A DNA stretch of 63,801 nt, counting the filler, from Olpidium bornovanus S191 (lineage: Eukaryota; Fungi; Olpidiomycota): the NCBI GenBank assembly GCA_017911155.1. It is 25 parts of 25 records of this genome, joined end to end, with 100 filler letters (N's around TTAATTAATTAA, not from the genome) between each part and the next. Parts side by side here need not be neighbours in the genome. Positions count along the whole stretch, not along the records: positions 48,235 to 51,487 come from JAEFCI010011717.1; 24 more parts are not named here. One strand, 5' to 3'. The stretch's first letter is position 1, and every line of letters starts with the position of its first letter. The notes beneath the pieces were generated by a model. The model was not told the DNA's origin. It ran no database searches and saw nothing but the letters and a program-made list of their open reading frames with translations. A program made the position numbers and the translations under genes. Shown here piece by piece: positions 1 to 63,801 of this stretch.

Positions 1-849
1 CATGGTTCTGTCTCACCCCTCCATAGTTCTTGCCCGTCGTCTTGTCGCCGCCGCATCTGCCGACGGTTCCTCTCTCTCCGCCACGGCTCCGTCCTTTCCC
101 GTCGTTCTGTCTGTTTTTTTTTCTTTTTTTTCATCTTTTTCGATCAGATACTGATATAATTACAAATATTACAGCACCAATGATTCTAGATTTTTTCGCG
201 CAAAAAAAAACCGTTGAAGGCCACGCAGGTCTCCAATCCACCTTTTGACACATATGCTGCTATTGCTACTCCACACACGCTGGCGATTGTTCTACGAAGC
301 GAGCGCGAGAATAGAAGAGAAGATTTCGAGGCAACGCAGGAGGAGAACGCTAGGAGGACGAAGTCGCATCTTTTCCACGGGGCAGCTGCGTACGGGGGCC
401 CTCCAAAACGGGGTCTGCATCTCTGCCAATCACGTTACCCATACTGTTTGTCACGAGTGATCTGCCGTTCGACTCGTGCTCCGGTAGCTGCCGAGTCAGC
501 TTTCTCCAGTGCAGCCTGCAGGTCAATATCTGCGACCTCCCTGTTCTCCTCGGTAGGCTGTGGGTAATTTCCATCGAACTCTTTCCCGAAGCCTGCGACC
601 TTCCTCGTCCTCCTCCTAAATGTCGTGCAGTCCGATGAGAAAATAATGCAGGATCATTACTCCGTATATAACGTTCACCGTCAATTCAAGGTTACACGAA
701 GGAAGGGAACTGTTAATAGTATCTTCGTTATCTCTTGTTCTTACGCGTGTTCTTGGTCAGAACCCCATGATGTTTGTACTGTACCCTATAACGCGTAAAA
801 TCCCTTCTGAATAAAGGAGCCGCTCCGCCGCGGCGAAACCTCTCAAACA

Positions 850-861
850 GGTTATGAGGCC
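850..861 (+). promoter_or_regulatory. Possible copia primer-binding site (half tRNAi-Met type) after an LTR-like ...AACA end
   Basis: CAAACA|GGTTATGAGGCC, one mismatch to GGTTATGAGCCC. TATATAA (~665) and AATAAA (~810) lie upstream, and a copia RNase H remnant lies 170 bp downstream. Confidence 0.45.
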
Positions 862-1029
862 AAACGGACTCTGACGGGAGCCAAACGGACTCTGAACCCC
901 GTCGCCGCCGCCGCCGCCGCTTCGGCTCCGCTCGCTTCGGCTTCGCCATCGGCACCCGCAGCTTTTCGGCTTCGCCCCGGCTTCATGATCGTCATGATTA
1001 TCAAATCACTGTTAACCGTAAACCCGTAA

Positions 1030-1161
1030 ATCACCATCGTCCATGTCCCATCAGCCGACAATTTCGCGGACGGTTTCACCAAGCCCCTCCGCACTATCCA
1101 ATTCACCGAATGGCGTGCGCATACCAACGTTGTCAATGTCCTGGTTACTGCCAGTCATTAA
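1030..1161 (+). mobile_element. Ty1/copia RNase H C-terminal remnant
   Basis: Translates to ITIVHVPSADNFADGFTKPLRTIQFTEWRAHTNVV (copia V-P-x-x-x-N-x-A-D-x-x-T-K-P-L motif). PPT-like GAGGGGGGG at 1437-1445. Confidence 0.75.
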
Positions 1162-3110
1162 TCATACAAGTACTGCCTTGCCCCTTTCCGTGTCACTGTT
1201 GTGGTTAATCGTGCACTTCAAAGTTTCCTGCTCCCATCAATCAACAGGGCGTACGTGTGGGATGGGGCATGGCATCGACATCAGCGAGCAACCAATTTAA
1301 CAGATATGACGACCACTCACTTTACATCACCGAATTTTACTTCATTTTGCTTTGATTTTTCACTTTTTCTTTTACTTTTCTAAACTACTCTGACGTTCCC
1401 TCTCTTCACCTCACTTACATTGCCCATGTTACGTTCGAGGGGGGGCGCCGATGTACGAGTCATGTGATCCGTAGTTTACATTTACTTTTGCTCTGCCGGC
1501 GCCGCCAACAGACCTACCGAACCTCCTTTAAACCGAACAGAAAATAAAAAGAACCATACCTGTTCCTCAGTTACAGTGTCCTTGTTGGTCTTCAGACGAA
1601 CCAGAGGCGGTCTCTGACTGAGACTGAAGCACGAAGTGCAAGAACTGCGGGCATCTTTCCATCTCATCAAGGGTGTACGGACCATGAATGAACACGTGCC
1701 TTGAGCTCTCCATTATCTTTCCCACGGTCTCTCCCACAGTGCAAGCAGCTCGGGGACGGTGCTCCCCGTCCTCGGGCCCTTACCCCTCTTCCCGCCTTCC
1801 CCTGAGGCCCCCCCTTCCCCCTTTTCAAGGTGGCCAATCACCGTCCGTCCTCGTTAGAAGCTGTCTGACCAGGTGTTAAGCTTCCTTCTGGCCGTTCTCC
1901 GTCAGTTGCACGATTACCAAGTGTGATCTGGCAGGCCAAACAGCGCCATTGACGCAGTGCGTTCAGGTTTGGCAACGGTTTCAGGTGGAACGGCGCCATT
2001 CCCCGGCAGTGCGTTTAGCCCTACTGGCCGCGTTCGCAACACCCCGCAAAACAAAGGCGGCGGTTCCCGACAACAGTTTGCCGGCGGCGAAAGAACCCCC
2101 TTCACCGCTTCCACTCTCCCGACCGCGGGCGGATTTGCAGGCCCAGGTGGGGAAAAAACGCATATATGTACAAAAACCATATCGGTACAGGGGGTCTGCC
2201 GGAGGAGGGAAAGGAAGTGGCGGAATTTTCTGTTTCTGACAAAACGCGATGACATTTCCCGGGAACCGTGCACGGCACGGCGTGACTTGGACGTTGATAA
2301 TAAACCCCCCCTCTCTCTCTCTCTCTCATGGCAAGTGGGTGGCGGCGCGCCGTGATGAACGCTTCGCTAACCTCTCGCAGGTCGCGAGGTTGGGGCGAAA
2401 TGGACCGCCCGAAGAAAACGCTTTGAATGTCGAAAGATTTTACTAGACACACACATGATATTATCCAGTAGATAGAGATTTAAATAATATCGCATTACAA
2501 TAAATAATAAATACATTAATAATTATAAAGATGAGGGAGAGGGGGTGGGGCCGGGGAAAGGGTTCTGAGGGAATTACTTAAAAGGGAACCCACCCGGACG
2601 CTGAGGGAGGAGAGGGGAGAGTTCGAGTGGGAGGGGCGGGGGCGGGGCGTTCCACCGGGCGAGCAGGTCGCCCTGTCTTAGAGGAGGAACGGGGGAGGGG
2701 TCGCTCGTTGGAATCGGTACTGGGCAGCGAGGTTTTCTTCAGAAGGTGCACGGGGCGCACTACACGAGACGAGCCGTGGACGAGGCAGGATTGTGTGGCA
2801 GGCGTTATGAAGCTATACTCGCCTTTTGTAGCAACGATCTGCAAAGCGGGATTGCAAACAGGGCAGCGATACAGGGGTTGATGCGCGCAGTACGTTCGGG
2901 CCTTTGTTCCAGCCTCCCCCTTCACAACATCGCGCACTGTCGTTTCGCGGCTGGATTCCCCATTTTGTCGTTTGGCTGGACCTCACCTGATGGTTTCACC
3001 TGCGGACCTGGCTCGAAGCGGGATGTGCCCCGCGTGATCTGCCGGAGCGGACGGTGGGACGCGGCAACACCGATCGCGGGAAAACCAAAAAAAAAAAAAA
3101 AAAAAAAAAA

Positions 3111-3210
3111 NNNNNNNNNNNNNNNNNNNNNNNNNNNNNNNNNNNNNNNNNNNNTTAATTAATTAANNNNNNNNNNNNNNNNNNNNNNNNNNNNNNNNNN
3201 NNNNNNNNNN
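3111..3210. other. Artificial contig linker (first of 24)
   Basis: 44 N + TTAATTAATTAA (stops in all six frames) + 44 N. Identical 100-bp linkers start at 3111, 4433, 8284, 12060, 13433, 14923, 16752, 18709, 21258, 24502, 31880, 33170, 35465, 37576, 42925, 45454, 46610, 48135, 51488, 53074, 54791, 56849, 60785 and 62511. Confidence 0.99.
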
Positions 3211-3477
3211 CCCCCCCCGTGCTTTTTTTTTTTTTTTTGCCCCCGCCGTCGGCCGCTCGGGAGCGCTCCCCCCCCCCCCCCCGCTCCTCCCACCCGCCTC
3301 AACCCCCTCCGCCCCCCTTCGCGTTCTGACAATATATCTCGTTTTGCTCTTCACCGCCGTCGGATTCGCGCGGGAACTCGTTCCACCCGCCTACTTCTCC
3401 CTCGTTGCAACCCTTCCGTCGAATCCCCGCCCCCCCCAATTCGGCGAATTCGGCAAACGCGGGACACCCGGCGGGAG

Positions 3478-3985
3478 CAAAGTCCGGGAAATGCCTCCGC
3501 AAGATCGAAGGCCATTTCGACGAGGTTTCCTGCATGGCGGCCGCGGGAGGGACGCTGTTCACGGCATCCCTCGACGGCACGCTGCGACGGTGGCGCATAC
3601 AAGGTGCCGCCGCCGGATGTTGTTTACCCGCGCACAAAATTCCAGTTTTGACGCTCTCGGTCGTTCAAGCCCCTGCTCAAGCGTTCCGCTTTTTTTTTTT
3701 TTTTTTTGTTTTTTTCCCCGGGTTCCCGGCGACTGGCTGCTGGGTATTCTAACTTTGTTTTTTTGGGGGGGGGTTTTTTTTTCGTCGCGGGAAACGTCCT
3801 CGGGTTTTACTACGCGCGGCCCCGTTCTCCTGTCAGACATCGCCGAGCAGCGAGAGCTCGAGGCGTCGGCGGCGGCAAAGAAGGCTCCGCAGAGCGTGAA
3901 GCCGCGGGGAGCAGCAGCAGCATCAGCAGCAGCAATGACGGCCGAAGAGGAGGCGGAGCTTGCGGAGCTCATGGAGGAGGAATAG
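3478..3985 (+). CDS. WD40-repeat protein, C-terminal fragment (exons ~3478-3603, 3837-3985)
   Basis: KSGKCLRKIEGHFDEVSCMAAAGGTLFTASLDGTLRRWRI is a WD40 repeat. The GT-AG intron 3604-3836 joins in frame to an acidic tail ending MTAEEEAELAELMEEE*. Confidence 0.85.
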
Positions 3986-4363
3986 CGGAGGGCGGTTCGT
4001 CCATCTCTGCCTGCGCGGGGCGACTCGGGAGAAGGAAAAGAGCCGTTTTGCCGTTGACAGGAACGGAAAAAAAAAAAAAAAAAAAGAGAAAGCGAAGCGA
4101 AAAAAAAAGTAAAACACACCCCCGGCTGGCGTGTGTGTGTGTGGGGGGGGTTCGCGCCGAGAGACAGGGCGGGGTTGAGGCGCTCCGCGACGTGTCGTCC
4201 GGCTTCGGCCGGTCCCGCCGATCGCGCTGAAAAGAGCGAGAGGGGGCCCCGCCCCCGGAACCGCGAACGAAAACTAACGTAAAAGAAGTTTTTTTTTTGT
4301 TTATAAACCTTGCCGATCACGGATGTGACAAACCGAGGCTCGATCGGGGCGAGGAAAATTCGG

Positions 4364-4398
<35 letters not shown>

Positions 4399-4532
4399 GG
4401 TTTGGCCCGGGGCGGGGGGAGGGGGCGCGCCCNNNNNNNNNNNNNNNNNNNNNNNNNNNNNNNNNNNNNNNNNNNNTTAATTAATTAANNNNNNNNNNNN
4501 NNNNNNNNNNNNNNNNNNNNNNNNNNNNNNNN

Positions 4533-6529
4533 CATGAGATCACACCGCGGCAGCCTTCCAGCACTTTGGCGTGCAACGGTCTGACTCTGGAAGAGATTAT
4601 CAATGGAATGGAGTGGCATTTTTGCGAAGACACCGCTGCCCTGCAGAGACTGATCCCAGACGGGAGCTGGAAGGTAAGCAGAGCGACTTAATTTCTTGGT
4701 GCGGAAACTGCTGCCAAATGGCCGCCGGCCACCGTTGAATTGGACTGTTCAACTGATTATTTTGTCGTGCCCACAGACTGCCGTCCACGCTGTCTTGAAT
4801 AGCGCCCGCGAAATTATTCGTATTCCAGTAGAAGAAGGTGGCTTGCGTAGCATACGGTACCGGCCAAATGCGGAAACCGATTTGACGTGGTGTACCGCCC
4901 CCGGTCGTCCCATTCCTGACTCTGAAACTGCCGGCCCGCCATCGCAAACCTTCCGGGTGACCTCTCCGGCTGCGCATGCGCCCGGCGTGCTGGAGTTCAT
5001 GATACCCAAAATCTGGGCTGAAGCGAATGAATTAGCAGCTTTAGTTTCCGGCAATGCGCTCGCCGGCGAACGTGGCATGGATGGAGTGCTGAAAGCGGAG
5101 CAAGGGTGTGCGGAAACGAAAGCCGGCTCAATCCCACCCAGCAAGCGGGAACAGCCGAGTGCGCTCCCGGCTCTGACCACAGCCTCGATCCGCGCGGGCG
5201 AGCGGGAGGTAGGTGCGACTTGTTGGGTATGGGGTAGGCACCTCATATCCGTCGCATAACAAACTGCGCGTTGCCTAGGCAACTGCTGCTCAAGAGCAGC
5301 GACCTGCAACCGAGGTTTCAGGCGCGCAGAGTCTTGCGATTCTACCGCCGACAATTGGAGTTCTCGAGCATGTGCGTTTCCCGTTCTTTTGCCCAGCTTT
5401 GAACACGTTAGCATGTAGCTGTGATTATAACGCTTCTGATGGTCGAACGCAGGTTCCCGTAAACTCTAAAGCGCGAGACCAACCAGGTGGCGGCCAAAAA
5501 GCCAGCGACACCGAGGCGGCTTCTCTACACGCAATCGATTGGGGGAGGCGCCCAGCAGTTAGCGGCATCGAGATGATGGATACGACGGGCGAACGCGCTG
5601 CTATCGAAAAATATATCATGGAACTCGGGGAACAGCGCTGCTCAAAAGGAGAATCAGGTTCTACCGGACGCCCTGCACAAAGGTGCGGTGTCGCAGCGAG
5701 TACCGAAAGGGAGACGCCGAATTTTCAGGATGTAAGCGTCGAGCCCAATGACCGCGCCATGGCGTCCCGCTATGATACTGAAGCCGTACTCGCGGGAGGC
5801 GTTGACGATGCGGCCGAGAAGGAGGCTGCGCGAGATTCGCAAAGTACCGTGCCGTCCACGGCTGACGCACCCGCCGACGAGCACGCTCTACCGTTTTCTT
5901 CTTATTCTTTGCCCAACGAAGCGAAGGCGAAAACCCGCAAAGAATTTGAAGACACTTTGGAGGAGCTGAGCCGGACCCTATCTGCGGCGAAGGCCGAGGA
6001 GGGCGCGGCCGAAGCGGAGGTGGCATTGCTCTTAGAGTCGCTCAAGGTTTACAAGGAGCGCCAAAGTTTCCTTTCAGGATGGCTAGCGACGCGGACGAAA
6101 AAGACCGCCGCCGCCGCGCGCGCGACGGCGGCTGCCTTCGACGCCTGGTCGGCCAACCCGGCCTCGAAAGACGCGCTGGAACTGCTGTGGACGTGCATCA
6201 GCGTCATCTGCAACCTTGCGCGCGTGGAAATCGTTCTGCCGGAAGGCGAGCAGCGCAGTCCGGGAGACGCGCCCCCGGCGAACAACAAGGCGGGCGACAA
6301 CGAAAACGCGGCGCCGCCCTCCGCGGCGGCGGACCACGGGCAGCAAGCGGGCTCGAGTTCTGCGCAGCCGCCGGCAGAAGCCGCCTGCGGCAAAAATCAC
6401 TGCCAGCTGCGAGACCGGCGGCCCGTCGCTTTCGCCAGGCTCAAGAAATCCCGAGGGGCCGGGACCGCGCAAGCGGACATCGGGGATTTGTCCTCCCGCT
6501 CTAGCAAGCGCCGGGCCGTCGGACGCTAA
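4533..6529 (+). CDS. Hypothetical protein, 5'-partial (exons 4533-4673, 4777-5208, 5279-5371, 5453-6529), coiled-coil near C-terminus
   Basis: Four exons linked in frame by GT-AG introns (donors GTAAGC, GTAGGT, GTGCGT). The last exon is an open frame of about 358 aa. Confidence 0.75.
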
Positions 6530-7526
6530 ACGGGGCACCGGCCCGAGCTGTAAAACTGCTCGGAGGAAACGCGGCCTGCGGACGCAGAAAAGTTGTGTCC
6601 CCCCGCCCCCCCCCCCCATTCCGTTCTCGATCATGTTAAGATTTTTTTCGCTTGCTTGGCGCCCGCACCGGAAACTCTATGGTTCTTATAGACGACCGGG
6701 CACATTCTGCGCAGAAAAGCATTGTTCGGGAAGTTTTTTGGGGTTTGACTTTTGAGTTTTTTTTTTTGCGAGTTGCGAGTGTCTCAATTGTATTCAATCG
6801 GGCGTTCACCCACATCGTCACCTTGCTACGAAAGACAGCCCGGAGGGGGTGCGCAATTGTAAGGTGTCGACCAAGTGTCCAAGCTCGCTTCCGGCTCGAG
6901 AATGCAGCAGGCTTACAGGCCAATCAGCAAAAAAAAAAAAAAAAAAAAAACATATCTGCTTCAACTCCGGGATATTTGTTTCCTCAGAGATAGCGGCAGG
7001 GTCACCCCAGATGTTTCAGTTGGAAAAAGTAAAGGTCACGGTCAAAAGGCATTTTTTTATTTTTTTTTTTTCGCGGCTGCCGGTGTAGCGACGCAGCAGA
7101 GCGGATGCGGCGGCCGCATGGGGCGAACGCGAAAACGAGGGTCGCCGCCGCGGGCCGCGCGCCGCCCGAAGCCCCGCGGGAGCAGTGAATCGCGACGGCG
7201 GTTTTAACGCGCGGCCGGGACCGACGGGGCCGTCGTGACGGAGGACGTGGAAAGAGGATCGAGGGAAACCGGACGACGGAGAGGATTTTTTTGTGCTGCC
7301 GGCGCCGAAGCGGACGATGACGGGGAGCTCATCTATCATGATCTTCCCCCCCCCCCTCCCTTACACTCCCCACCGTCGCCGCCAACCACGGGGAGTTATC
7401 TGATGACCAGCAAAAGCCGGGCGATTAGCGTGCGCCGGGGTTCGTTTGTTGCCGGGAAGGGGAAGGCTGACCGCAGTGCTGGTTCGAGAATTTCTTCGGC
7501 AGCGCTCAGATCGAGTGGGAGTGTGG

Positions 7527-7760
7527 TGTGTGTGTGTGTGTGTGTGTGTGCGCGTGTGTGTGTGTGACCGGTGGAGATAAGTGGCAGCGAGAGAGAGAGA
7601 GAAGAGAGCGAACGAGAGAACGAGAGAACGAGAGAACGAGAGAACGAGAGAACGAGAGAACGAGAGAACGAGAGAACGAGAGAACGAGAGAACGAGAGAA
7701 CGAGAGAACGAGAGAGAAGAGAGAGAAGAGAGAGAAGAGAGAGAAGAGAGAGAAGAGAGA
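7527..7760. repeat. Compound microsatellite: (GT)n, (GA)n, (CGAGAGAA)n, (GAGAGAGAA)n
   Basis: Directly visible tandem units. Confidence 0.95.
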
Positions 7761-7950
7761 CACACAGCACGTGAGAAGACGGCGAACCGACCTCTACATA
7801 GGAACAAACTCTCTGCGGGGACGAGCGTGAAAGGGGGAAACGGGGGAGGAGGAAGGGGAAAAGGGGTGGTGGGCAGGGAAAGGGGGAAGGGGGTAAGGGG
7901 AAGAGGAAGGGGAAGCGGCGGGACGGGAGGAGGAGGAGACGCACGCGGAG

Positions 7951-7984
<34 letters not shown>

Positions 7985-8385
7985 CGGGGAAGAAGGGGAA
8001 AAAGGGGAAGAACGGGAAAAAGGGGAAGGGGGGGAAGAAGGGGAAGAAGGGGAAGTGGAGGGGAAGTGGAGGGGAAGTGGAGGGGAAGTGAAGGGGGTGG
8101 AAAGGCAGGCCGGGGCTCCCCTGGCAACCCCTTACCCCTTGAATCCGCCATTAATCAGCCCCCTTATCTTCCCCCCCCCCCCCCCCTTTCCCCCCCCAAA
8201 CTCTCTCTTATTTTCCTTCTATTTTTCCCCCTTGACGACTCCCTGCCGCCCCCGTCCCCCTCCCGACCCCTTTTTCACCTTCCNNNNNNNNNNNNNNNNN
8301 NNNNNNNNNNNNNNNNNNNNNNNNNNNTTAATTAATTAANNNNNNNNNNNNNNNNNNNNNNNNNNNNNNNNNNNNNNNNNNNNCC

Positions 8386-9634
8386 ATGGAGCACCAGGCG
8401 CCACATCTGCATTCGAGCATCGGCAACTTGGCGATGGGTGGCTTGCACGCCGGCTGCGACTCGGTTGAACACTATTTTGCCCAACCGAGTTACGCTGACG
8501 TGCAGTATACGAATACCTCCGCAGCTGCTGCGCAGCCTGCGCCTTCGATTACAACCACGTCCGCGGCAACGGACTTCGCCGCTATAGCCGTACCGACATC
8601 CGCCACAATCCCTGTTGTCAAAGAGGACCCGCAGCAAAATCCACAAGAGCCATACGAACGCCCCGTGACCGGCGTGCCTGCGGAGACATTTGACACGTCG
8701 GAGTGGAGCGACAAGAGCGTAAAGCCCCCCTTTTCCTACGCGTCGCTCATCGCCCAGGCGATCAGCTTATCGCCGAACAAGAGGCTCACCCTCAATGGCA
8801 TATACAACTACATCACCACGCATTATCCCTACTACCAGGTCGCGCCCAGCGGGTGGCAGGTGGGTTCTCCAGATCTATATTATTTGAAAGAAACCGTTAC
8901 ACACGATCTATCGACTAGGGGAGATCCTTATCGGAAACCTTTTGGTTTTGTACGTGTAGAACTCTATCCGACACAACCTCTCACTGAACAAAGCTTTCAT
9001 CAAGGTGCCGCGGGGAGACGACGAGCGGGGCAAGGGGGCGTTCTGGACTCTTGACCCGAACTGCGAGGGTCAGTTTCGTAACGGCGTCTACCGGAAGTGC
9101 AGGAAGCCTGTCAACTCCGGCGGCGGAACGAAATCGGTGGGTGGCCCATCCCGGGTCAAGAGCATTGGCTCGTCGGAAGTCGCCACGCCGTACGAGGCGG
9201 GAGGCGATAAGCTGGCAAAAAGGAAGAAAGGCAAGAATGTGCCCGCCGGCGCACCCGCGACCGCAGTCGTTGCGGCTGCAGCTACCGCTAGCGCGGCGGC
9301 CATGCCTTCAACGGCTGGTTCACCGACGCCGACAGCTTCTTCGGCCGTTGCCGCTGCCTCAGCGCCTGTGCCTCGTGTAGCGAGCCCAGCTCGCTGTTTC
9401 GAACCGGCGGCGTGTCTCGAACCGGCGGCGCTGGCCGCTTTCCCGGTCTCACCTCAAGTTACGCCATCAGAATCGGGCCGGCCGGCTACGCAGAGCCCGC
9501 ATACCCAGGTCTCCCCAGCACCGGAGCAGTTGCGGAACCCCTCGCCGTTGGATCATCTTGTGTCCGCGGCACAGTCGTCGCCACTCTCTCCCCCCGACTC
9601 GGAACGGCAGAGAAGGGAGTCTTCAGGTTGCTGA
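8386..9634 (+). CDS. Forkhead transcription factor, Fkh1/Fkh2-like, probably 5'-partial (exons 8386-8859, 8960-9634)
   Basis: [38 protein letters not shown]...GWQ|[18 protein letters not shown]...[11 protein letters not shown] 100-bp GT-AG intron (8860-8959) splits the WQ|NS motif. Confidence 0.95.
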
Positions 9635-11225
9635 CCATGCTGTGCATGAGGGGCCTTGTCTTTAGCAAGTTTTAAGCCCCTCCGTTCTAATTTCTTTATT
9701 TGGTCTCCGCTTTCTCTGCCTTCCGCCTTCTACTTTTGCTCTTTTGCCTGCAGCAGCCTTTATGTGCTCTAGCCCTTCCCGTCTCCGTATGGTTTCTCCC
9801 TTTCCTATTCGGTACGGCTTGACTTTGTTCATAAGCGCGAGACCAAAGTAAATGACGGCGCGTTCCCACACAAATTCAGGTCTCCGAATATTTTTTTTTT
9901 TTTTTTTTTGCCTCCCAAATATTTGGGGGAAACTTCCCTAGAGCTAGGCCGCAGGTGATTTTTTTTTTTTTTTTGCTTTCGTCTTTGCTTTCATCCCGTT
10001 CTCTTTCCCGTTCTTCACTCCGCCGTTGTATGTCACCCCAATTCCCCGTCCGCTGCTACCCCGCTGGAAGGCGTGCCCAATTTCTCCCCGACGACTGCGC
10101 ATGTTCGCGCGTCGCTTCGGTGCGGAGACTCGTTGCCCTGGCCCGCTTAAGCCCGTGAACTCACTGCCTCCAGTGGGGTGAGAAGCGCGGCTCTCTAAAA
10201 ATATATCCGGGATTATGGCAGCCAGATGTCAAATTTGATATCTGTTGTCACGATCGTTGTGACTTGGCCTGATGTCGCAATGAAGTCTCCGTGGGGAGAG
10301 AAACAAGAGCCCAACGCCCCCTGCTTCATAAGCCGCCTAACTTGGCACCACCCTGTACCTGGCCCTCTTCCCACAACCACGGACGGCAAACACGCAACCT
10401 TTTGGGCCGTTCTAAACCGTGGAGCACGAGGCGTTGTAGTCAACAGGATGCGGTGCTCTCAGTCCCTGCGTCCCCACGAAACCGGCCCCTGCCTTGCCTC
10501 CCCGTCCGTTGCCAAGGGGTGGCAACTTCTATTTTCTCCTTCCACGGACCGCCGGCCTAGTGGTGACGAAGAAACGGGCTGAACGTTTTCCCCTAGAGTA
10601 GCGTTCTTGTGAGTATTCCGTAAGATGCTTCCGTTCGATTTTTCCTCCCTTTCATAGTTATTGGGCCGAATCGCGCTGGCCAGATCTGAACTGAGCGTCC
10701 CTGAAGGAACCTGACGGCAGGATAAACAGCAGCTGTTCAGGTCGACGCACTGCCGTTCCTCGATGGTCCCTCCTGAGTCCTCCTGTCAGGGGTTCCCACA
10801 GCCAGTCCCACAGCTGTGGTGGCGACCACCGCACAGGGAAGCACCCTCCCTTCCCGCAACTCCACGCAACTCCAAGCAACTGTAAATTCAACGATTCACA
10901 ACGTTGTGCAACGGAATCGGAAACGTCTTGTTCACTATCGAAGCGAAAGAAGCCAGCTCCGGCAACTTGCACAGCGACACCGAACATAGCCCTGCCAATT
11001 GCGGGCGTAACCTGTTTAGTTGCTGCCGTCGCGCTTCTGGCTACCAGTGCCCTCGCGGCCGGAGCAACTGCGATTCTTGGCACCGCTAGTGTGGAGATTG
11101 GCGAAATAGCTGCAGCCCTCGGTCTCCACTAGCAATTGCGAGACGCTGAGCCATCGGAGAACCGGCGGGAAGATGGAACACTTGCATGCCCGGGGGGGGC
11201 CTCGGGAATATTGTTTGCGGGGGGG

Positions 11226-11440
11226 AGCCCGTGGGTTCTGGATTCCGCTTGGACTACTGTTTGCCACGGGAGCTCGTGGGTTCCAGATTCCTTTGATAAC
11301 CGTTTGCCACGGAAGCCCGTGGGTTCCGGATCCCACTTGGATTTCTTGTTTTGCACGGTGGACCCCCCCGGGTTCCGGATTCTTTTTGGCGGTTTACCAA
11401 GGGTTCGGCTGGGGTTCCGGGTTCTACTTCCGCCGGACCC
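11226..11440. repeat. Degenerate ~43-46 bp tandem repeat, 4-5 units
   Basis: Units of the form AGCCCGTGGGTTCYGGATTCC-(variable)-GTTTGCCACGG at 11226, 11271, 11314 and 11360, plus a partial unit after 11404. Confidence 0.85.
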
Positions 11441-12159
11441 GAATACTTTGTAGGATGAGGGTCGTGTTGCGACGGAAAGCCGCTTACGGCGGGAGTCGCG
11501 CGTGGTCGGCCGATGACTCTTTGCACAAGCAGCCGCGGCCGGCAAGCCTTTCCTAAGTCTAGCGTTTCACGGTGGGACTTTAAACTATGCAGTCTAAATG
11601 TTTTCAAACACTTCCTGCAAGCCACTTTTGCTTGTGGGCCGCTTGAGGGGTGCTCCTGGTGCCCAGATCCAAATCCAAATCCAAATCCAAAGCCGGAAAG
11701 TGTCTCAGACACAACGACGGTAACTTTTTTTTACCAAATGTCCCGTTCGACAGAAAAAGGAACGGTGTGACAGTTGTTTTGTGAAACTTAGGCAGTGGAA
11801 CTCACCTCGTAGGAGACATATTGAACTCCTACAACAGCACAAGCGGGTAACGGCGTGTCGGGACACATAGGGCGTGTTGGGTGTGAGGACCAGACGGTTT
11901 GAGCTCCAAATTTACTGTCCAACAGTGTCGGTGTAGGACATGTTGGACAGTCGCACCGGGAGATTCTATGGGGGACCCGCCCGCTCGAGGTCGTATCAGA
12001 GACGAATTTCACCATACCGGCTGCGGTAGGTTCCTCTCGAAATTGCTTCAGCGTTCGAGNNNNNNNNNNNNNNNNNNNNNNNNNNNNNNNNNNNNNNNNN
12101 NNNTTAATTAATTAANNNNNNNNNNNNNNNNNNNNNNNNNNNNNNNNNNNNNNNNNNNN

Positions 12160-12505
12160 CATGAAAGACAGCGCCGGCGTTGACACGTCGTCCCCCGACG
12201 GGAAAGACCTGCGGAAGGTCCTCCTGTAAGTTTCTTATTATCATTATTATTATTATTTCATATCTTTTTTTCCTCCCTAATTTTTCCGTTTAACAAGAGA
12301 CGTCTGCGACAGCTGGCTGGCCGTCGCCCGCCGCCTCTTGGACCAGGACCAGCAGAGTGTCGCGAAGGCGCCCGAAGAGCCTGCGCCCGCACCGCCTTTT
12401 GTCGAGCCTGTCACTTCGGTGAGAGGCGATGTTCCGGACGCGCTGTCCACCGATCTCCTCGCCGCAACAGAAACTGCGAACCTGGCGAGCGCGCCCGTGC
12501 GATGA
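12160..12505 (+). CDS. Hypothetical protein, C-terminal fragment (exons 12160-12225, 12298-12505)
   Basis: GTAAGT donor and CAAG acceptor give the in-frame product ...SPDGKDLRKVLL|DVCDSWLAVARRLL...APVR*. Confidence 0.6.
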
Positions 12506-12955
12506 CGTCGCCGGTGGCACACAATTCGCCCTCAGTTCCGCGTCGGACTGCGCGGTCCAGCCACAGTTACTTGCTGTCGCGTCGTGTCCCCTTAATACGC
12601 GCCATATGGGAAAACCGTGCCATCCCTGATACTCCGAAGTCTGAAAGGTGGGGCGCGTTATTATTATTATTATTATTATTATTATCATCATCATCATCAT
12701 CATCCAGCCACCTGGGTTTTGGTATGGGAGGTGAGATGGAGTAAGGCCACCCTATGATCCAGAATATGACAACACGATCGTCTGTTTTGGCGGGCCAGGG
12801 AGGAAAAAAAAAAATCAACGGGGAATAGCTTACACGCGGAAGCGGTAAAGGTGCCAAGCGGTAAAGGTTGGCAGAAGGACGAGACAGGCGTGGAGAACCA
12901 CGCATCCCATCCAAGCACCAACCGTCAAGAAAAACGTTCCCGTACCAACGCTCAT

Positions 12956-13414
12956 CTAGTCGCCCCTCATCCTCTCCGTTCTGGCCTCTGCTTTCCTCCT
13001 CTCCGTGAATTCCGTGAGACGCTCTTTCCGACGCTCATCCAGCCGGCGCGTGTAATCCCATGTTTCGCGGGTGAGCTCCTCCCGGCCGAAACTGACTGCT
13101 ACCAGGCGGGCGAGGCGCAGTCGTAGGTTCAGGTCCTCCTCGGTAACGGGCAGGGGTCGCCCGGAGTCGGCGGCGGCCTTGCGTTGAGAGACGAACTCTT
13201 CTTGGACGTACTAGTTCGTCGTCGACAATGGTGCAAAACGCCGCGAACGGACAGAACGAACGAGAAACGAAGGGACCAGGGCGTAAGCGTCGAAAGGCCT
13301 GCCATACAAACCATGATTCAAAAAATTCAAGTACGTACCGTCGCGACGTCGTCCGGCACCGTAGGGTTTGCGAGCCTGAAGACCGCCAGATATTCGCGCA
13401 ACGCATTCATTTTC
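12956..13414 (-). CDS. MCMBP: MCM complex-binding protein (MCMBP/Mcb1), C-terminal exons 13414-13339 and 13210-12956
   Basis: MNALREYLAVFRLANPTVPDDVAT|YVQEEFVSQRK...EEDLNLRLRLARLVAVSFGREELTRETWDYTRRLDERRKERL matches the MCMBP C-terminal AAA-lid pattern. Splice phases are consistent. Confidence 0.8.
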
Positions 13415-14887
13415 CTGTCCGAAAGGTGGATANNNNNNNNNNNNNNNNNNNNNNNNNNNNNNNNNNNNNNNNNNNNTTAATTAATTAANNNNNNNNNNNN
13501 NNNNNNNNNNNNNNNNNNNNNNNNNNNNNNNNCGCCGGAGACTGCACTGCGCAGTTCGGAACGCTGTAGAGTTTCTACAGGCTTTTGGTTTGTTTTGTAT
13601 GGCGTCGGCGTGTGGGATTTACAGGGGGAAGAAAGGGGGGATGATTCCCGCAGGAGTCTGCGCTACCGGCTACGTCTGACCCCCTTTCCCCTTTTTTTCC
13701 AACACCCTTCCCCCCCCCCCCTTTTTTTTTCCTTCAAACAACCGAAAACAACGAGGACGCCCACAGGAGTTACCGCTTTCAGGAGGGCGAAAATGCGGAC
13801 TCCGACTACGCGGGCACGCAACTGTATTGCTTGGGGTTTTGCTTGACAGCCACGCGCTCACGCGCTTTAGTAACATTGCTTGCGGTTTTTGCTTTATGGT
13901 CGCGCGCGCCCACGTGGGGTTCCTGCTCCCAACTGGTTCCATACAATTCCGGTTCATCCCGATTCGTTGCAGACCGCTGCTGTACCCGTTCCAGCTGCTT
14001 ATGTCATCCAGCGTTCTCATTGTTGTAGAACAAAAGACGAATTTTTCGCCAATTATGATATAGGATTGATATTTATATATCACAAACTATTCAATGGAAG
14101 TCCATAATTACTATCCATCGACAAATAGCCTACGCTTTTAGGTAGGTATTATTCATTTAATATGTACTTGTATCTGGAGTACATATCTAAATATAAAAAC
14201 AATAATCCGGCTACCAATTACAACATTGGCTTATATACAAATTTTATTTACCATTTAAACTAACCGTTATATTATATCTGTAATATAATATTTAACTAAG
14301 GTTTGGATAATAGTTTCTAGTATTTGCATAGTTAGATGTGATCGTTCAAATGCTTAATGAGGCACATTTAGGGCACTATATTGCATTAGCTAGCAAATTG
14401 GTTCACTAGATATTAGTGGACGAATCGAATGCGGGTAAAATATTGTTTAATTCAATTTAAATGAATTGATAATTGCAATACTAGTAAAGTGTAAAGTGTG
14501 TAGTCCAACGAACGGCATATGCAGTGCGTCCTCAATCTTTTCAAATATCCGAAAAAACAACAACGGCGCGGCGCCACACGGCGGTGACCTCGTGCCTTTT
14601 TCCTCTCGTCGATGGTAATGACGTTGTAACGTCCGCCCGGGCGTGTGCGTTAGCTGATGGGGTTATTTTATACTTGGTGCGTGAGTGAGAAAGCGCGAGG
14701 GCGAGAGAACCCGGTTTGCGGCCGAAGAGGAGAGAGAGAGGAGAGGAGAGAGGACGGGCGGGCGGAGGGGAGAAATATGGGGGAAAGAAGAAAGGGGGAG
14801 AAAGAAGGGGGGGAGGAAGCGGGCGCTCTCGCTCTCTCTGCTCTCTCTCTGCTCTCTTTCTCTGCTCTCTCTCTCTCTCTCTCTCTC

Positions 14888-14922
<35 letters not shown>

Positions 14923-15022
14923 NNNNNNNNNNNNNNNNNNNNNNNNNNNNNNNNNNNNNNNNNNNNTTAATTAATTAANNNNNNNNNNNNNNNNNNNNNN
15001 NNNNNNNNNNNNNNNNNNNNNN

Positions 15023-16255
15023 CATGAACTTCCACTGAAGGACTTCACAAAAGCGTATATTTGGCGAAAGCAAACCAAGAGGTCGGACATGTCATCCAAT
15101 TGCCAAACATCAACGGAGTCGCCTTCCACCGCTCGAACATAGGTTACGGTTGTCCTGAAAGAAGAAATGCGACCAAGGTTCAGAAGAGAACAATAATACG
15201 GGAAGTAGAGTAGGCAGCGCTAGATTGCATGCACGAAGATGTCGTCCTACTCACAAAACCTCGAGAATGGTCTTCACAATTCTTCTCACATCTTTCCGGC
15301 TGCGCTTCGCAGCCGGTGGAAATCTACTGAGCCAGGCTATGATGTCTATGCCGGCATACAGCAGAGGGAGCTCCCGTTGCACGAAGGCAGCCGCGTTGAC
15401 ATCTTCGTATGCCACGCTGCGGCTTACAAAATGGTCGACCATCCGTTTCAGACCCGCTAGGAATTCGACAATCGCGCTTTGGCCCTCCGAACCGGCCCAC
15501 GGTATCTTCTTGGACCTGACCGAAGTCAGCGAGGTAGTTGAAGCTCCGTCCGCCTTCCCGCCCGCGGACTTTGCGGCCGTGGTCGCCTCAAGGAAATCGA
15601 GGCGCAGGTTGACCAGTGCCTCGACCGCGTCGCCCAACCTGACCTCCACGGTGCCGCAGGGCAGGTCCGCAAGGGACAACCGTCGCGGTACGCTGAGCGA
15701 AGCGGGTCGGTCTGCGACCGCCGCGGAAGGACAGCTGTTATTCCGCCTCGCGGCGGACGGCTTCCGGCCATGCCAGCGCGTCACGGCCGGGTCGCTTTTT
15801 GCACGCACAAAGGGGCGAGCGCGAGACGACAACGCCGCGGCAGGCAGGCTAGCATGCCTCGCGATGACATCGCTCGCTGTCGCGTCGCCTTTGAGCAGGC
15901 GCGAGGCCAGGAAGGCACGTTCCCTGTCCAGGCGTGCCAAGCGGTCGGCGATCTCCTGGTCATCAAGCTCGTCCCAAAGCTGCTCCGTGACGCGGGCGGT
16001 GTCCCCGGTAGCCGCGCAGCCTGGCGCGCCTTCCCATCCGGCGGGTTCGGAACCGGCGGGCAAACCCCTCTGCGTGTTCTGCGTGGTGCCGCCGCCGTCG
16101 TCTCGGACGCCGGCGGCCCTGGCCAGGCGTTGACGGGCGCGCGCTGCCTCCTGTTCAGTGTGGTCCGCGGCTTCATTTGGCGGCGGACGCCGCTTCTCAC
16201 AGCACTGCATTGCGGCGTTTCCGCGTCGCGCAGGCCTGTTCCCGACCTCTCCCAC
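15023..16255 (-). CDS. Hypothetical protein, partial
   Basis: 334-aa open frame. A possible 40-bp intron (15259-15220) continues in frame (RCLLYFPYYC...) to the contig edge. No family recognised. Confidence 0.55.
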
Positions 16256-16851
16256 CCACGCGACTTTACCGTATCATCTCGCAGAAACGCCCCATGTCGA
16301 AATCCGACGGAAAGTCCGGTCGGGAGTGCGCAGAATGAAACAGAAACGGCGAGACAGCCAACAGGACAGCATGCGGGAATGAAGGTTGCGTTCAGGCATT
16401 CTGCCGCTCTCTGATTTTGGCCTTTTCGTAGCGCAACTGGCATAGCAAAATTACCCGAGTCTCTAAGGAGACTTCACCCGGAGTGCACCATTCTATGAAT
16501 TCTATGCAATTGTACCTTTACAATTTGCAGCTGCGGGCAGTCGCTTGTTGACGGTCGTGACTCCGATCGTCCCTTTACTCCGCCTTTGCTTGCGCAGACG
16601 TACTGCCGGGGCTTTGTTCGGCGCGCATCGCGATCATTTTGCGGAATCTAATCTATCCTATGCGACGACTCACAAAGCACTCCTCCTCCGGAGTTGTCAG
16701 TTGATGCTGCGGGACGATCTGGATAAGTCTTTCTGTCGCACACCATTCATGNNNNNNNNNNNNNNNNNNNNNNNNNNNNNNNNNNNNNNNNNNNNTTAAT
16801 TAATTAANNNNNNNNNNNNNNNNNNNNNNNNNNNNNNNNNNNNNNNNNNNN

Positions 16852-18333
16852 CATGGTCCTTCGTGGCATTCTAGACGGCACGTGTGCTCGCAGGTGGGGA
16901 GTGGCTTCCCACATAAACTCCCGCACTTTGGAATCTCCTCCACGCAATTCTTCCTCTGCCTGCCAAGTATTTGCTCGACAGTCATTTTGCCGCACGGGCA
17001 GGTGGTCACGGCGGAAGGGTCACCCCCGCACAAGCCGGGCTCTTCGTCTTGGACGTGACATCCTCTGGAACACATATGGATGCCGCAGGCGAGGAGCCTC
17101 CCGCACTTATGGGCACACTCGTAGCTGCCATCCCGGCCCTCCTCTCGCCCTGCTCCTTCCTCTGGGACGGCCTCGACGCCGCGGACAGCGGCGTCTTCTG
17201 CATAAACCTTCCGGAGCCGCACCCGCAAGGGGTATCCTTCCGCGCACTTTGCCAGGCGCTCCTCCGCGCCGCAATAGCACATCTGTGTCTCCTCCACCGT
17301 GCACGGTGGGCACAACCCCTCGTGACATGGCGCCTCGCAGGAGTGGCGCGCGCAACCCAAGATTTCCCCGCATGTCCTGCCGCAAGAAAAACTCGGTGAT
17401 CCATCGCAGTCAGCGCACCGTCTCCTCGAATTGACGCGGCCACAGTAGCACGTTTTTGGCGCGGACATGGCAGTGCACGGAGGGCATGGGCCTGGGTGGC
17501 ATTGTCTGCGATGCCCACCCAAAAAAGGGCGGAGCCAGTATCAACCGTCGGCAGCGGCAGACGGACCGCGAAAAGAGAAATTCGCGCCCCCTCTGACAAC
17601 AATAACCAGTTTCCCCTCCGAAACCGCGTCGAGACTCACAATGTACAAGAATGCGGGCACGGCGAGTCCCTCTTTCGCCCGCACACGTTTCCGCACGAGT
17701 GCGGGGTGATAAAGCGGTTGAATGCGGGGCGAATCTCCTTGGCGCAAAAACACTTGTATTCCCCGGGCACCTCACGCTGGGTGCTCTGGCAACCGGGGCA
17801 GCGCCACCCCTCCGGTGCACCCTCTCTTCTTTCTGCCAAAGACTTTCGGGCCCACTTTTCGACGCAGGACAAGTGGTAGCACGCGTAGCACACGTCACAC
17901 GACCACACAGCGTGCGTGGGGCGCACTTCCGAATAGCAGATCATGCATTCGTAGTCGCCACGAGTAAGGGAGTTCGTAAGCGACTCGAGGAGGTTGGCGG
18001 GAATTTCGACCAATGCTGGGCGGGTAAAACGGCACAACGGAAACAACGGGTCAATGTCCGCGCCAGCACCCTGCCCCCGCCCCTCTCCGAGAGGCCGGGA
18101 GCCCGGGGCAGGTGGTCACCACCCGCCGGGCGGGTGCGCCGCAGCAGGCACTTACGTCTTCTCCGCTGTCCTTGGTTCCGCGTCCGCAGCGCCCGCGCCG
18201 GCCGCTGCCTGTAGTGCTGCTGCTGCTGCTGCTGCTGCTGCTGTGCACGGACGCCGATGCCGTTCGCGGACGGCGCGGTGACCACGGGCGCGACGGCAGG
18301 CGCCGCGTTCGGCCTGCCCGGGTCGGCAGGCAT
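16852..18333 (-). CDS. NFX1: NF-X1-type zinc finger protein (NFX1/FAP1/shuttle craft), 3'-partial; exons 18333-18156, 18015-17640, 17505-16852
   Basis: RING/PHD-like YECMICY...WSCDVCYACYHLSCVEKWA...WRCPGCQ, then repeated CGx3C...CxHxCxxxCHxGPC units. Splice phases are consistent. Confidence 0.93.
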
Positions 18334-18494
18334 TGGGCGTGTGCGCGTGTTCGTGAGTTTTTCCGTGCGTCCGCGCGGGGCGGGCTGAAACGTCGGGTGG
18401 GGCGCGAGGAAGCGGCGGCTCTTTTTTTCGGCTCCCTGGGCGGGGCGGGGCGGGGCCAGCGGTCGGCGGGAAGCGCGAGCTGCTTCGCTGCTGC

Positions 18495-18590
18495 CGGTGT
18501 TCAGCTGCCGGTGTTCAGCTGGTGGTGTTCAGCTGGTGGTGTTCTGCTGCCGGTGGTTCTGCTGCCGGTGTTCAGCTGGTGGTGTTCTGC
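18495..18590. repeat. ~12-bp tandem repeat (GGTGTTC[A/T]GCTG), about 7 copies, upstream of NFX1
   Basis: Directly visible. Confidence 0.85.
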
Positions 18591-18632
18591 TGCGGGGGCG
18601 GCAAAAAAAAAAGAAAGAAAGAAAGCGTGGGT

Positions 18633-18676
<44 letters not shown>

Positions 18677-18879
18677 TTTTTTTTTTTTTTTTTCCCCGGG
18701 GGGAAAAANNNNNNNNNNNNNNNNNNNNNNNNNNNNNNNNNNNNNNNNNNNNTTAATTAATTAANNNNNNNNNNNNNNNNNNNNNNNNNNNNNNNNNNNN
18801 NNNNNNNNTCAGCTTGTTGCTTAGAGGTGAAAAGAGTCATACTCCGGCATCAAATGCGCGGCCAGGGACGGAAACCTAC

Positions 18880-20131
18880 GTTTACGGCAGTATCCCAGAT
18901 GGCAATGAACCGCCCGTCTGGCGACCATGCCATATCCTCCAGGTCTACCGTTTCAACCGGAAAATTCTTACGGAGCCGCAAATGCTTCGTCGGATAAATG
19001 CGCCCACCGATTCTTTCCCAAACGGACCTGCCACGAAATCTGCAGCTTTACTGAAAATCTGTCTGTAACCCACCTTGACCATCGTCCAGTCATGGCAGTC
19101 GTAGATGCTCACAGAATCTTTGCAATCTTTTCGCTCCGCCACGGCCGCATACCGGTTATCCCGTCGCCAGCGGACGGCTGACATCCCAGAACGAAAAATA
19201 AAAAAGCATCGGTACCCTCCACTACAAAGCCGAATGCTCGCTCCCCCACCAAAAGCGTATCGAACCTTTGTCATTGTTTTTCGGGTACCGAATGTACACC
19301 GCGTCACGGGTGAGAAGCGACCAAATAGTGACGCGCAACTGTGCAACAAGAAGGTGTTTGAAAATCGAAGAAAAAAAAATAACGCCCCCCAAAAATGAAA
19401 GTGGATTTCGAGGCAAGTGGCCAATGAGAACTGGTGCGTCCGGGCGCACCTGAAAATCCGAAAAGCAGAGCACGTGTCTTCCGTCGGGGGCGAAGCGCAC
19501 GCTCGTCAGCCCCGCAGCGCCCTCGTCGATCTTGGCGGACCAGGACGCGTCCTCGAGGCTCCACACGTTCACGGCGCCGAGCTTAAAGGATGCGCAAAGC
19601 ACCAGACGCGAGTCCGCCGACCAGTCCACGGCCTGGACGAGGTCGGTGCAGGTGAAGAGGTGGACGATCTGCAGGGTTTCCGCGTCCCGGACGACGAGGC
19701 GGTACAGCACCGCAGTCGCGATGTGCCGGCCGTCCGGCGAGAACGCACAGAGACCCGAGGACTGCTTGTAGACGTCAGTGAAGTCCTTGTGCGGAAAGAG
19801 GACGGATGGCGGGAGGTGGGGGAGATTGGCCAGGAGGTCAAGAACTTCTGGCGCGTGACCCGGACAGATCGGCTTCGCTGCACAACGGTGCTAAAGGGCG
19901 GGAACAAGACGCCAGGCCAACAAGATTGCTGTGCCCGGCGGCGGCTCAATCATCGCGCGCCCTTCGCGGGCATCCCGCACCGCCGCCACCGGGAGGGTGT
20001 TTCTTTTCTTTTCTTTTTCTTCTTCTTCTCCTCTCGGGCAAGCGGCGGCGCAGCTTCCACCCGGCGCGGACTGCCGCGCCCTTGGAACGCGCGTCTTCTC
20101 CTCAGAGGGCGGACTTCGCCAGCGGTACCAT
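18880..20131 (-). CDS. WRAP73: WD repeat protein WRAP73/WDR8, 3'-partial (exons 19785-19450, 19338-19266, ~19177-19074, ~18966-18880; ATG probably at 20131-20129)
   Basis: DFTDVYKQSSGLCAFSPDGRHIATAVLYRLVVRDAETLQIVHLFTC...KIDEGAAGL...FSDFQ|LRVTIWSL...AVAERKDCKDSVSIYDCHDW...WSPDGRFIAIWD, the characteristic WDR8 motifs. Confidence 0.9.
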
Positions 20132-21989
20132 AGAAGGAGGAGAGGCCGCGCGCGCCCAGGCAGCGTGTGTGTTCCCCGGCCGGTCGTGCAAGCGCTGGCG
20201 GTATTTTTCGCCGCGGGCGGTGTGCGGTTGTGTCCGGGCAAGTCGGCGAACGCAGGCGGGCGGTTTTTCTGTTGCTGGCCGGCGGGAAACTCCGCGTTTT
20301 CTTTTTTTTTTTTTCCGCCCTTTCGTTCCTCTCTCTCTTTCGCTCTCCCCGGGCGGGGGTGATTGGCCAGAAACACCGCCCGCGCCCTCCTCCCTCCCCC
20401 TGCTCAGAAGGCGACCTGCGATCACGCAGAGCGCCAAGTCCCCCCTCCCCCCTCCTCCCCCTCTTCTCACGGAGACTGGACGGGTTCGTGCCGCAGGCAT
20501 ACAAAGATGTGCGCTGCCTAGGCTATCGATGGCATCCCTGCTGGAGGGGAGCAGTCTTTGGGTAACCTCGTCAGCCTCGCCCGTATCAGGTCTGAGATGC
20601 CACGGCGCCATGAGTGTGCGTGGGGGTCCCGGCCTCGCCGGCAATAGCTCCGTATGTGGAGCACTCAAATCTGGGGCTTGCAGAGGGGAAATCGGCCGCC
20701 CTCCCCTCCAACCCAATCTTCTTGACCGCGTACGTCGTTGTGATCACTGTTAAGGCATCGTGACGGACGGACGACAAATGGGCGACCACGCGTAAGGCAG
20801 GCAGCCGATTTCTGCGGGATTGACCCAGCGAAGCGGGCCGACCCGTTGTCACTGCCCGTACGTAAGATGGTTCCGCTGGGAGAGTCACGAGTGCCGCGCT
20901 CCAGCATGCAAGAAAGCCGGTGAATGTCAGATGCTCTTGGAGGTATTCGAGGCGACATCGTTTTGCACGGGCTCGTGGGGGCTAGCCCGACATTGAGATT
21001 CGACAAATGGCGGGCGAACGACAACTGACACAACAGCGGTGGTACGCGGCGGCCCTGTGCTCAGCGTCAATTAGAGCAAAGCCCAGGAAATTACTCAAAT
21101 ATAAATACATATACATATATACAAGGAAAGGCCTACGCATGAACGTTCTACGTGCGATAAAATGGCGAGATCTAAAGGGAGATTAATAATACATCGAGAC
21201 ATTTTTGCGGATTACGCGACGTGAAAAACCAAACCAGCCCTTCCGGGCGCGAGTCAANNNNNNNNNNNNNNNNNNNNNNNNNNNNNNNNNNNNNNNNNNN
21301 NTTAATTAATTAANNNNNNNNNNNNNNNNNNNNNNNNNNNNNNNNNNNNNNNNNNNNACTTAGTGCAATAAGTTGATAACTCAACGGTAAAACAGCCATC
21401 CCAAGCTGCACGGCACGTGGGAGGAGGAGGACGAGCGGCAAGGACAGGAGGAACTGTTTGCTTTTGCAAAATCGCATGACCAACCGTGCAGACGAAGCCG
21501 CGTACGCGCCCGCAGGCGCGCCGGTCAATGACGACGCCGCGACGTTAAGCAGGGATTGACGACTTCAGCCAGGTCGAGGACAACGCACTTCCCGACCGGG
21601 CTACTTCGACATACAGCAGACGAGGGCCAAGGCAGTTGTCACGCCTGCTTCCCGTTCGAGTCGCGGAAGATGTTTTACGCAATGTCGCGAACCAGCCTGT
21701 TGTCCATAAAGTTTCTCGCGTTTCTCTTGTCGTGGTTGGCACGCCGTGGGGTACAAATGCCGCCAACCTCGGGGATAAAGCCGCGGGAGGATGCTGTCTT
21801 CGACGAAGATCCTCAGGGAGCCGCGGCGTTTTGCTGGGACCCGTGGGAACATTTGCTACCTGAACAGCCTTTCAGAAATTAGCTACACGTCGTTGAGCTT
21901 CGCCCCCTCCGAGATAGCGCCAGGGTTCCCCCTGACCCTTGCCACGGAAGGATGATTTTTTACTTCTCCTGTGCGCGCTCCCATCATCC

Positions 21990-22740
21990 GACAGATTCTG
22001 ACGCAGAGTACAGCGCAGAATCCGAAGCAGGTTCAGAGGCAAAATCCGACACAAAAGCCCACGCTGATTCAGACACAAAATCCGGCGCAGATCTAGACAC
22101 AGAATTTGAAAAACATCAGACACAAAATATGACGCAGAATCCAACGTTGGATCCAAACCAGATTCAACCGAAGAATCCCAAGGGAGATCCGAAGCAGATT
22201 CAGACACAGGATCCGGAGCAGATTCAGACGCGGAATCGGATTTCAGACGCAGAATGCGGAGCAGATTCAGAAGCAGAACGCGATGTAGAATTTGAAGTAG
22301 GTTCAGACGCAGAATCCGACGCAGATTCAGACGCAAAAAATGACGTAGATCCAAACGCAGAATTCGAGGCATATTTTAAACACAGATAGAGACGCAGTTT
22401 TAGAGACAATACATCATGCAGATTTAGACGCAAAATTCAAAACAGGGCACAATGCGAAATTTGACACAGAATCCGACGCAGATTCAGAAGCAGATTGAGA
22501 CGCAGAATCTGACGGAAGCTCAGACGCAGAATCCGACGCAGATTTAGACGCAGAATCCGACGCAGATTCAGATGCAGATTCAGAGACGCAGATTCAGAGA
22601 CGCAGAATCCGACGAAGAATCAGACGCCGATTTAGACGCAGATTCTGATGTGAGATTCCGACACAGAATTAAACGCGAAATCCGAAACAGAATCAGACGC
22701 AGATTCAAACGCAGGAAGCGACAGATATTCGAACGCAAAA
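21990..22740. repeat. Degenerate 12-bp minisatellite (GACGCAGATTCA / GACGCAGAATCC)
   Basis: Dozens of diverged copies. Reads as DADS/DAES repeats on the + strand, but with frame changes and stops. Confidence 0.9.
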
Positions 22741-23700
22741 TCCCTTCGCGTCAATAAACTTGCCGTAATTAATTCGTCCGTCCGCCCCTCGTTTCCTATG
22801 CCATAATTCGGACCCAGAGCCCGATATCTTGGCGATTTTTACGCGTAATTCTCGAGTCCGGTCGGTAATCTGAGTTGTCACCTCGGCTGAGGCGCCGACC
22901 ACCAGTCCGTGTTTCGGCGCTCCTCTCGTCGATCACGCACGGCGACGTCATCGTCGTTGTCCGCCCGTAGAAGCGGAAATTCTTCCACGGAGCCGATCCT
23001 TGATATGCCTGGTATATGCCTGGTTCCTCGTCACAATCTGCCTTCTTTTCTCCGGGGAAGGCCGGCGTACGAGCGAGGTCTTTTCCGAGGCTGGGAACTT
23101 TGCGACTGTTCTGGCGGCAAAGGGCTGCTGGCTTCGGCGGTTCCGTTTGTTCTAGTCGGCCGCGGGACCACTGGGTCATTCGTTGTTTCCACGCCAGCAG
23201 GGCGCTCGCACACACAGCCCCCGCACGCAGCTTTGGGTGATCGCGTCCCTCTATTTCGCGCGCAATGCCTCGGCCCGATGGCAGCAGGGAGCCTTTGAAC
23301 GTAGACCCGACCGCCGTCTTACACGCCCGGCCGATGACGACTGAAAACGCACGCGGCTCGGGGTCTCCCGACAGCACGCCTGCGTGGGCCGACCGTGCGT
23401 GCGCGCGCTGCAGCCGGGCCCGCCCCGCCCGCCCGGCCCCCCTCTAGGCCAACAACCCCCTCCCCCCTCGCCCTCCCTTCCCCCCCAACCCCCCCCTTCT
23501 TCCCCCCTCCTCAACCCCCTTCCCCGCTGCGCGTTGCAGCGCCCTGCTGGCCGTCGTTGTCGAGCGCGCCCCGGTAGCCCCGGTCCGCCGTCCGGTTCTA
23601 CTCCTCTCGCGTTGCAGAGGGCGCCCTGGCCGTACCGCAGACGCGTCCCGGGTAGCCGGATACCTCCTCCGCCCACCGTGGCCGCCGGCTCCAACTTCCC

Positions 23701-24501
23701 ATGACGGACGATTTTGTCCAACCAGAACTGGACGCCCACGCCGCTTCCCAGAACGCTCTGGACTCGTCCGACCAGGATGATCATGCTGCGGGGTCCGTGT
23801 CCAGTGCAGGTATGCCGACATTTCCGACCATGCAGGCGCGCCCGCCGCGTCGTGAAGTGTGTCGACGCCGGCTTCACGCGCGCCGCGCCCCTTGCCCGTC
23901 GTGCTCGCCGGGGCTTTCGCTTTTGCATTTCCCGCCTGCTGACAACCACCGAAACCCGGCCGCATTTCCTCAGGCCGTACTCGCGCGGCTGGCCCGGGGT
24001 CTCGCAGCGGAAGCGCGCGGAAGAGCAAGACGACCCCGAAGCGGACTTCGGACTCACCTCGGACACCAGATGAAGTGCACCGTTTTGTTTTTCCCGGAGG
24101 CAAGACGGCTAAGGAAAAGGCCGCCTTGGCCGACGCCGGCGAACTGCCGCCGATTTCTGACGTCGGCGATATGTTCACCGACCTCGTCGGCGCTATACCG
24201 CGCATCGCCGAGGTCGCGCGGCGCCTGCGGGGCCGCAAGCTGCGCGTAGCAACAATGTGCAGCGGCACCGAGAGTCCCCTTCTTGCCCTTGAGCAGATCT
24301 CGCGCGCCGTGAAGAAGCTCTTCGGCATTCAGCTGGAGATTAAGCACGTCTTCAGCTGCGAGATAGAGCCGTTTAAGCAGGCGTACATTGAGCGCAATTT
24401 TGCGCCGCCGATTCTGTTCCGCGACGTCTGTGAGCTCGGCAACGATATGGCTACGACCGCCTACGGCGCTCTAGTGCCGGTGCCGAGCGACGTCGACATG
24501 C
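23701..24501 (+). CDS. DNMT5: DNMT5-type C5 cytosine methyltransferase, N-terminal part (exons 23701-23809, 23974-24501)
   Basis: LRVATMCSGTESPLLAL...HVFSCEIEPFKQAYIERNF.PPILFRDVCELG...ATTAYGALVPVP.DVD is the diagnostic DNMT5 MTase N-terminal sequence. In-frame GT-AG intron. Confidence 0.93.
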
Positions 24502-24601
24502 NNNNNNNNNNNNNNNNNNNNNNNNNNNNNNNNNNNNNNNNNNNNTTAATTAATTAANNNNNNNNNNNNNNNNNNNNNNNNNNNNNNNNNNNNNNNNNNN
24601 N

Positions 24602-25671
24602 CATGCGATACTTGCCAGAGGTACAAGACGGGAGGACGTCAGCAAGGGATGCTACCCCCGCTCCTTATCCCCGAAGCGGTTTACAGACCTTGCTATGGAT
24701 GCCTTCGAGCCTCCCTACCCTTCGCAGGGATATGACAGCATACTGCTGGTCATAGATCGCCTGACGAAACTTGTGCGGCTAGTCCCTGCACGCAAGGACG
24801 ATACGCCAAGACTACCGCGGAGCGGTTCGTCAATGCTGTCGTGCGCCACCAAGGGCTACCCGACCGCATAGTCACAGATCGCGGAGCGATATGTACATCC
24901 AATTTCTGGACCGCTCTATGCCAAGACTTAGGCATAGAGCAGCAGATCGCTACTGCCCGCCACCAGCAGACGGATGGCCAGGCAGAGCGAGCCATAGGCG
25001 TCATCAAGACCATGATCGCCTCGCATATAGGATCTCAGCATACCGACTGGTTATTGGCGCTGCCTATGCTCGAGTTCCTATACAATTTGACTCCCCATTC
25101 GACAACCAGACAGTCGTCTCATATGTTAGCATATGGCACTGATCTGAAGGAGACAGATCATATCCGCCAAGCGAGGACACTCGAGGACCTATGACGAGTA
25201 CTCCAAGATGCCCGCGTCGCGCTTGAGAAGGCGCAAGATGCACAGGCCAAAGCATAAAATAGAAGGCGCCGGAATGTCAAGTTTGTCGAAGGCGAACAAG
25301 TACTGCTACGGCGAGAGGCCGTATCACACGACCCCCGTCTAGCCGCAAAATATAGAGCGCCGTATATCGGCCCCTATAGGATCACTCACGCCGACCATGA
25401 CCGAGACAACTACCGACTTCTATTACCATCGGGCATAGAAATACACTCTGTCTTTCACGTTTCCCTACTAAGAAAGTACCAAGAACCGGAAGACAGGAAT
25501 AGACAAGTCAATAGACCAGGCCCGGACGCCAAGAATGGGTACAAAGTAGACAAGGTGCTCGCCACTCGGCTGCGCCGAGGACGAAGGCAGTACCTTGTTC
25601 TGAGGCTTGGACACGACGCGTCAGAGGCTACCTGGGAATACGAAGAAAACCTTGAGAACCTAGAGCATTAA
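24602..25671 (+). mobile_element. Ty3/gypsy chromovirus remnant: integrase (CxxC, core, GPY/F) plus chromodomain, with stops and frameshifts
   Basis: CDTCQRYK; VIDRLTKL; GLPDRIVTDRG; HQQTDGQAER; YIGPYRI; IHSVFHVSLLRKY; YKVDKVLATRLRRGRRQYLV...ATWEYEENL. Confidence 0.95.
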
Positions 25672-25797
25672 TTATATATATTGAATGACGGAGTTCTGAT
25701 GCCGACTAGCGGCTACGTCGGCATCTATGCGGATGCATATGACTCAAGCACCTCCCATACCCCCTCTGACGGATCACCAAGACTGTACAACCAAGAT

Positions 25798-27060
25798 CTA
25801 CCTTACCTGGTAGTTGTACGTAATCCACATAGGTGGAGGCTTGTCCGGGAACTTCTTATGGAACTCGACGAGCTCCTCCGACAGGGAAGAATTGTATGCT
25901 TCCACATACGTCAAGAACTCTCGCACAAGGCGAGACCCCGCAGAGCAGTTCGCACGCGCCGTCAAGCCATCGGGCTCGCGGCGAATATGCGGCTTCGAAA
26001 GATAGGCATGGAGCTCGCCCGTCATACGAGATATCGTCAAGCCGGTATCAGCCATCCACCCGCCCGTCAAGTTCTCACAGGCCTTCCCACGCTTAAACGG
26101 GAATTGTGTATGAACAAGAGAGCGGCAGTGGTGGTACCAACGGTTCGCTATCATCGTCGAGGCAAAGCTCCTACACCAACCGCCTAGAAGATCTCCGGTC
26201 TCTTCATCGTATAGCCAAGCCTCCCTCGCCCTACCTTCGGCATCAAGGTTATGCAAGTACAGCACGTCAATTCCATGTTTCCGGCAGAAAAATGTGATCA
26301 GATCCTTGCGCTCTATGGTTTCGGTTTTCTCCCATGTGGGCTGTTTTCTTTACCTTTTGACCTTGAAGAGCAATTGCTTGCCGGCCCGATATTGGTATGA
26401 TAGAATGTTCTCAATGGCTTGCATGTCTGCAATTTCCTCGCGCACCTCTACGGGCATGTCTGTGGTGGTTTCCGCGGGTCCTGCTACTGGTTCGAGGTCC
26501 GCAGGGTTGTAGAGTCGACGTTTGTCTATGGTTACGTCGAAACATTCAATGACTTTGTCGGAGCGCGAGTCACACAGCCTGTACGCCTTGCTGTCATGGA
26601 ATAGCCAACTAGCACCAGCTTCTGAGTGGTGGGTGCAAGCTTGCCCAGCTCTTTGTTGTCCTTCAGGAGATGAGAGTAGGCTGTGCTCCCAATATGCACA
26701 GCCGGTCCAAGTTTAGCTTGTTGTTGTAGAACTCGGTGTGCGGGATTCCTCCGTCATGGTGCTTGTGTGGTGATGTGTTATAAAGGTAAATCATGGTTTC
26801 CCAGATTTTGTTCCACAGCTTTTGGGGTAAGTTGGCGGCAATCATGGTTGATCGCGCCCGGTCAGCCAGTTTCCGGTTGATTCTCCCTACAATCCCATTT
26901 TGCTGGGGTGTTTCTCGGGCAGTTGTCTCGAATGCGGATCCCGCGAGTCTTCAGCCATCCCTGGTAGGAGTCACCTTAAAACTCACCACCGCGGTCTGAG
27001 TGGTGTACCCTGATGGGATAACCAAACTTTTCGTCAAAGGGGATGTAGTTTTTTTTTCCA
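25798..27060 (-). mobile_element. Ty1/copia-type integrase remnant followed in frame by a chromodomain-like segment and an unassigned ORF tail
   Basis: HSDRGGEF; TPQQNGIVGRINRKLADRARSTMIAANLPQKLW; LVLVGYS-HDSKAYRLCD...VIECFDVTID; then IENILSYQYRAGKQLLFKVKR*RKQPTWEKTETIERKDLITFF. Contains frameshifts and stops. Confidence 0.85.
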
Positions 27061-28857
27061 CAGTTCCCCTGGTAAAATGGATCTATCTACCATTTACAAT
27101 CCCCGCCCCCCCCCTTTCCCCACAAGAAAATAACAAACGTAGAGTACAGAGGAGGCAAGAAGCGGAGCGAACGCGCGAAAGGACAGATGAAGGAAGTGCG
27201 AAAGGACGGAGGGCAGGCGAAGAAGCTGACGAGCAGACGAGAGAGAGCGGAAGGGGGAGAGCGAGCGAGAGAGAGAAAACGGGCCGATCGAGGAGCTCAT
27301 CGGGCAAGCTGCTGTGGAAACTCAGCGAGGGGAATTGGAATTAGGGGAGTTATATAAGGAATTTTGCCGCTCCCCTCTAAGACCCGGTGTCTGCCTACAA
27401 CTGCTCCTTCTCCAATCCCGACCTCTCGTCATTCTCCAGATTCGTAAATAATTCTTGAGAAGTCTTCGAATTGGATCTCGCCGATTTTAACGTCGTCGCG
27501 CTCCTCCTCACCGTCCAGGAGTCCACAGCGCTTGGCATCGTCATCGTCATCTTCCTTTTCAACTGCAACGCGTTCAATGACTGACCGTTTTTGAACCCGA
27601 TTGCCGTCTTTTCCTTGTCAACTGTTCGCCGCCACTGCCAGCGTCGTCGAGGGTGAAGCTATCGTTCCCGTTCCTCCAGCGCTGATGCCATACCGCACAA
27701 CCGTCACGTTCGGATACCACAATGGAACAATGCGCTCGACTGTGGAGGGTGTTGGCTCAGCTGGACATCGAAATTTCTGTCTGAGTTGGCGCGCAACGCC
27801 TCGCCGAGTAATTGTGGGCCTTGCGAGGCGACAACATTTTTATTGGGGGGGGGGGTCTTCGTTTCTCGGTAAACTGAAAGGCCCACATTGCCCGCATTAG
27901 AACACAAGGGCAAAGAAGTACCGGTCGCTGCCGGTTGCCGGTGTTCCTGGTCGTCGACGTGGTTGCCTGTATGCAACCTTTTGCGGTCGTTCTCGGAGTG
28001 CGGGGCGTCAATTCTCGTTCGAAGTGTCTTTGTTGACTACAATTCCGTCTGTTCTTGATTCTCGGCCCCTCACCAACTTTCTCCGGTCAAATCACTCAAG
28101 CCTGGAGACATCAGGGCAAGCGCAGTGCCTTGAGTCGGACGCCCCTGCCGTTGATTTTCTCAGCTCCGCCGTACTTGCGGTTCACTGTTCCTGCATTCGT
28201 CCCTTTCACCGACTGCAGTTTTCTGAGATTCCTGCCCCGATGCGGTTTCCGGAACCGCCAGAGGTCGGCCCACTCGTTCTCTCGCTTGCTTGGTGCGCTT
28301 CGTGAGCGTTCGGGGGACTTGGCGCGAAGTCGGCTCCGGAAGCCCGAAGATGGTGCCGGAGTGGGGCGACGCAGGACAGCGCGCGGCAGGAAGTCCCCGC
28401 CTCCGGCCGCCGAGGGGGCGCGTGGGGCTTTCGCGAACCTGCAACTCCCGCACGCGCTCGTGATCGTCCAGCCGCACCATCCCTGCCCGCATCCGCAAAA
28501 CCCCCGGGCGTACATTCCGGTCTCGCGTCGGTCCCATCCTCGATCTCGGTCGCAGTGAGCCGTAGGGACCATTTCGGTGGGAAAACCACCGCGAGCTCGC
28601 TCCGTGAACCAGCTTCGTTTCGCCGCCGCTCGTTCGTTCTTAGTCCGTGGACGAACATCCTCGCAAGACGAGCTCCGCCGGCGGCGAGCACCGGGTGTTC
28701 CGGTATTGGTCGCGTTCGGCTCGGTGTACATGGGCGGAAGCCGCTCCGGGCGAGAGCTGAGAGACGCCCGTAGCGGAAGGGAACTGCAAGCGCTCCTGCG
28801 GCGCTGCACGCCTCGGCGGGCGATCAGGTCGAAGAAAGCGCCGCCGCGCCTTCAACG

Positions 28858-30424
28858 ATGGAACAACCGATGCCGAACGCCCGTGCTTTGCCTACGACCG
28901 CTGAGCAGAAGCACGACCAACAGCAGCAGCAGGATTCTACTAGCCGCAATCACGACGCTCCGTCAAACCTGGGCGCGTGTCCGCTCGGGCCCCGTTGGTC
29001 CAGATCCCACGACAGGCCACGTGCGTCGCTCTACTCGCAATCCCCTTCAGGCAGCTCCATGACCGCCGACGCGCTGCACGAGCCAGCGAGCAGCAAAGGC
29101 CTCCGTGCAGAGTTGGATCAGCGGAACGGTGCTCCCGCTGGGACCGCGGAAAGGGCCAAAAATATCACGCAAAGTTTTGGACGGGATCAGCACGCGTCCA
29201 TGTTGGGAGTGTCTTTTTTCGGATACAGCTGGCCAATACTTCTGGCGGTTTTCCCGCCGCTCGGCAGTCTATGTTTTGGGAGCGTCGAGGCGTGGTCGGA
29301 CTTCTTCTCGCTTGTTCTGATAGGGATTTTTCTCTATCACATAATCAAAGGTACGCACAGCGTCACTTCCGTTGGCTGCTGAGAATCGCAGCAACAAGCT
29401 TCTGGTGACGCACTCGAGGTCTTTCTGACGGTCTGCTTCGTACTTAATTTTTGCTTCCCGGGAACAAGTTCCGTGGGAACTCTATTATGCTGCCGCGGGA
29501 AAGGCTCCCATAACTGATTCAACCGGCACTCCCGCCTCGGAAGACGACAGCTCGGCTCCGCCTAATCCTCGCCGCGAAGCAGCGCGGAGGTCGCTTTGGT
29601 ATCAAGAACGGGCATCCTTGGGCCTGGTGCTTTTGTCGCCGGTTTTCGGCGGGGGAACCCTCTACTTTCTCAAGTCTTCCCTTTCAAACTACGACAAGTA
29701 CTTCAGCGATCTCAGCATTTTGCTATTCGTCCTCGCCGCGTCCTTCCGTCCGCTGGCCCACGTGTTATCTCTCAGCAAAAACAGAGCTGCGATGTTGCAG
29801 CAGAGAGTGCACTTCCCGTACACGGAGGTTGGAGTTCTCCGTCAGCGCATCGATGCGCTGGAGGTAGCGTTGGCGTCGCTGAAGGAGACTGTCGCTACTT
29901 CGCAAAGGGAAGTGGCGGAAGGGACGACAAAAGCCGTGGTGCCGCAACTCCAGGAGATCAGCAAGGCCCTTAAGAGGAGCGAACGACGGGACGGATTCTT
30001 GCGGGGCTACTCGGAGGAGCGGTTTCAGACGCTTGAGAGCCGGATGCGCGAGCAGGAGAATGGCTTGCAATTGATTGCCGCCCAGATTGCGGCGTTGCGC
30101 TCCATGCGCACGCAGCAAACTTCCACCCGTGTTGACGCCGCGTCCCCCGGGCTTCCTCGGGGAGATTGGGTAGCAAAAGAAGTCGAACGACCTGTCGCTC
30201 CACGCGCGAGCGGCGGGGTGATATCCTCCGCTTTATCTCTCATGGCAACCACGGCTCTTTTGCCAGTCACTTCGGTCGCGTGGGTCTGCGCGTTCTTCGT
30301 TCACATGCTACCCTTTTGGTTCTTCGCGTCTCGGCCCAAGCTGAGGACACTTGATGAGCGCTTCCTGGACGACGAAGGAGTGGGAGGTCTCTGTAGGGAC
30401 CAGAGGCGAGGCCGGAACAGCTGA
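28858..30424 (+). CDS. Fungal multi-pass membrane protein of unknown function with C-terminal coiled-coil (exons 28858-29350, 29469-30424)
   Basis: SWPILLAVFPPLGSLCFG..WSDFFSLVLIGIFLYHIIK|VPWELY, further hydrophobic segments and a heptad region. In-frame GT-AG intron. Confidence 0.85.
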
Positions 30425-30639
30425 AGGGCGTTCCTCTGACTTCATGATTTGTTCAATTCCCCATAACTCGACGGTCTTCCGCCGTTCACGTTTTTTTTTT
30501 GGCTTTTGTTTTTGATTTTCTTTTTCTTGGCTTTTTGTTCGATGTGCGCCGATTTCGTCTGGCCGATTTCTGTTTTCGTCTACCAGGGACGTCCCACGTA
30601 TCCGGGAGGCCGGGCCTTACTGGATTGCGGCAATTCCAT

Positions 30640-31560
30640 TCCTCACCTCCACTGGAGCTCGAGAATTCACTTAAACGTACGTATTCGACGAGTAGGCCGG
30701 AAGAAAACCTATCTCGACTCCTTTTGTAGACAGACACTCGTTCTTCCTTCTGTGTGGCGACCTCCTTTCCATTGTACATATACCAAGTGGCCGTGATTCC
30801 CTCTACCGCAAGTCCGTTTTAGTTCTCAGCCCCTTTTCCTTACGCGACGGCGCGTTTTGGCACTTTACCCTCTTTTGATGAGCCTGGCGATGTGTACTTC
30901 TGGAGAAATCTGGACGTTCTATGGGTCATGCCTGTGAGATACGGAATTAGTCAAAAGGGAGATTACCCCCTCTTCTCCGAGTACCCAAGCGACTTCGTCC
31001 GCCACGTAGGGCGAAGTAGCGCAGAAGGCGGAGCGTATGTTCTGTGATTTGGTGCGTCTTTTCTCCGAAATCAAGTCGACAAGCACCGACAGGTCAAACG
31101 AGCCAAAGGTGCAAACCCGGCACGATGTGGTTGCCTTTCACACCGCGCGGACACTAGGGACATTCTCAGGCGGCGATTGCTCTGGGACTTTCCATCCCCA
31201 TGCACGCACACACTTCCACGGGCCCATTAGCTCCTAATCTTCTTGCCCGAATTGGCACCTCGTGACTGCTTCGCGCACAGCTCGGACTGGTGTGCCGCCG
31301 TATCAAAGTACTAATCTTCACATTACCCTAAATAAAGAGAAAACTGAGCGCGCCCTTGTCTCCGCGGCTGATCAAATTCCGCGCCCATTTTTCCGAGTCT
31401 TTAAAGAGAACTGCAGATGGGAAATGCCCTCGAATTCCCCTCCAAAACGCTTGAGGACTCTCGTGCAGCCAACATCGACCTCACTTTCTTGTTGCCTTAT
31501 GCGCATATGCAAAAGAACGTTTCTGGATATTCCATCAAGCGCATACAAATAATCGTACGA
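30640..31560 (-). CDS. Possible multi-exon hypothetical gene
   Basis: Short open exons with GT-AG ends join as ...HTLRLLRYFALRGGRSRLG|MTHRTSRFLQKYTSPGSSKE|EGITATWYMYNGKEVATQKEERVSVYKRSRDRFSSGLLVEY. No family recognised. Confidence 0.35.
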
Positions 31561-32215
31561 TCCTAATGCATTTAGGATACAGCGTACGTATTATATTTTT
31601 GAATCCGCCGTATCTCTTCCTTTTCCTTTTTTGAACCGCCGCCTTTTTTTTTTGGACGGCCACCGGCGAACCATTCTTCCTTCTTTTTGAATTTGCAGCA
31701 TCAGTTTCCAAAACCACAAGCCCGCCGGCTCCTATTAGGGATCCCTTCCCCTCTCTTAAAATTGTCTCTAATTCGCTTCATTGTCGTTGTATCCACTAAG
31801 TCCTACCGGGGTTCAGAGAGATGATTGATGCTCCTGCAGCCGGTCAATCACGAACCCGGGGGGGGGGGGGGGGGGGGCCNNNNNNNNNNNNNNNNNNNNN
31901 NNNNNNNNNNNNNNNNNNNNNNNTTAATTAATTAANNNNNNNNNNNNNNNNNNNNNNNNNNNNNNNNNNNNNNNNNNNNCAAACATGTATTTTTACGTGG
32001 CATAAAATATTCGTCGACATTTTTCCACTATGGTCACTGTTTTCCTTCACCGGCAAGAGGTCGGCCAGATGTCAGCGAGCGCGCAAGGGGCCGGGGGGGG
32101 TGGGGGGGGGGGGGGGGGGGGGAGGAGGTAGGGAAAGTTTGCGAGAGACTATGTAAACAAGCAAATTCAACGCGGTCCCCGAGCCTTGGGTGACAAACGC
32201 AACGTAAGTTCTTAC

Positions 32216-32606
32216 GGCGGAGAGCTCCTCGGCCTCGTCCAGCCGCTGCTTGAGGTCGCCGATCTGCAACTGTGCGTCTGTGACGATCTGAATGCGCGTG
32301 GCGTCACAACCAGTCCGGGTTTTGAGTGCTCGACGGATTCACTGGCCTGCTGCCGTCGGCGGAGGCGCGCACAGAACGTACATCGCAGATCTCTTCCTCA
32401 TATACCCGGGCAAGGTCGCTCGTCTCGACCGCGTGGTCCTCCTGCCGGGTATTGAGGTAGTAGACGACCTTGGTCAGCTGGGCTATCTTCTTGGACATGC
32501 GGTAGATCGTCTCTCCAGCGTTCCCCGGCCGGCCGCCGGCAGAGCTCGCCGACGACATGCCGTCGGCGTCCGCAACGGCGGCTTGCTTCTTGGCGGACCG
32601 GGCCAT
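32216..32606 (-). CDS. FAM184: FAM184-like coiled-coil protein, N-terminal exons 32606-32382 and 32287-32216
   Basis: RMSKKIAQLTKVVYYLNTRQEDH...YEEEICD|IVTDAQLQI closely resembles the FAM184A/B N-terminal signature MSKKIAQLTKVIYxLNT...HEEEIQQI. Confidence 0.85.
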
Positions 32607-33134
32607 TACAGCTCGGCTCGTCGGATGTCAGCACGACGGGTCTCGCCTTGGGGGTGTCTTTTTTGTTTTTTATTTTCTATTTTTTTTTTTGTTTTTTTTT
32701 TGTTTTCCGCTTTGAGTAAACAGGCTCGGGGCTGGCTCTGTGTCAATCTCTCACTCTCTCTATGGTTTCTGTCTTCCCCTAAAATGTCTTTTCTGGTCTC
32801 TCGCTGCTCACTCACTCACTCACTCACTCTCACTCTCTGCTCTCACTCTCTGCTATCTCTCTCTGCTCTCCCTCTGCTCTCTCTCTCTGCTCTCCCTCTG
32901 CTCTCTCTGACGGGCTCCGTGGCCGGTGGAAAACGGCGGCCGCTTCGTTCTCCGCCGTCTCGTCCCCCGAATCCTCCTCCCCCGCCGTGCCGGGGGGGAG
33001 GGGGGGGGGGGGGGGCCCGGGCATTCTTTTTTTTTTTGCCCCCTTCATCCTGAGAGCACCGTCATCCCACCCGCCCTCTCGTGCGGCACACGCGCGCGCG
33101 CACGCACGCGCCCACGTCGGGAACAACACCGAAA

Positions 33135-33169
<35 letters not shown>

Positions 33170-34954
33170 NNNNNNNNNNNNNNNNNNNNNNNNNNNNNNN
33201 NNNNNNNNNNNNNTTAATTAATTAANNNNNNNNNNNNNNNNNNNNNNNNNNNNNNNNNNNNNNNNNNNNCATGAGCCGCGCAAGCGTGATCACCGTACCC
33301 CAAAAATCTTGAAAGAAATTTACACAGGAGATTCCGCGTACAAGTCAACACGTGACTGCGGAAAATTTGTGTTCCTGTGCCGCATTGTTAAAAGCTCTAG
33401 CCGGTCCCAAAAGACGGAGACCTTTGCCCAGGGAGCACCATCAGTGCGAGTCCTGACCGGCGGTCCCAAATCCGGGGGCGATAACGAGGCGTCTCCCACA
33501 CGAATCAGGGCCTGGCCGAGACGCGCAAATGTGAGAAGCTTGATCTGCTGGCACAAATGACGACCCGTTCCGCGATACGGCCGACGGAATGCCGGGGGCC
33601 GCCGAAGCACGCGCCGGCCACCCCGCCAAGCGCGTCGGCGGCGCATAAGCTTCGTTTCCAACCGAAGAGGTATACGAGTGATCCCGCTGGCCTCGGCGCC
33701 CCGCGATCCCTTGCGATCTCAATTATTTTTTTTTTTTTTTTTTTTGGCTCCAGGCCTTTGCCCGTTTTTATTCGTTTCGCATTTTGAAATTTCGCACCGA
33801 AGTTCGGGAAAGCGGACCGGTCTCTTTTGGGGCGGAATGCGGCGGAAACGACGGTCTCCGGCCGCTTCGACTTCTAAGACTTCTTTTTCTCCTTTTGCCT
33901 GTAATTTTTTCCCCGCAACCACCACCTGCCTTTATCATCGCATGCGGACCCGCAACGGGAATGTTTTGAGGCTCAAACGGGAAAGCGCGGTTGCGCGAAG
34001 CGCGCCATGCGGAAAGTGCTTCGTTTTCGGCGTTTCCGTTCTGTTTTCCATGAACGCGGACGCCGACAAAAAATCACACATTCGTCATCCAACCGCGCCC
34101 ACGGCTGCTGCCGTCTAGCGCACGACGACGGATGTGGCCCGCAAGGGGCCAGTCCCTAACAGCGCTTTCGGGGGCGCACTCTGGCTGCTCGCGGCCTGCC
34201 CTTGCCGCGCCGGCATCACCTTTTGTGTGTCGGCAGTTCCAACTCCGTGTTGGGGGGTGCGTTCATCCGCGCGCCTACCTGGTGGGGTAGTGTTGAACTA
34301 GGGAAATGGCCCCACCGCTATGTACTTCCATTCTGTAAGAAGTGAGCTTGTTCAGCAGCCCAGCTGCGCCCCTGAGTGCGTGCTGAAAATTTGTTCGCGT
34401 ACCTGCGAGACTGGCGTTGTTCAACATTCTTGCCGAACGTAATGGTGCTCAAGGGCGAGCTAGGCTCGGTTGACGGCCGGGATTATCACGTTGTTTGTCG
34501 CCCGCAAACTGTCTTCGTTCTTGTAACCGGAGCCCAACAACTCTGCCGGATCCGCTGAGCTTTCTCCGTCAGTTGTCAGCTCGGGCAGCGACTCGCGCTT
34601 TTATATCATACATACGCACCGGTTGCCGCGATGATTGGGCTTGTCATCGTCTGCCAACGGGAAGCTATCCCCCGGGTTGTGTCACCTGCCAACCTGGAAG
34701 CCGTATTTGCCAACGCTGTGTTTCCTGCCAGCGTGAACTCGAGGAGGCGTCGAGTCAACGCGTTCTCACGAAGATTTGGACCTTGGCTTCGAATGTGCCC
34801 GAGAACGACGACGTCCTTGCCTGAAGTCGACGACCTGTGCTGGCGCTCCGCGGATGCTGTCTTCGTCGCCTTTGAGCGCGTTTCGAGCCAACCGCTTGCA
34901 AATTTTCGGATTATTCTGCGCGAGCGCGTGCGCACCTGGGCTCGTACCTTCCGT

Positions 34955-34989
<35 letters not shown>

Positions 34990-35109
34990 CTTTTCTGTTT
35001 ACTTTTTGGGCTTCTCCCGGCGCGTCTGGGATCGTCTTTTCCGACCGCCGCACTGGCGAAAAAGAAGACGCAACGCAGGCCGGCAATCTTTTTCCCTCCG
35101 GAATAAAGG

Positions 35110-35464
35110 ATGGCCGTGAGCAAGGCAGCGAAGTCGCCGGCCAAGAAGAAGAGGGGAAAGGGAAGGAGGAAGAAGCGCGACGATAAGGAATACGTGCTGG
35201 ACGACAGGGGCAACTGGGGCACCGTGCTCGCGCTGCAGTATCAGAAAGCGTGAGTCGCCGGAAGAGCCCGCCGGGGCCGAGGGAGGGTGCCCGCGCCGGA
35301 ATTCACGAAGTCTTGGCGGCGATCTGCGCGATCGCACGATCCGATCGCCGGCCCGGACGGCACGGAACTTACCCAAGGAAGCGGGGGTCCGCCCTTTCCA
35401 CTTCCTCCTTCTGCCCAGCCTTGAAGAAGTGACCGCCAAGCTCGCCGCCGCCCGCAAAACCATG
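35110..35464 (+). CDS. Possible hypothetical protein fragments
   Basis: Lys-rich frame ...DDKEYVLDDRGNWGTVLALQYQK with a GTGAGT donor, and EAGVRPFHFLLLPSLEEVTAKLAAARK at the contig end. The splice phases do not reconcile. Confidence 0.3.
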
Positions 35465-35565
35465 NNNNNNNNNNNNNNNNNNNNNNNNNNNNNNNNNNNN
35501 NNNNNNNNTTAATTAATTAANNNNNNNNNNNNNNNNNNNNNNNNNNNNNNNNNNNNNNNNNNNNA

Positions 35566-35598
<33 letters not shown>

Positions 35599-35734
35599 AG
35601 GAAATCGACGGCGGTTTTGGTTACGATGATGTCCGCTCCCGCCAATTTTTTTTTCATGGGAAGTGGTAGGTTTTTTTATTAAAAAAAAGGCTTCCCTTCC
35701 ATCTTTCCTCCCCGCTTACACGCGCACACAAACG

Positions 35735-37364
35735 TTACCCACCGGATCCGGCTGCGGCGGCGGCGGGCGCGGCGGCGGCGGCCGCCGCCGCGCTGGCGGA
35801 ACTCTTCGTGCGCGATTTGGCGGACGCCGCGTCGTCGGCGTCTTTCGACCCGCAGTTCGGCGGCATCTTTTCGGCGCACTCCTCGTGGAATTTCTCTCCG
35901 CACTGCGCGCATTTCATCACGTCGCCGTTCCCAGCGGCCCAGAACATGTGATCGCAGTACTGGAAACGGCACATGAAAAAAAAGGGAAAAAAAAAAGAAT
36001 TTCAGCGCCACGGACAGCGCGCTCGATGAGACGGGAGAAGGGACTTAAAATAAAAAAAAAGTCGTGAGAATAAATACCGCCCCCCCCCCCCCACATCGGT
36101 TTTCGGAAAAAGCAACGAGCAAAACGCAAAAAATTAAATAATTCCAGCGCCTCCCGGTGGGAGAGGTAGGGGGGAGAGGAGAAAAATAGAAGGCTCGTAC
36201 ATTGCATTTGCCGACGGGCAAGCCTCCGGTTACGGGTTGAAAACGATGCGCGGTGGCAGACGCTGCCGGGACGGAGATTGCGTGCGCGAGGGGAACACGG
36301 GGAACATGTTTTTGGGAAGGTGGGTGGGGGAGAGAGGGGGGGTTTCCCGTCTAGCGGCCTTATCCCCGACCGTTTCCCCATTCTCGCCCTTCCCTACCCC
36401 CCACCCCCCCTTTCCTTCCCGCGTTTTCTTTTTTCTTTTTCGCCCTGCCCTATTTCCGGACGAACCTGGTGACCTGCATTCATTCAAGATGCCGGAGGAC
36501 TTTGACATCATCTGCCGAATGAATTTTTTTTTTACGGCGTGCGCTTTAGTAGACTTTCCTTTGCAAACGAAAGAGACGGGGGGAGGACAGAGAGAGAGAA
36601 AGTGACCGGCGACCGCCGCCGCCTAGAAGGGACGCGGGCCAGACAACACTCGCCTTGGCCGCCGCCGAGGAGAAGGCTGCGCTGATGGTAGCGGCCGAGC
36701 CCTTCTTCAGGGAACTGCCGGACAGGGTCACCCGGCCCTTCTTCTTGAGCGAGCTCTCGAGGTTGACGGATTTTGCCGACCGGGCGTCGCTCGCCTCCGG
36801 CGGGGACGACGAGCCGTCGTGGAGGGAAACCAGGATCGTCATGTCGGACTCCGAGCCGGCGGGCCCCCCGTCGGCCGCGTCTTCCGCCGGCGCGCCGTCC
36901 GGCGGCCTGCCGGAAGAAGCGCCGCCGCCGCCGCCGTCCTCCGCTTCGGCGGTATCCACCGTCAGAACCGATACCCGGGGAGCGGAGCTGGACGTCTCCA
37001 TCGGCTCGGAGGAGAAAAGGAAGGAGGGCCCGGCGGCCTGGGCATCGGCGGAATTCTCCGCGCACAACGTCCCCGTCGTCGTCGACTTTGGGATGGTCCT
37101 TTTGGTCGCGGCGGCGCTGCCGGCCCCGCCGCCGCCGCCGCCGCGCTGTTCCGGCCGGTCCGATTCCTGATTCCGGTGGTCGGACGGTGTCCGCTGCTGC
37201 TCCCGCTTCAGCGCCTCTTCCAGGACGCCGATGCGCAGCTCCGCGGCGGCCAACCGCTGCTCTGCCAGCTCCTTTTCGAAAAGCTTGGCCAAGAGCTCCT
37301 CCACCCTCTCGGTCAGGATCTTGTTTTGGGTCATCTCGTACATCAGTCGTGCTTGGAGTTTCAC
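35735..37364 (-). CDS. Coiled-coil protein with C-terminal C1 (DAG/phorbol-type) zinc finger, 5'-partial
   Basis: Exons 36262-36201 and 35959-35735 join to HRFQPVTGGLPVGKCN|YCDHMFWAAGNGDVMKCAQCGEKFHEECAEKMPPNC, a complete H-C-C-C-C-H-C-C pattern. The upstream exon (37364-~36650) is heptad-rich. The internal junction is uncertain. Confidence 0.75.
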
Positions 37365-37676
37365 TGGCGCGCGAAAAAAAAAAAAAAAAAAAAAAAAAGG
37401 AGAAAAGTATCAGTCAAAAAACAACAACAATACCAGGGCAAAAAAAAAACGGAAATTTCGAAGGGCATGTTGGGCCTGGGCAGTGACGCATTTCGGCCGC
37501 GCACCCCCATTCCACCTCCCCCCAACCCTTTCCCCTGCCCGCCGCCGCCGCCCTCCCCCACCCCGCCCCCCGCCCNNNNNNNNNNNNNNNNNNNNNNNNN
37601 NNNNNNNNNNNNNNNNNNNTTAATTAATTAANNNNNNNNNNNNNNNNNNNNNNNNNNNNNNNNNNNNNNNNNNNNC

Positions 37677-38015
37677 ATGCTCGCCGTCTTCAAAGAGGAC
37701 GCTTTTGTTTTGCCTGTGAGGTTTTCTTTTTCCGTTTCTTATTTTTTTTTTCCTTCTTCTTATTTTTGCGCCCCTCGTCCGGCGCGCGCGCCCCTGTCAT
37801 TCCCGGAAACAAGAAAATCTCAACGTTTTCGCCGTTCGCGACGCGCAGATGACCGAATGGAAGCCGACCGGCCTGAACAAAACGCTCCATTTCGCGAAGC
37901 GCGACTTCCAGGTCAAGCTCGCGGACAGGTGGAACATCTACGGCCGTGACGAATGGAAGCTCAGGTTGGTACCCTGGGCTTTTCGCCTTCCGTGAGCTGT
38001 TGAAGACCCGACGGG

Positions 38016-38055
<40 letters not shown>

Positions 38056-40063
38056 TTTTTTCTTTTTTTTGGAATGATGCAGGAATTTGACCTGCTCTTG
38101 TGGATCCTTTTTTTTGGCCAAAAAGGGCGATGAATCTCGATCCGGTGGCGATCCGGCAAAAGGCGTTCATTGTGCGCATCCCATTTGGATTTCCGGCGAC
38201 TTGTTCTCTTCTCCCTTTTTTTTTTTTTTTTTTTTTTTTTTGTTGAGGCCAGTATTCCGACAGTGAGAAGACCTGTCGTGATATCGCCTTTAGGATCTTT
38301 CGGAAGCTGCGGGGCTGCCGACACCTCGGGCAAATCACGTGCGGGTGTATGCGAATTCGGTGAGAGCAGAATTTCCGTCTGCGCGCACGCGCTTTTTCCG
38401 GTTTAGGACGTTGAGCCCTGTGGCGGGCGTAAATTATCGCGGTCAGACGTTTGACGCGCGCGCTTCGCCCGCTCTCCCTTTCCCCCCACCCCCGCACGCC
38501 GCTCACACCGGCGTCAGTCACCAATCGGCCTTTACCTGATGGTCGACGATCCCTCCACGAACTCGTACCTGCGCGCGGAGTTCCACGGGGACGTCAACTA
38601 CAAGGACTACAGCGTGTACGGGTCGCTGGTCAAGGCCGAAGCGCCTTTTCACTTCTTGTACAACGGGCCGGAGAGGAAGGACTATCCGGAGCTGTCTGTG
38701 CACTATCTGGGCAACAATCCGCCGGCGAACCCGCTGCGAAGCCTGACCTCCCGCTGGATCCAACCCCTGACGATGATCATTCCCGGGGACGACTCTGCGG
38801 TCAGCACGACCATCGGCCAAACCGTTGACCTTGACGACCTCGTCAAGTCCGTCGCCGTTGAGTGGCTGGCCGGATATTGGTACGTTTTTTCCCGCGCCAT
38901 TTCCCCCGGCGTTTCCCCCCTTCCAGCTTTTAGATCGAGAAACCGCAGAAATAATATATGTTTCTCCTCCCGCGCTTCAACGACCCGCGGTGCGGTTCCA
39001 GGCGAGGAGCGTGGGGATCGGCTGATACTTTCGTAATTTACGAAGATCCGATCACGGTAGGCACATTGGCAACGTGTGCTGAACTGGGCCTCTGCGCGTG
39101 CGACGGGCCGGGGGGTGGGGGGGAGGAGGGGGGGAAAAGGAGTTTGGGTTTTTCGGTAACGCAAAAATCATCCGATCCCAATGCGAAACCCGACGGCAAA
39201 TAAAAAAAAAATCTCGGAAACCCCAGGACAAGTGGTTCTACGTCTTGAGCGACGCCGCCGAGACCTTCGGGATCGGCCTGACGACCCCGGAATTCCCGGC
39301 CGACTTCGTGGCGCAGAGCTTTGAGCTGTACAGCTACAGGCGGCCGCGGCCCGTCGTCCAGAAACTGTTGTCGGCGCCGACGTACGCGAGCTACATGGCG
39401 TGGGGCGTCTCCGAGCTGGTCCGCACGGTGTTCAACCCGGGCGCGCTGGGGGCTCGCGTGCAGGCGGTCGCGGCGCGGATCCGGCCGGAGGTCGAGTGGG
39501 ACCGGGGCCTGACGCGGCCGTCGCCGGGCGAGGCGGACCTCTACGGGATCGCCGATTTCGATTCGGGCCTGAACGCCACCGCGCCGCGGGTGTTCTCGGC
39601 CGGCGGCGGCGCGGCGGCGAGCGAGTCGGCGGCGCCGACGCCGACGACCCAAGCGGCAGGGGGCGCGGGCGGGGCGGTCCCGGCGGCGCCCGGACCGACC
39701 GCCGCGGAGGCGCAGCTCACCGCCGGCACGGCGCAGCAGCTGCGCTCGGCGCTGGCCCAGGCGCCGGACCCGCCGGCGCCCGAAAGCCCCCGTGTGCCGG
39801 GCGTCGTGCTCGGCGTCCTCACCTGGATCAGCCAGCGGGCGGCCGCCGTCGCCGCCGAGCTCAAGGTGTCGCCGGACCCGCCCCTGACGGGCCCCGACCC
39901 CGACGCGACGCCGCCCAGCGTCGAGCAGCTCCAGCAGGGGCTCTCCCTCCTGTCCACGGCACCCGGCGGGCCGAAAGCGCCGCCGCCGGGGTCGCTCCTG
40001 GCCGTTGTCGTCGCCGCCGCCGCGCGGTTGGCCGCGGCGGCTCCGGTCTTCGGCGCGTGGTAG
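37677..40063 (+). CDS. cotH: CotH-family protein, probably 5'-partial (exons 37677-37715, 37849-37964, 38126-38171, 38294-38359, 38518-38879, 39002-39056, 39227-40063)
   Basis: YGRDEWKLRAMNLDPVAIRQKAFIDLSEAAGLPTPRANHVRVYANSSPIGLYLMVDD...AVEWLAGYWRGAWGSADTFVIYEDPITDKWFYVLSDAAETFGIG. All six introns are GT-AG and phase-consistent. Hydrophobic C-terminal tail. Confidence 0.85.
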
Positions 40064-41355
40064 GGCGGTTTTTTATTTTTGGTGGGGTTAAAAGTTCCTC
40101 GTATGCATTTGATCATCCCCGGGGAAAATATTTTGATTTTCTGGTTTCTTTTTTCTTTATTTTATTTTTTTTTTTTTTTTTTAGGTTTTTTCCCTTCAGT
40201 CGTCACCTTCGCCCTGGCCGACCCCGCCGGTTGTTTCAAACGGTTCAGAGAGGTCGATTTTTTTTTTTTTTTTTTTGGTTTTGTAACACGCATGTCCAGT
40301 AAACCTACAAATTACATATGCACCTCACCCCACCGCCGACCGCAAAACAATGCCCGTCATCCCTCATCCTTTCCGCACAGCGCAGCATCACCGGGGAACA
40401 CCAGAATAACTTAGCGGTGTTTCCCCTGACGTTTTATTTTTCAACATGTAGCATAATATTAAGCGATTGCACGCGCGAGCGCGCACACACGCACACATAC
40501 ACACGCAAACCGCCCACGTCGGCACTCCCCTCTTTCCCCTTTTTCTTCGAGAGGAACCTGTCGCAGAAGTCGCGTATTTTGTTTTTTTACGGCACGCCGT
40601 TTTTTTTCTTCTTTTTTTTTTTGCAAAGTCCGAATTGGTGGCCGGGGGGGGGGGGGAGGGGGGTTGGAAGGGGAAGGAGGAGGCTTGGGTTTGCATATTA
40701 TTTTGTTTTTATTTTCTTTTTCTTTTGTTTTTTTTTTTTTCCACCGGAAAGGCAACATTTTGTTGTTTTTTCTTTTTCTCTCGCACCGCGCGCGCGCGTT
40801 TCTTTTTTTTCTGTTCGCCCTTTTCCGGTTCCCCCTCGTCGCCCCCTCACTCGCCCCTTTCTTTTTACCTCCGCAGCTCGCCCGGCGCGTTTACGTACTT
40901 TTCGTTTTTCCAAACGTTCTTCCGGTGCCTCGCGCGACGACCTCTATCGTTCTCTCTCTCTCTCTCTCTCTCCTTCTTCCCCTTCTCGCGTTTCACTGCG
41001 CTCGACGCGCGCGGAGTGGCACGGAGGGGGGCGTTTTGCGCGCGCAGGGGAAACGCGGGGGACGCGGCGGCCGGCCGGGCCAATCAGCGGTCAACATCAA
41101 ATCAATCAATCAGACCGGCGGAAACGCAGGCGCAACTAAATGAAACTTCACTTTCGGCGGGCGGAAGGAGGGAAAGACGTCGCAGCAGCCGGCGCAGCAG
41201 CAGCAGGGCCGCGCGAGCCGGGGAGGACAAAAAGCCGCGGCCTGGACAACTCCTCTCCCACCCGCCCGCAACCGCCTTCCCCCCTCCTGTCCCGACCGAT
41301 ACCCCCTCCCCGCGAGAAAGCGCGCGGACGCGAGTCGGATTCCGCTGCTTCCACG

Positions 41356-41904
41356 ATGAAGGGCCCGTCCACCGCGGCATCTCTCCTCACCGCCGTCGCC
41401 CTCTGCATCCTTTTCCTCGTCGTCGCCTCGCCGGTGCCCGTCGCCGTCGCGCAGACCTCCGCGGCCGAGAGCGAAGAAGGGTCCTTCTCCTCCGCCGCCG
41501 CCGCGGAAGAGTCCGCTCTCGCCGCCGCCGCCACCCCGTCCGCCGGCGGCGGACCCGCGGACGAAGAGCCGAGCTCGGGGGCGCCGCCCGCGTCGTCGTC
41601 GGCCCCCGGCGGCAGCGCCGCCGCGACCACGTCCGCCTCCGCCGGCGCCTCGTCCGCCCCCACCTCAACGGGAACCGGCCTCTCGGCGGCCCCGACGCCC
41701 AGACCGACTTCGGGGCTCGGCGGCGGCGGCGGGTACAACTCCACCGCGGGCCTCGGGCCCAAGAACGGGACGAACGCCACCTTCGGCGTCAACACCACCG
41801 CCGCCAGCGGCACCGTCCGCCCTGCGGCGGCCGGCCTGGCGGACGCGTCGGGCGCGGTCCTGTTTCTGGGAACTGCCTTCGTGATCGCCAGGACGTGGTC
41901 CTGA
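41356..41904 (+). CDS. Secreted Ser/Thr/Ala-rich protein with probable GPI-anchor signal (182 aa, intronless)
   Basis: N-terminal MKGPSTAASLLTAVALCILFLVVASP, low-complexity S/T/A/G core with NST/NGT/NAT/NTT sequons, C-terminal ASGAVLFLGTAFVIARTWS. Confidence 0.8.
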   Translation: MKGPSTAASLLTAVALCILFLVVASPVPVAVAQTSAAESEEGSFSSAAAAEESALAAAATPSAGGGPADEEPSSGAPPASSSAPGGSAAATTSASAGASSAPTSTGTGLSAAPTPRPTSGLGGGGGYNSTAGLGPKNGTNATFGVNTTAASGTVRPAAAGLADASGAVLFLGTAFVIARTWS

Positions 41905-43024
41905 GGAGAGGGGGCGGGCGGGCGGGCGGGCGTGCGGAAGAGAAGGCGGTCGTTCGTGGGGCGAAAATGGGCGCCGAATCGACTAGGTGAGGAAAGCTTT
42001 TCCCTTTTTTTCCCTTTTTTTTTTTTTTTTTTCGCCCCCCCCCCCCCCCCCCCCTTTTTTTTTTTTGTTGGTCGCCGTCGTCTTTGTTCGTCGTTGTTCC
42101 GCCTTTGCAAAACTCCAGGCGAGCGTGTTTTTTTCTTGCGTTTTTTTTTTTTTTTTTTTTTTCTTTCGTGTTTTGACCGCGGACCCGGATAAGCGGGAGG
42201 GTTTTCGTGGCGTTTCGCGGATGGTCAATTGCGCAAGACGCGTCGCCTTCCTGCCTTCCCCCCATCCCACCTCTAGCGGGTCGCCGCAACGCGGAAACCA
42301 CTTGCTAAAACGCGCCAAAAACGCCGCCTCCTTCCTTCGTCGCCTTCCTCTTCCCAGACCGACGCACGGCCGACGCGCCTAGATCCCCCCCCCCCCCCCC
42401 CCCCCGCCCCGCCCGCCCCGCCCGCCCCACCCCGCACCCCCGCGCCCCTCCTCCCTACCAACACGGCACATGCAACAGAACCAAGCGAGTCCACTCGGGA
42501 TCAAGGCGACCGCTTCTTTCTCAATCGCAACCGCAAGTTTCATTTACCCTTTTTCTCTCACTCTCTCTAATTATTTCGTGCCGTATGACAGTAGCCGTTC
42601 TGCACTTCCGAAAAGCACGAAACCTGCATTCCCCTTTTTCAACCCATTTTGTTTTTTTTCCCTTGGCAATTCGAGTCGAATATTTACGCGAACTTTTCCA
42701 ACCCCGGTTTTCGCTTTTTTTTTTTTTTTTTCGGGCAGACGGCGGGCTTGATATACCCCACGCCCACGTCGTCTCCGTCCCGCCAGTTCCTCGGGGGCAA
42801 AAATAATAATAAAAAATTCTAAAAAACATTTGAAAGGACCAATCTTCTCCTCTATCTGTCTCTCTGTCGCGACCCGCCCTAATAAAAAAAAACGGTTTTG
42901 AAGTATACGCCGTGGGGGTCATGANNNNNNNNNNNNNNNNNNNNNNNNNNNNNNNNNNNNNNNNNNNNTTAATTAATTAANNNNNNNNNNNNNNNNNNNN
43001 NNNNNNNNNNNNNNNNNNNNNNNN

Positions 43025-43148
43025 AGCCACCCGTTTTTTGGCATTGGACCTGATATCTGGATATCACCAACTGCGGATTCATTCTGAGGACATCCCAAAA
43101 CCCGCTTTTAATACAAGATACGGCCATTTCGAATGGGTTGTCATGTGA
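43025..43148 (+). mobile_element. Ty3/gypsy reverse transcriptase fragment
   Basis: [40 protein letters not shown] (DLxSGYHQ...TAF...GHFE motif), truncated where PFG is expected. Confidence 0.9.
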
Positions 43149-43224
43149 ACTCCTCGCCGCGAGCTTTGCTTTTCTCGGTTTGCCCCGCCGACCAATTTTT
43201 TTTGGGTTGTGTTCTTTGTGACAG

Positions 43225-43436
43225 TCGTCAGTGAAGCGTTGGAGCGCATCAAAACCAACATCGGCACGCTGCAGCCGCGCATCGAGCGAGCCGTTGCCCT
43301 GGAAGAGGAGCGCTTCAAGCGGGAGCGCGAAGAGCAGCTAAAGCGCGTCGAGGAGTTTCGGAAAAGCCGCAAAGACGAACAGGACGCCATTGCCATCGCG
43401 GAGACAGCCGCCTGCCCCAGGGCGCCCACGCCGTAG
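43225..43436 (+). CDS. Possible terminal exon of a coiled-coil protein
   Basis: Pyrimidine tract plus CAG acceptor, then VSEALERIKTNIGTLQPRIERAVALEEERFKREREEQLKRVEEFRK. Confidence 0.5.
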
Positions 43437-43699
43437 TTGGCAGAGGATGGGGGGAGGGTGGGGGGAGGGTGGGGGGGAGGGGGTCACTAAAGCGTTTCCG
43501 CTAATTCCAGGCCGGTTCCTCCACATAATAAGTATTTACGGTCGCATCGGAAGTGGTGGGGAGGGAGGATGCGATGCGCGGACCATTCTCGCCGCAGGCC
43601 GAATTGTAGCTTGCAATTTCAAGCGACTCTGCGTCACGTTGTCGTCGGGTTGTGGGCTGAACTCGCTCCCCGAACAAACGTGTCGAAACGGAGGCCGAG

Positions 43700-43860
43700 A
43701 CTCGGGAAATTCGCGAGAAAGTTGTTCGGCCCGGACGTCATTTTGCTAAGCTCTTGGGAGGTGTGGTGACCTTCGTCTTGCGGGAGTTGGACGGAACGCT
43801 TTTGAAGGGGAAATTGGCAGGGAAGCAGTTAAAACTTCTCAGAAGGAAAGGAGAAACTTA
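43700..43860 (+). mobile_element. Ty3/gypsy integrase C-terminal (GPY-like) remnant
   Basis: KFARKLFGP...(frameshift)...TFVLRELDGTLLKGKLAGKQLKLL. Confidence 0.65.
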
Positions 43861-45690
43861 CGAGCTGCTTGGGTCTAAAGTCGAAAACGGTGAAGAACCG
43901 GGGGCTGCCGGTTGCTCGGACAACCAGAAGACCGACAGGCACCGGTCAGCAAACGTCGCGGAGACGCGAATGGCACCAACAGACGGACTCAGGAAGCGTA
44001 TGGCCCTTTGCCCGTAGGGAGAGGTCCAGCCAGCGTGAGGAGGGTCCGGGCTTCCTTGGTTCATAGTTGCGTTACAAAGGGGGCGCCGTCCCGACAGTCC
44101 GCGTGGACGGGCCCTCGGTTACCTGGCCTGCGGTCGTGTCACGAAGAGAAGCGCGCGATCCAGGCCGTCCGCCGAAACGGGTCCTTATGGCGCCGGCCTG
44201 CACGCGCGCAGCAGCTCCAAATGTCCCGCCGTTCGTCCGTTGTTTTACTTTTACTACAGATATAAAGAGAGGACTTTTCCAGTCAGTCAGTCAGAGGGGG
44301 TTCAGGCGAGGGGAGGGGGGGGTTCAGGAGGTTAATGGGGGGGATTCTCAGCGGGTGTGAAAGTGGCGGGGTGGTGGCTCCGACTCGGCCTTTTCCGACC
44401 ACGTCCCCTCATTAAATTTCCCGCGCTTGTCCCTCGCCGCCCCGCCGCCGCCCCGCCGCCCGCCGCGCCCGCCCCCGCTCTCCGCGCGTGAACGCTGTCC
44501 CGTCGTTGTCGCGCACTACTGTGGTTGTCGCAGTCGCAACCGCGCAATGAGTCCCCCGGTCAACCGAACGATGAAGCTCCCGGTCGACCGCACGCTACCA
44601 AACGGCCGGGAGTGGGCAATAGCCGGTTACGTGGTCATGCTGGGCGGGATGTGCCTTCAATACCACGTGTTCACGCCGATGGTTATGCGCTGGAGAGCCA
44701 CCCGAGCCGGCAACGCCGCGCGCGCTGCAGAGTCGGTCAGACGAAAGCAGGGCAACAGAGCAGTGCGATGAAACCATCTCCGGCACGACGCTTGTATGAG
44801 CCAGCCGAGGTGTTCGTCAGCGGCGCCAGTGGCGGCCATCCTTCACATTGCCGCCATCGGTGGCGCCTCGGGGGGCCCAGTAAGGGTGCCGGAACGAATA
44901 AGGTATGGAAGGAAAGGGAGAGCTCTTGCGACATATGATCCGCGTAGCCGCTGCCCTCTGCCTGCATGTACGGCATTACCGGGGAACATTGGAGATCGTG
45001 GCGGATAGCCACGTTCTCCAAAAAGTATTTTTTTTCTCTGAATTTTCTACCAATCACATCTGGAACAAAATGACATATGACGTGACTACACACAAGCCCA
45101 CGCAGTGTACACGTATTCTTAGCGAAAGCACAGTCCTACTGCACGCAGGATCTAGCTTGACACCCCGGACGACGTGGAGGAAAATCCTCACAATTATGCT
45201 GCCTAAACTGGGGTGAGGGCGGCAGGGAAGAGGAATTGGCCACGAACCGACCAAAACAGGTCAACAGCGGCGAGTCGTAGGCAAAAGCCGGGAACCAGAG
45301 CAGCATGTGACGACCAAAAGTAGCGGAGAATAATTTGCCAAGAACATCCTCAATTGCGATGACGGCATGCAAATAAATACAGTCCGCGTCAGAACAGCCT
45401 CTTCAGGCTGCTGTTGAACCCAGATATCCCTTCCTTCGCCCCATCTTTTCCGGNNNNNNNNNNNNNNNNNNNNNNNNNNNNNNNNNNNNNNNNNNNNTTA
45501 ATTAATTAANNNNNNNNNNNNNNNNNNNNNNNNNNNNNNNNNNNNNNNNNNNNAAAAAAAAAAAAACGCGCTGAAAGCGTGCCGACGGAGGGCTTTATTT
45601 TCTGTGACGGCCGGTCGGCGCGAACAACCAAGCGCCGCCGCCCAGTCCTCCCCTGTCCGACGGCGACCACGGGGGGTTGTTCCTGTTTGC

Positions 45691-45725
<35 letters not shown>

Positions 45726-45783
45726 GCGGGCGCGTGCCGCGGCGGGTTTTGTTTTCGAAACTGCGCACGCCTGCGGGGGATTT

Positions 45784-45833
<50 letters not shown>

Positions 45834-47505
45834 GCACCAGAAGATTCGCGAAGGGCTCCGCAACCCCCCCGCCCGACCGGTTTTTCGCAGTTCCTCTGAA
45901 AAAAAAAATATGGGGGAGCTTTTGCCAGACACCTCCCCGCGGTGCGCCTTCCCCCCCCCCCCCCCCCCCCCCCCCCCCGGGCGCCCCCCCCCCCCCCCCC
46001 CCCCCCCAGCCTCCCCGGGGCAACGAACGGGGTCTCATCTGCTCCCGGCAGTGACCGGCTGCGAAAAGTTTTTTGCACGACCCGAGTTGGGGGGGGGGGG
46101 GAAGGGGGAATTGGCCCCCCTTTCGTGACTTTTCGGACCGGTCTCCGGTTATTTTTTTTTTCCCTCTTTTCTTCATTTACTTTATTGCATTAATAATGGA
46201 TTGGATTCAAACCAAGTCTGTCCTGTAATACCATAACTCAAGGTTTCGTGACTTTTCGGACACGTTTCCGGTTAACTTTTTCTTTTTCTTTTTTTTTCCC
46301 CTCTTTCCTCTTTTCCGCCCCTCCCCTTCAACCCCCCTCCCTCCATACAGAAGAAAACACTATAAAACAGAAATCGGGCGTTTATCAAGGCGGTATAAAG
46401 GGCTTATTATGAGAAAGACGACTCGCCGGGGGTGGGAGTCCTCGCGCTGCGCGTCAGAGTTACGTCAGGGAATCGTTTGGAGAGTGGGGGGGGATCGGGA
46501 GAAGGGGGTCGCGCGCGCGTCGGGAAGTCGTCTGCGCCTCTTTTTTTCCCCGGGCAAAAAAAAAAAAAAAAAACGGGGCAAAAAAAAAAAAAAAAAAAAA
46601 AATCTCTTANNNNNNNNNNNNNNNNNNNNNNNNNNNNNNNNNNNNNNNNNNNNTTAATTAATTAANNNNNNNNNNNNNNNNNNNNNNNNNNNNNNNNNNN
46701 NNNNNNNNNCATGCGGAGGCTCCTTTGTGCGCTGTCACAGAGGACCAAGGGCGGCTCTCCCGGGGTGCGTGTGGGCGCGGGTCTCTGACGGTCGGCCACC
46801 GTAGCAGAGGTCCCAAGCGCGCAGCATTATCCGGGGGCCGCTGGACGTTCGACATCCCCGGCAACATCCTCCGCCACAGGCCTTTTTGGTTTTTTGCCAG
46901 TGCGTTTGACTGACGCATTTCCCGATTTCCATCTTTTCGCGCTCCGGGGCAGATCATGGTCAACCTTCTCGACGAGGTGATGGTGCCGGGGGTGTTGGAG
47001 GTATTGCTGGCTGACCGGGAGGGCCTGCAGAAATGGTGCCAGCACGCGTTGTCCTGGCCTGAGGAGACACGTGTGTGGAACCGGTTTGGGGCCCTCTTCG
47101 GGGATCGGGAGCTCTGCTACCCTCGTGTAAAGGAAGCTTGGGGGCGTCGTGCTAAGCCTGGGCACCCACGAACCTTGGCGCGCCGCCAAGGAGCTGCGGT
47201 CTGCCTCACCCAGAGCTGCGTGCCAAGTGCCTGGGGAAATTCATGTCCAGCCTGCCGTCCGAGAAAGTGCCTGCGACATCGGAATGTGTCTCCCTGTCGT
47301 GCCTGAGGGAGGTCGATCCGGAGCGCAAGATGCAAGAATGCTGGATCTTTGCTGACACCATGGCCGTCGTCGGGGGCTTCCGGCGGAACTTCGCGACAAC
47401 GGCAACTTCGAACCGTTGGCTCCGTAAGTGCTGCGGACGAATGTGCGCAGTGCGGATGAATGTGTGCAAAGGCGAAGAGCGCGCGCTGCGGCAGTGAGTC
47501 AGACC

Positions 47506-47600
47506 GACATGAAAGATTCTGTTACCGTTAAGCAAGCTTTGGAATCTCCTCAGGCCCCAGCCTGGAAGGACGCTATGGCTTCAGAAGTAACAAGCATACG
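47506..47600 (+). mobile_element. Ty1/copia integrase-RT linker remnant
   Basis: DMKDSVTVKQALESPQAPAWKDAMASEVTSI (EPxTxxEAL...WxxAMxxExxS motif), then it breaks off into simple repeats. Confidence 0.7.
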
Positions 47601-48234
47601 CTTGTTAATTATACAGGTTTTACTGTACCCTTTGTTTCTTCTCTCTCTGTCTCTCGCTTTTTTTTTCTCTCCAACTCTCTCTCTCTCTCCTTCCTCCGCT
47701 GGCGGCAATGAGCGCACTCCCATCTTTTTTTTTTTCACGCAGCCCCGGGCGTAACTGTATTTTCTCTCTCACTCTTTCCTCCATTGGCGGCATTGCGCGC
47801 GCGCGCATTTTTCGTTTTTTTTTTTTTTTTTGCAGTGGGAGGAAGAAAGTTGAGCACCGCCTGGTCGCAGCATCTGTGGACAGCTGAGCTGTTGGCGGAG
47901 AACGCGGACGGCTGAATGCCGTCAGAGGTGAACAAGGCTGGACGCGGTCGGCGGCGAACACGGATGAAAGCAGTCAGCGGTGAACGCGGCGTGGACGGCT
48001 GATGGCCACAGCCCATGCACTACCTCGTGACTTTGCAAAAAAAAGAAGGGAACCAAACGCCATCGTCCTCCTGCCATCCTCTGTCTCCGTTCACCGGAAC
48101 GGACTTTTAAGTGTTCCTGACACCAATGCTAATCNNNNNNNNNNNNNNNNNNNNNNNNNNNNNNNNNNNNNNNNNNNNTTAATTAATTAANNNNNNNNNN
48201 NNNNNNNNNNNNNNNNNNNNNNNNNNNNNNNNNN

Positions 48235-48270
<36 letters not shown>

Positions 48271-48892
48271 AAAAAAACAGTTAACGGGAGAGGCGGAAAC
48301 AAGGGGAAAAAAAAGATGCCGCATCGAAACGAGCTTCACCGCGAGCCTTGGCAGCAGCCGCGCCCCGCTCCTGTGCCAGACATGGGCGTCCCGACCTTTC
48401 CGGGGGCGCCCTCCTCCTCCTCGCCGGATGCGTCGTATCAGAGTCCTTGCCGCCCGAAGAGCGTCCCGGACTCTGCCCGGAAGATCCTGGTGGCCCGCCA
48501 CCTTGTCACGCCCGGCAGCCCAACGGCAGACGATCCCCGCGGGAATGACGCCTTCAGTTTCCCCGTGGTGCCGGACGCCGCCGGAGTGTCGTCGTCGTCG
48601 GCCTCGGATTCGTCCGCGGTGCCGGAGAAAGACCCGCGGCGAAGGCGTCAGGCCGCGTTTTCAGGACAAGCGCGCGGCACGCGGGGCGGACAAGAGCCAG
48701 TACTGCACGCAAGCAGGAACGCTGCTCCCTCTTCGGCGCGCACGGTCACGCCGTGCGAATTAAGATATTGCGGATCTGCTGCGGCACTCACATGCAATGG
48801 CACACTCTTTCTCGGTCGGAACGGGGCCCGTCTGCTCTGCTCTGCTGGGGAATGCGAGCGAATTCCGCCCCTGTAGGCCTTAGTGGACTTCG

Positions 48893-49430
48893 CCCTCCCG
48901 CCCTTGCTTGCGGCACTGCCGGCCGCGCGCCCCGCGTTCAGCGCGCCGCCGTCTGCCGCAGGAAGGCCCTCGGCGCGCGGCACTCGCGGGAGGCGGCGCG
49001 CGCACGCCCCGTCGTCGGGCGGCCGCAACGGTGATCTCCACCACCGTCGCGATGGTGCCCTCACCCGCCCCAGCCGCCGCGCCCGGCGCGCCCGGCGGAG
49101 CGTGGTCGCGGGCGCGGCCGCGCACCGATTCGCGGAGCCGCGCGTACTCACCCTCGCAGCGGTTCCGCCGGACATTCCGCCCGCGCTCGTCACTGCGCTC
49201 GCGGAGTTTCTTAACCGGCCCCACCCTTAGGAACTGCACGCCACGGCGGGCGTCTGCTTCAAGCGGCGGCGCCGGCAGCGGGGGGAATAGAAGAGACCCC
49301 CGTCCCCACCGCCGGCGAAGGAGACGGGGGCGGGCGCCGCCTCCGTGGGGCCCCCAGTGCGCGAGCCGGCGGCACCGACGGTCGGCCGGAAGCTTTGAAC
49401 GCCGCGCACGCCGCTTCGCCGCGGCCCCAC
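48893..49430 (+). repeat. GC-rich dispersed repeat, homologous to 58700-59270 (minus strand)
   Basis: Shared blocks such as GGCACTCGCGGGAGGCGGCGCGCGC, CCACCACCGTCGCGATGGTG, GATTCGCGGAGCCGCGCGTACTCACCCTCGCAGCG and AGAGACCCCCGTCCCCACCGCCGGCGAAGGAG. Confidence 0.92.
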
Positions 49431-49452
49431 GACGTGCTCGGCGTCGTGTGGT

Positions 49453-50620
49453 GACGTTTCGTTTATACATATTTCCGGTGCGGAGAATAAAATGGCAGAC
49501 ATGTTGAGCCGGGCACCGCTTATCCAATGGAGTTAGAGGAGGACGAGGATGAGGATGTCGTCAAGATATATATGCTTCAAGTCCATGATTCTGTTCGACA
49601 AGCGCTTCTGGAGATTTCTATAGTCTCTCCGAAACTGATCTGGGAACTTGGGCACTACGCTATCAAAATGGAGAATCACTTATTGGTATTCCGCGTTAGA
49701 TCAAACGGGCGCTCTGGCAGTTCTTTGTCTAAGGTGGATATCTTTGGAAGCGGCCGCGACTGGGGCGAGTGCTTTTACCTTGTTGCCTTATCGGGGAAAG
49801 TAAATCCAAAACCGAAATTATACGCGGGATACACGATGACTTGGCTGCCGGTCACCGAGGAGTCGAGCACAGATAGGTTCGTGCTTGTGAACTTTATTTG
49901 TGGAAGGGGATGTACAACACTGTTAAGAAATACGTCGAGACACGCGATGCTTGTCAGAAGTTTAGTAAGAAACGATATTATAGGGAACTACACCGGGACA
50001 TTCCTAAAGTGATCCACTACAAATGGTTTGGAGGCCTGATCACAATGCCACGAAGCAAGCACTTTCGTTATTTGGTTTTGGCCCGAGAAGGTTTCACCAA
50101 CTTTGTGGAAGGACGGGCACTTTCCTCGAATCAGACTGAATCGGTCTGCCGATTTCTTCTTGATGAAATTTTTGCGTGTTGCTGTTGCTGTGTCGAGATT
50201 TGAGCGGATAGGGAAGAACTAAATGCACAGGAAGCTACGACCTTTTTCCGTCAGTTTGGGATATGATTGCGTCTGATGATTGCATGTAACTTGGAAGCGA
50301 ACAGCAAAGCGGAGCGTGGGCATCAACCCATTATCGCGGCTCTGCAACGATTGGCCTGCGAACGAGGAGAGGACTGGGCAGCCTTGCTGCCCTCTGCTTT
50401 GTGGGCGGATCGTTCCACGACAGGCCGTATGACTGGCTACAGCACAGCTTATCTCATGCACGGAGATCACATGAACCTGCCGGTGGCTGATTCTATACTT
50501 GCATGGACTACACTTTCCTGAACTAACAACATGACGACCGAAGAACTTCTGGAGCTTCGAATATGACAGATCTCCCGACCTGACGAGGATCTCCAATTAG
50601 CCCGAATGTGTCTCCGAGAG
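49453..50620 (+). mobile_element. Ty3/gypsy pol remnant: RNase H end plus integrase, pseudogenised
   Basis: IHISGAENKMADMLSR; TVKKYVETRDACQKF; RYLVLAREGFTNFVEGRAL; EANSKAERGHQPII; DWAALLPSALWADRSTT. Multiple stops. Confidence 0.92.
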
Positions 50621-51369
50621 GGGGCTGTTATGTTGATTAATCGTGACGTGGCTGTACTGTTTTGCCGTCAGGATGGTAAAATATTCTTGCCATTTGTACC
50701 ATGGCATGTTACGACTAAACGATTCCCATAATTCCCTCTGTTCTGTTTCGTTGCACGAAAACAAAATAGCACAGGTAATCTGATGACGCACGATACGGGG
50801 ACAGCACTTAAACATCTGTTGGGCAAATATCAGAGAGCATTTGTAATGACGCAACGTGCAGCAAAACGTTGCGAATACGTCGGCGTGCGATTTTCGAAAG
50901 ATACCGAAAAAGCTGGATCATCATCAACGAAAATCAATATCTTATCACCTAAATCTTTGCCGTACGTCTTAATTATACATTCCTGCGTGTCGATAATGTC
51001 TTGTATGATTTTTGGGGTGTATCTCGTGTGGCAATCCTCTTCTTCTACCGGATGCGTTTTTTGCAGAACTTCTCTCTCGGGTGGGTCATCGAGTATATTC
51101 AACTCTTCGTGGATGGTATCGTGGAGAGGTGGGTTTGATATGCAGAGGTCTTTACAGTTTACGATATTTTCCATTTTCGTATCGAGATCGATAATAGCGC
51201 TGATTACAATGACATGACGGTACCTCCCCTTCAATTTGTTAATAATCAAATCTCGACAAACTGTCGATTTTCCAGTACATATGGAACCATTCACACAACA
51301 TACAAATTCGTCAGCAAGCACTAGATGGTCTCTTTTTGCTGCTTGATTATCAGCTGCTTTAATGGGCAT
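50597..51369 (-). pseudogene. A32-like virion DNA-packaging ATPase (Polinton/virophage/PLV or NCLDV type), one frameshift near 50855
   Basis: Walker A FVCCVNGSICTGKST, YRHVIVIS strand, Walker B KILIFVDD, and after a 1-nt deletion the Arg-finger segment AR-LRHYKCSLIFAQQ...PRIVR, then YSHVTIN. Intronless, about 38% GC in a sampled 60-bp line. Confidence 0.85.
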
Positions 51370-51379
51370 GTTCCTTTAC

Positions 51380-51487
51380 TTAATCATCACAACAAAGTGA
51401 TAAGCCTGAAGATGAACTTGGAGTCTTTGCGGATTTCGGTTTAGGCAACGATTCATCATCTTCTTCGACTAAATCGCTTTTAAACAA
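51380..51487 (-). CDS. 3' end of an unknown ORF, 10 bp upstream of the ATPase ATG
   Basis: 36 open codons from the contig edge (LFKSDLVEEDDESLPKPKSAKTPSSSSGLSLCCDD*), similarly AT-rich. Confidence 0.4.
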   Translation of the reverse strand: MFKSDLVEEDDESLPKPKSAKTPSSSSGLSLCCDD

Positions 51488-53175
51488 NNNNNNNNNNNNN
51501 NNNNNNNNNNNNNNNNNNNNNNNNNNNNNNNTTAATTAATTAANNNNNNNNNNNNNNNNNNNNNNNNNNNNNNNNNNNNNNNNNNNNCATGAGAGCGTCG
51601 TTAGTGTTTACAACAGAAAAGAAAAGCCGGGAAGGCTGCCATTATTTTCTTGTCGAGGACGGAGAATTGCTGCGCCGCAGTACTGGAGGAAACCGAAAAA
51701 CCAAAATGGCCATTTACGGCGCGCTTGGAAGAAAATGCTCTTTGGAAAGGATATTTCCTGCGACGCCGGAAGAAGCGACGTAGTTGATTAGCAGCACCAG
51801 CAGCAGGGTCAAAAGCGAGTCCCTGACCATTCGCTGGGAACGTTGGACGCCCTCTTTCAGGCGCTGGGAAAACGCGAAAAAGGAATTGTTGAAGGGAAGC
51901 GGGGGGTGAAATTTGGCGTTAGAACGGCAACAACACTCCCCAACTTTTCTTCCGTCCTTTTTTCGGCATTCGTTGCGCCCGTCAGCTAAATTGGCGGACC
52001 GTCCGCGCCACACACTCCGACAACATTACCAGCTCGGCCGGTTTACTCTCCGCAGCCGGTTCTCGCTCAGCTGCCGCCGGCGGTTTCCCGACCCCATATC
52101 GCGCCGCCAGGAGAAGTTCCCAAAAGAGCTTTTCGTTGATGGCGAAAACAAGGTGTCAGCTTCGACAAATCTCAACGTTCGGGAGAGTTGAAGAAAAACA
52201 CGGTGTAACGGGCCGCGCTCACCCAAACGACCCACAAAGCCTTATATTTTGGGGGAGGAGGCGGCGGAAAGCAAAACGTCGTTAGTTCCTGCGCCGTACA
52301 GTGCCGAGAAACGGCAGCTCCTGCCCGAACTCCTTTTCCCTCCGCCATTGCAGTTTTGTTTTTTTTTATACTAACGATGAACTGAGCCTTGAACGACATT
52401 CTGGAGGGAAAATTTTACCCGCCGGCAAGGTTTTTCGTCGTTTCTGAAGAAACAGGTGAGTTTTCGTTAAGCGCTTTCCCTTTCCTGTGACGAACCGGAA
52501 GAAACACAGGCCCCGCCACCGACGAAGGAACGGCGTTGCCGGGGCAGACAAGGACACAGCGGCGATGAGCGGTACTCCAGGCGCTGGCTTCCCCCCTCCC
52601 CCCTCTCGCCTCGGGACACAGTTTGGCCTGCAAAGTTTAAAAGCCAGCAAAAGCCAATACGGCAATTCCGCTGCCCTCGCCGCACGCCGAAGAGGCGCAA
52701 TCCAGACTCTCCCGATAATCCCCTTTTTCATTTTGACTCGGTCTCACACCTGCGGGAAATGAGGCGCGGGATAGGAGGAGGGGGGAGGAGGGGGAGGGGG
52801 GGAGGGGGGGAAGTGCTGCGTGATGCCGCAAAGCTTGCAGAATTGGAAGCCCGAGGTGTGCGGGGAAGGCCCGCGAAGCCAACGTAGACTTCGTGTGGCG
52901 AGCGGGGAGGTGGAGGGAGAGTGTAATCGCGTGCGCGGGCTGGTTTGCGTGAAATGTCGCGAGGGGGGAAGGGCATTACGGGGAGGGAGGGAGAAAGGGG
53001 AGCCGATTAGAGTTCCAAAATAAGCAATAACCTGGCGGTTGTCGATATATCCCCTCCCCCTTCACTTCCCATGNNNNNNNNNNNNNNNNNNNNNNNNNNN
53101 NNNNNNNNNNNNNNNNNTTAATTAATTAANNNNNNNNNNNNNNNNNNNNNNNNNNNNNNNNNNNNNNNNNNNNAA

Positions 53176-53208
<33 letters not shown>

Positions 53209-53218
53209 TTTTCCCCCC

Positions 53219-53255
<37 letters not shown>

Positions 53256-53624
53256 AAAAGAGGATGCCCCACTTCCCCTCCCACTCCCTCCCTCCCCATT
53301 TCCCACCCAGGGGGGCCCCCCAAAAAAAACCGGAAGTGGGAAGTTCACAAACTTGGGGTGTTCGAAACGGAAGATGCAGAAGCCGCAGCTTTGGGAGGAA
53401 ATGAAGGGTTTGGGGGGGAGGGGGCGGGTGGGGGGGGGAGCGGGGAAGCGCGTAGAAACAGCCCGAGTGAAATAATGAAACAGCTGGCGCGGCGGGCGCG
53501 ATTGGCAGGAAGGGAAACCGGAACCACGCACACACGCGCACGCACCGGGCACACGCGCGCGCGCCCACGCGAAAACGCACACGCTCACACACGAAAAGGA
53601 AAAAAAAAAAAAAAAAAAAAAGGG

Positions 53625-53664
<40 letters not shown>

Positions 53665-53758
53665 TTGTTTTGGGGCAGACGCGCGCGCGTGCGCAACGAC
53701 ATCGTAACGCGTTCTTCTTCGTGTTTGCATTTTTTTTTTTTTCGCCGACGGGGCTCTC

Positions 53759-54790
53759 TCATGATCCGACGCCGTGCCGCGGGACACCCGCGTCCCGGCC
53801 GCCCTCGCCGGCGGCGGCGGCGGCGGCGGCGGCGCCCGCTTCCGTGAGCCTCTTCATCAAAATGTCCAGCTCGGCGATCTTGAGGTCGCCCGAACCGGCC
53901 GGCGGTGCTCTCCGGGGGTCCCGATCGCCGCCGCCGCCGCCGACGACGGCGGCGGCCGCCGAGGGTGCCGCGCCGGCGAGCAGGACCGGCGCGTCCGGTT
54001 TTGCCGAAAACGCCGGGCGCGCAGGAGCGCCCGCGCCCGCGGCGGCGGCGGCGAGAATGGAACTCAGCTTCATCGGGTCCAGCAGGCTAGCGATGCTTTC
54101 GGACGGCGCTTGGCCGCCGGACCGACCGGGCGCGCACGACGGAGGGAACGGGAGGGTCGGCATCGCGGCCGCGAGCGGCGGGGCTGGCGCCGGTTGGGCC
54201 AGTTGGGGCGGCTGCTGCGGGCGCGGCGGCGGGCCCGAATGCAGCGGGATGGACGCCAGCCTTGCCTGCGGCTCGGGCAAAACGGACGCGTCCCCGTTGC
54301 TCCCGGGCTGATAAGGGGACTGCCCGAGTGGTGCCCCTATCGAGCTCTGCGGCAAACGCACGGTGGGCGGGGCATGGAGCTTGGCGAGCAGATCGTTTAG
54401 GTGCTGGAATCCCTCGGGCGGCGGGGCCGCCAGTGAAAGCTCAACGGATCCTCCGCTGGGCTGCCGCAGCCACTGCTGTTGCCCTCGGATACCCGACGAC
54501 GACGGCGCCGCCGCCGCAGTTAGAGCGGACATGCCTGCGTGTTCTGCAGTCGGAATCATGGGACCTGGGGCGGCGACGGCGTACGCAGGCTCGGCCGGTG
54601 GCGGGCCAGATGCAGAAGAACACAGCGGGGGCTCTCCGTGGGAGGATATCTGCCTCTGCAGGACAGACAGCATGCTGGAGACGGACGGCGTGATGATGCC
54701 GCTCACGGCCGACTCCTGGGACAGCGGGAAAGACCTGTTCGCCGGGAAGGTCGACGTCGGCGCGGAATCCTCCCGAACCTGGTTGAATGG
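53759..54790 (-). CDS. Pro/Ala/Ser-rich hypothetical protein, C-terminal exon
   Basis: Frame open from the contig edge to the stop at 53759 (over 340 codons). Low complexity, no domain recognised. Confidence 0.6.
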   Translation of the reverse strand, partial: PFNQVREDSAPTSTFPANRSFPLSQESAVSGIITPSVSSMLSVLQRQISSHGEPPLCSSASGPPPAEPAYAVAAPGPMIPTAEHAGMSALTAAAAPSSSGIRGQQQWLRQPSGGSVELSLAAPPPEGFQHLNDLLAKLHAPPTVRLPQSSIGAPLGQSPYQPGSNGDASVLPEPQARLASIPLHSGPPPRPQQPPQLAQPAPAPPLAAAMPTLPFPPSCAPGRSGGQAPSESIASLLDPMKLSSILAAAAAGAGAPARPAFSAKPDAPVLLAGAAPSAAAAVVGGGGGDRDPRRAPPAGSGDLKIAELDILMKRLTEAGAAAAAAAAGEGGRDAGVPRHGVGS

Positions 54791-54890
54791 NNNNNNNNNN
54801 NNNNNNNNNNNNNNNNNNNNNNNNNNNNNNNNNNTTAATTAATTAANNNNNNNNNNNNNNNNNNNNNNNNNNNNNNNNNNNNNNNNNNNN

Positions 54891-56848
54891 AGAAATCCAG
54901 AACAACGGCGGCGTACAGAAGAAGCGTTCCGTAACACGTTATCAGCACCAAACGCAGTACCATTGCCGGCGACTGCACCCTCTCCCCAGTCCGCCGAGCG
55001 CGCCGACTTCCCCCGAGCGTGCAGCCCCCCCGGCGGACCGTCGCGTGGCCTCCACCGTGCGCCCCACCGACGCCGCCGTCGCCGAGCACCGCGCGTCACC
55101 TTCGCCGCCGCGCTTCCGCGGCCACCGCGCTTTCGCCGCGGCACCGCCTTTTGCCAAGTTCGCCTTCCGCCGAGCGCAGCGCGCCTCGGCCGCGCCGTCA
55201 CCACTGCGCGTGCACCGACGCTCCCGCCGCCACTCATTTCTCCGCCGAGCTAGCGCTCAACCGCCTCCGCCGCACCTCGCCGCCGCTCCCTCGCGACCGC
55301 CGCCACCGCGCGGCTCGCCCGCCGCCGCCGCAGCCGCGCCGCACCTCGACCACCGCCACGGCCACCAGAGAGACGGTTTCTGCCTGCCGCTCTGCCCGCT
55401 CGCCCTCGCTCCCATGTCCGCTCTGGTTCATCGTGAACGGCGACGAGTTTTTCCCGGCGGCGGGCGCCGCTGCTTTACGAGAATGGGCTCGCTCCGACTG
55501 CGAGGCCTACGGGGAGATGTATCTCCGTGTCTCAGACCTTTACAAACGCGTTCTGGACGACTATGACACCGCTCACAAGGGTTGGGAAGCTCTTAAAGGT
55601 CACTTTGAGGACGTGGGATCCAGTGCCCGCCTCGATCTGAAGGCAGCGCTTTACGCATCAAAGATGGACACATCAGAGGCATTCGACCATTTCCTCTTGC
55701 GAACGAAAGAGCAAGTCTTTAGGCTGCAAAATCAGGGCGAAAACAATATCAGAGATTGGGAGAAGGAGACACGAGATGTGCTTCGAATGGGAAGCCTCTT
55801 ACTGTTCCATGCAACAATCGATGCCTTAGAAAGTCGAACCCATCGGGACCCCAACACAAAAGCTTGGTCTCCCCCCTCACTCGGCGAGACTGTGGCTGTA
55901 TTCTGGGAGGCGAACGCCCCCCGGGGTCGAGCAGAGACGGCGAACAACGGGGGGACACTCTACTCGAGCGCAAAACCAAGAACGAGGCAGGGAGGCGACA
56001 ACGCGCCGTCCACATGCAATCCGGGTATCAAGTGCTACATTTGTGGCAAGCTGGGGCACATCTCCTGCGAATGGCGCTCCTGTCATGAGAAGAAGTCTGA
56101 CAAGCAGGGAGCCACCAAAGGGAGTGACAAGGGGGGCGACATAAAGGACAATCAAGTTCACGTCGCCGCCGCCAGCGACGGCCGGGAGAACGAGGGACTG
56201 GCATTGCTGGGCACAACAGCCGCCAACGGGGAAGCCGGGAAACGGCTCCTAGGCAGCGGCACATCCTTCCACGTAGCGGTTCGCCCGGACAACCCGGAAG
56301 GGACGACCGCCGCCAGAAAGACCCTGCGAGTCGGAAACAATGAGGTTCTTACATAGACCGTCAAGGGACGGATTCGGCTGAACCCGTTCACCCATCTTAT
56401 AACGGCAAGGAGATCGCCACTGAGATGCCCCTCACCATAAAGAGGCAAAGAGTTCAGCGGGCATGCACTAGTCATCGAGCAAGCGCTTTCCCACGCCAGG
56501 CAAGGACACTCTGGCGCCAGATCTGAAGACTGCGAGGTCTGCGCGAGAACCAAGGTGATCAGTGTGGCTGCCCCAAGGAGAAGGGCTAGCGACAGCGCAT
56601 GCCACGCACAGAGCCGATTAGACAAAGTCCACACCGACGTTATGATGTTGCCGGACGCATTGATTGGCGGAGCAAGGTATGCCATCGTGTTCCTTGATGA
56701 AGCAACACGGGGCGCACAGGTTTACGCCATGAAACACAAAAGCGAGAGTCTCCAAAAGTACCTCGAGTACTGCGACACAACCAAGCTCACGACCGAAGGA
56801 CGCGTGAAGATCCTGTTTGCGAAGGGGGAGGCGAGTACTGCACAACTG
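54891..56848 (+). mobile_element. Ty1/copia element 5' part: LTR end, PBS, gag, zinc knuckle, degenerate protease, integrase start
   Basis: LTR end ...CGTAACA at 54936; UBN2-like gag (AHKGWEALKGHFE...RLDLKAALYASKM); CYICGKLGHISCEW; LLGSGTSFHV (catalytic D to G); CEVCARTK; LDKVHTDV...RYAIVFLDEATR. Confidence 0.9.
54937..54950 (+). promoter_or_regulatory. Primer-binding site complementary to the tRNA-Ile anticodon arm (half-tRNA priming)
   Basis: CGTTATCAGCACCA directly after TAACA. Its reverse complement TGGTGCTGATAACG matches eukaryotic tRNA-Ile(AAU) TGGTGCTAATAACG except at position 34. Confidence 0.7.
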
Positions 56849-57142
56849 NNNNNNNNNNNNNNNNNNNNNNNNNNNNNNNNNNNNNNNNNNNNTTAATTAA
56901 TTAANNNNNNNNNNNNNNNNNNNNNNNNNNNNNNNNNNNNNNNNNNNNCATGCCGGAGTGTATCCCGTCAGTGAGGCGCGGGTGATGACGGGGACATTCG
57001 AGGATGACGAGCTTGACGAGGACTAGAGAACGCAAGGATAAACAAGAAACCGCCTGGAGACAAGTCTCCAGAGGTAAAGTAGATGCAATTTGTGCACTTC
57101 TAGATGACCGTGGAGCCGGGTGGAGCGCTAGGTGAGGCGGGG

Positions 57143-57405
57143 TGTAGAAACTAAAGGGAGCTTCTGGCAGGGCAACGCTACGGACACTATGCGCACCAAC
57201 TCCCTTTTCCCTGGCCGTGGAATCCCTATCCAGCAGCCATATAAAAGTAGCCTGGCGTAGATAGCTTATATACAAACAAAAAAAGTTTCTCCATATGGCC
57301 TCTCTGTTGTGTTTCTCCGTCCTTGAGGGCGGCGTATTCGGAAAGAAATTACGCGTTACAGAAATACTTAAATTCAGGGGTTCGGATCAAGGGCGTCTTC
57401 TAACA
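57143..57405 (+). mobile_element. Probable 3' LTR (~263 bp) preceded by a polypurine tract
   Basis: AGGTGAGGCGGGG|TGTAGAA...TATAAAA...TTCTAACA; TG...CA ends with a near-perfect terminal inverted repeat. Confidence 0.6.
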
Positions 57406-58699
57406 TTTCCCTCCTTTCCGTGACAATGTCCGGTGGTGCCCCCCCCCCCAACAGGCATGCCACAGGGGAGCGCGTGCCCATGCCCAGATGCCCCACCCCC
57501 CCCTCCCCCCCTCACAGGCCTAGACGAGTCTGGCGGGCCATTAGGGTGCTACCCGTTATTGAACTGGCGCGCCAAAGAACTGCGCCGAATGCGATTAATG
57601 AAGCTCATTCTTCTACCAGCTGATCCCACCCCATACATATCAGCGCCAAGCAAGCAGCCGTCGACTCTTTCGAAAGCCACTCCACATCTGCGACAAAACC
57701 GCTGCCTGACGGGGATTCATTGAACACGCCGGCAAACTGCCATACCATAGCCCAATCGCGTTCCTATAGCCCAACCACGCTCCCTAACATGTCAGCGCCG
57801 TCAGCTCACTTCGCGTGCTACCCCGTATCTGCCACCGCCGATCCCCCAGGTGCGCGGCAGCGCCGGCGCATTTGTCATTTGTCATAACAAGGAGTCCGTC
57901 TGAGAGGAAAGCCGGTCGTAACTGCTGCAAATTTCTTTTATACGCGTGGCAAGAGTCGTTGCTCGAGTTGCAGTCCGTCAGAGAGGAAAGCCGGTCGAAA
58001 TTTTGGAAATATCTAACTGCTGTAATGACAAGTTTTGCTAAGGGGGTTCCAGTGGCAGTAGCCGTGTGTGCGGTAGCAATTCCACTTGACCACGGGGGCG
58101 GCGCGGCGGCACAGGGCGGGGGTGGGTGCCAGCAGCTTTTTGCCTCACCTGGACAAGCCCCCGCCCCCCACCACCACCACACGCAGCCCCCCGGCCCAGT
58201 GCAGCGGCAGCGCGCAGGGGGCGGGGCGGGGCGGGGCGGGGGAGGGAGAGGGTGAGGTGAGCGGAAGCCACGGGCGGGGGGAGGGAGAGCGGGGGGTTTC
58301 AGCGGGAGGAGCGGCTTGGGGGGGCCGGGGCAGCACGCTTAGCGCACCGGCTTTGGCGAAAGAAGTAGAGGGCGGGCGCCCACTCTACGACTTGCTACTC
58401 TGGGGGAACACGCCACGGGCGAACCCGGCCGAGGCGTGGCGAAAAAAAGGTTCCGAAACGGGAGCCCGGGGCGGCGGCAGGCGCTTTCCCCCGAAAGACG
58501 CCCCTCGGCCGCCGCCTGGACGACGAGACACGCTGCGGACTTGGGGCGGGCGGCGGCGGAGGCGGTCGCGAGGGAACACACGGGCGGCGGCGGCGGAGGC
58601 GGTCGCGAGGGAACACACGGGCGGCGGCGGCTCGCTCGGTTCCGGCGCCGCAGCAGCAGCCTCGGGGACGGGCACGTCTGGGGCCGAGCGGTTTCTCGG

Positions 58700-59270
58700 G
58701 CGGCGGACGACGCCGAACGGCGAGGCGGCGTGCGCGGCGCTCAAAGCCTCTGGCCGACCGTCGGTGCCGCCGACTCGCGCACGGGGGTCCCTCACGGAGG
58801 CGGCGCCCGCCCTCGGCTCCTTCGCCGGCGGTGGGGACGGGGGTCTCTGCTCCGCCCGCTGCTGGCGCCGCTGCTTGACGAGGACGCCCGCTGTGGCGCG
58901 TAGTTCCGCAGGGTGCGGGCGGCCAAGGCGCTCCGCGAGCGCGTGTGGAAGATGCTCCAGCACGAGCGCAGTGACGAGCGCGCTGCGAGGGTGAGTACGC
59001 GCGGCTCCGCGAATCGCTCCGCGTCCGCGCCCACCCTCCGCCGGCCGCGCCGGCCGGGGGCGGCTGGGCCGGGTAGTGACACCATCGCGACGGTGGTGGA
59101 ATTCGACCGTTGCGGCCGCCCGACGACGGGGCGGGCGCGCGCCGCCTCCCGCGAGTGCCTCGCGCGGGGGCCCCTGCTGCGGCAGATGGCGGCGCGCTGG
59201 ACGCAAGGCGCGCAGCCGGCAGTGGCGGCGGTGGGGGGGGGGGGGGGGGGGGGGGGGGGAAGCAAGGTCG
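58700..59270 (-). repeat. GC-rich dispersed repeat, second copy (see 48893-49430)
   Basis: The reverse complement aligns by eye with 48893-49430, with substitutions and short indels. Confidence 0.92.
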
Positions 59271-59283
59271 GAAGTGCAGTAAG

Positions 59284-59980
59284 TCACAAAAACCGCGGGC
59301 GGCGGAATTCGCTCGCTTTCCCGACGTCGAGATCAATCGTCTCGTCGTTATCCTCTGCGATTATGCGCATGACGCTGGCGGTAGGAGGGTCTTTATTGGT
59401 AGCGGCATCATGCGCTTGCGGGTGAGGACTCGCAGGTGGATTCTGGTTTGTAATCGGTGACGTTTGATTTCGGGCCCGAAAGTCCTGGAGAGTTGGGCAG
59501 TCACGATGGTAGTGACGTAGATTCCCGGGACAGTACGCACAAGGCGGGATCTGGCCATTGGCACCGCTAGAGCCGCTGGTACGATCCCCGCCGCGCTTGT
59601 TGGTTACCACCAGTGCCGCCACCGCGCGAGCATCGGGTCCTGCGCCTCTTGGTCTTCCCGTCGTCGTTGTCGGCGACGTTGGCGCTGGCCGGTGGGCGTG
59701 AGTTCTTGTTTTTTATGTCAACGGCGCCGAGATCATCTCCGAAACGCAGAGCAGCTGCCTGGAGATACTCCATGGATGACAAATGATTGATATTACTGAG
59801 AATGACGACGTGGACTTGTTTCTCAAGGCCGTTGAGGTAGGCGTGCAGGAGAAGTTCTTGCCAGACGAAGCTTTCGAGCTGGATCGCAAGGCGGTCGAAA
59901 GCCGTATTGTAAGAGTGGACGAACCTCCCTTTCTGTACGCATTCGAGTAAGTGCGAGTAGGTCTTACGAGGCACGCACAC
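59284..59980 (-). mobile_element. Ty3/gypsy gag remnant with CCHC knuckle
   Basis: LLECVQKGRFVHSYNTAFDRLA...LLHAYLNGLEKQV (retrotransposon gag pattern), then after a frameshift CAYCPGNLRHYHRDC. Confidence 0.8.
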
Positions 59981-60399
59981 ACAACCAGAATAAAACGCAA
60001 ACTAAAACCAACATCAGCAAGGCATGTAAAGTCAGACTTTATTGAATAACTGGTATACGGAGCCTAGCCATACGTCCATTCTTAAGGCGACCGACCGGCA
60101 ACCCTCGCAAGCTCGCCAGCCCGCATTCGGCGTCGGAGCCGGTTGGTCGCTGCTTGATACGGGTCATGCCGTGCGAACCCGACGTCACCCAGGCTGCGAA
60201 TTGCAAAGACGCGCGTTACTGCAGGCGGCACCGATTTCTCGGTAGGCACCACTTCCTTCGATCACGTCCTTTCGGACTGCATGTGCAGAGGCAAATTCTG
60301 CAGCGGCCGGGTCCCTCATGCCAGCTGCCGCTGTCACAAATCTTCCGTCTTGCCTTTCACTGCTCCTTACGTTGTCCTCGCGCCGGTTTTTGACGTCGC

Positions 60400-60784
60400 C
60401 GCGTGCAGCCAACCCCGCGCTTTCCTCGCATCTGCCGCAACCCAGCATCTCACTTGCTTCCCATCAGCGCTGGATAGCCAGGCCAAATCCGACCCATCCG
60501 CTTGACGTTGCATGCCCATCCGTACCGCCGTCAGCCAAGTTTGCCCCAGAATCAGCAGGTAGCCCAGGTCATCTTGCATAAACAGGTTGACCGCCGTCGA
60601 CAGGTCCCCCACACCCAGCCTGATGGTTTGGACACGCGCCGCGGAGGTATTACTTGCCGTGCTCCATGCACATTTGCCAGTTTTAGAGCGGGCCACAAAA
60701 AACCATTTTGCCTTTGCCGCCAACTGCGCGTCTGCAACCGTGATCTCGCTCCCGGAGTACTGCGCGTCTGCAACCGTGATCTCG
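60400..60784 (-). mobile_element. Gypsy aspartic-protease C-terminal remnant
   Basis: IRLGVGDLSTAVNLFMQDDLGYLLILGQTWL...ADGSDLAWLSSADGK (LLGxPW-type motif). Confidence 0.6.
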
Positions 60785-60946
60785 NNNNNNNNNNNNNNNN
60801 NNNNNNNNNNNNNNNNNNNNNNNNNNNNTTAATTAATTAANNNNNNNNNNNNNNNNNNNNNNNNNNNNNNNNNNNNNNNNNNNNAAAACCTGGGGCAGGG
60901 CGAGGAGGGCGGGCAAAAAACGCGAGACGTTGTAGGGGGGGGGGAA

Positions 60947-61005
<59 letters not shown>

Positions 61006-61176
61006 AACCCCCGGGAGGGGAACCCTTTCTCTATTCTCTCTCTTCTTCCCCTTGGGAGGGGGGGGGGAACGGGCACAGCCGAAAACCGAAAAGAAAAAAA
61101 AAACCACCCCCCGAAAACCCGAAAACCCCGGCGGAGGAGACTCTCGAGAGAAGGGCAGGGGCAAGAGGGAACGCCA

Positions 61177-61787
61177 ATGGCAGGGCCGTCGAGGAGGAAG
61201 AGGACGCACAAGGGCGTCGGGAGGGACAAGCTCGTGAGGAACGCGTTCAGGGGCGCGAAGGCCGTGGACCAGGTGCACGCGGAGCTGGCGGACCCCGCCA
61301 AGTTGCAGCGGCTAAGGAACCGGGAAGTCGACCTCGACCTGCCGGGCTTGGGCCAGCACTATTGTCTCGAGTGCGCGTACGTTTTTTTTTCATATTATTT
61401 TTCGGACGACTAATTTCCCGTGCCACCGCCACCGCCCCCTCTTCCTTCCTCTCCGCTTCCCTCGCCGGCTGAGGTGGGGGAGGTGGGCGGCGGTGGGAGA
61501 AGGGTGGGGGGGGGGTGGAACCAGACGAGAGCGAGGGCCAAACTGGAAATTTCCCGCTTAACGTTTCGTTGGCTCTTTTCCGGGGCGACTGCGCAAACGC
61601 CGCCGGTGGCGCTTATGCCGGTTGTTCTTTTTGTTTTTTCGGTTCACCCCCCGGGCGGCCGCTTTTTCGCGGCAGACGGCATTTTGCGAACGACGAGCAT
61701 TTGAAAGAACACCGCCGCGGAAAGCTGCATAAGAAGAGGTGCGTGTGCTTGTTGGGCGGGGGGCGGGGGGGGGGGGGGGGGGGGGGT

Positions 61788-61823
<36 letters not shown>

Positions 61824-62115
61824 GGCGGAGGGAGGGCCTTCGCCAAGCGTCCCGTCACCTGAACGCCGTCGGGCGTCGCCCGCACCGCTGCATACTCCAG
61901 CTGCTGCCCGCTTTGCGCCGCCGCTGATTTTTTTTGCTTCTTTTTTTCTTTCCAGAGTCAAGCTGCTGAAGGAGGTTCCTTATTCCCACGCGGAGGCGGA
62001 CGCCGCGGCCGGCCTGTCGACGGATAACGGCAAGGGACGGAAGGACCTCCGGGGACCGCCGCCGCCAATACCGGAGCTTTACAACGACGAGGATTCGGAC
62101 ATGCGGCAGGACTGA
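61177..62115 (+). CDS. BUD20: Zinc finger protein BUD20/ZNF593 (60S ribosome biogenesis); exons 61177-61376, 61676-61738, 61956-62115
   Basis: DLDLPGLGQHYCLECA|RHFANDEHLKEHRRGKLHKKR|VKLLKEVPYSHAEADAAAG. Phase-consistent introns. Confidence 0.95.
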
Positions 62116-62647
62116 AATAGGCGTGGGAGGGGGCTCTGTCGAAGTGTCCCTCACTGCGTGGACGTCCAGTTGATACCCATTCTTCTTGCCCTTTCCCGTT
62201 TCCCCTCACCCCCCCCCTTCACACACACGCACGCACACACACACCATCTCCCGCTCTCGCGTGTTTTTTTTTTCAAACAAGCATTTTGCACTTTTAGAAT
62301 TTGGCAAAAAAGGACGAGGAGGATCCTAGACAACCGAAAGCGCGGCCGGCCTCTTTTTTTTTTTTTCTTCTTCTTTAGCGCCCCGGTCGCATGGAAATCG
62401 CACAGATTATCACGCGACAAAAGACAGATTATTTTTTTTTCCCCGCGATCGCGAGCACGCTGCCACGCTTTCGGCTCAGGCCGCCTCGCCTGCAGAGTTT
62501 CAGCTTCATTNNNNNNNNNNNNNNNNNNNNNNNNNNNNNNNNNNNNNNNNNNNNTTAATTAATTAANNNNNNNNNNNNNNNNNNNNNNNNNNNNNNNNNN
62601 NNNNNNNNNNGCCAAAAAAAAAAAAAAAAAAAAAAAAACGAAATCAG

Positions 62648-62748
62648 TGTACATCGGCGCTCAGGACGCGCTGGTGCCGTACTACCCGCACATGGAGAAC
62701 GACCAGGTGAACAACTTCACGCGCCGCGAGCTCGAGCTTTTCATTTAG
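62648..62748 (+). CDS. Possible terminal exon of an unidentified protein
   Basis: CAG acceptor, then VYIGAQDALVPYYPHMENDQVNNFTRRELELFI* with C/G-ending codon bias like the host genes. Confidence 0.5.
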
Positions 62749-63746
62749 GCGGCGTGACCCCCTAGCTCGACTTATATCAGCATTCCGGATTTTATCTGTT
62801 GACTGGTAGCGGAGTTCTCGGGATCGGGCTGGTTCCGCATGATAAGCCATCTCGTGTGGACCGGGCCTCCCCCCGCATTTATCTGCTTTGCTGGCGAATC
62901 GATTTTGTTTTCCATGCGATCTTGATGAGATCGACTGCGGGCCGTACCGGGGAGTTGTGGTGGGCCAGACAAGGGGGGCGGGGAGGGGATGTGTTCGTGC
63001 CAGGAACACGTCAGGTACGGGAGCGCCTTTGGCACCATGGCCGAGACGGGAAGATAAACACACTTGCCACACAAATATCTGTTTTACGCCAAGTTGGCAC
63101 TCGGCGCCGCATACTTGAATTGACCCCGGTCGACGACGGCGGCCCGACAAGCATAAGTTCGTTTGCTGCGACGCAAAAAAACTGCCCGGTTTGGGTGGAA
63201 CCGAATCAGGTGGCAGGGGAGGTGGACCGCAAAAGCAGTTCGCCACTTCCCCTCTTCCCCCACCCAACCATCTCTTCCCATACGGACCGGCTTTGCGCTC
63301 GGTGTTGCGCGCCGTGTTTTTTTTATTTTTTTTGTGCAGCACGGGGCGAGGCCGGGCGGATATGATGCCGTTACGGCCACTACTATAGTGCTACTGCGGG
63401 GATGGGGCGAGAGGGGTGTTGGGCGGGCGCGCGTGCTTTGCGCCCGTTCTTGCAGTCGGTCACAATAAATAAGGGGAACTTTTGGGGGGGGGGGGGGCGG
63501 GGGGGGCCGGGGGCGGGGGGGGGGGGTGGGGGGGGGGGGGGGGGGATGGGCTGGCACGGGCCGCGTGGCGGAGAACGAGAGAGAGAGAGAGAAAGAGAGA
63601 GAGAAGACAGAGAGGGAGACAAAAACAAGGGGGTAAGGGGGCGAGAAGAAGAGGCCCCGGCGACAGAAGAAGCGGGGAGTCGCCCACGTGCCGCGCGCGC
63701 TCAGCACCCCGCATTCCGAGAGGGAAGGGGGGGGGGGGGGGGGGAG

Positions 63747-63798
<52 letters not shown>

Positions 63799-63801
63799 AA
63801 A

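What the first reader, a model, noticed from the sequence alone, without database searches (positions are those of the whole stretch)
50597..51487. Endogenous viral packaging ATPase (A32-like) relic in a fungal contig
Seen: an intronless, AT-rich (~38% GC versus GC-rich host exons) minus-strand gene with Walker A (GSICTGKST), Walker B (ILIFVDD) and the downstream RHY...Q...P..VR motif, broken by one 1-nt deletion near 50855. An unknown ORF ends only 10 bp upstream, which is virus-like compact spacing. Known: this motif order is typical of A32/FtsK-HerA packaging ATPases of Polintons/Mavericks, virophages, Polinton-like viruses and NCLDVs, and it is not a normal fungal gene. Inference: a decayed integrated capsid-encoding DNA virus or Polintovirus of an early-diverging fungus. 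This is the best candidate here for an undescribed system.
Basis: partly seen in the sequence, partly recalled or inferred. Interest (0 to 1): 0.88.

Follow-up and report, generated by a model that had tools for sequence, protein, structure and literature searches.

The report
Broken viral packaging gene in fungus
This is a broken, clipped copy of a viral DNA-packaging motor gene fused to a decayed integrase-type sequence; it is likely a fairly young leftover of a small Polinton-like DNA virus in a likely fungal genome, a kind of relic already reported from chytrid and mycorrhizal fungi, although its own virus lineage appears to be unnamed.

Summary
The gene is real. Window 51369-50621 (minus strand) encodes an A32/FtsK-HerA viral packaging ATPase in two frames. 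Intact environmental homologues (48-74% identical over each half) pass the Pox_A32 cut-off, and a model of one matches viral A32, STIV2 B204 and FtsK.

Corrections: GC is 41%, not 38%. The break lies just after Walker B (about 50906-50913), not at 50855.

Public contigs from 4 of 4 laid runs (2 studies) bridge that junction; one low-depth contig spans the break unchanged. GT-AG skips hint at a host transcript antisense to the ATPase.

The ATPase sits in a well-supported clade of unnamed metagenomic proteins, loosely beside a clade holding a chytrid protein. The 3.25-kb contig ends 118 nt upstream and no genome is held, so capsid and polymerase genes could not be tested.

Best reading: a young relic of a Polinton-like virus in a likely fungal genome. 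Such elements are already reported in chytrids and mycorrhizal fungi, so this is a new member of a known kind.

The parts
51380..51487 (-). 3' tail (35 codons plus stop) of an upstream ORF cut by the contig end; acidic and Ser-rich; possibly the orthologue of the 162-aa charged protein upstream of the ATPase in L001
   Evidence: 10-nt spacer. L001 has an ORF ending 9 nt before its ATPase. Similarity of the tails is weak: BLAST E=31; end-anchored alignment reached by 97 of 5000 shuffles for P0158 and 566 of 5000 for P0159.
50914..51369 (-). A32-like ATPase, 5' half (152 codons): start codon, Walker A (51262-51288), helical insert, Walker B (50920-50940)
   Evidence: 58% identical to P0002 over 156 aa, 48% to P0003, 62% to P0001 over 92 aa; E=2.6e-37 to the homologue profile; no in-frame stop.
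50906..50913 (-). Frameshift in a T-run directly after Walker B
   Evidence: Frame switch of the homologue alignments. One contig of run X4 spans 50815-50961 with no gap against the window (depth 2.3, so weak).
50621..50905 (-). A32-like ATPase, 3' half (95 codons): arginine-finger motif RHY (50843-50851), sensor Gln (50816-50818), second conserved Arg (50786-50788); clipped about 10 residues early
   Evidence: 74% identical to P0001, 63% to P0002; E=1.9e-31 to the homologue profile; Pox_A32 E=0.16 on its own.
50597..50625 (.). Sharp tail-to-tail junction (about 50620/50621) between the ATPase and the integrase relic; both coding sequences are cut; the ATPase frame reads on to a stop at 50597 in integrase-derived DNA
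   Evidence: Bridged by contigs of 4 of 4 runs laid: X1 50035-50913, X2 50552-50835, X3 50345-50734, X4 50535-50838. No terminal repeat at the junction.
49450..50620 (+). Decayed retroelement pol fragment, likely Ty3/Gypsy: RNase-H-end-like motif, acidic linker, H2C2 zinc finger, integrase core; 7 stops in the last 319 codons, plus frame changes upstream
   Evidence: Integrase_H2C2 E=1.6e-4 (below cut-off), rve E=0.13; PFV integrase E=0.29; aligns to the window's chromoviral integrase (26 of 2000 shuffles as good). The RNase H motif is recognised from recall; Pfam did not detect it.
48911..49421 (.). GC-rich dispersed repeat that ties the contig to the host assembly
   Evidence: 83% identical over 523 nt to window 58718-59227 on another contig; many diverged copies in the laid runs; one X1 contig (49172-49874) bridges it to the integrase relic.
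49877..49983 (+). Two alternative GT-AG skips (49877-49957 and 49877-49983) in contigs of probable RNA runs
   Evidence: table 5 (X1 depth 11.8, side 30; X2 depth 5.2, side 70); dinucleotides checked.
51129..51275 (+). GT-AG skip inside the ATPase 5' half, on the strand antisense to the ATPase
   Evidence: table 5: one contig of X2, depth 3.9, only 21 letters on the short side, laid at 85% likeness, so weak. X1 shows a second skip (51079-51266) whose listed ends are not canonical. Dinucleotides.

Best explanation
The stretch is a frameshifted, 3'-clipped gene for a viral A32-type DNA-packaging ATPase, likely left by a small Polinton-like capsid virus that likely entered the nuclear genome of a likely fungal host not long ago. 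Shown: ATPase family membership, one frameshift after Walker B, loss of about 10 C-terminal residues, and a sharp fusion to a convergent integrase relic. From family knowledge (PMC11703096): the intact protein is a ring motor that uses Walker A/B, an arginine finger and a sensor glutamine to pump the viral genome into a double-jelly-roll capsid. Inferred: viral DNA came to lie in or beside an older, already decayed Ty3/Gypsy relic, and a deletion or illegitimate joining removed the end of both genes. Inferred: the copy is now dead as a protein (the frameshift separates the Walker motifs from the arginine finger), and what RNA there is comes from host read-through on the opposite strand with cryptic splicing.
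For: Family: P0002 and P0003 pass the Pox_A32 cut-off (28.1 and 39.7 bits against 22.8); 105 of 107 aligned homologues match Pox_A32; the model of P0002 (pLDDT 96) ranks viral A32-type ATPases first in BFVD and STIV2 B204, HerA and FtsK in the PDB. Small-virus origin: short stand-alone ~262-aa gene with 9-10 nt spacing in both the window and L001; all 12 IMG/VR loci found with related alignments are gene-dense contigs of 4-24 kb; the charged ORF upstream in L001 resembles an ORF near the ATPase in L012 (16 of 2000 shuffles as good) and one in L005 (37 of 2000); the only named relative among 23 looked up is a chytrid protein on a 20.8-kb contig (P0021, Boothiomyces), and chytrid A32 genes are reported to group with PLVs. 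Endogenous: same contig as a host repeat; junction bridged in 4 of 4 runs from 2 studies; the same runs hold another contig of this assembly almost unchanged. Young: 27 of 28 clade-conserved residues kept; 0 stops in 245 codons against 7 in 319 in the integrase relic.
Against: No capsid, penton, polymerase, recombinase or terminal repeat was seen: the contig ends 118 nt upstream and no genome is held. No labelled PLV, Polinton, virophage or NCLDV ATPase was in the trees, so the group is inferred. The link to the chytrid-containing clade is not firm (90/92; 89), and the IMG/VR loci are distant (24-27% identity; 86-99 bits on the clade profile against a median of 182 for the chytrid clade). Foldseek's top named hits are mostly giant-virus proteins, at 18% identity or less. 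The capsid call for the IMG/VR loci rests on a poor model (pLDDT 35.5). The age contrast is only suggestive (Fisher p=0.021 for stops alone, 0.15 if the frameshift is counted). No holder run is on record as RNA, and they were picked for holding this stretch. The fungal identity of the host is weakly tested.
Confidence: 0.68

Rival explanations
1. The ATPase and the neighbouring integrase are two genes of one Polinton/Maverick-type (or mavirus-related) element with its own rve integrase, decayed together.
For: An H2C2-rve integrase abuts the ATPase. Fungal Maverick-related A32 genes are reported from Glomus and Rhizophagus, and a fungal pPolB element lineage without structural genes is described (PMC13215967).
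Against: Both genes are cut at the joint instead of ending in stops. The integrase is preceded by an RNase-H-end-like motif (recalled), which points to a retrotransposon pol. It has 7 stops in 319 codons against none in the ATPase, and higher GC (48% against 42%). In L001 the ATPase has an intact end and no integrase directly behind it in the 91 nt held.
Confidence: 0.13
2. The ATPase is a fragment of an endogenous giant virus (Nucleocytoviricota, e.g. Mycodnaviridae or the fungal NCLDV fossils).
For: Most named top Foldseek hits are NCLDV A32-like proteins. Giant-virus sequences with A32 genes are reported in zoosporic fungi (PMC13533422; PMC7017919).
Against: Those hits are at 18% identity or less, and BFVD seems to hold few PLVs (recalled). 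The longest contigs on record for the 23 relatives looked up are all under 21 kb. Four scans of IMG/VR with the closest relatives found nothing. No viral family among 144 window ORFs scanned, though those contigs are unlinked.
Confidence: 0.1
3. The ATPase DNA comes from a co-sampled virus or another organism and was joined to host DNA by the assembler; the frameshift is a homopolymer error.
For: Short-read, fragmented assembly; the break sits in a T-run; assembly artefacts are known to fake broken PLV genes (PMC10120064). One of the two studies may be related to the source of the assembly (warning).
Against: Contigs of 4 of 4 runs from 2 studies bridge the junction with 0-3 differences, and one spans the break without a gap. 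A + strand GT-AG skip inside the ATPase fits host processing. No relative in 185,579 prokaryote genomes (0 of 198 and 0 of 22 pattern matches confirmed).
Confidence: 0.05
4. The fragment is kept by the host as a template for antisense RNA that silences incoming relatives of the virus.
For: GT-AG skips indicate a + strand transcript running from a host repeat through the integrase relic into the ATPase, antisense to it; the layout recurs in 2 studies.
Against: Only three low-depth canonical skips, and the one inside the ATPase is weak. No small-RNA or stranded data. Cryptic splicing of read-through RNA explains it without selection. Another relic-rich contig also yields a spliced transcript.
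Confidence: 0.04

Closest known systems
Endogenous Polinton-like viruses of chytrid fungi (Spizellomyces punctatus PLV, Allomyces macrogynus element; chytrid A32 genes within Aquintoviricetes) - PMC7805220 (passages; one supplement searched), bioRxiv 10.64898/2026.06.19.733378 (passages and section 7; supplements closed)
   Same: A32-like ATPase of PLV size in a likely fungal genome; compact gene spacing; nearest named relative is a chytrid protein (P0021, about 24-29% identical to the halves).
   Different: Only a broken ATPase and an ORF tail are held; capsid genes untested. It falls in a separate, well-supported clade (100/99) in which none of the 13 clusters looked up has an organism name. 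It was not placed against those papers' sequences.
Fungal Maverick-Polintons (Glomus/Rhizophagus) and the fungal lineage of pMVRE group 1 - bioRxiv 10.64898/2026.06.19.733378, PMC13215967 (abstract and passages)
   Same: A32-like ATPase in a fungal assembly with an rve-type integrase close by.
   Different: No pPolB on the contig; the integrase is convergent, cut at the joint, more decayed and likely retrotransposon-derived.
Vaccinia A32 (Pfam PF04665) and STIV2 B204 (PDB 4KFS), FtsK-HerA superfamily - PMC11703096 (passages)
   Same: Walker A, Walker B, arginine finger and sensor glutamine in the same order; same fold in the model of homologue P0002.
   Different: 13-18% identity; a long helical insert between Walker A and B; the window copy is split and clipped.
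Retrotransposons nested in endogenous small DNA viruses: Ngaro in Cafeteria EMALEs (PMC8547959, passages), Ty3/Gypsy in a Hydrurus PLV (PMC10120064, passages)
   Same: Retroelement and small-virus DNA side by side in a GC-rich host genome.
   Different: There the retroelement is an insertion with its ends; here both partners are cut mid-gene with no terminal repeat, and the retroelement looks older than the viral gene.
Mycodnaviridae and fungal NCLDV fossils - PMC13533422 (passages), PMC7017919 (abstract and passages)
   Same: Endogenous dsDNA-virus genes, including A32-like ATPases, in non-Dikarya fungi.
   Different: Those lie on large gene-dense contigs with PolB and MCP; nothing of that scale is seen here or among the relatives looked up.

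Membership tests
A32-like (FtsK-HerA) packaging ATPase | [quoted passage not shown] | tested here: met
   GSICTGKST and ILIFVDD align with the same motifs of intact homologues.
A32-like (FtsK-HerA) packaging ATPase | Arginine finger and sensor glutamine after Walker B (PMC11703096) | tested here: met
   RH and Q columns are nearly invariant in 107 homologues and present in the window's 3' half.
A32-like (FtsK-HerA) packaging ATPase | Pfam Pox_A32 score above the curated cut-off | tested here: met
   Met by intact homologues P0002 and P0003; the window's halves alone stay below it (E=0.16 for the 3' half, none for the 5' half).
A32-like (FtsK-HerA) packaging ATPase | RecA-like FtsK/HerA motor fold | tested here: met
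   Tested on homologue P0002, not on the window copy: pLDDT 96; top hits viral A32-type, B204, HerA, FtsK.
A32-like (FtsK-HerA) packaging ATPase | Intact reading frame able to make the motor | tested here: not met
   Frameshift after Walker B and loss of about 10 C-terminal residues.
Polinton-like virus (Aquintoviricetes) | Double-jelly-roll major capsid and minor capsid genes with the ATPase | not testable with these tools
Polinton-like virus (Aquintoviricetes) | ATPase groups with PLV ATPases | tested here: inconclusive
   Trees held no labelled references. The clade sits loosely (90/92) with a clade holding a chytrid protein; IMG/VR PLV-like ATPases fall outside.
Polinton-like virus (Aquintoviricetes) | 15-40 kb element with terminal repeats and its own recombinase or integrase | tested here: inconclusive
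   No terminal repeat at the only border held; the other border is off the contig.
Polinton/Maverick (Polintoviricetes) | Protein-primed PolB | not testable with these tools
   None on the 3.25-kb contig; the rest of the element is not held.
Polinton/Maverick (Polintoviricetes) | Own stand-alone rve integrase | tested here: inconclusive
   An integrase abuts the ATPase but is cut, convergent, more decayed and preceded by an RNase-H-end-like motif (recalled).
Nucleocytoviricota (Mycodnaviridae or fungal NCLDV fossils) | Giant-virus core genes nearby and ATPase nested among NCLDV A32 | tested here: inconclusive
   No viral family in 144 window ORFs (unlinked contigs); structural hits at 18% identity or less; no labelled NCLDV rows in the trees.
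Virophages (Lavidaviridae) | Virophage-type MCP, protease and ATPase | not tested
   Only a mavirus ATPase at rank 46 in the fold search.
Ty3/Gypsy pol (neighbour 49450-50620) | RT-RNase H followed by H2C2 zinc finger and integrase core | tested here: inconclusive
   H2C2 and rve hits below cut-off; RNase H tail seen by eye from a recalled motif, not by Pfam; no RT, gag or LTR on the contig.

The most novel reading that the evidence does not exclude
The gene marks an unnamed lineage of small capsid-forming DNA viruses that still infects this fungal lineage: the copy keeps nearly all conserved residues, close intact relatives occur in metagenomes, and the host transcribes and splices the relic antisense from a neighbouring repeat, which could feed RNA silencing against the live virus. 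That would be a virus-derived immune record in a fungus.
Probability: 0.08. Interest if true: 0.75.

Novelty: new member of a known kind. Interest (0 to 1): 0.33.

Why it matters
A preprint passage states that no such dsDNA virus has been isolated from fungi (bioRxiv 10.1101/2025.04.19.649669), so each dated footprint helps to map hosts. This one ties a likely fungal host to an ATPase clade whose looked-up members are otherwise anonymous metagenomic proteins, and its near-intact state suggests a recent infection and findable live relatives. On its own it is a 750-nt pseudogene of a kind already reported from chytrid and mycorrhizal genomes, so it adds a data point, not a new system.

Tried and rejected
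No whole genome is held, so the search for capsid, pPolB and protease genes in the assembly could not be run. PHROGs: 0 families for 5 ORFs. NCBIfam: only weak P-loop kinase hits for P0003, E of 0.024 or more. PDB sequence search with three homologues: only uridine kinases at E=0.27 and 0.52; a cellular kinase origin was rejected on profile and fold evidence. The ESM Atlas gave no answer for four sequences. IMG/VR scans with P0001, A2, A4, A7, P0023 and the upstream ORF found nothing; two broader alignments had no conserved stretch to search with. GTDB scans found nothing. The upstream ORF of L001 has one other relative and no Pfam family. Folding the putative capsid protein of L005 from 3 sequences gave pLDDT 35.5; its hits include several major capsid proteins but are not reliable. 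No laid contig reached 51396-51487 or ran over the contig end, and parts of the control contig were uncovered; neither is taken as evidence. Rfam: 0 matches in the window. Capture of viral mRNA by an active retrotransposon was considered and set aside: the two genes are in opposite orientation and the retroelement looks more decayed. Trees left out proteins under 190 or over 400 aa (131 rows; 51 rows, with 22 drawn at random from 62). One review (PMC11426020) was not held. Literature searches listed no paper on this ATPase clade, but bioRxiv supplements are closed and those of 10.64898/2026.06.19.733378 may well contain it. Earlier-finding look-ups by sequence, by a longer word list and by place were empty.
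Full report
Setting. The window is 25 short contigs joined by N spacers; the finding lies at the end of contig 48235-51487. No whole genome is held. The assembly is a GC-rich (47-65% per contig), intron-bearing eukaryote with Forkhead, WD40 and NF-X1 genes and several retroelement relics (10 of 144 ORFs scanned had a Pfam hit, none viral). A Bud20-like exon scores 29.7 and 28.2 bits on the top, fungal-type entries and 22.0 on human ZNF593, so a fungal host is likely but weakly tested. 'Early-diverging' was not tested.

The observation. The minus strand carries an ATG at 51369, Walker A and Walker B in one frame, and RHY..Q..P..VR in a second frame. An open frame from the contig end stops 10 nt before the ATG. 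GC is 41.4% over the stated span, not 38%; third-position GC is 0.40 and 0.53 in the halves against 0.64-0.87 in four host frames. A profile of 107 homologues scores the halves at E=2.6e-37 and 1.9e-31, while the best other frame of the window scores E=0.93.

What the protein is. The halves alone give only weak Pfam hits. The 5' half found one relative among 12 candidates (P0001), and P0001 found P0002 and P0003 (3 of 23 candidates). These two pass the Pox_A32 cut-off. A search of 1.84 billion representatives gave 178 hits at E up to 0.001; of 107 roughly full-length proteins aligned, 105 match Pox_A32. The model of P0002 (pLDDT 96) ranks viral A32-type ATPases first in BFVD and STIV2 B204, HerA and FtsK in the PDB. 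The four motifs that define the family (PMC11703096, passages) are present. Two scans of prokaryote genomes confirmed no relative.

Homology stops at about 50621, some 10 residues before the homologues end. From 49450 to 50620 the plus strand holds a decayed integrase with an H2C2 finger (E=1.6e-4) and rve core (E=0.13), preceded by an acidic linker and a motif that I recall as the end of retrotransposon RNase H (not detected by Pfam). It is most likely a Ty3/Gypsy pol fragment, though that call is not firm. The two genes meet tail to tail, both cut, with no terminal repeat. The integrase has 7 stops in 319 codons; the ATPase has none in 245 and keeps 27 of 28 clade-conserved residues. The contrast is suggestive (p=0.021 for stops; 0.15 with the frameshift counted) of viral DNA joining an older relic. 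Further left is a GC-rich repeat, 83% identical to another contig of the window.

Is it real and endogenous? Eight public runs from 2 studies hold part of the stretch; none is on record as RNA. Four were laid. Contigs of 4 of 4 bridge the integrase-ATPase junction, and one of X4 spans the break with no gap at depth 2.3. The same four runs hold another contig of this assembly, X1 as a near-identical 3,293-nt piece with skips that include GT-AG and CT-AC ends, which fits RNA of the same organism. Of five joints listed on the ATPase contig, three are GT-AG on the plus strand: two in the integrase relic and one, weak (depth 3.9, 21 letters on one side), in the ATPase. That hints at a host transcript antisense to the ATPase. 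The runs were chosen for holding the stretch, and one study may be related to the source of the assembly.

Which virus? In trees the window groups with P0001 and P0002, then P0003 (100/99 each), inside a clade at 100/99 (same grouping). None of the 13 clusters of that clade looked up has an organism name. Of 23 proteins looked up, one is named: P0021 from the chytrid Boothiomyces on a 20.8-kb contig. Its clade joins the window's at 90/92, short of firm. The only context for a close relative is L001 (1,407 nt): a 162-aa charged ORF ends 9 nt before the ATPase, as in the window. The tails are only weakly alike. That ORF resembles ORFs of two IMG/VR contigs (16 and 37 of 2000 shuffles; low-complexity proteins). 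All 12 IMG/VR loci found are gene-dense contigs of 4-24 kb, several of those scanned with methylase genes, but their ATPases are distant, and the capsid call rests on a poor model. No labelled references were in the trees. A Polinton-like virus is the best fit (0.68); a Maverick-type element (0.13) and a giant virus (0.10) remain open.

How it worked and works. By family knowledge the intact protein is a ring ATPase that pumps viral DNA into a double-jelly-roll capsid. In this copy the frameshift separates the Walker motifs from the arginine finger and sensor, so no working motor is expected (inference). The likely history is entry of viral DNA into repeat-rich chromatin, a deletion or illegitimate joint to an older retroelement, one indel, and low-level read-through on the other strand.

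Comparison with what is known. PLVs are reported integrated in Spizellomyces and Allomyces (PMC7805220, passages; its supplement searched). A32-like genes from numerous chytrid genomes group with Aquintoviruses, and those of Glomus and Rhizophagus with Maverick-Polintons (bioRxiv 10.64898/2026.06.19.733378, passages and section 7; supplements closed and may hold this clade). Fungal giant-virus relics with A32 genes are described (PMC13533422, passages; PMC7017919, abstract and passages). A survey found dsDNA viral regions in 153 fungal assemblies (bioRxiv 10.1101/2025.04.19.649669, passages). Retroelements inside endogenous small DNA viruses are also known (PMC8547959, PMC10120064, passages).

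Verdict. A real, probably young pseudogene of a viral packaging ATPase, fused to a retroelement relic. It is a member of the A32 family by test, works like a PLV gene by inference, and is a new member of a known kind. Interest 0.33.

Noticed in passing
window 14020-14560: A second AT-rich island (29-34% GC in 300-nt windows) in a GC-rich contig, with no frame over 44 codons lying wholly inside it and no Rfam hit; possibly another foreign insertion. Unexplained.
   Followed up: partly
window 27316-30910: One 3,293-nt contig of run X1 (similar pieces in X2-X4) skips 27991-28074 with CT..AC ends and 29347-29466 with GT..AG ends, i.e. opposite splice polarity in one contig; ORFs scanned there had no Pfam hit. 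May be overlapping sense and antisense transcripts.
   Followed up: no
window 48911-49421 and 58718-59227: A GC-rich dispersed repeat, 83% identical between two contigs, with many diverged copies in the laid runs; nature not determined.
   Followed up: partly
window 24736-25668, 26666-26950, 54935-56353: Retroelement relics: chromoviral Gypsy integrase with SH3 and chromodomain, a second integrase core, and a Copia-type gag.
   Followed up: no
L001 30-515; L012 7895-8581; L013 8825-9502; L005 216-866: A charged ORF with a shared Lys/Glu-rich helix motif recurs in small-virus contigs, next to or near the ATPase in L001, L012 and L013; no Pfam family for the L001 and L005 proteins. Possibly an unnamed PLV core gene.
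   Followed up: partly
L012 2327-5358; L013 1698-6242: Each contig carries two unrelated ORFs of 511 and 440 aa that may be multiple capsid genes, beside a ~310-aa ORF shared with L011; not tested.
   Followed up: no
window 60885-62510: Intron-split Bud20/ZNF593-like zinc-finger gene, used as a weak marker of a fungal host.
   Followed up: partly
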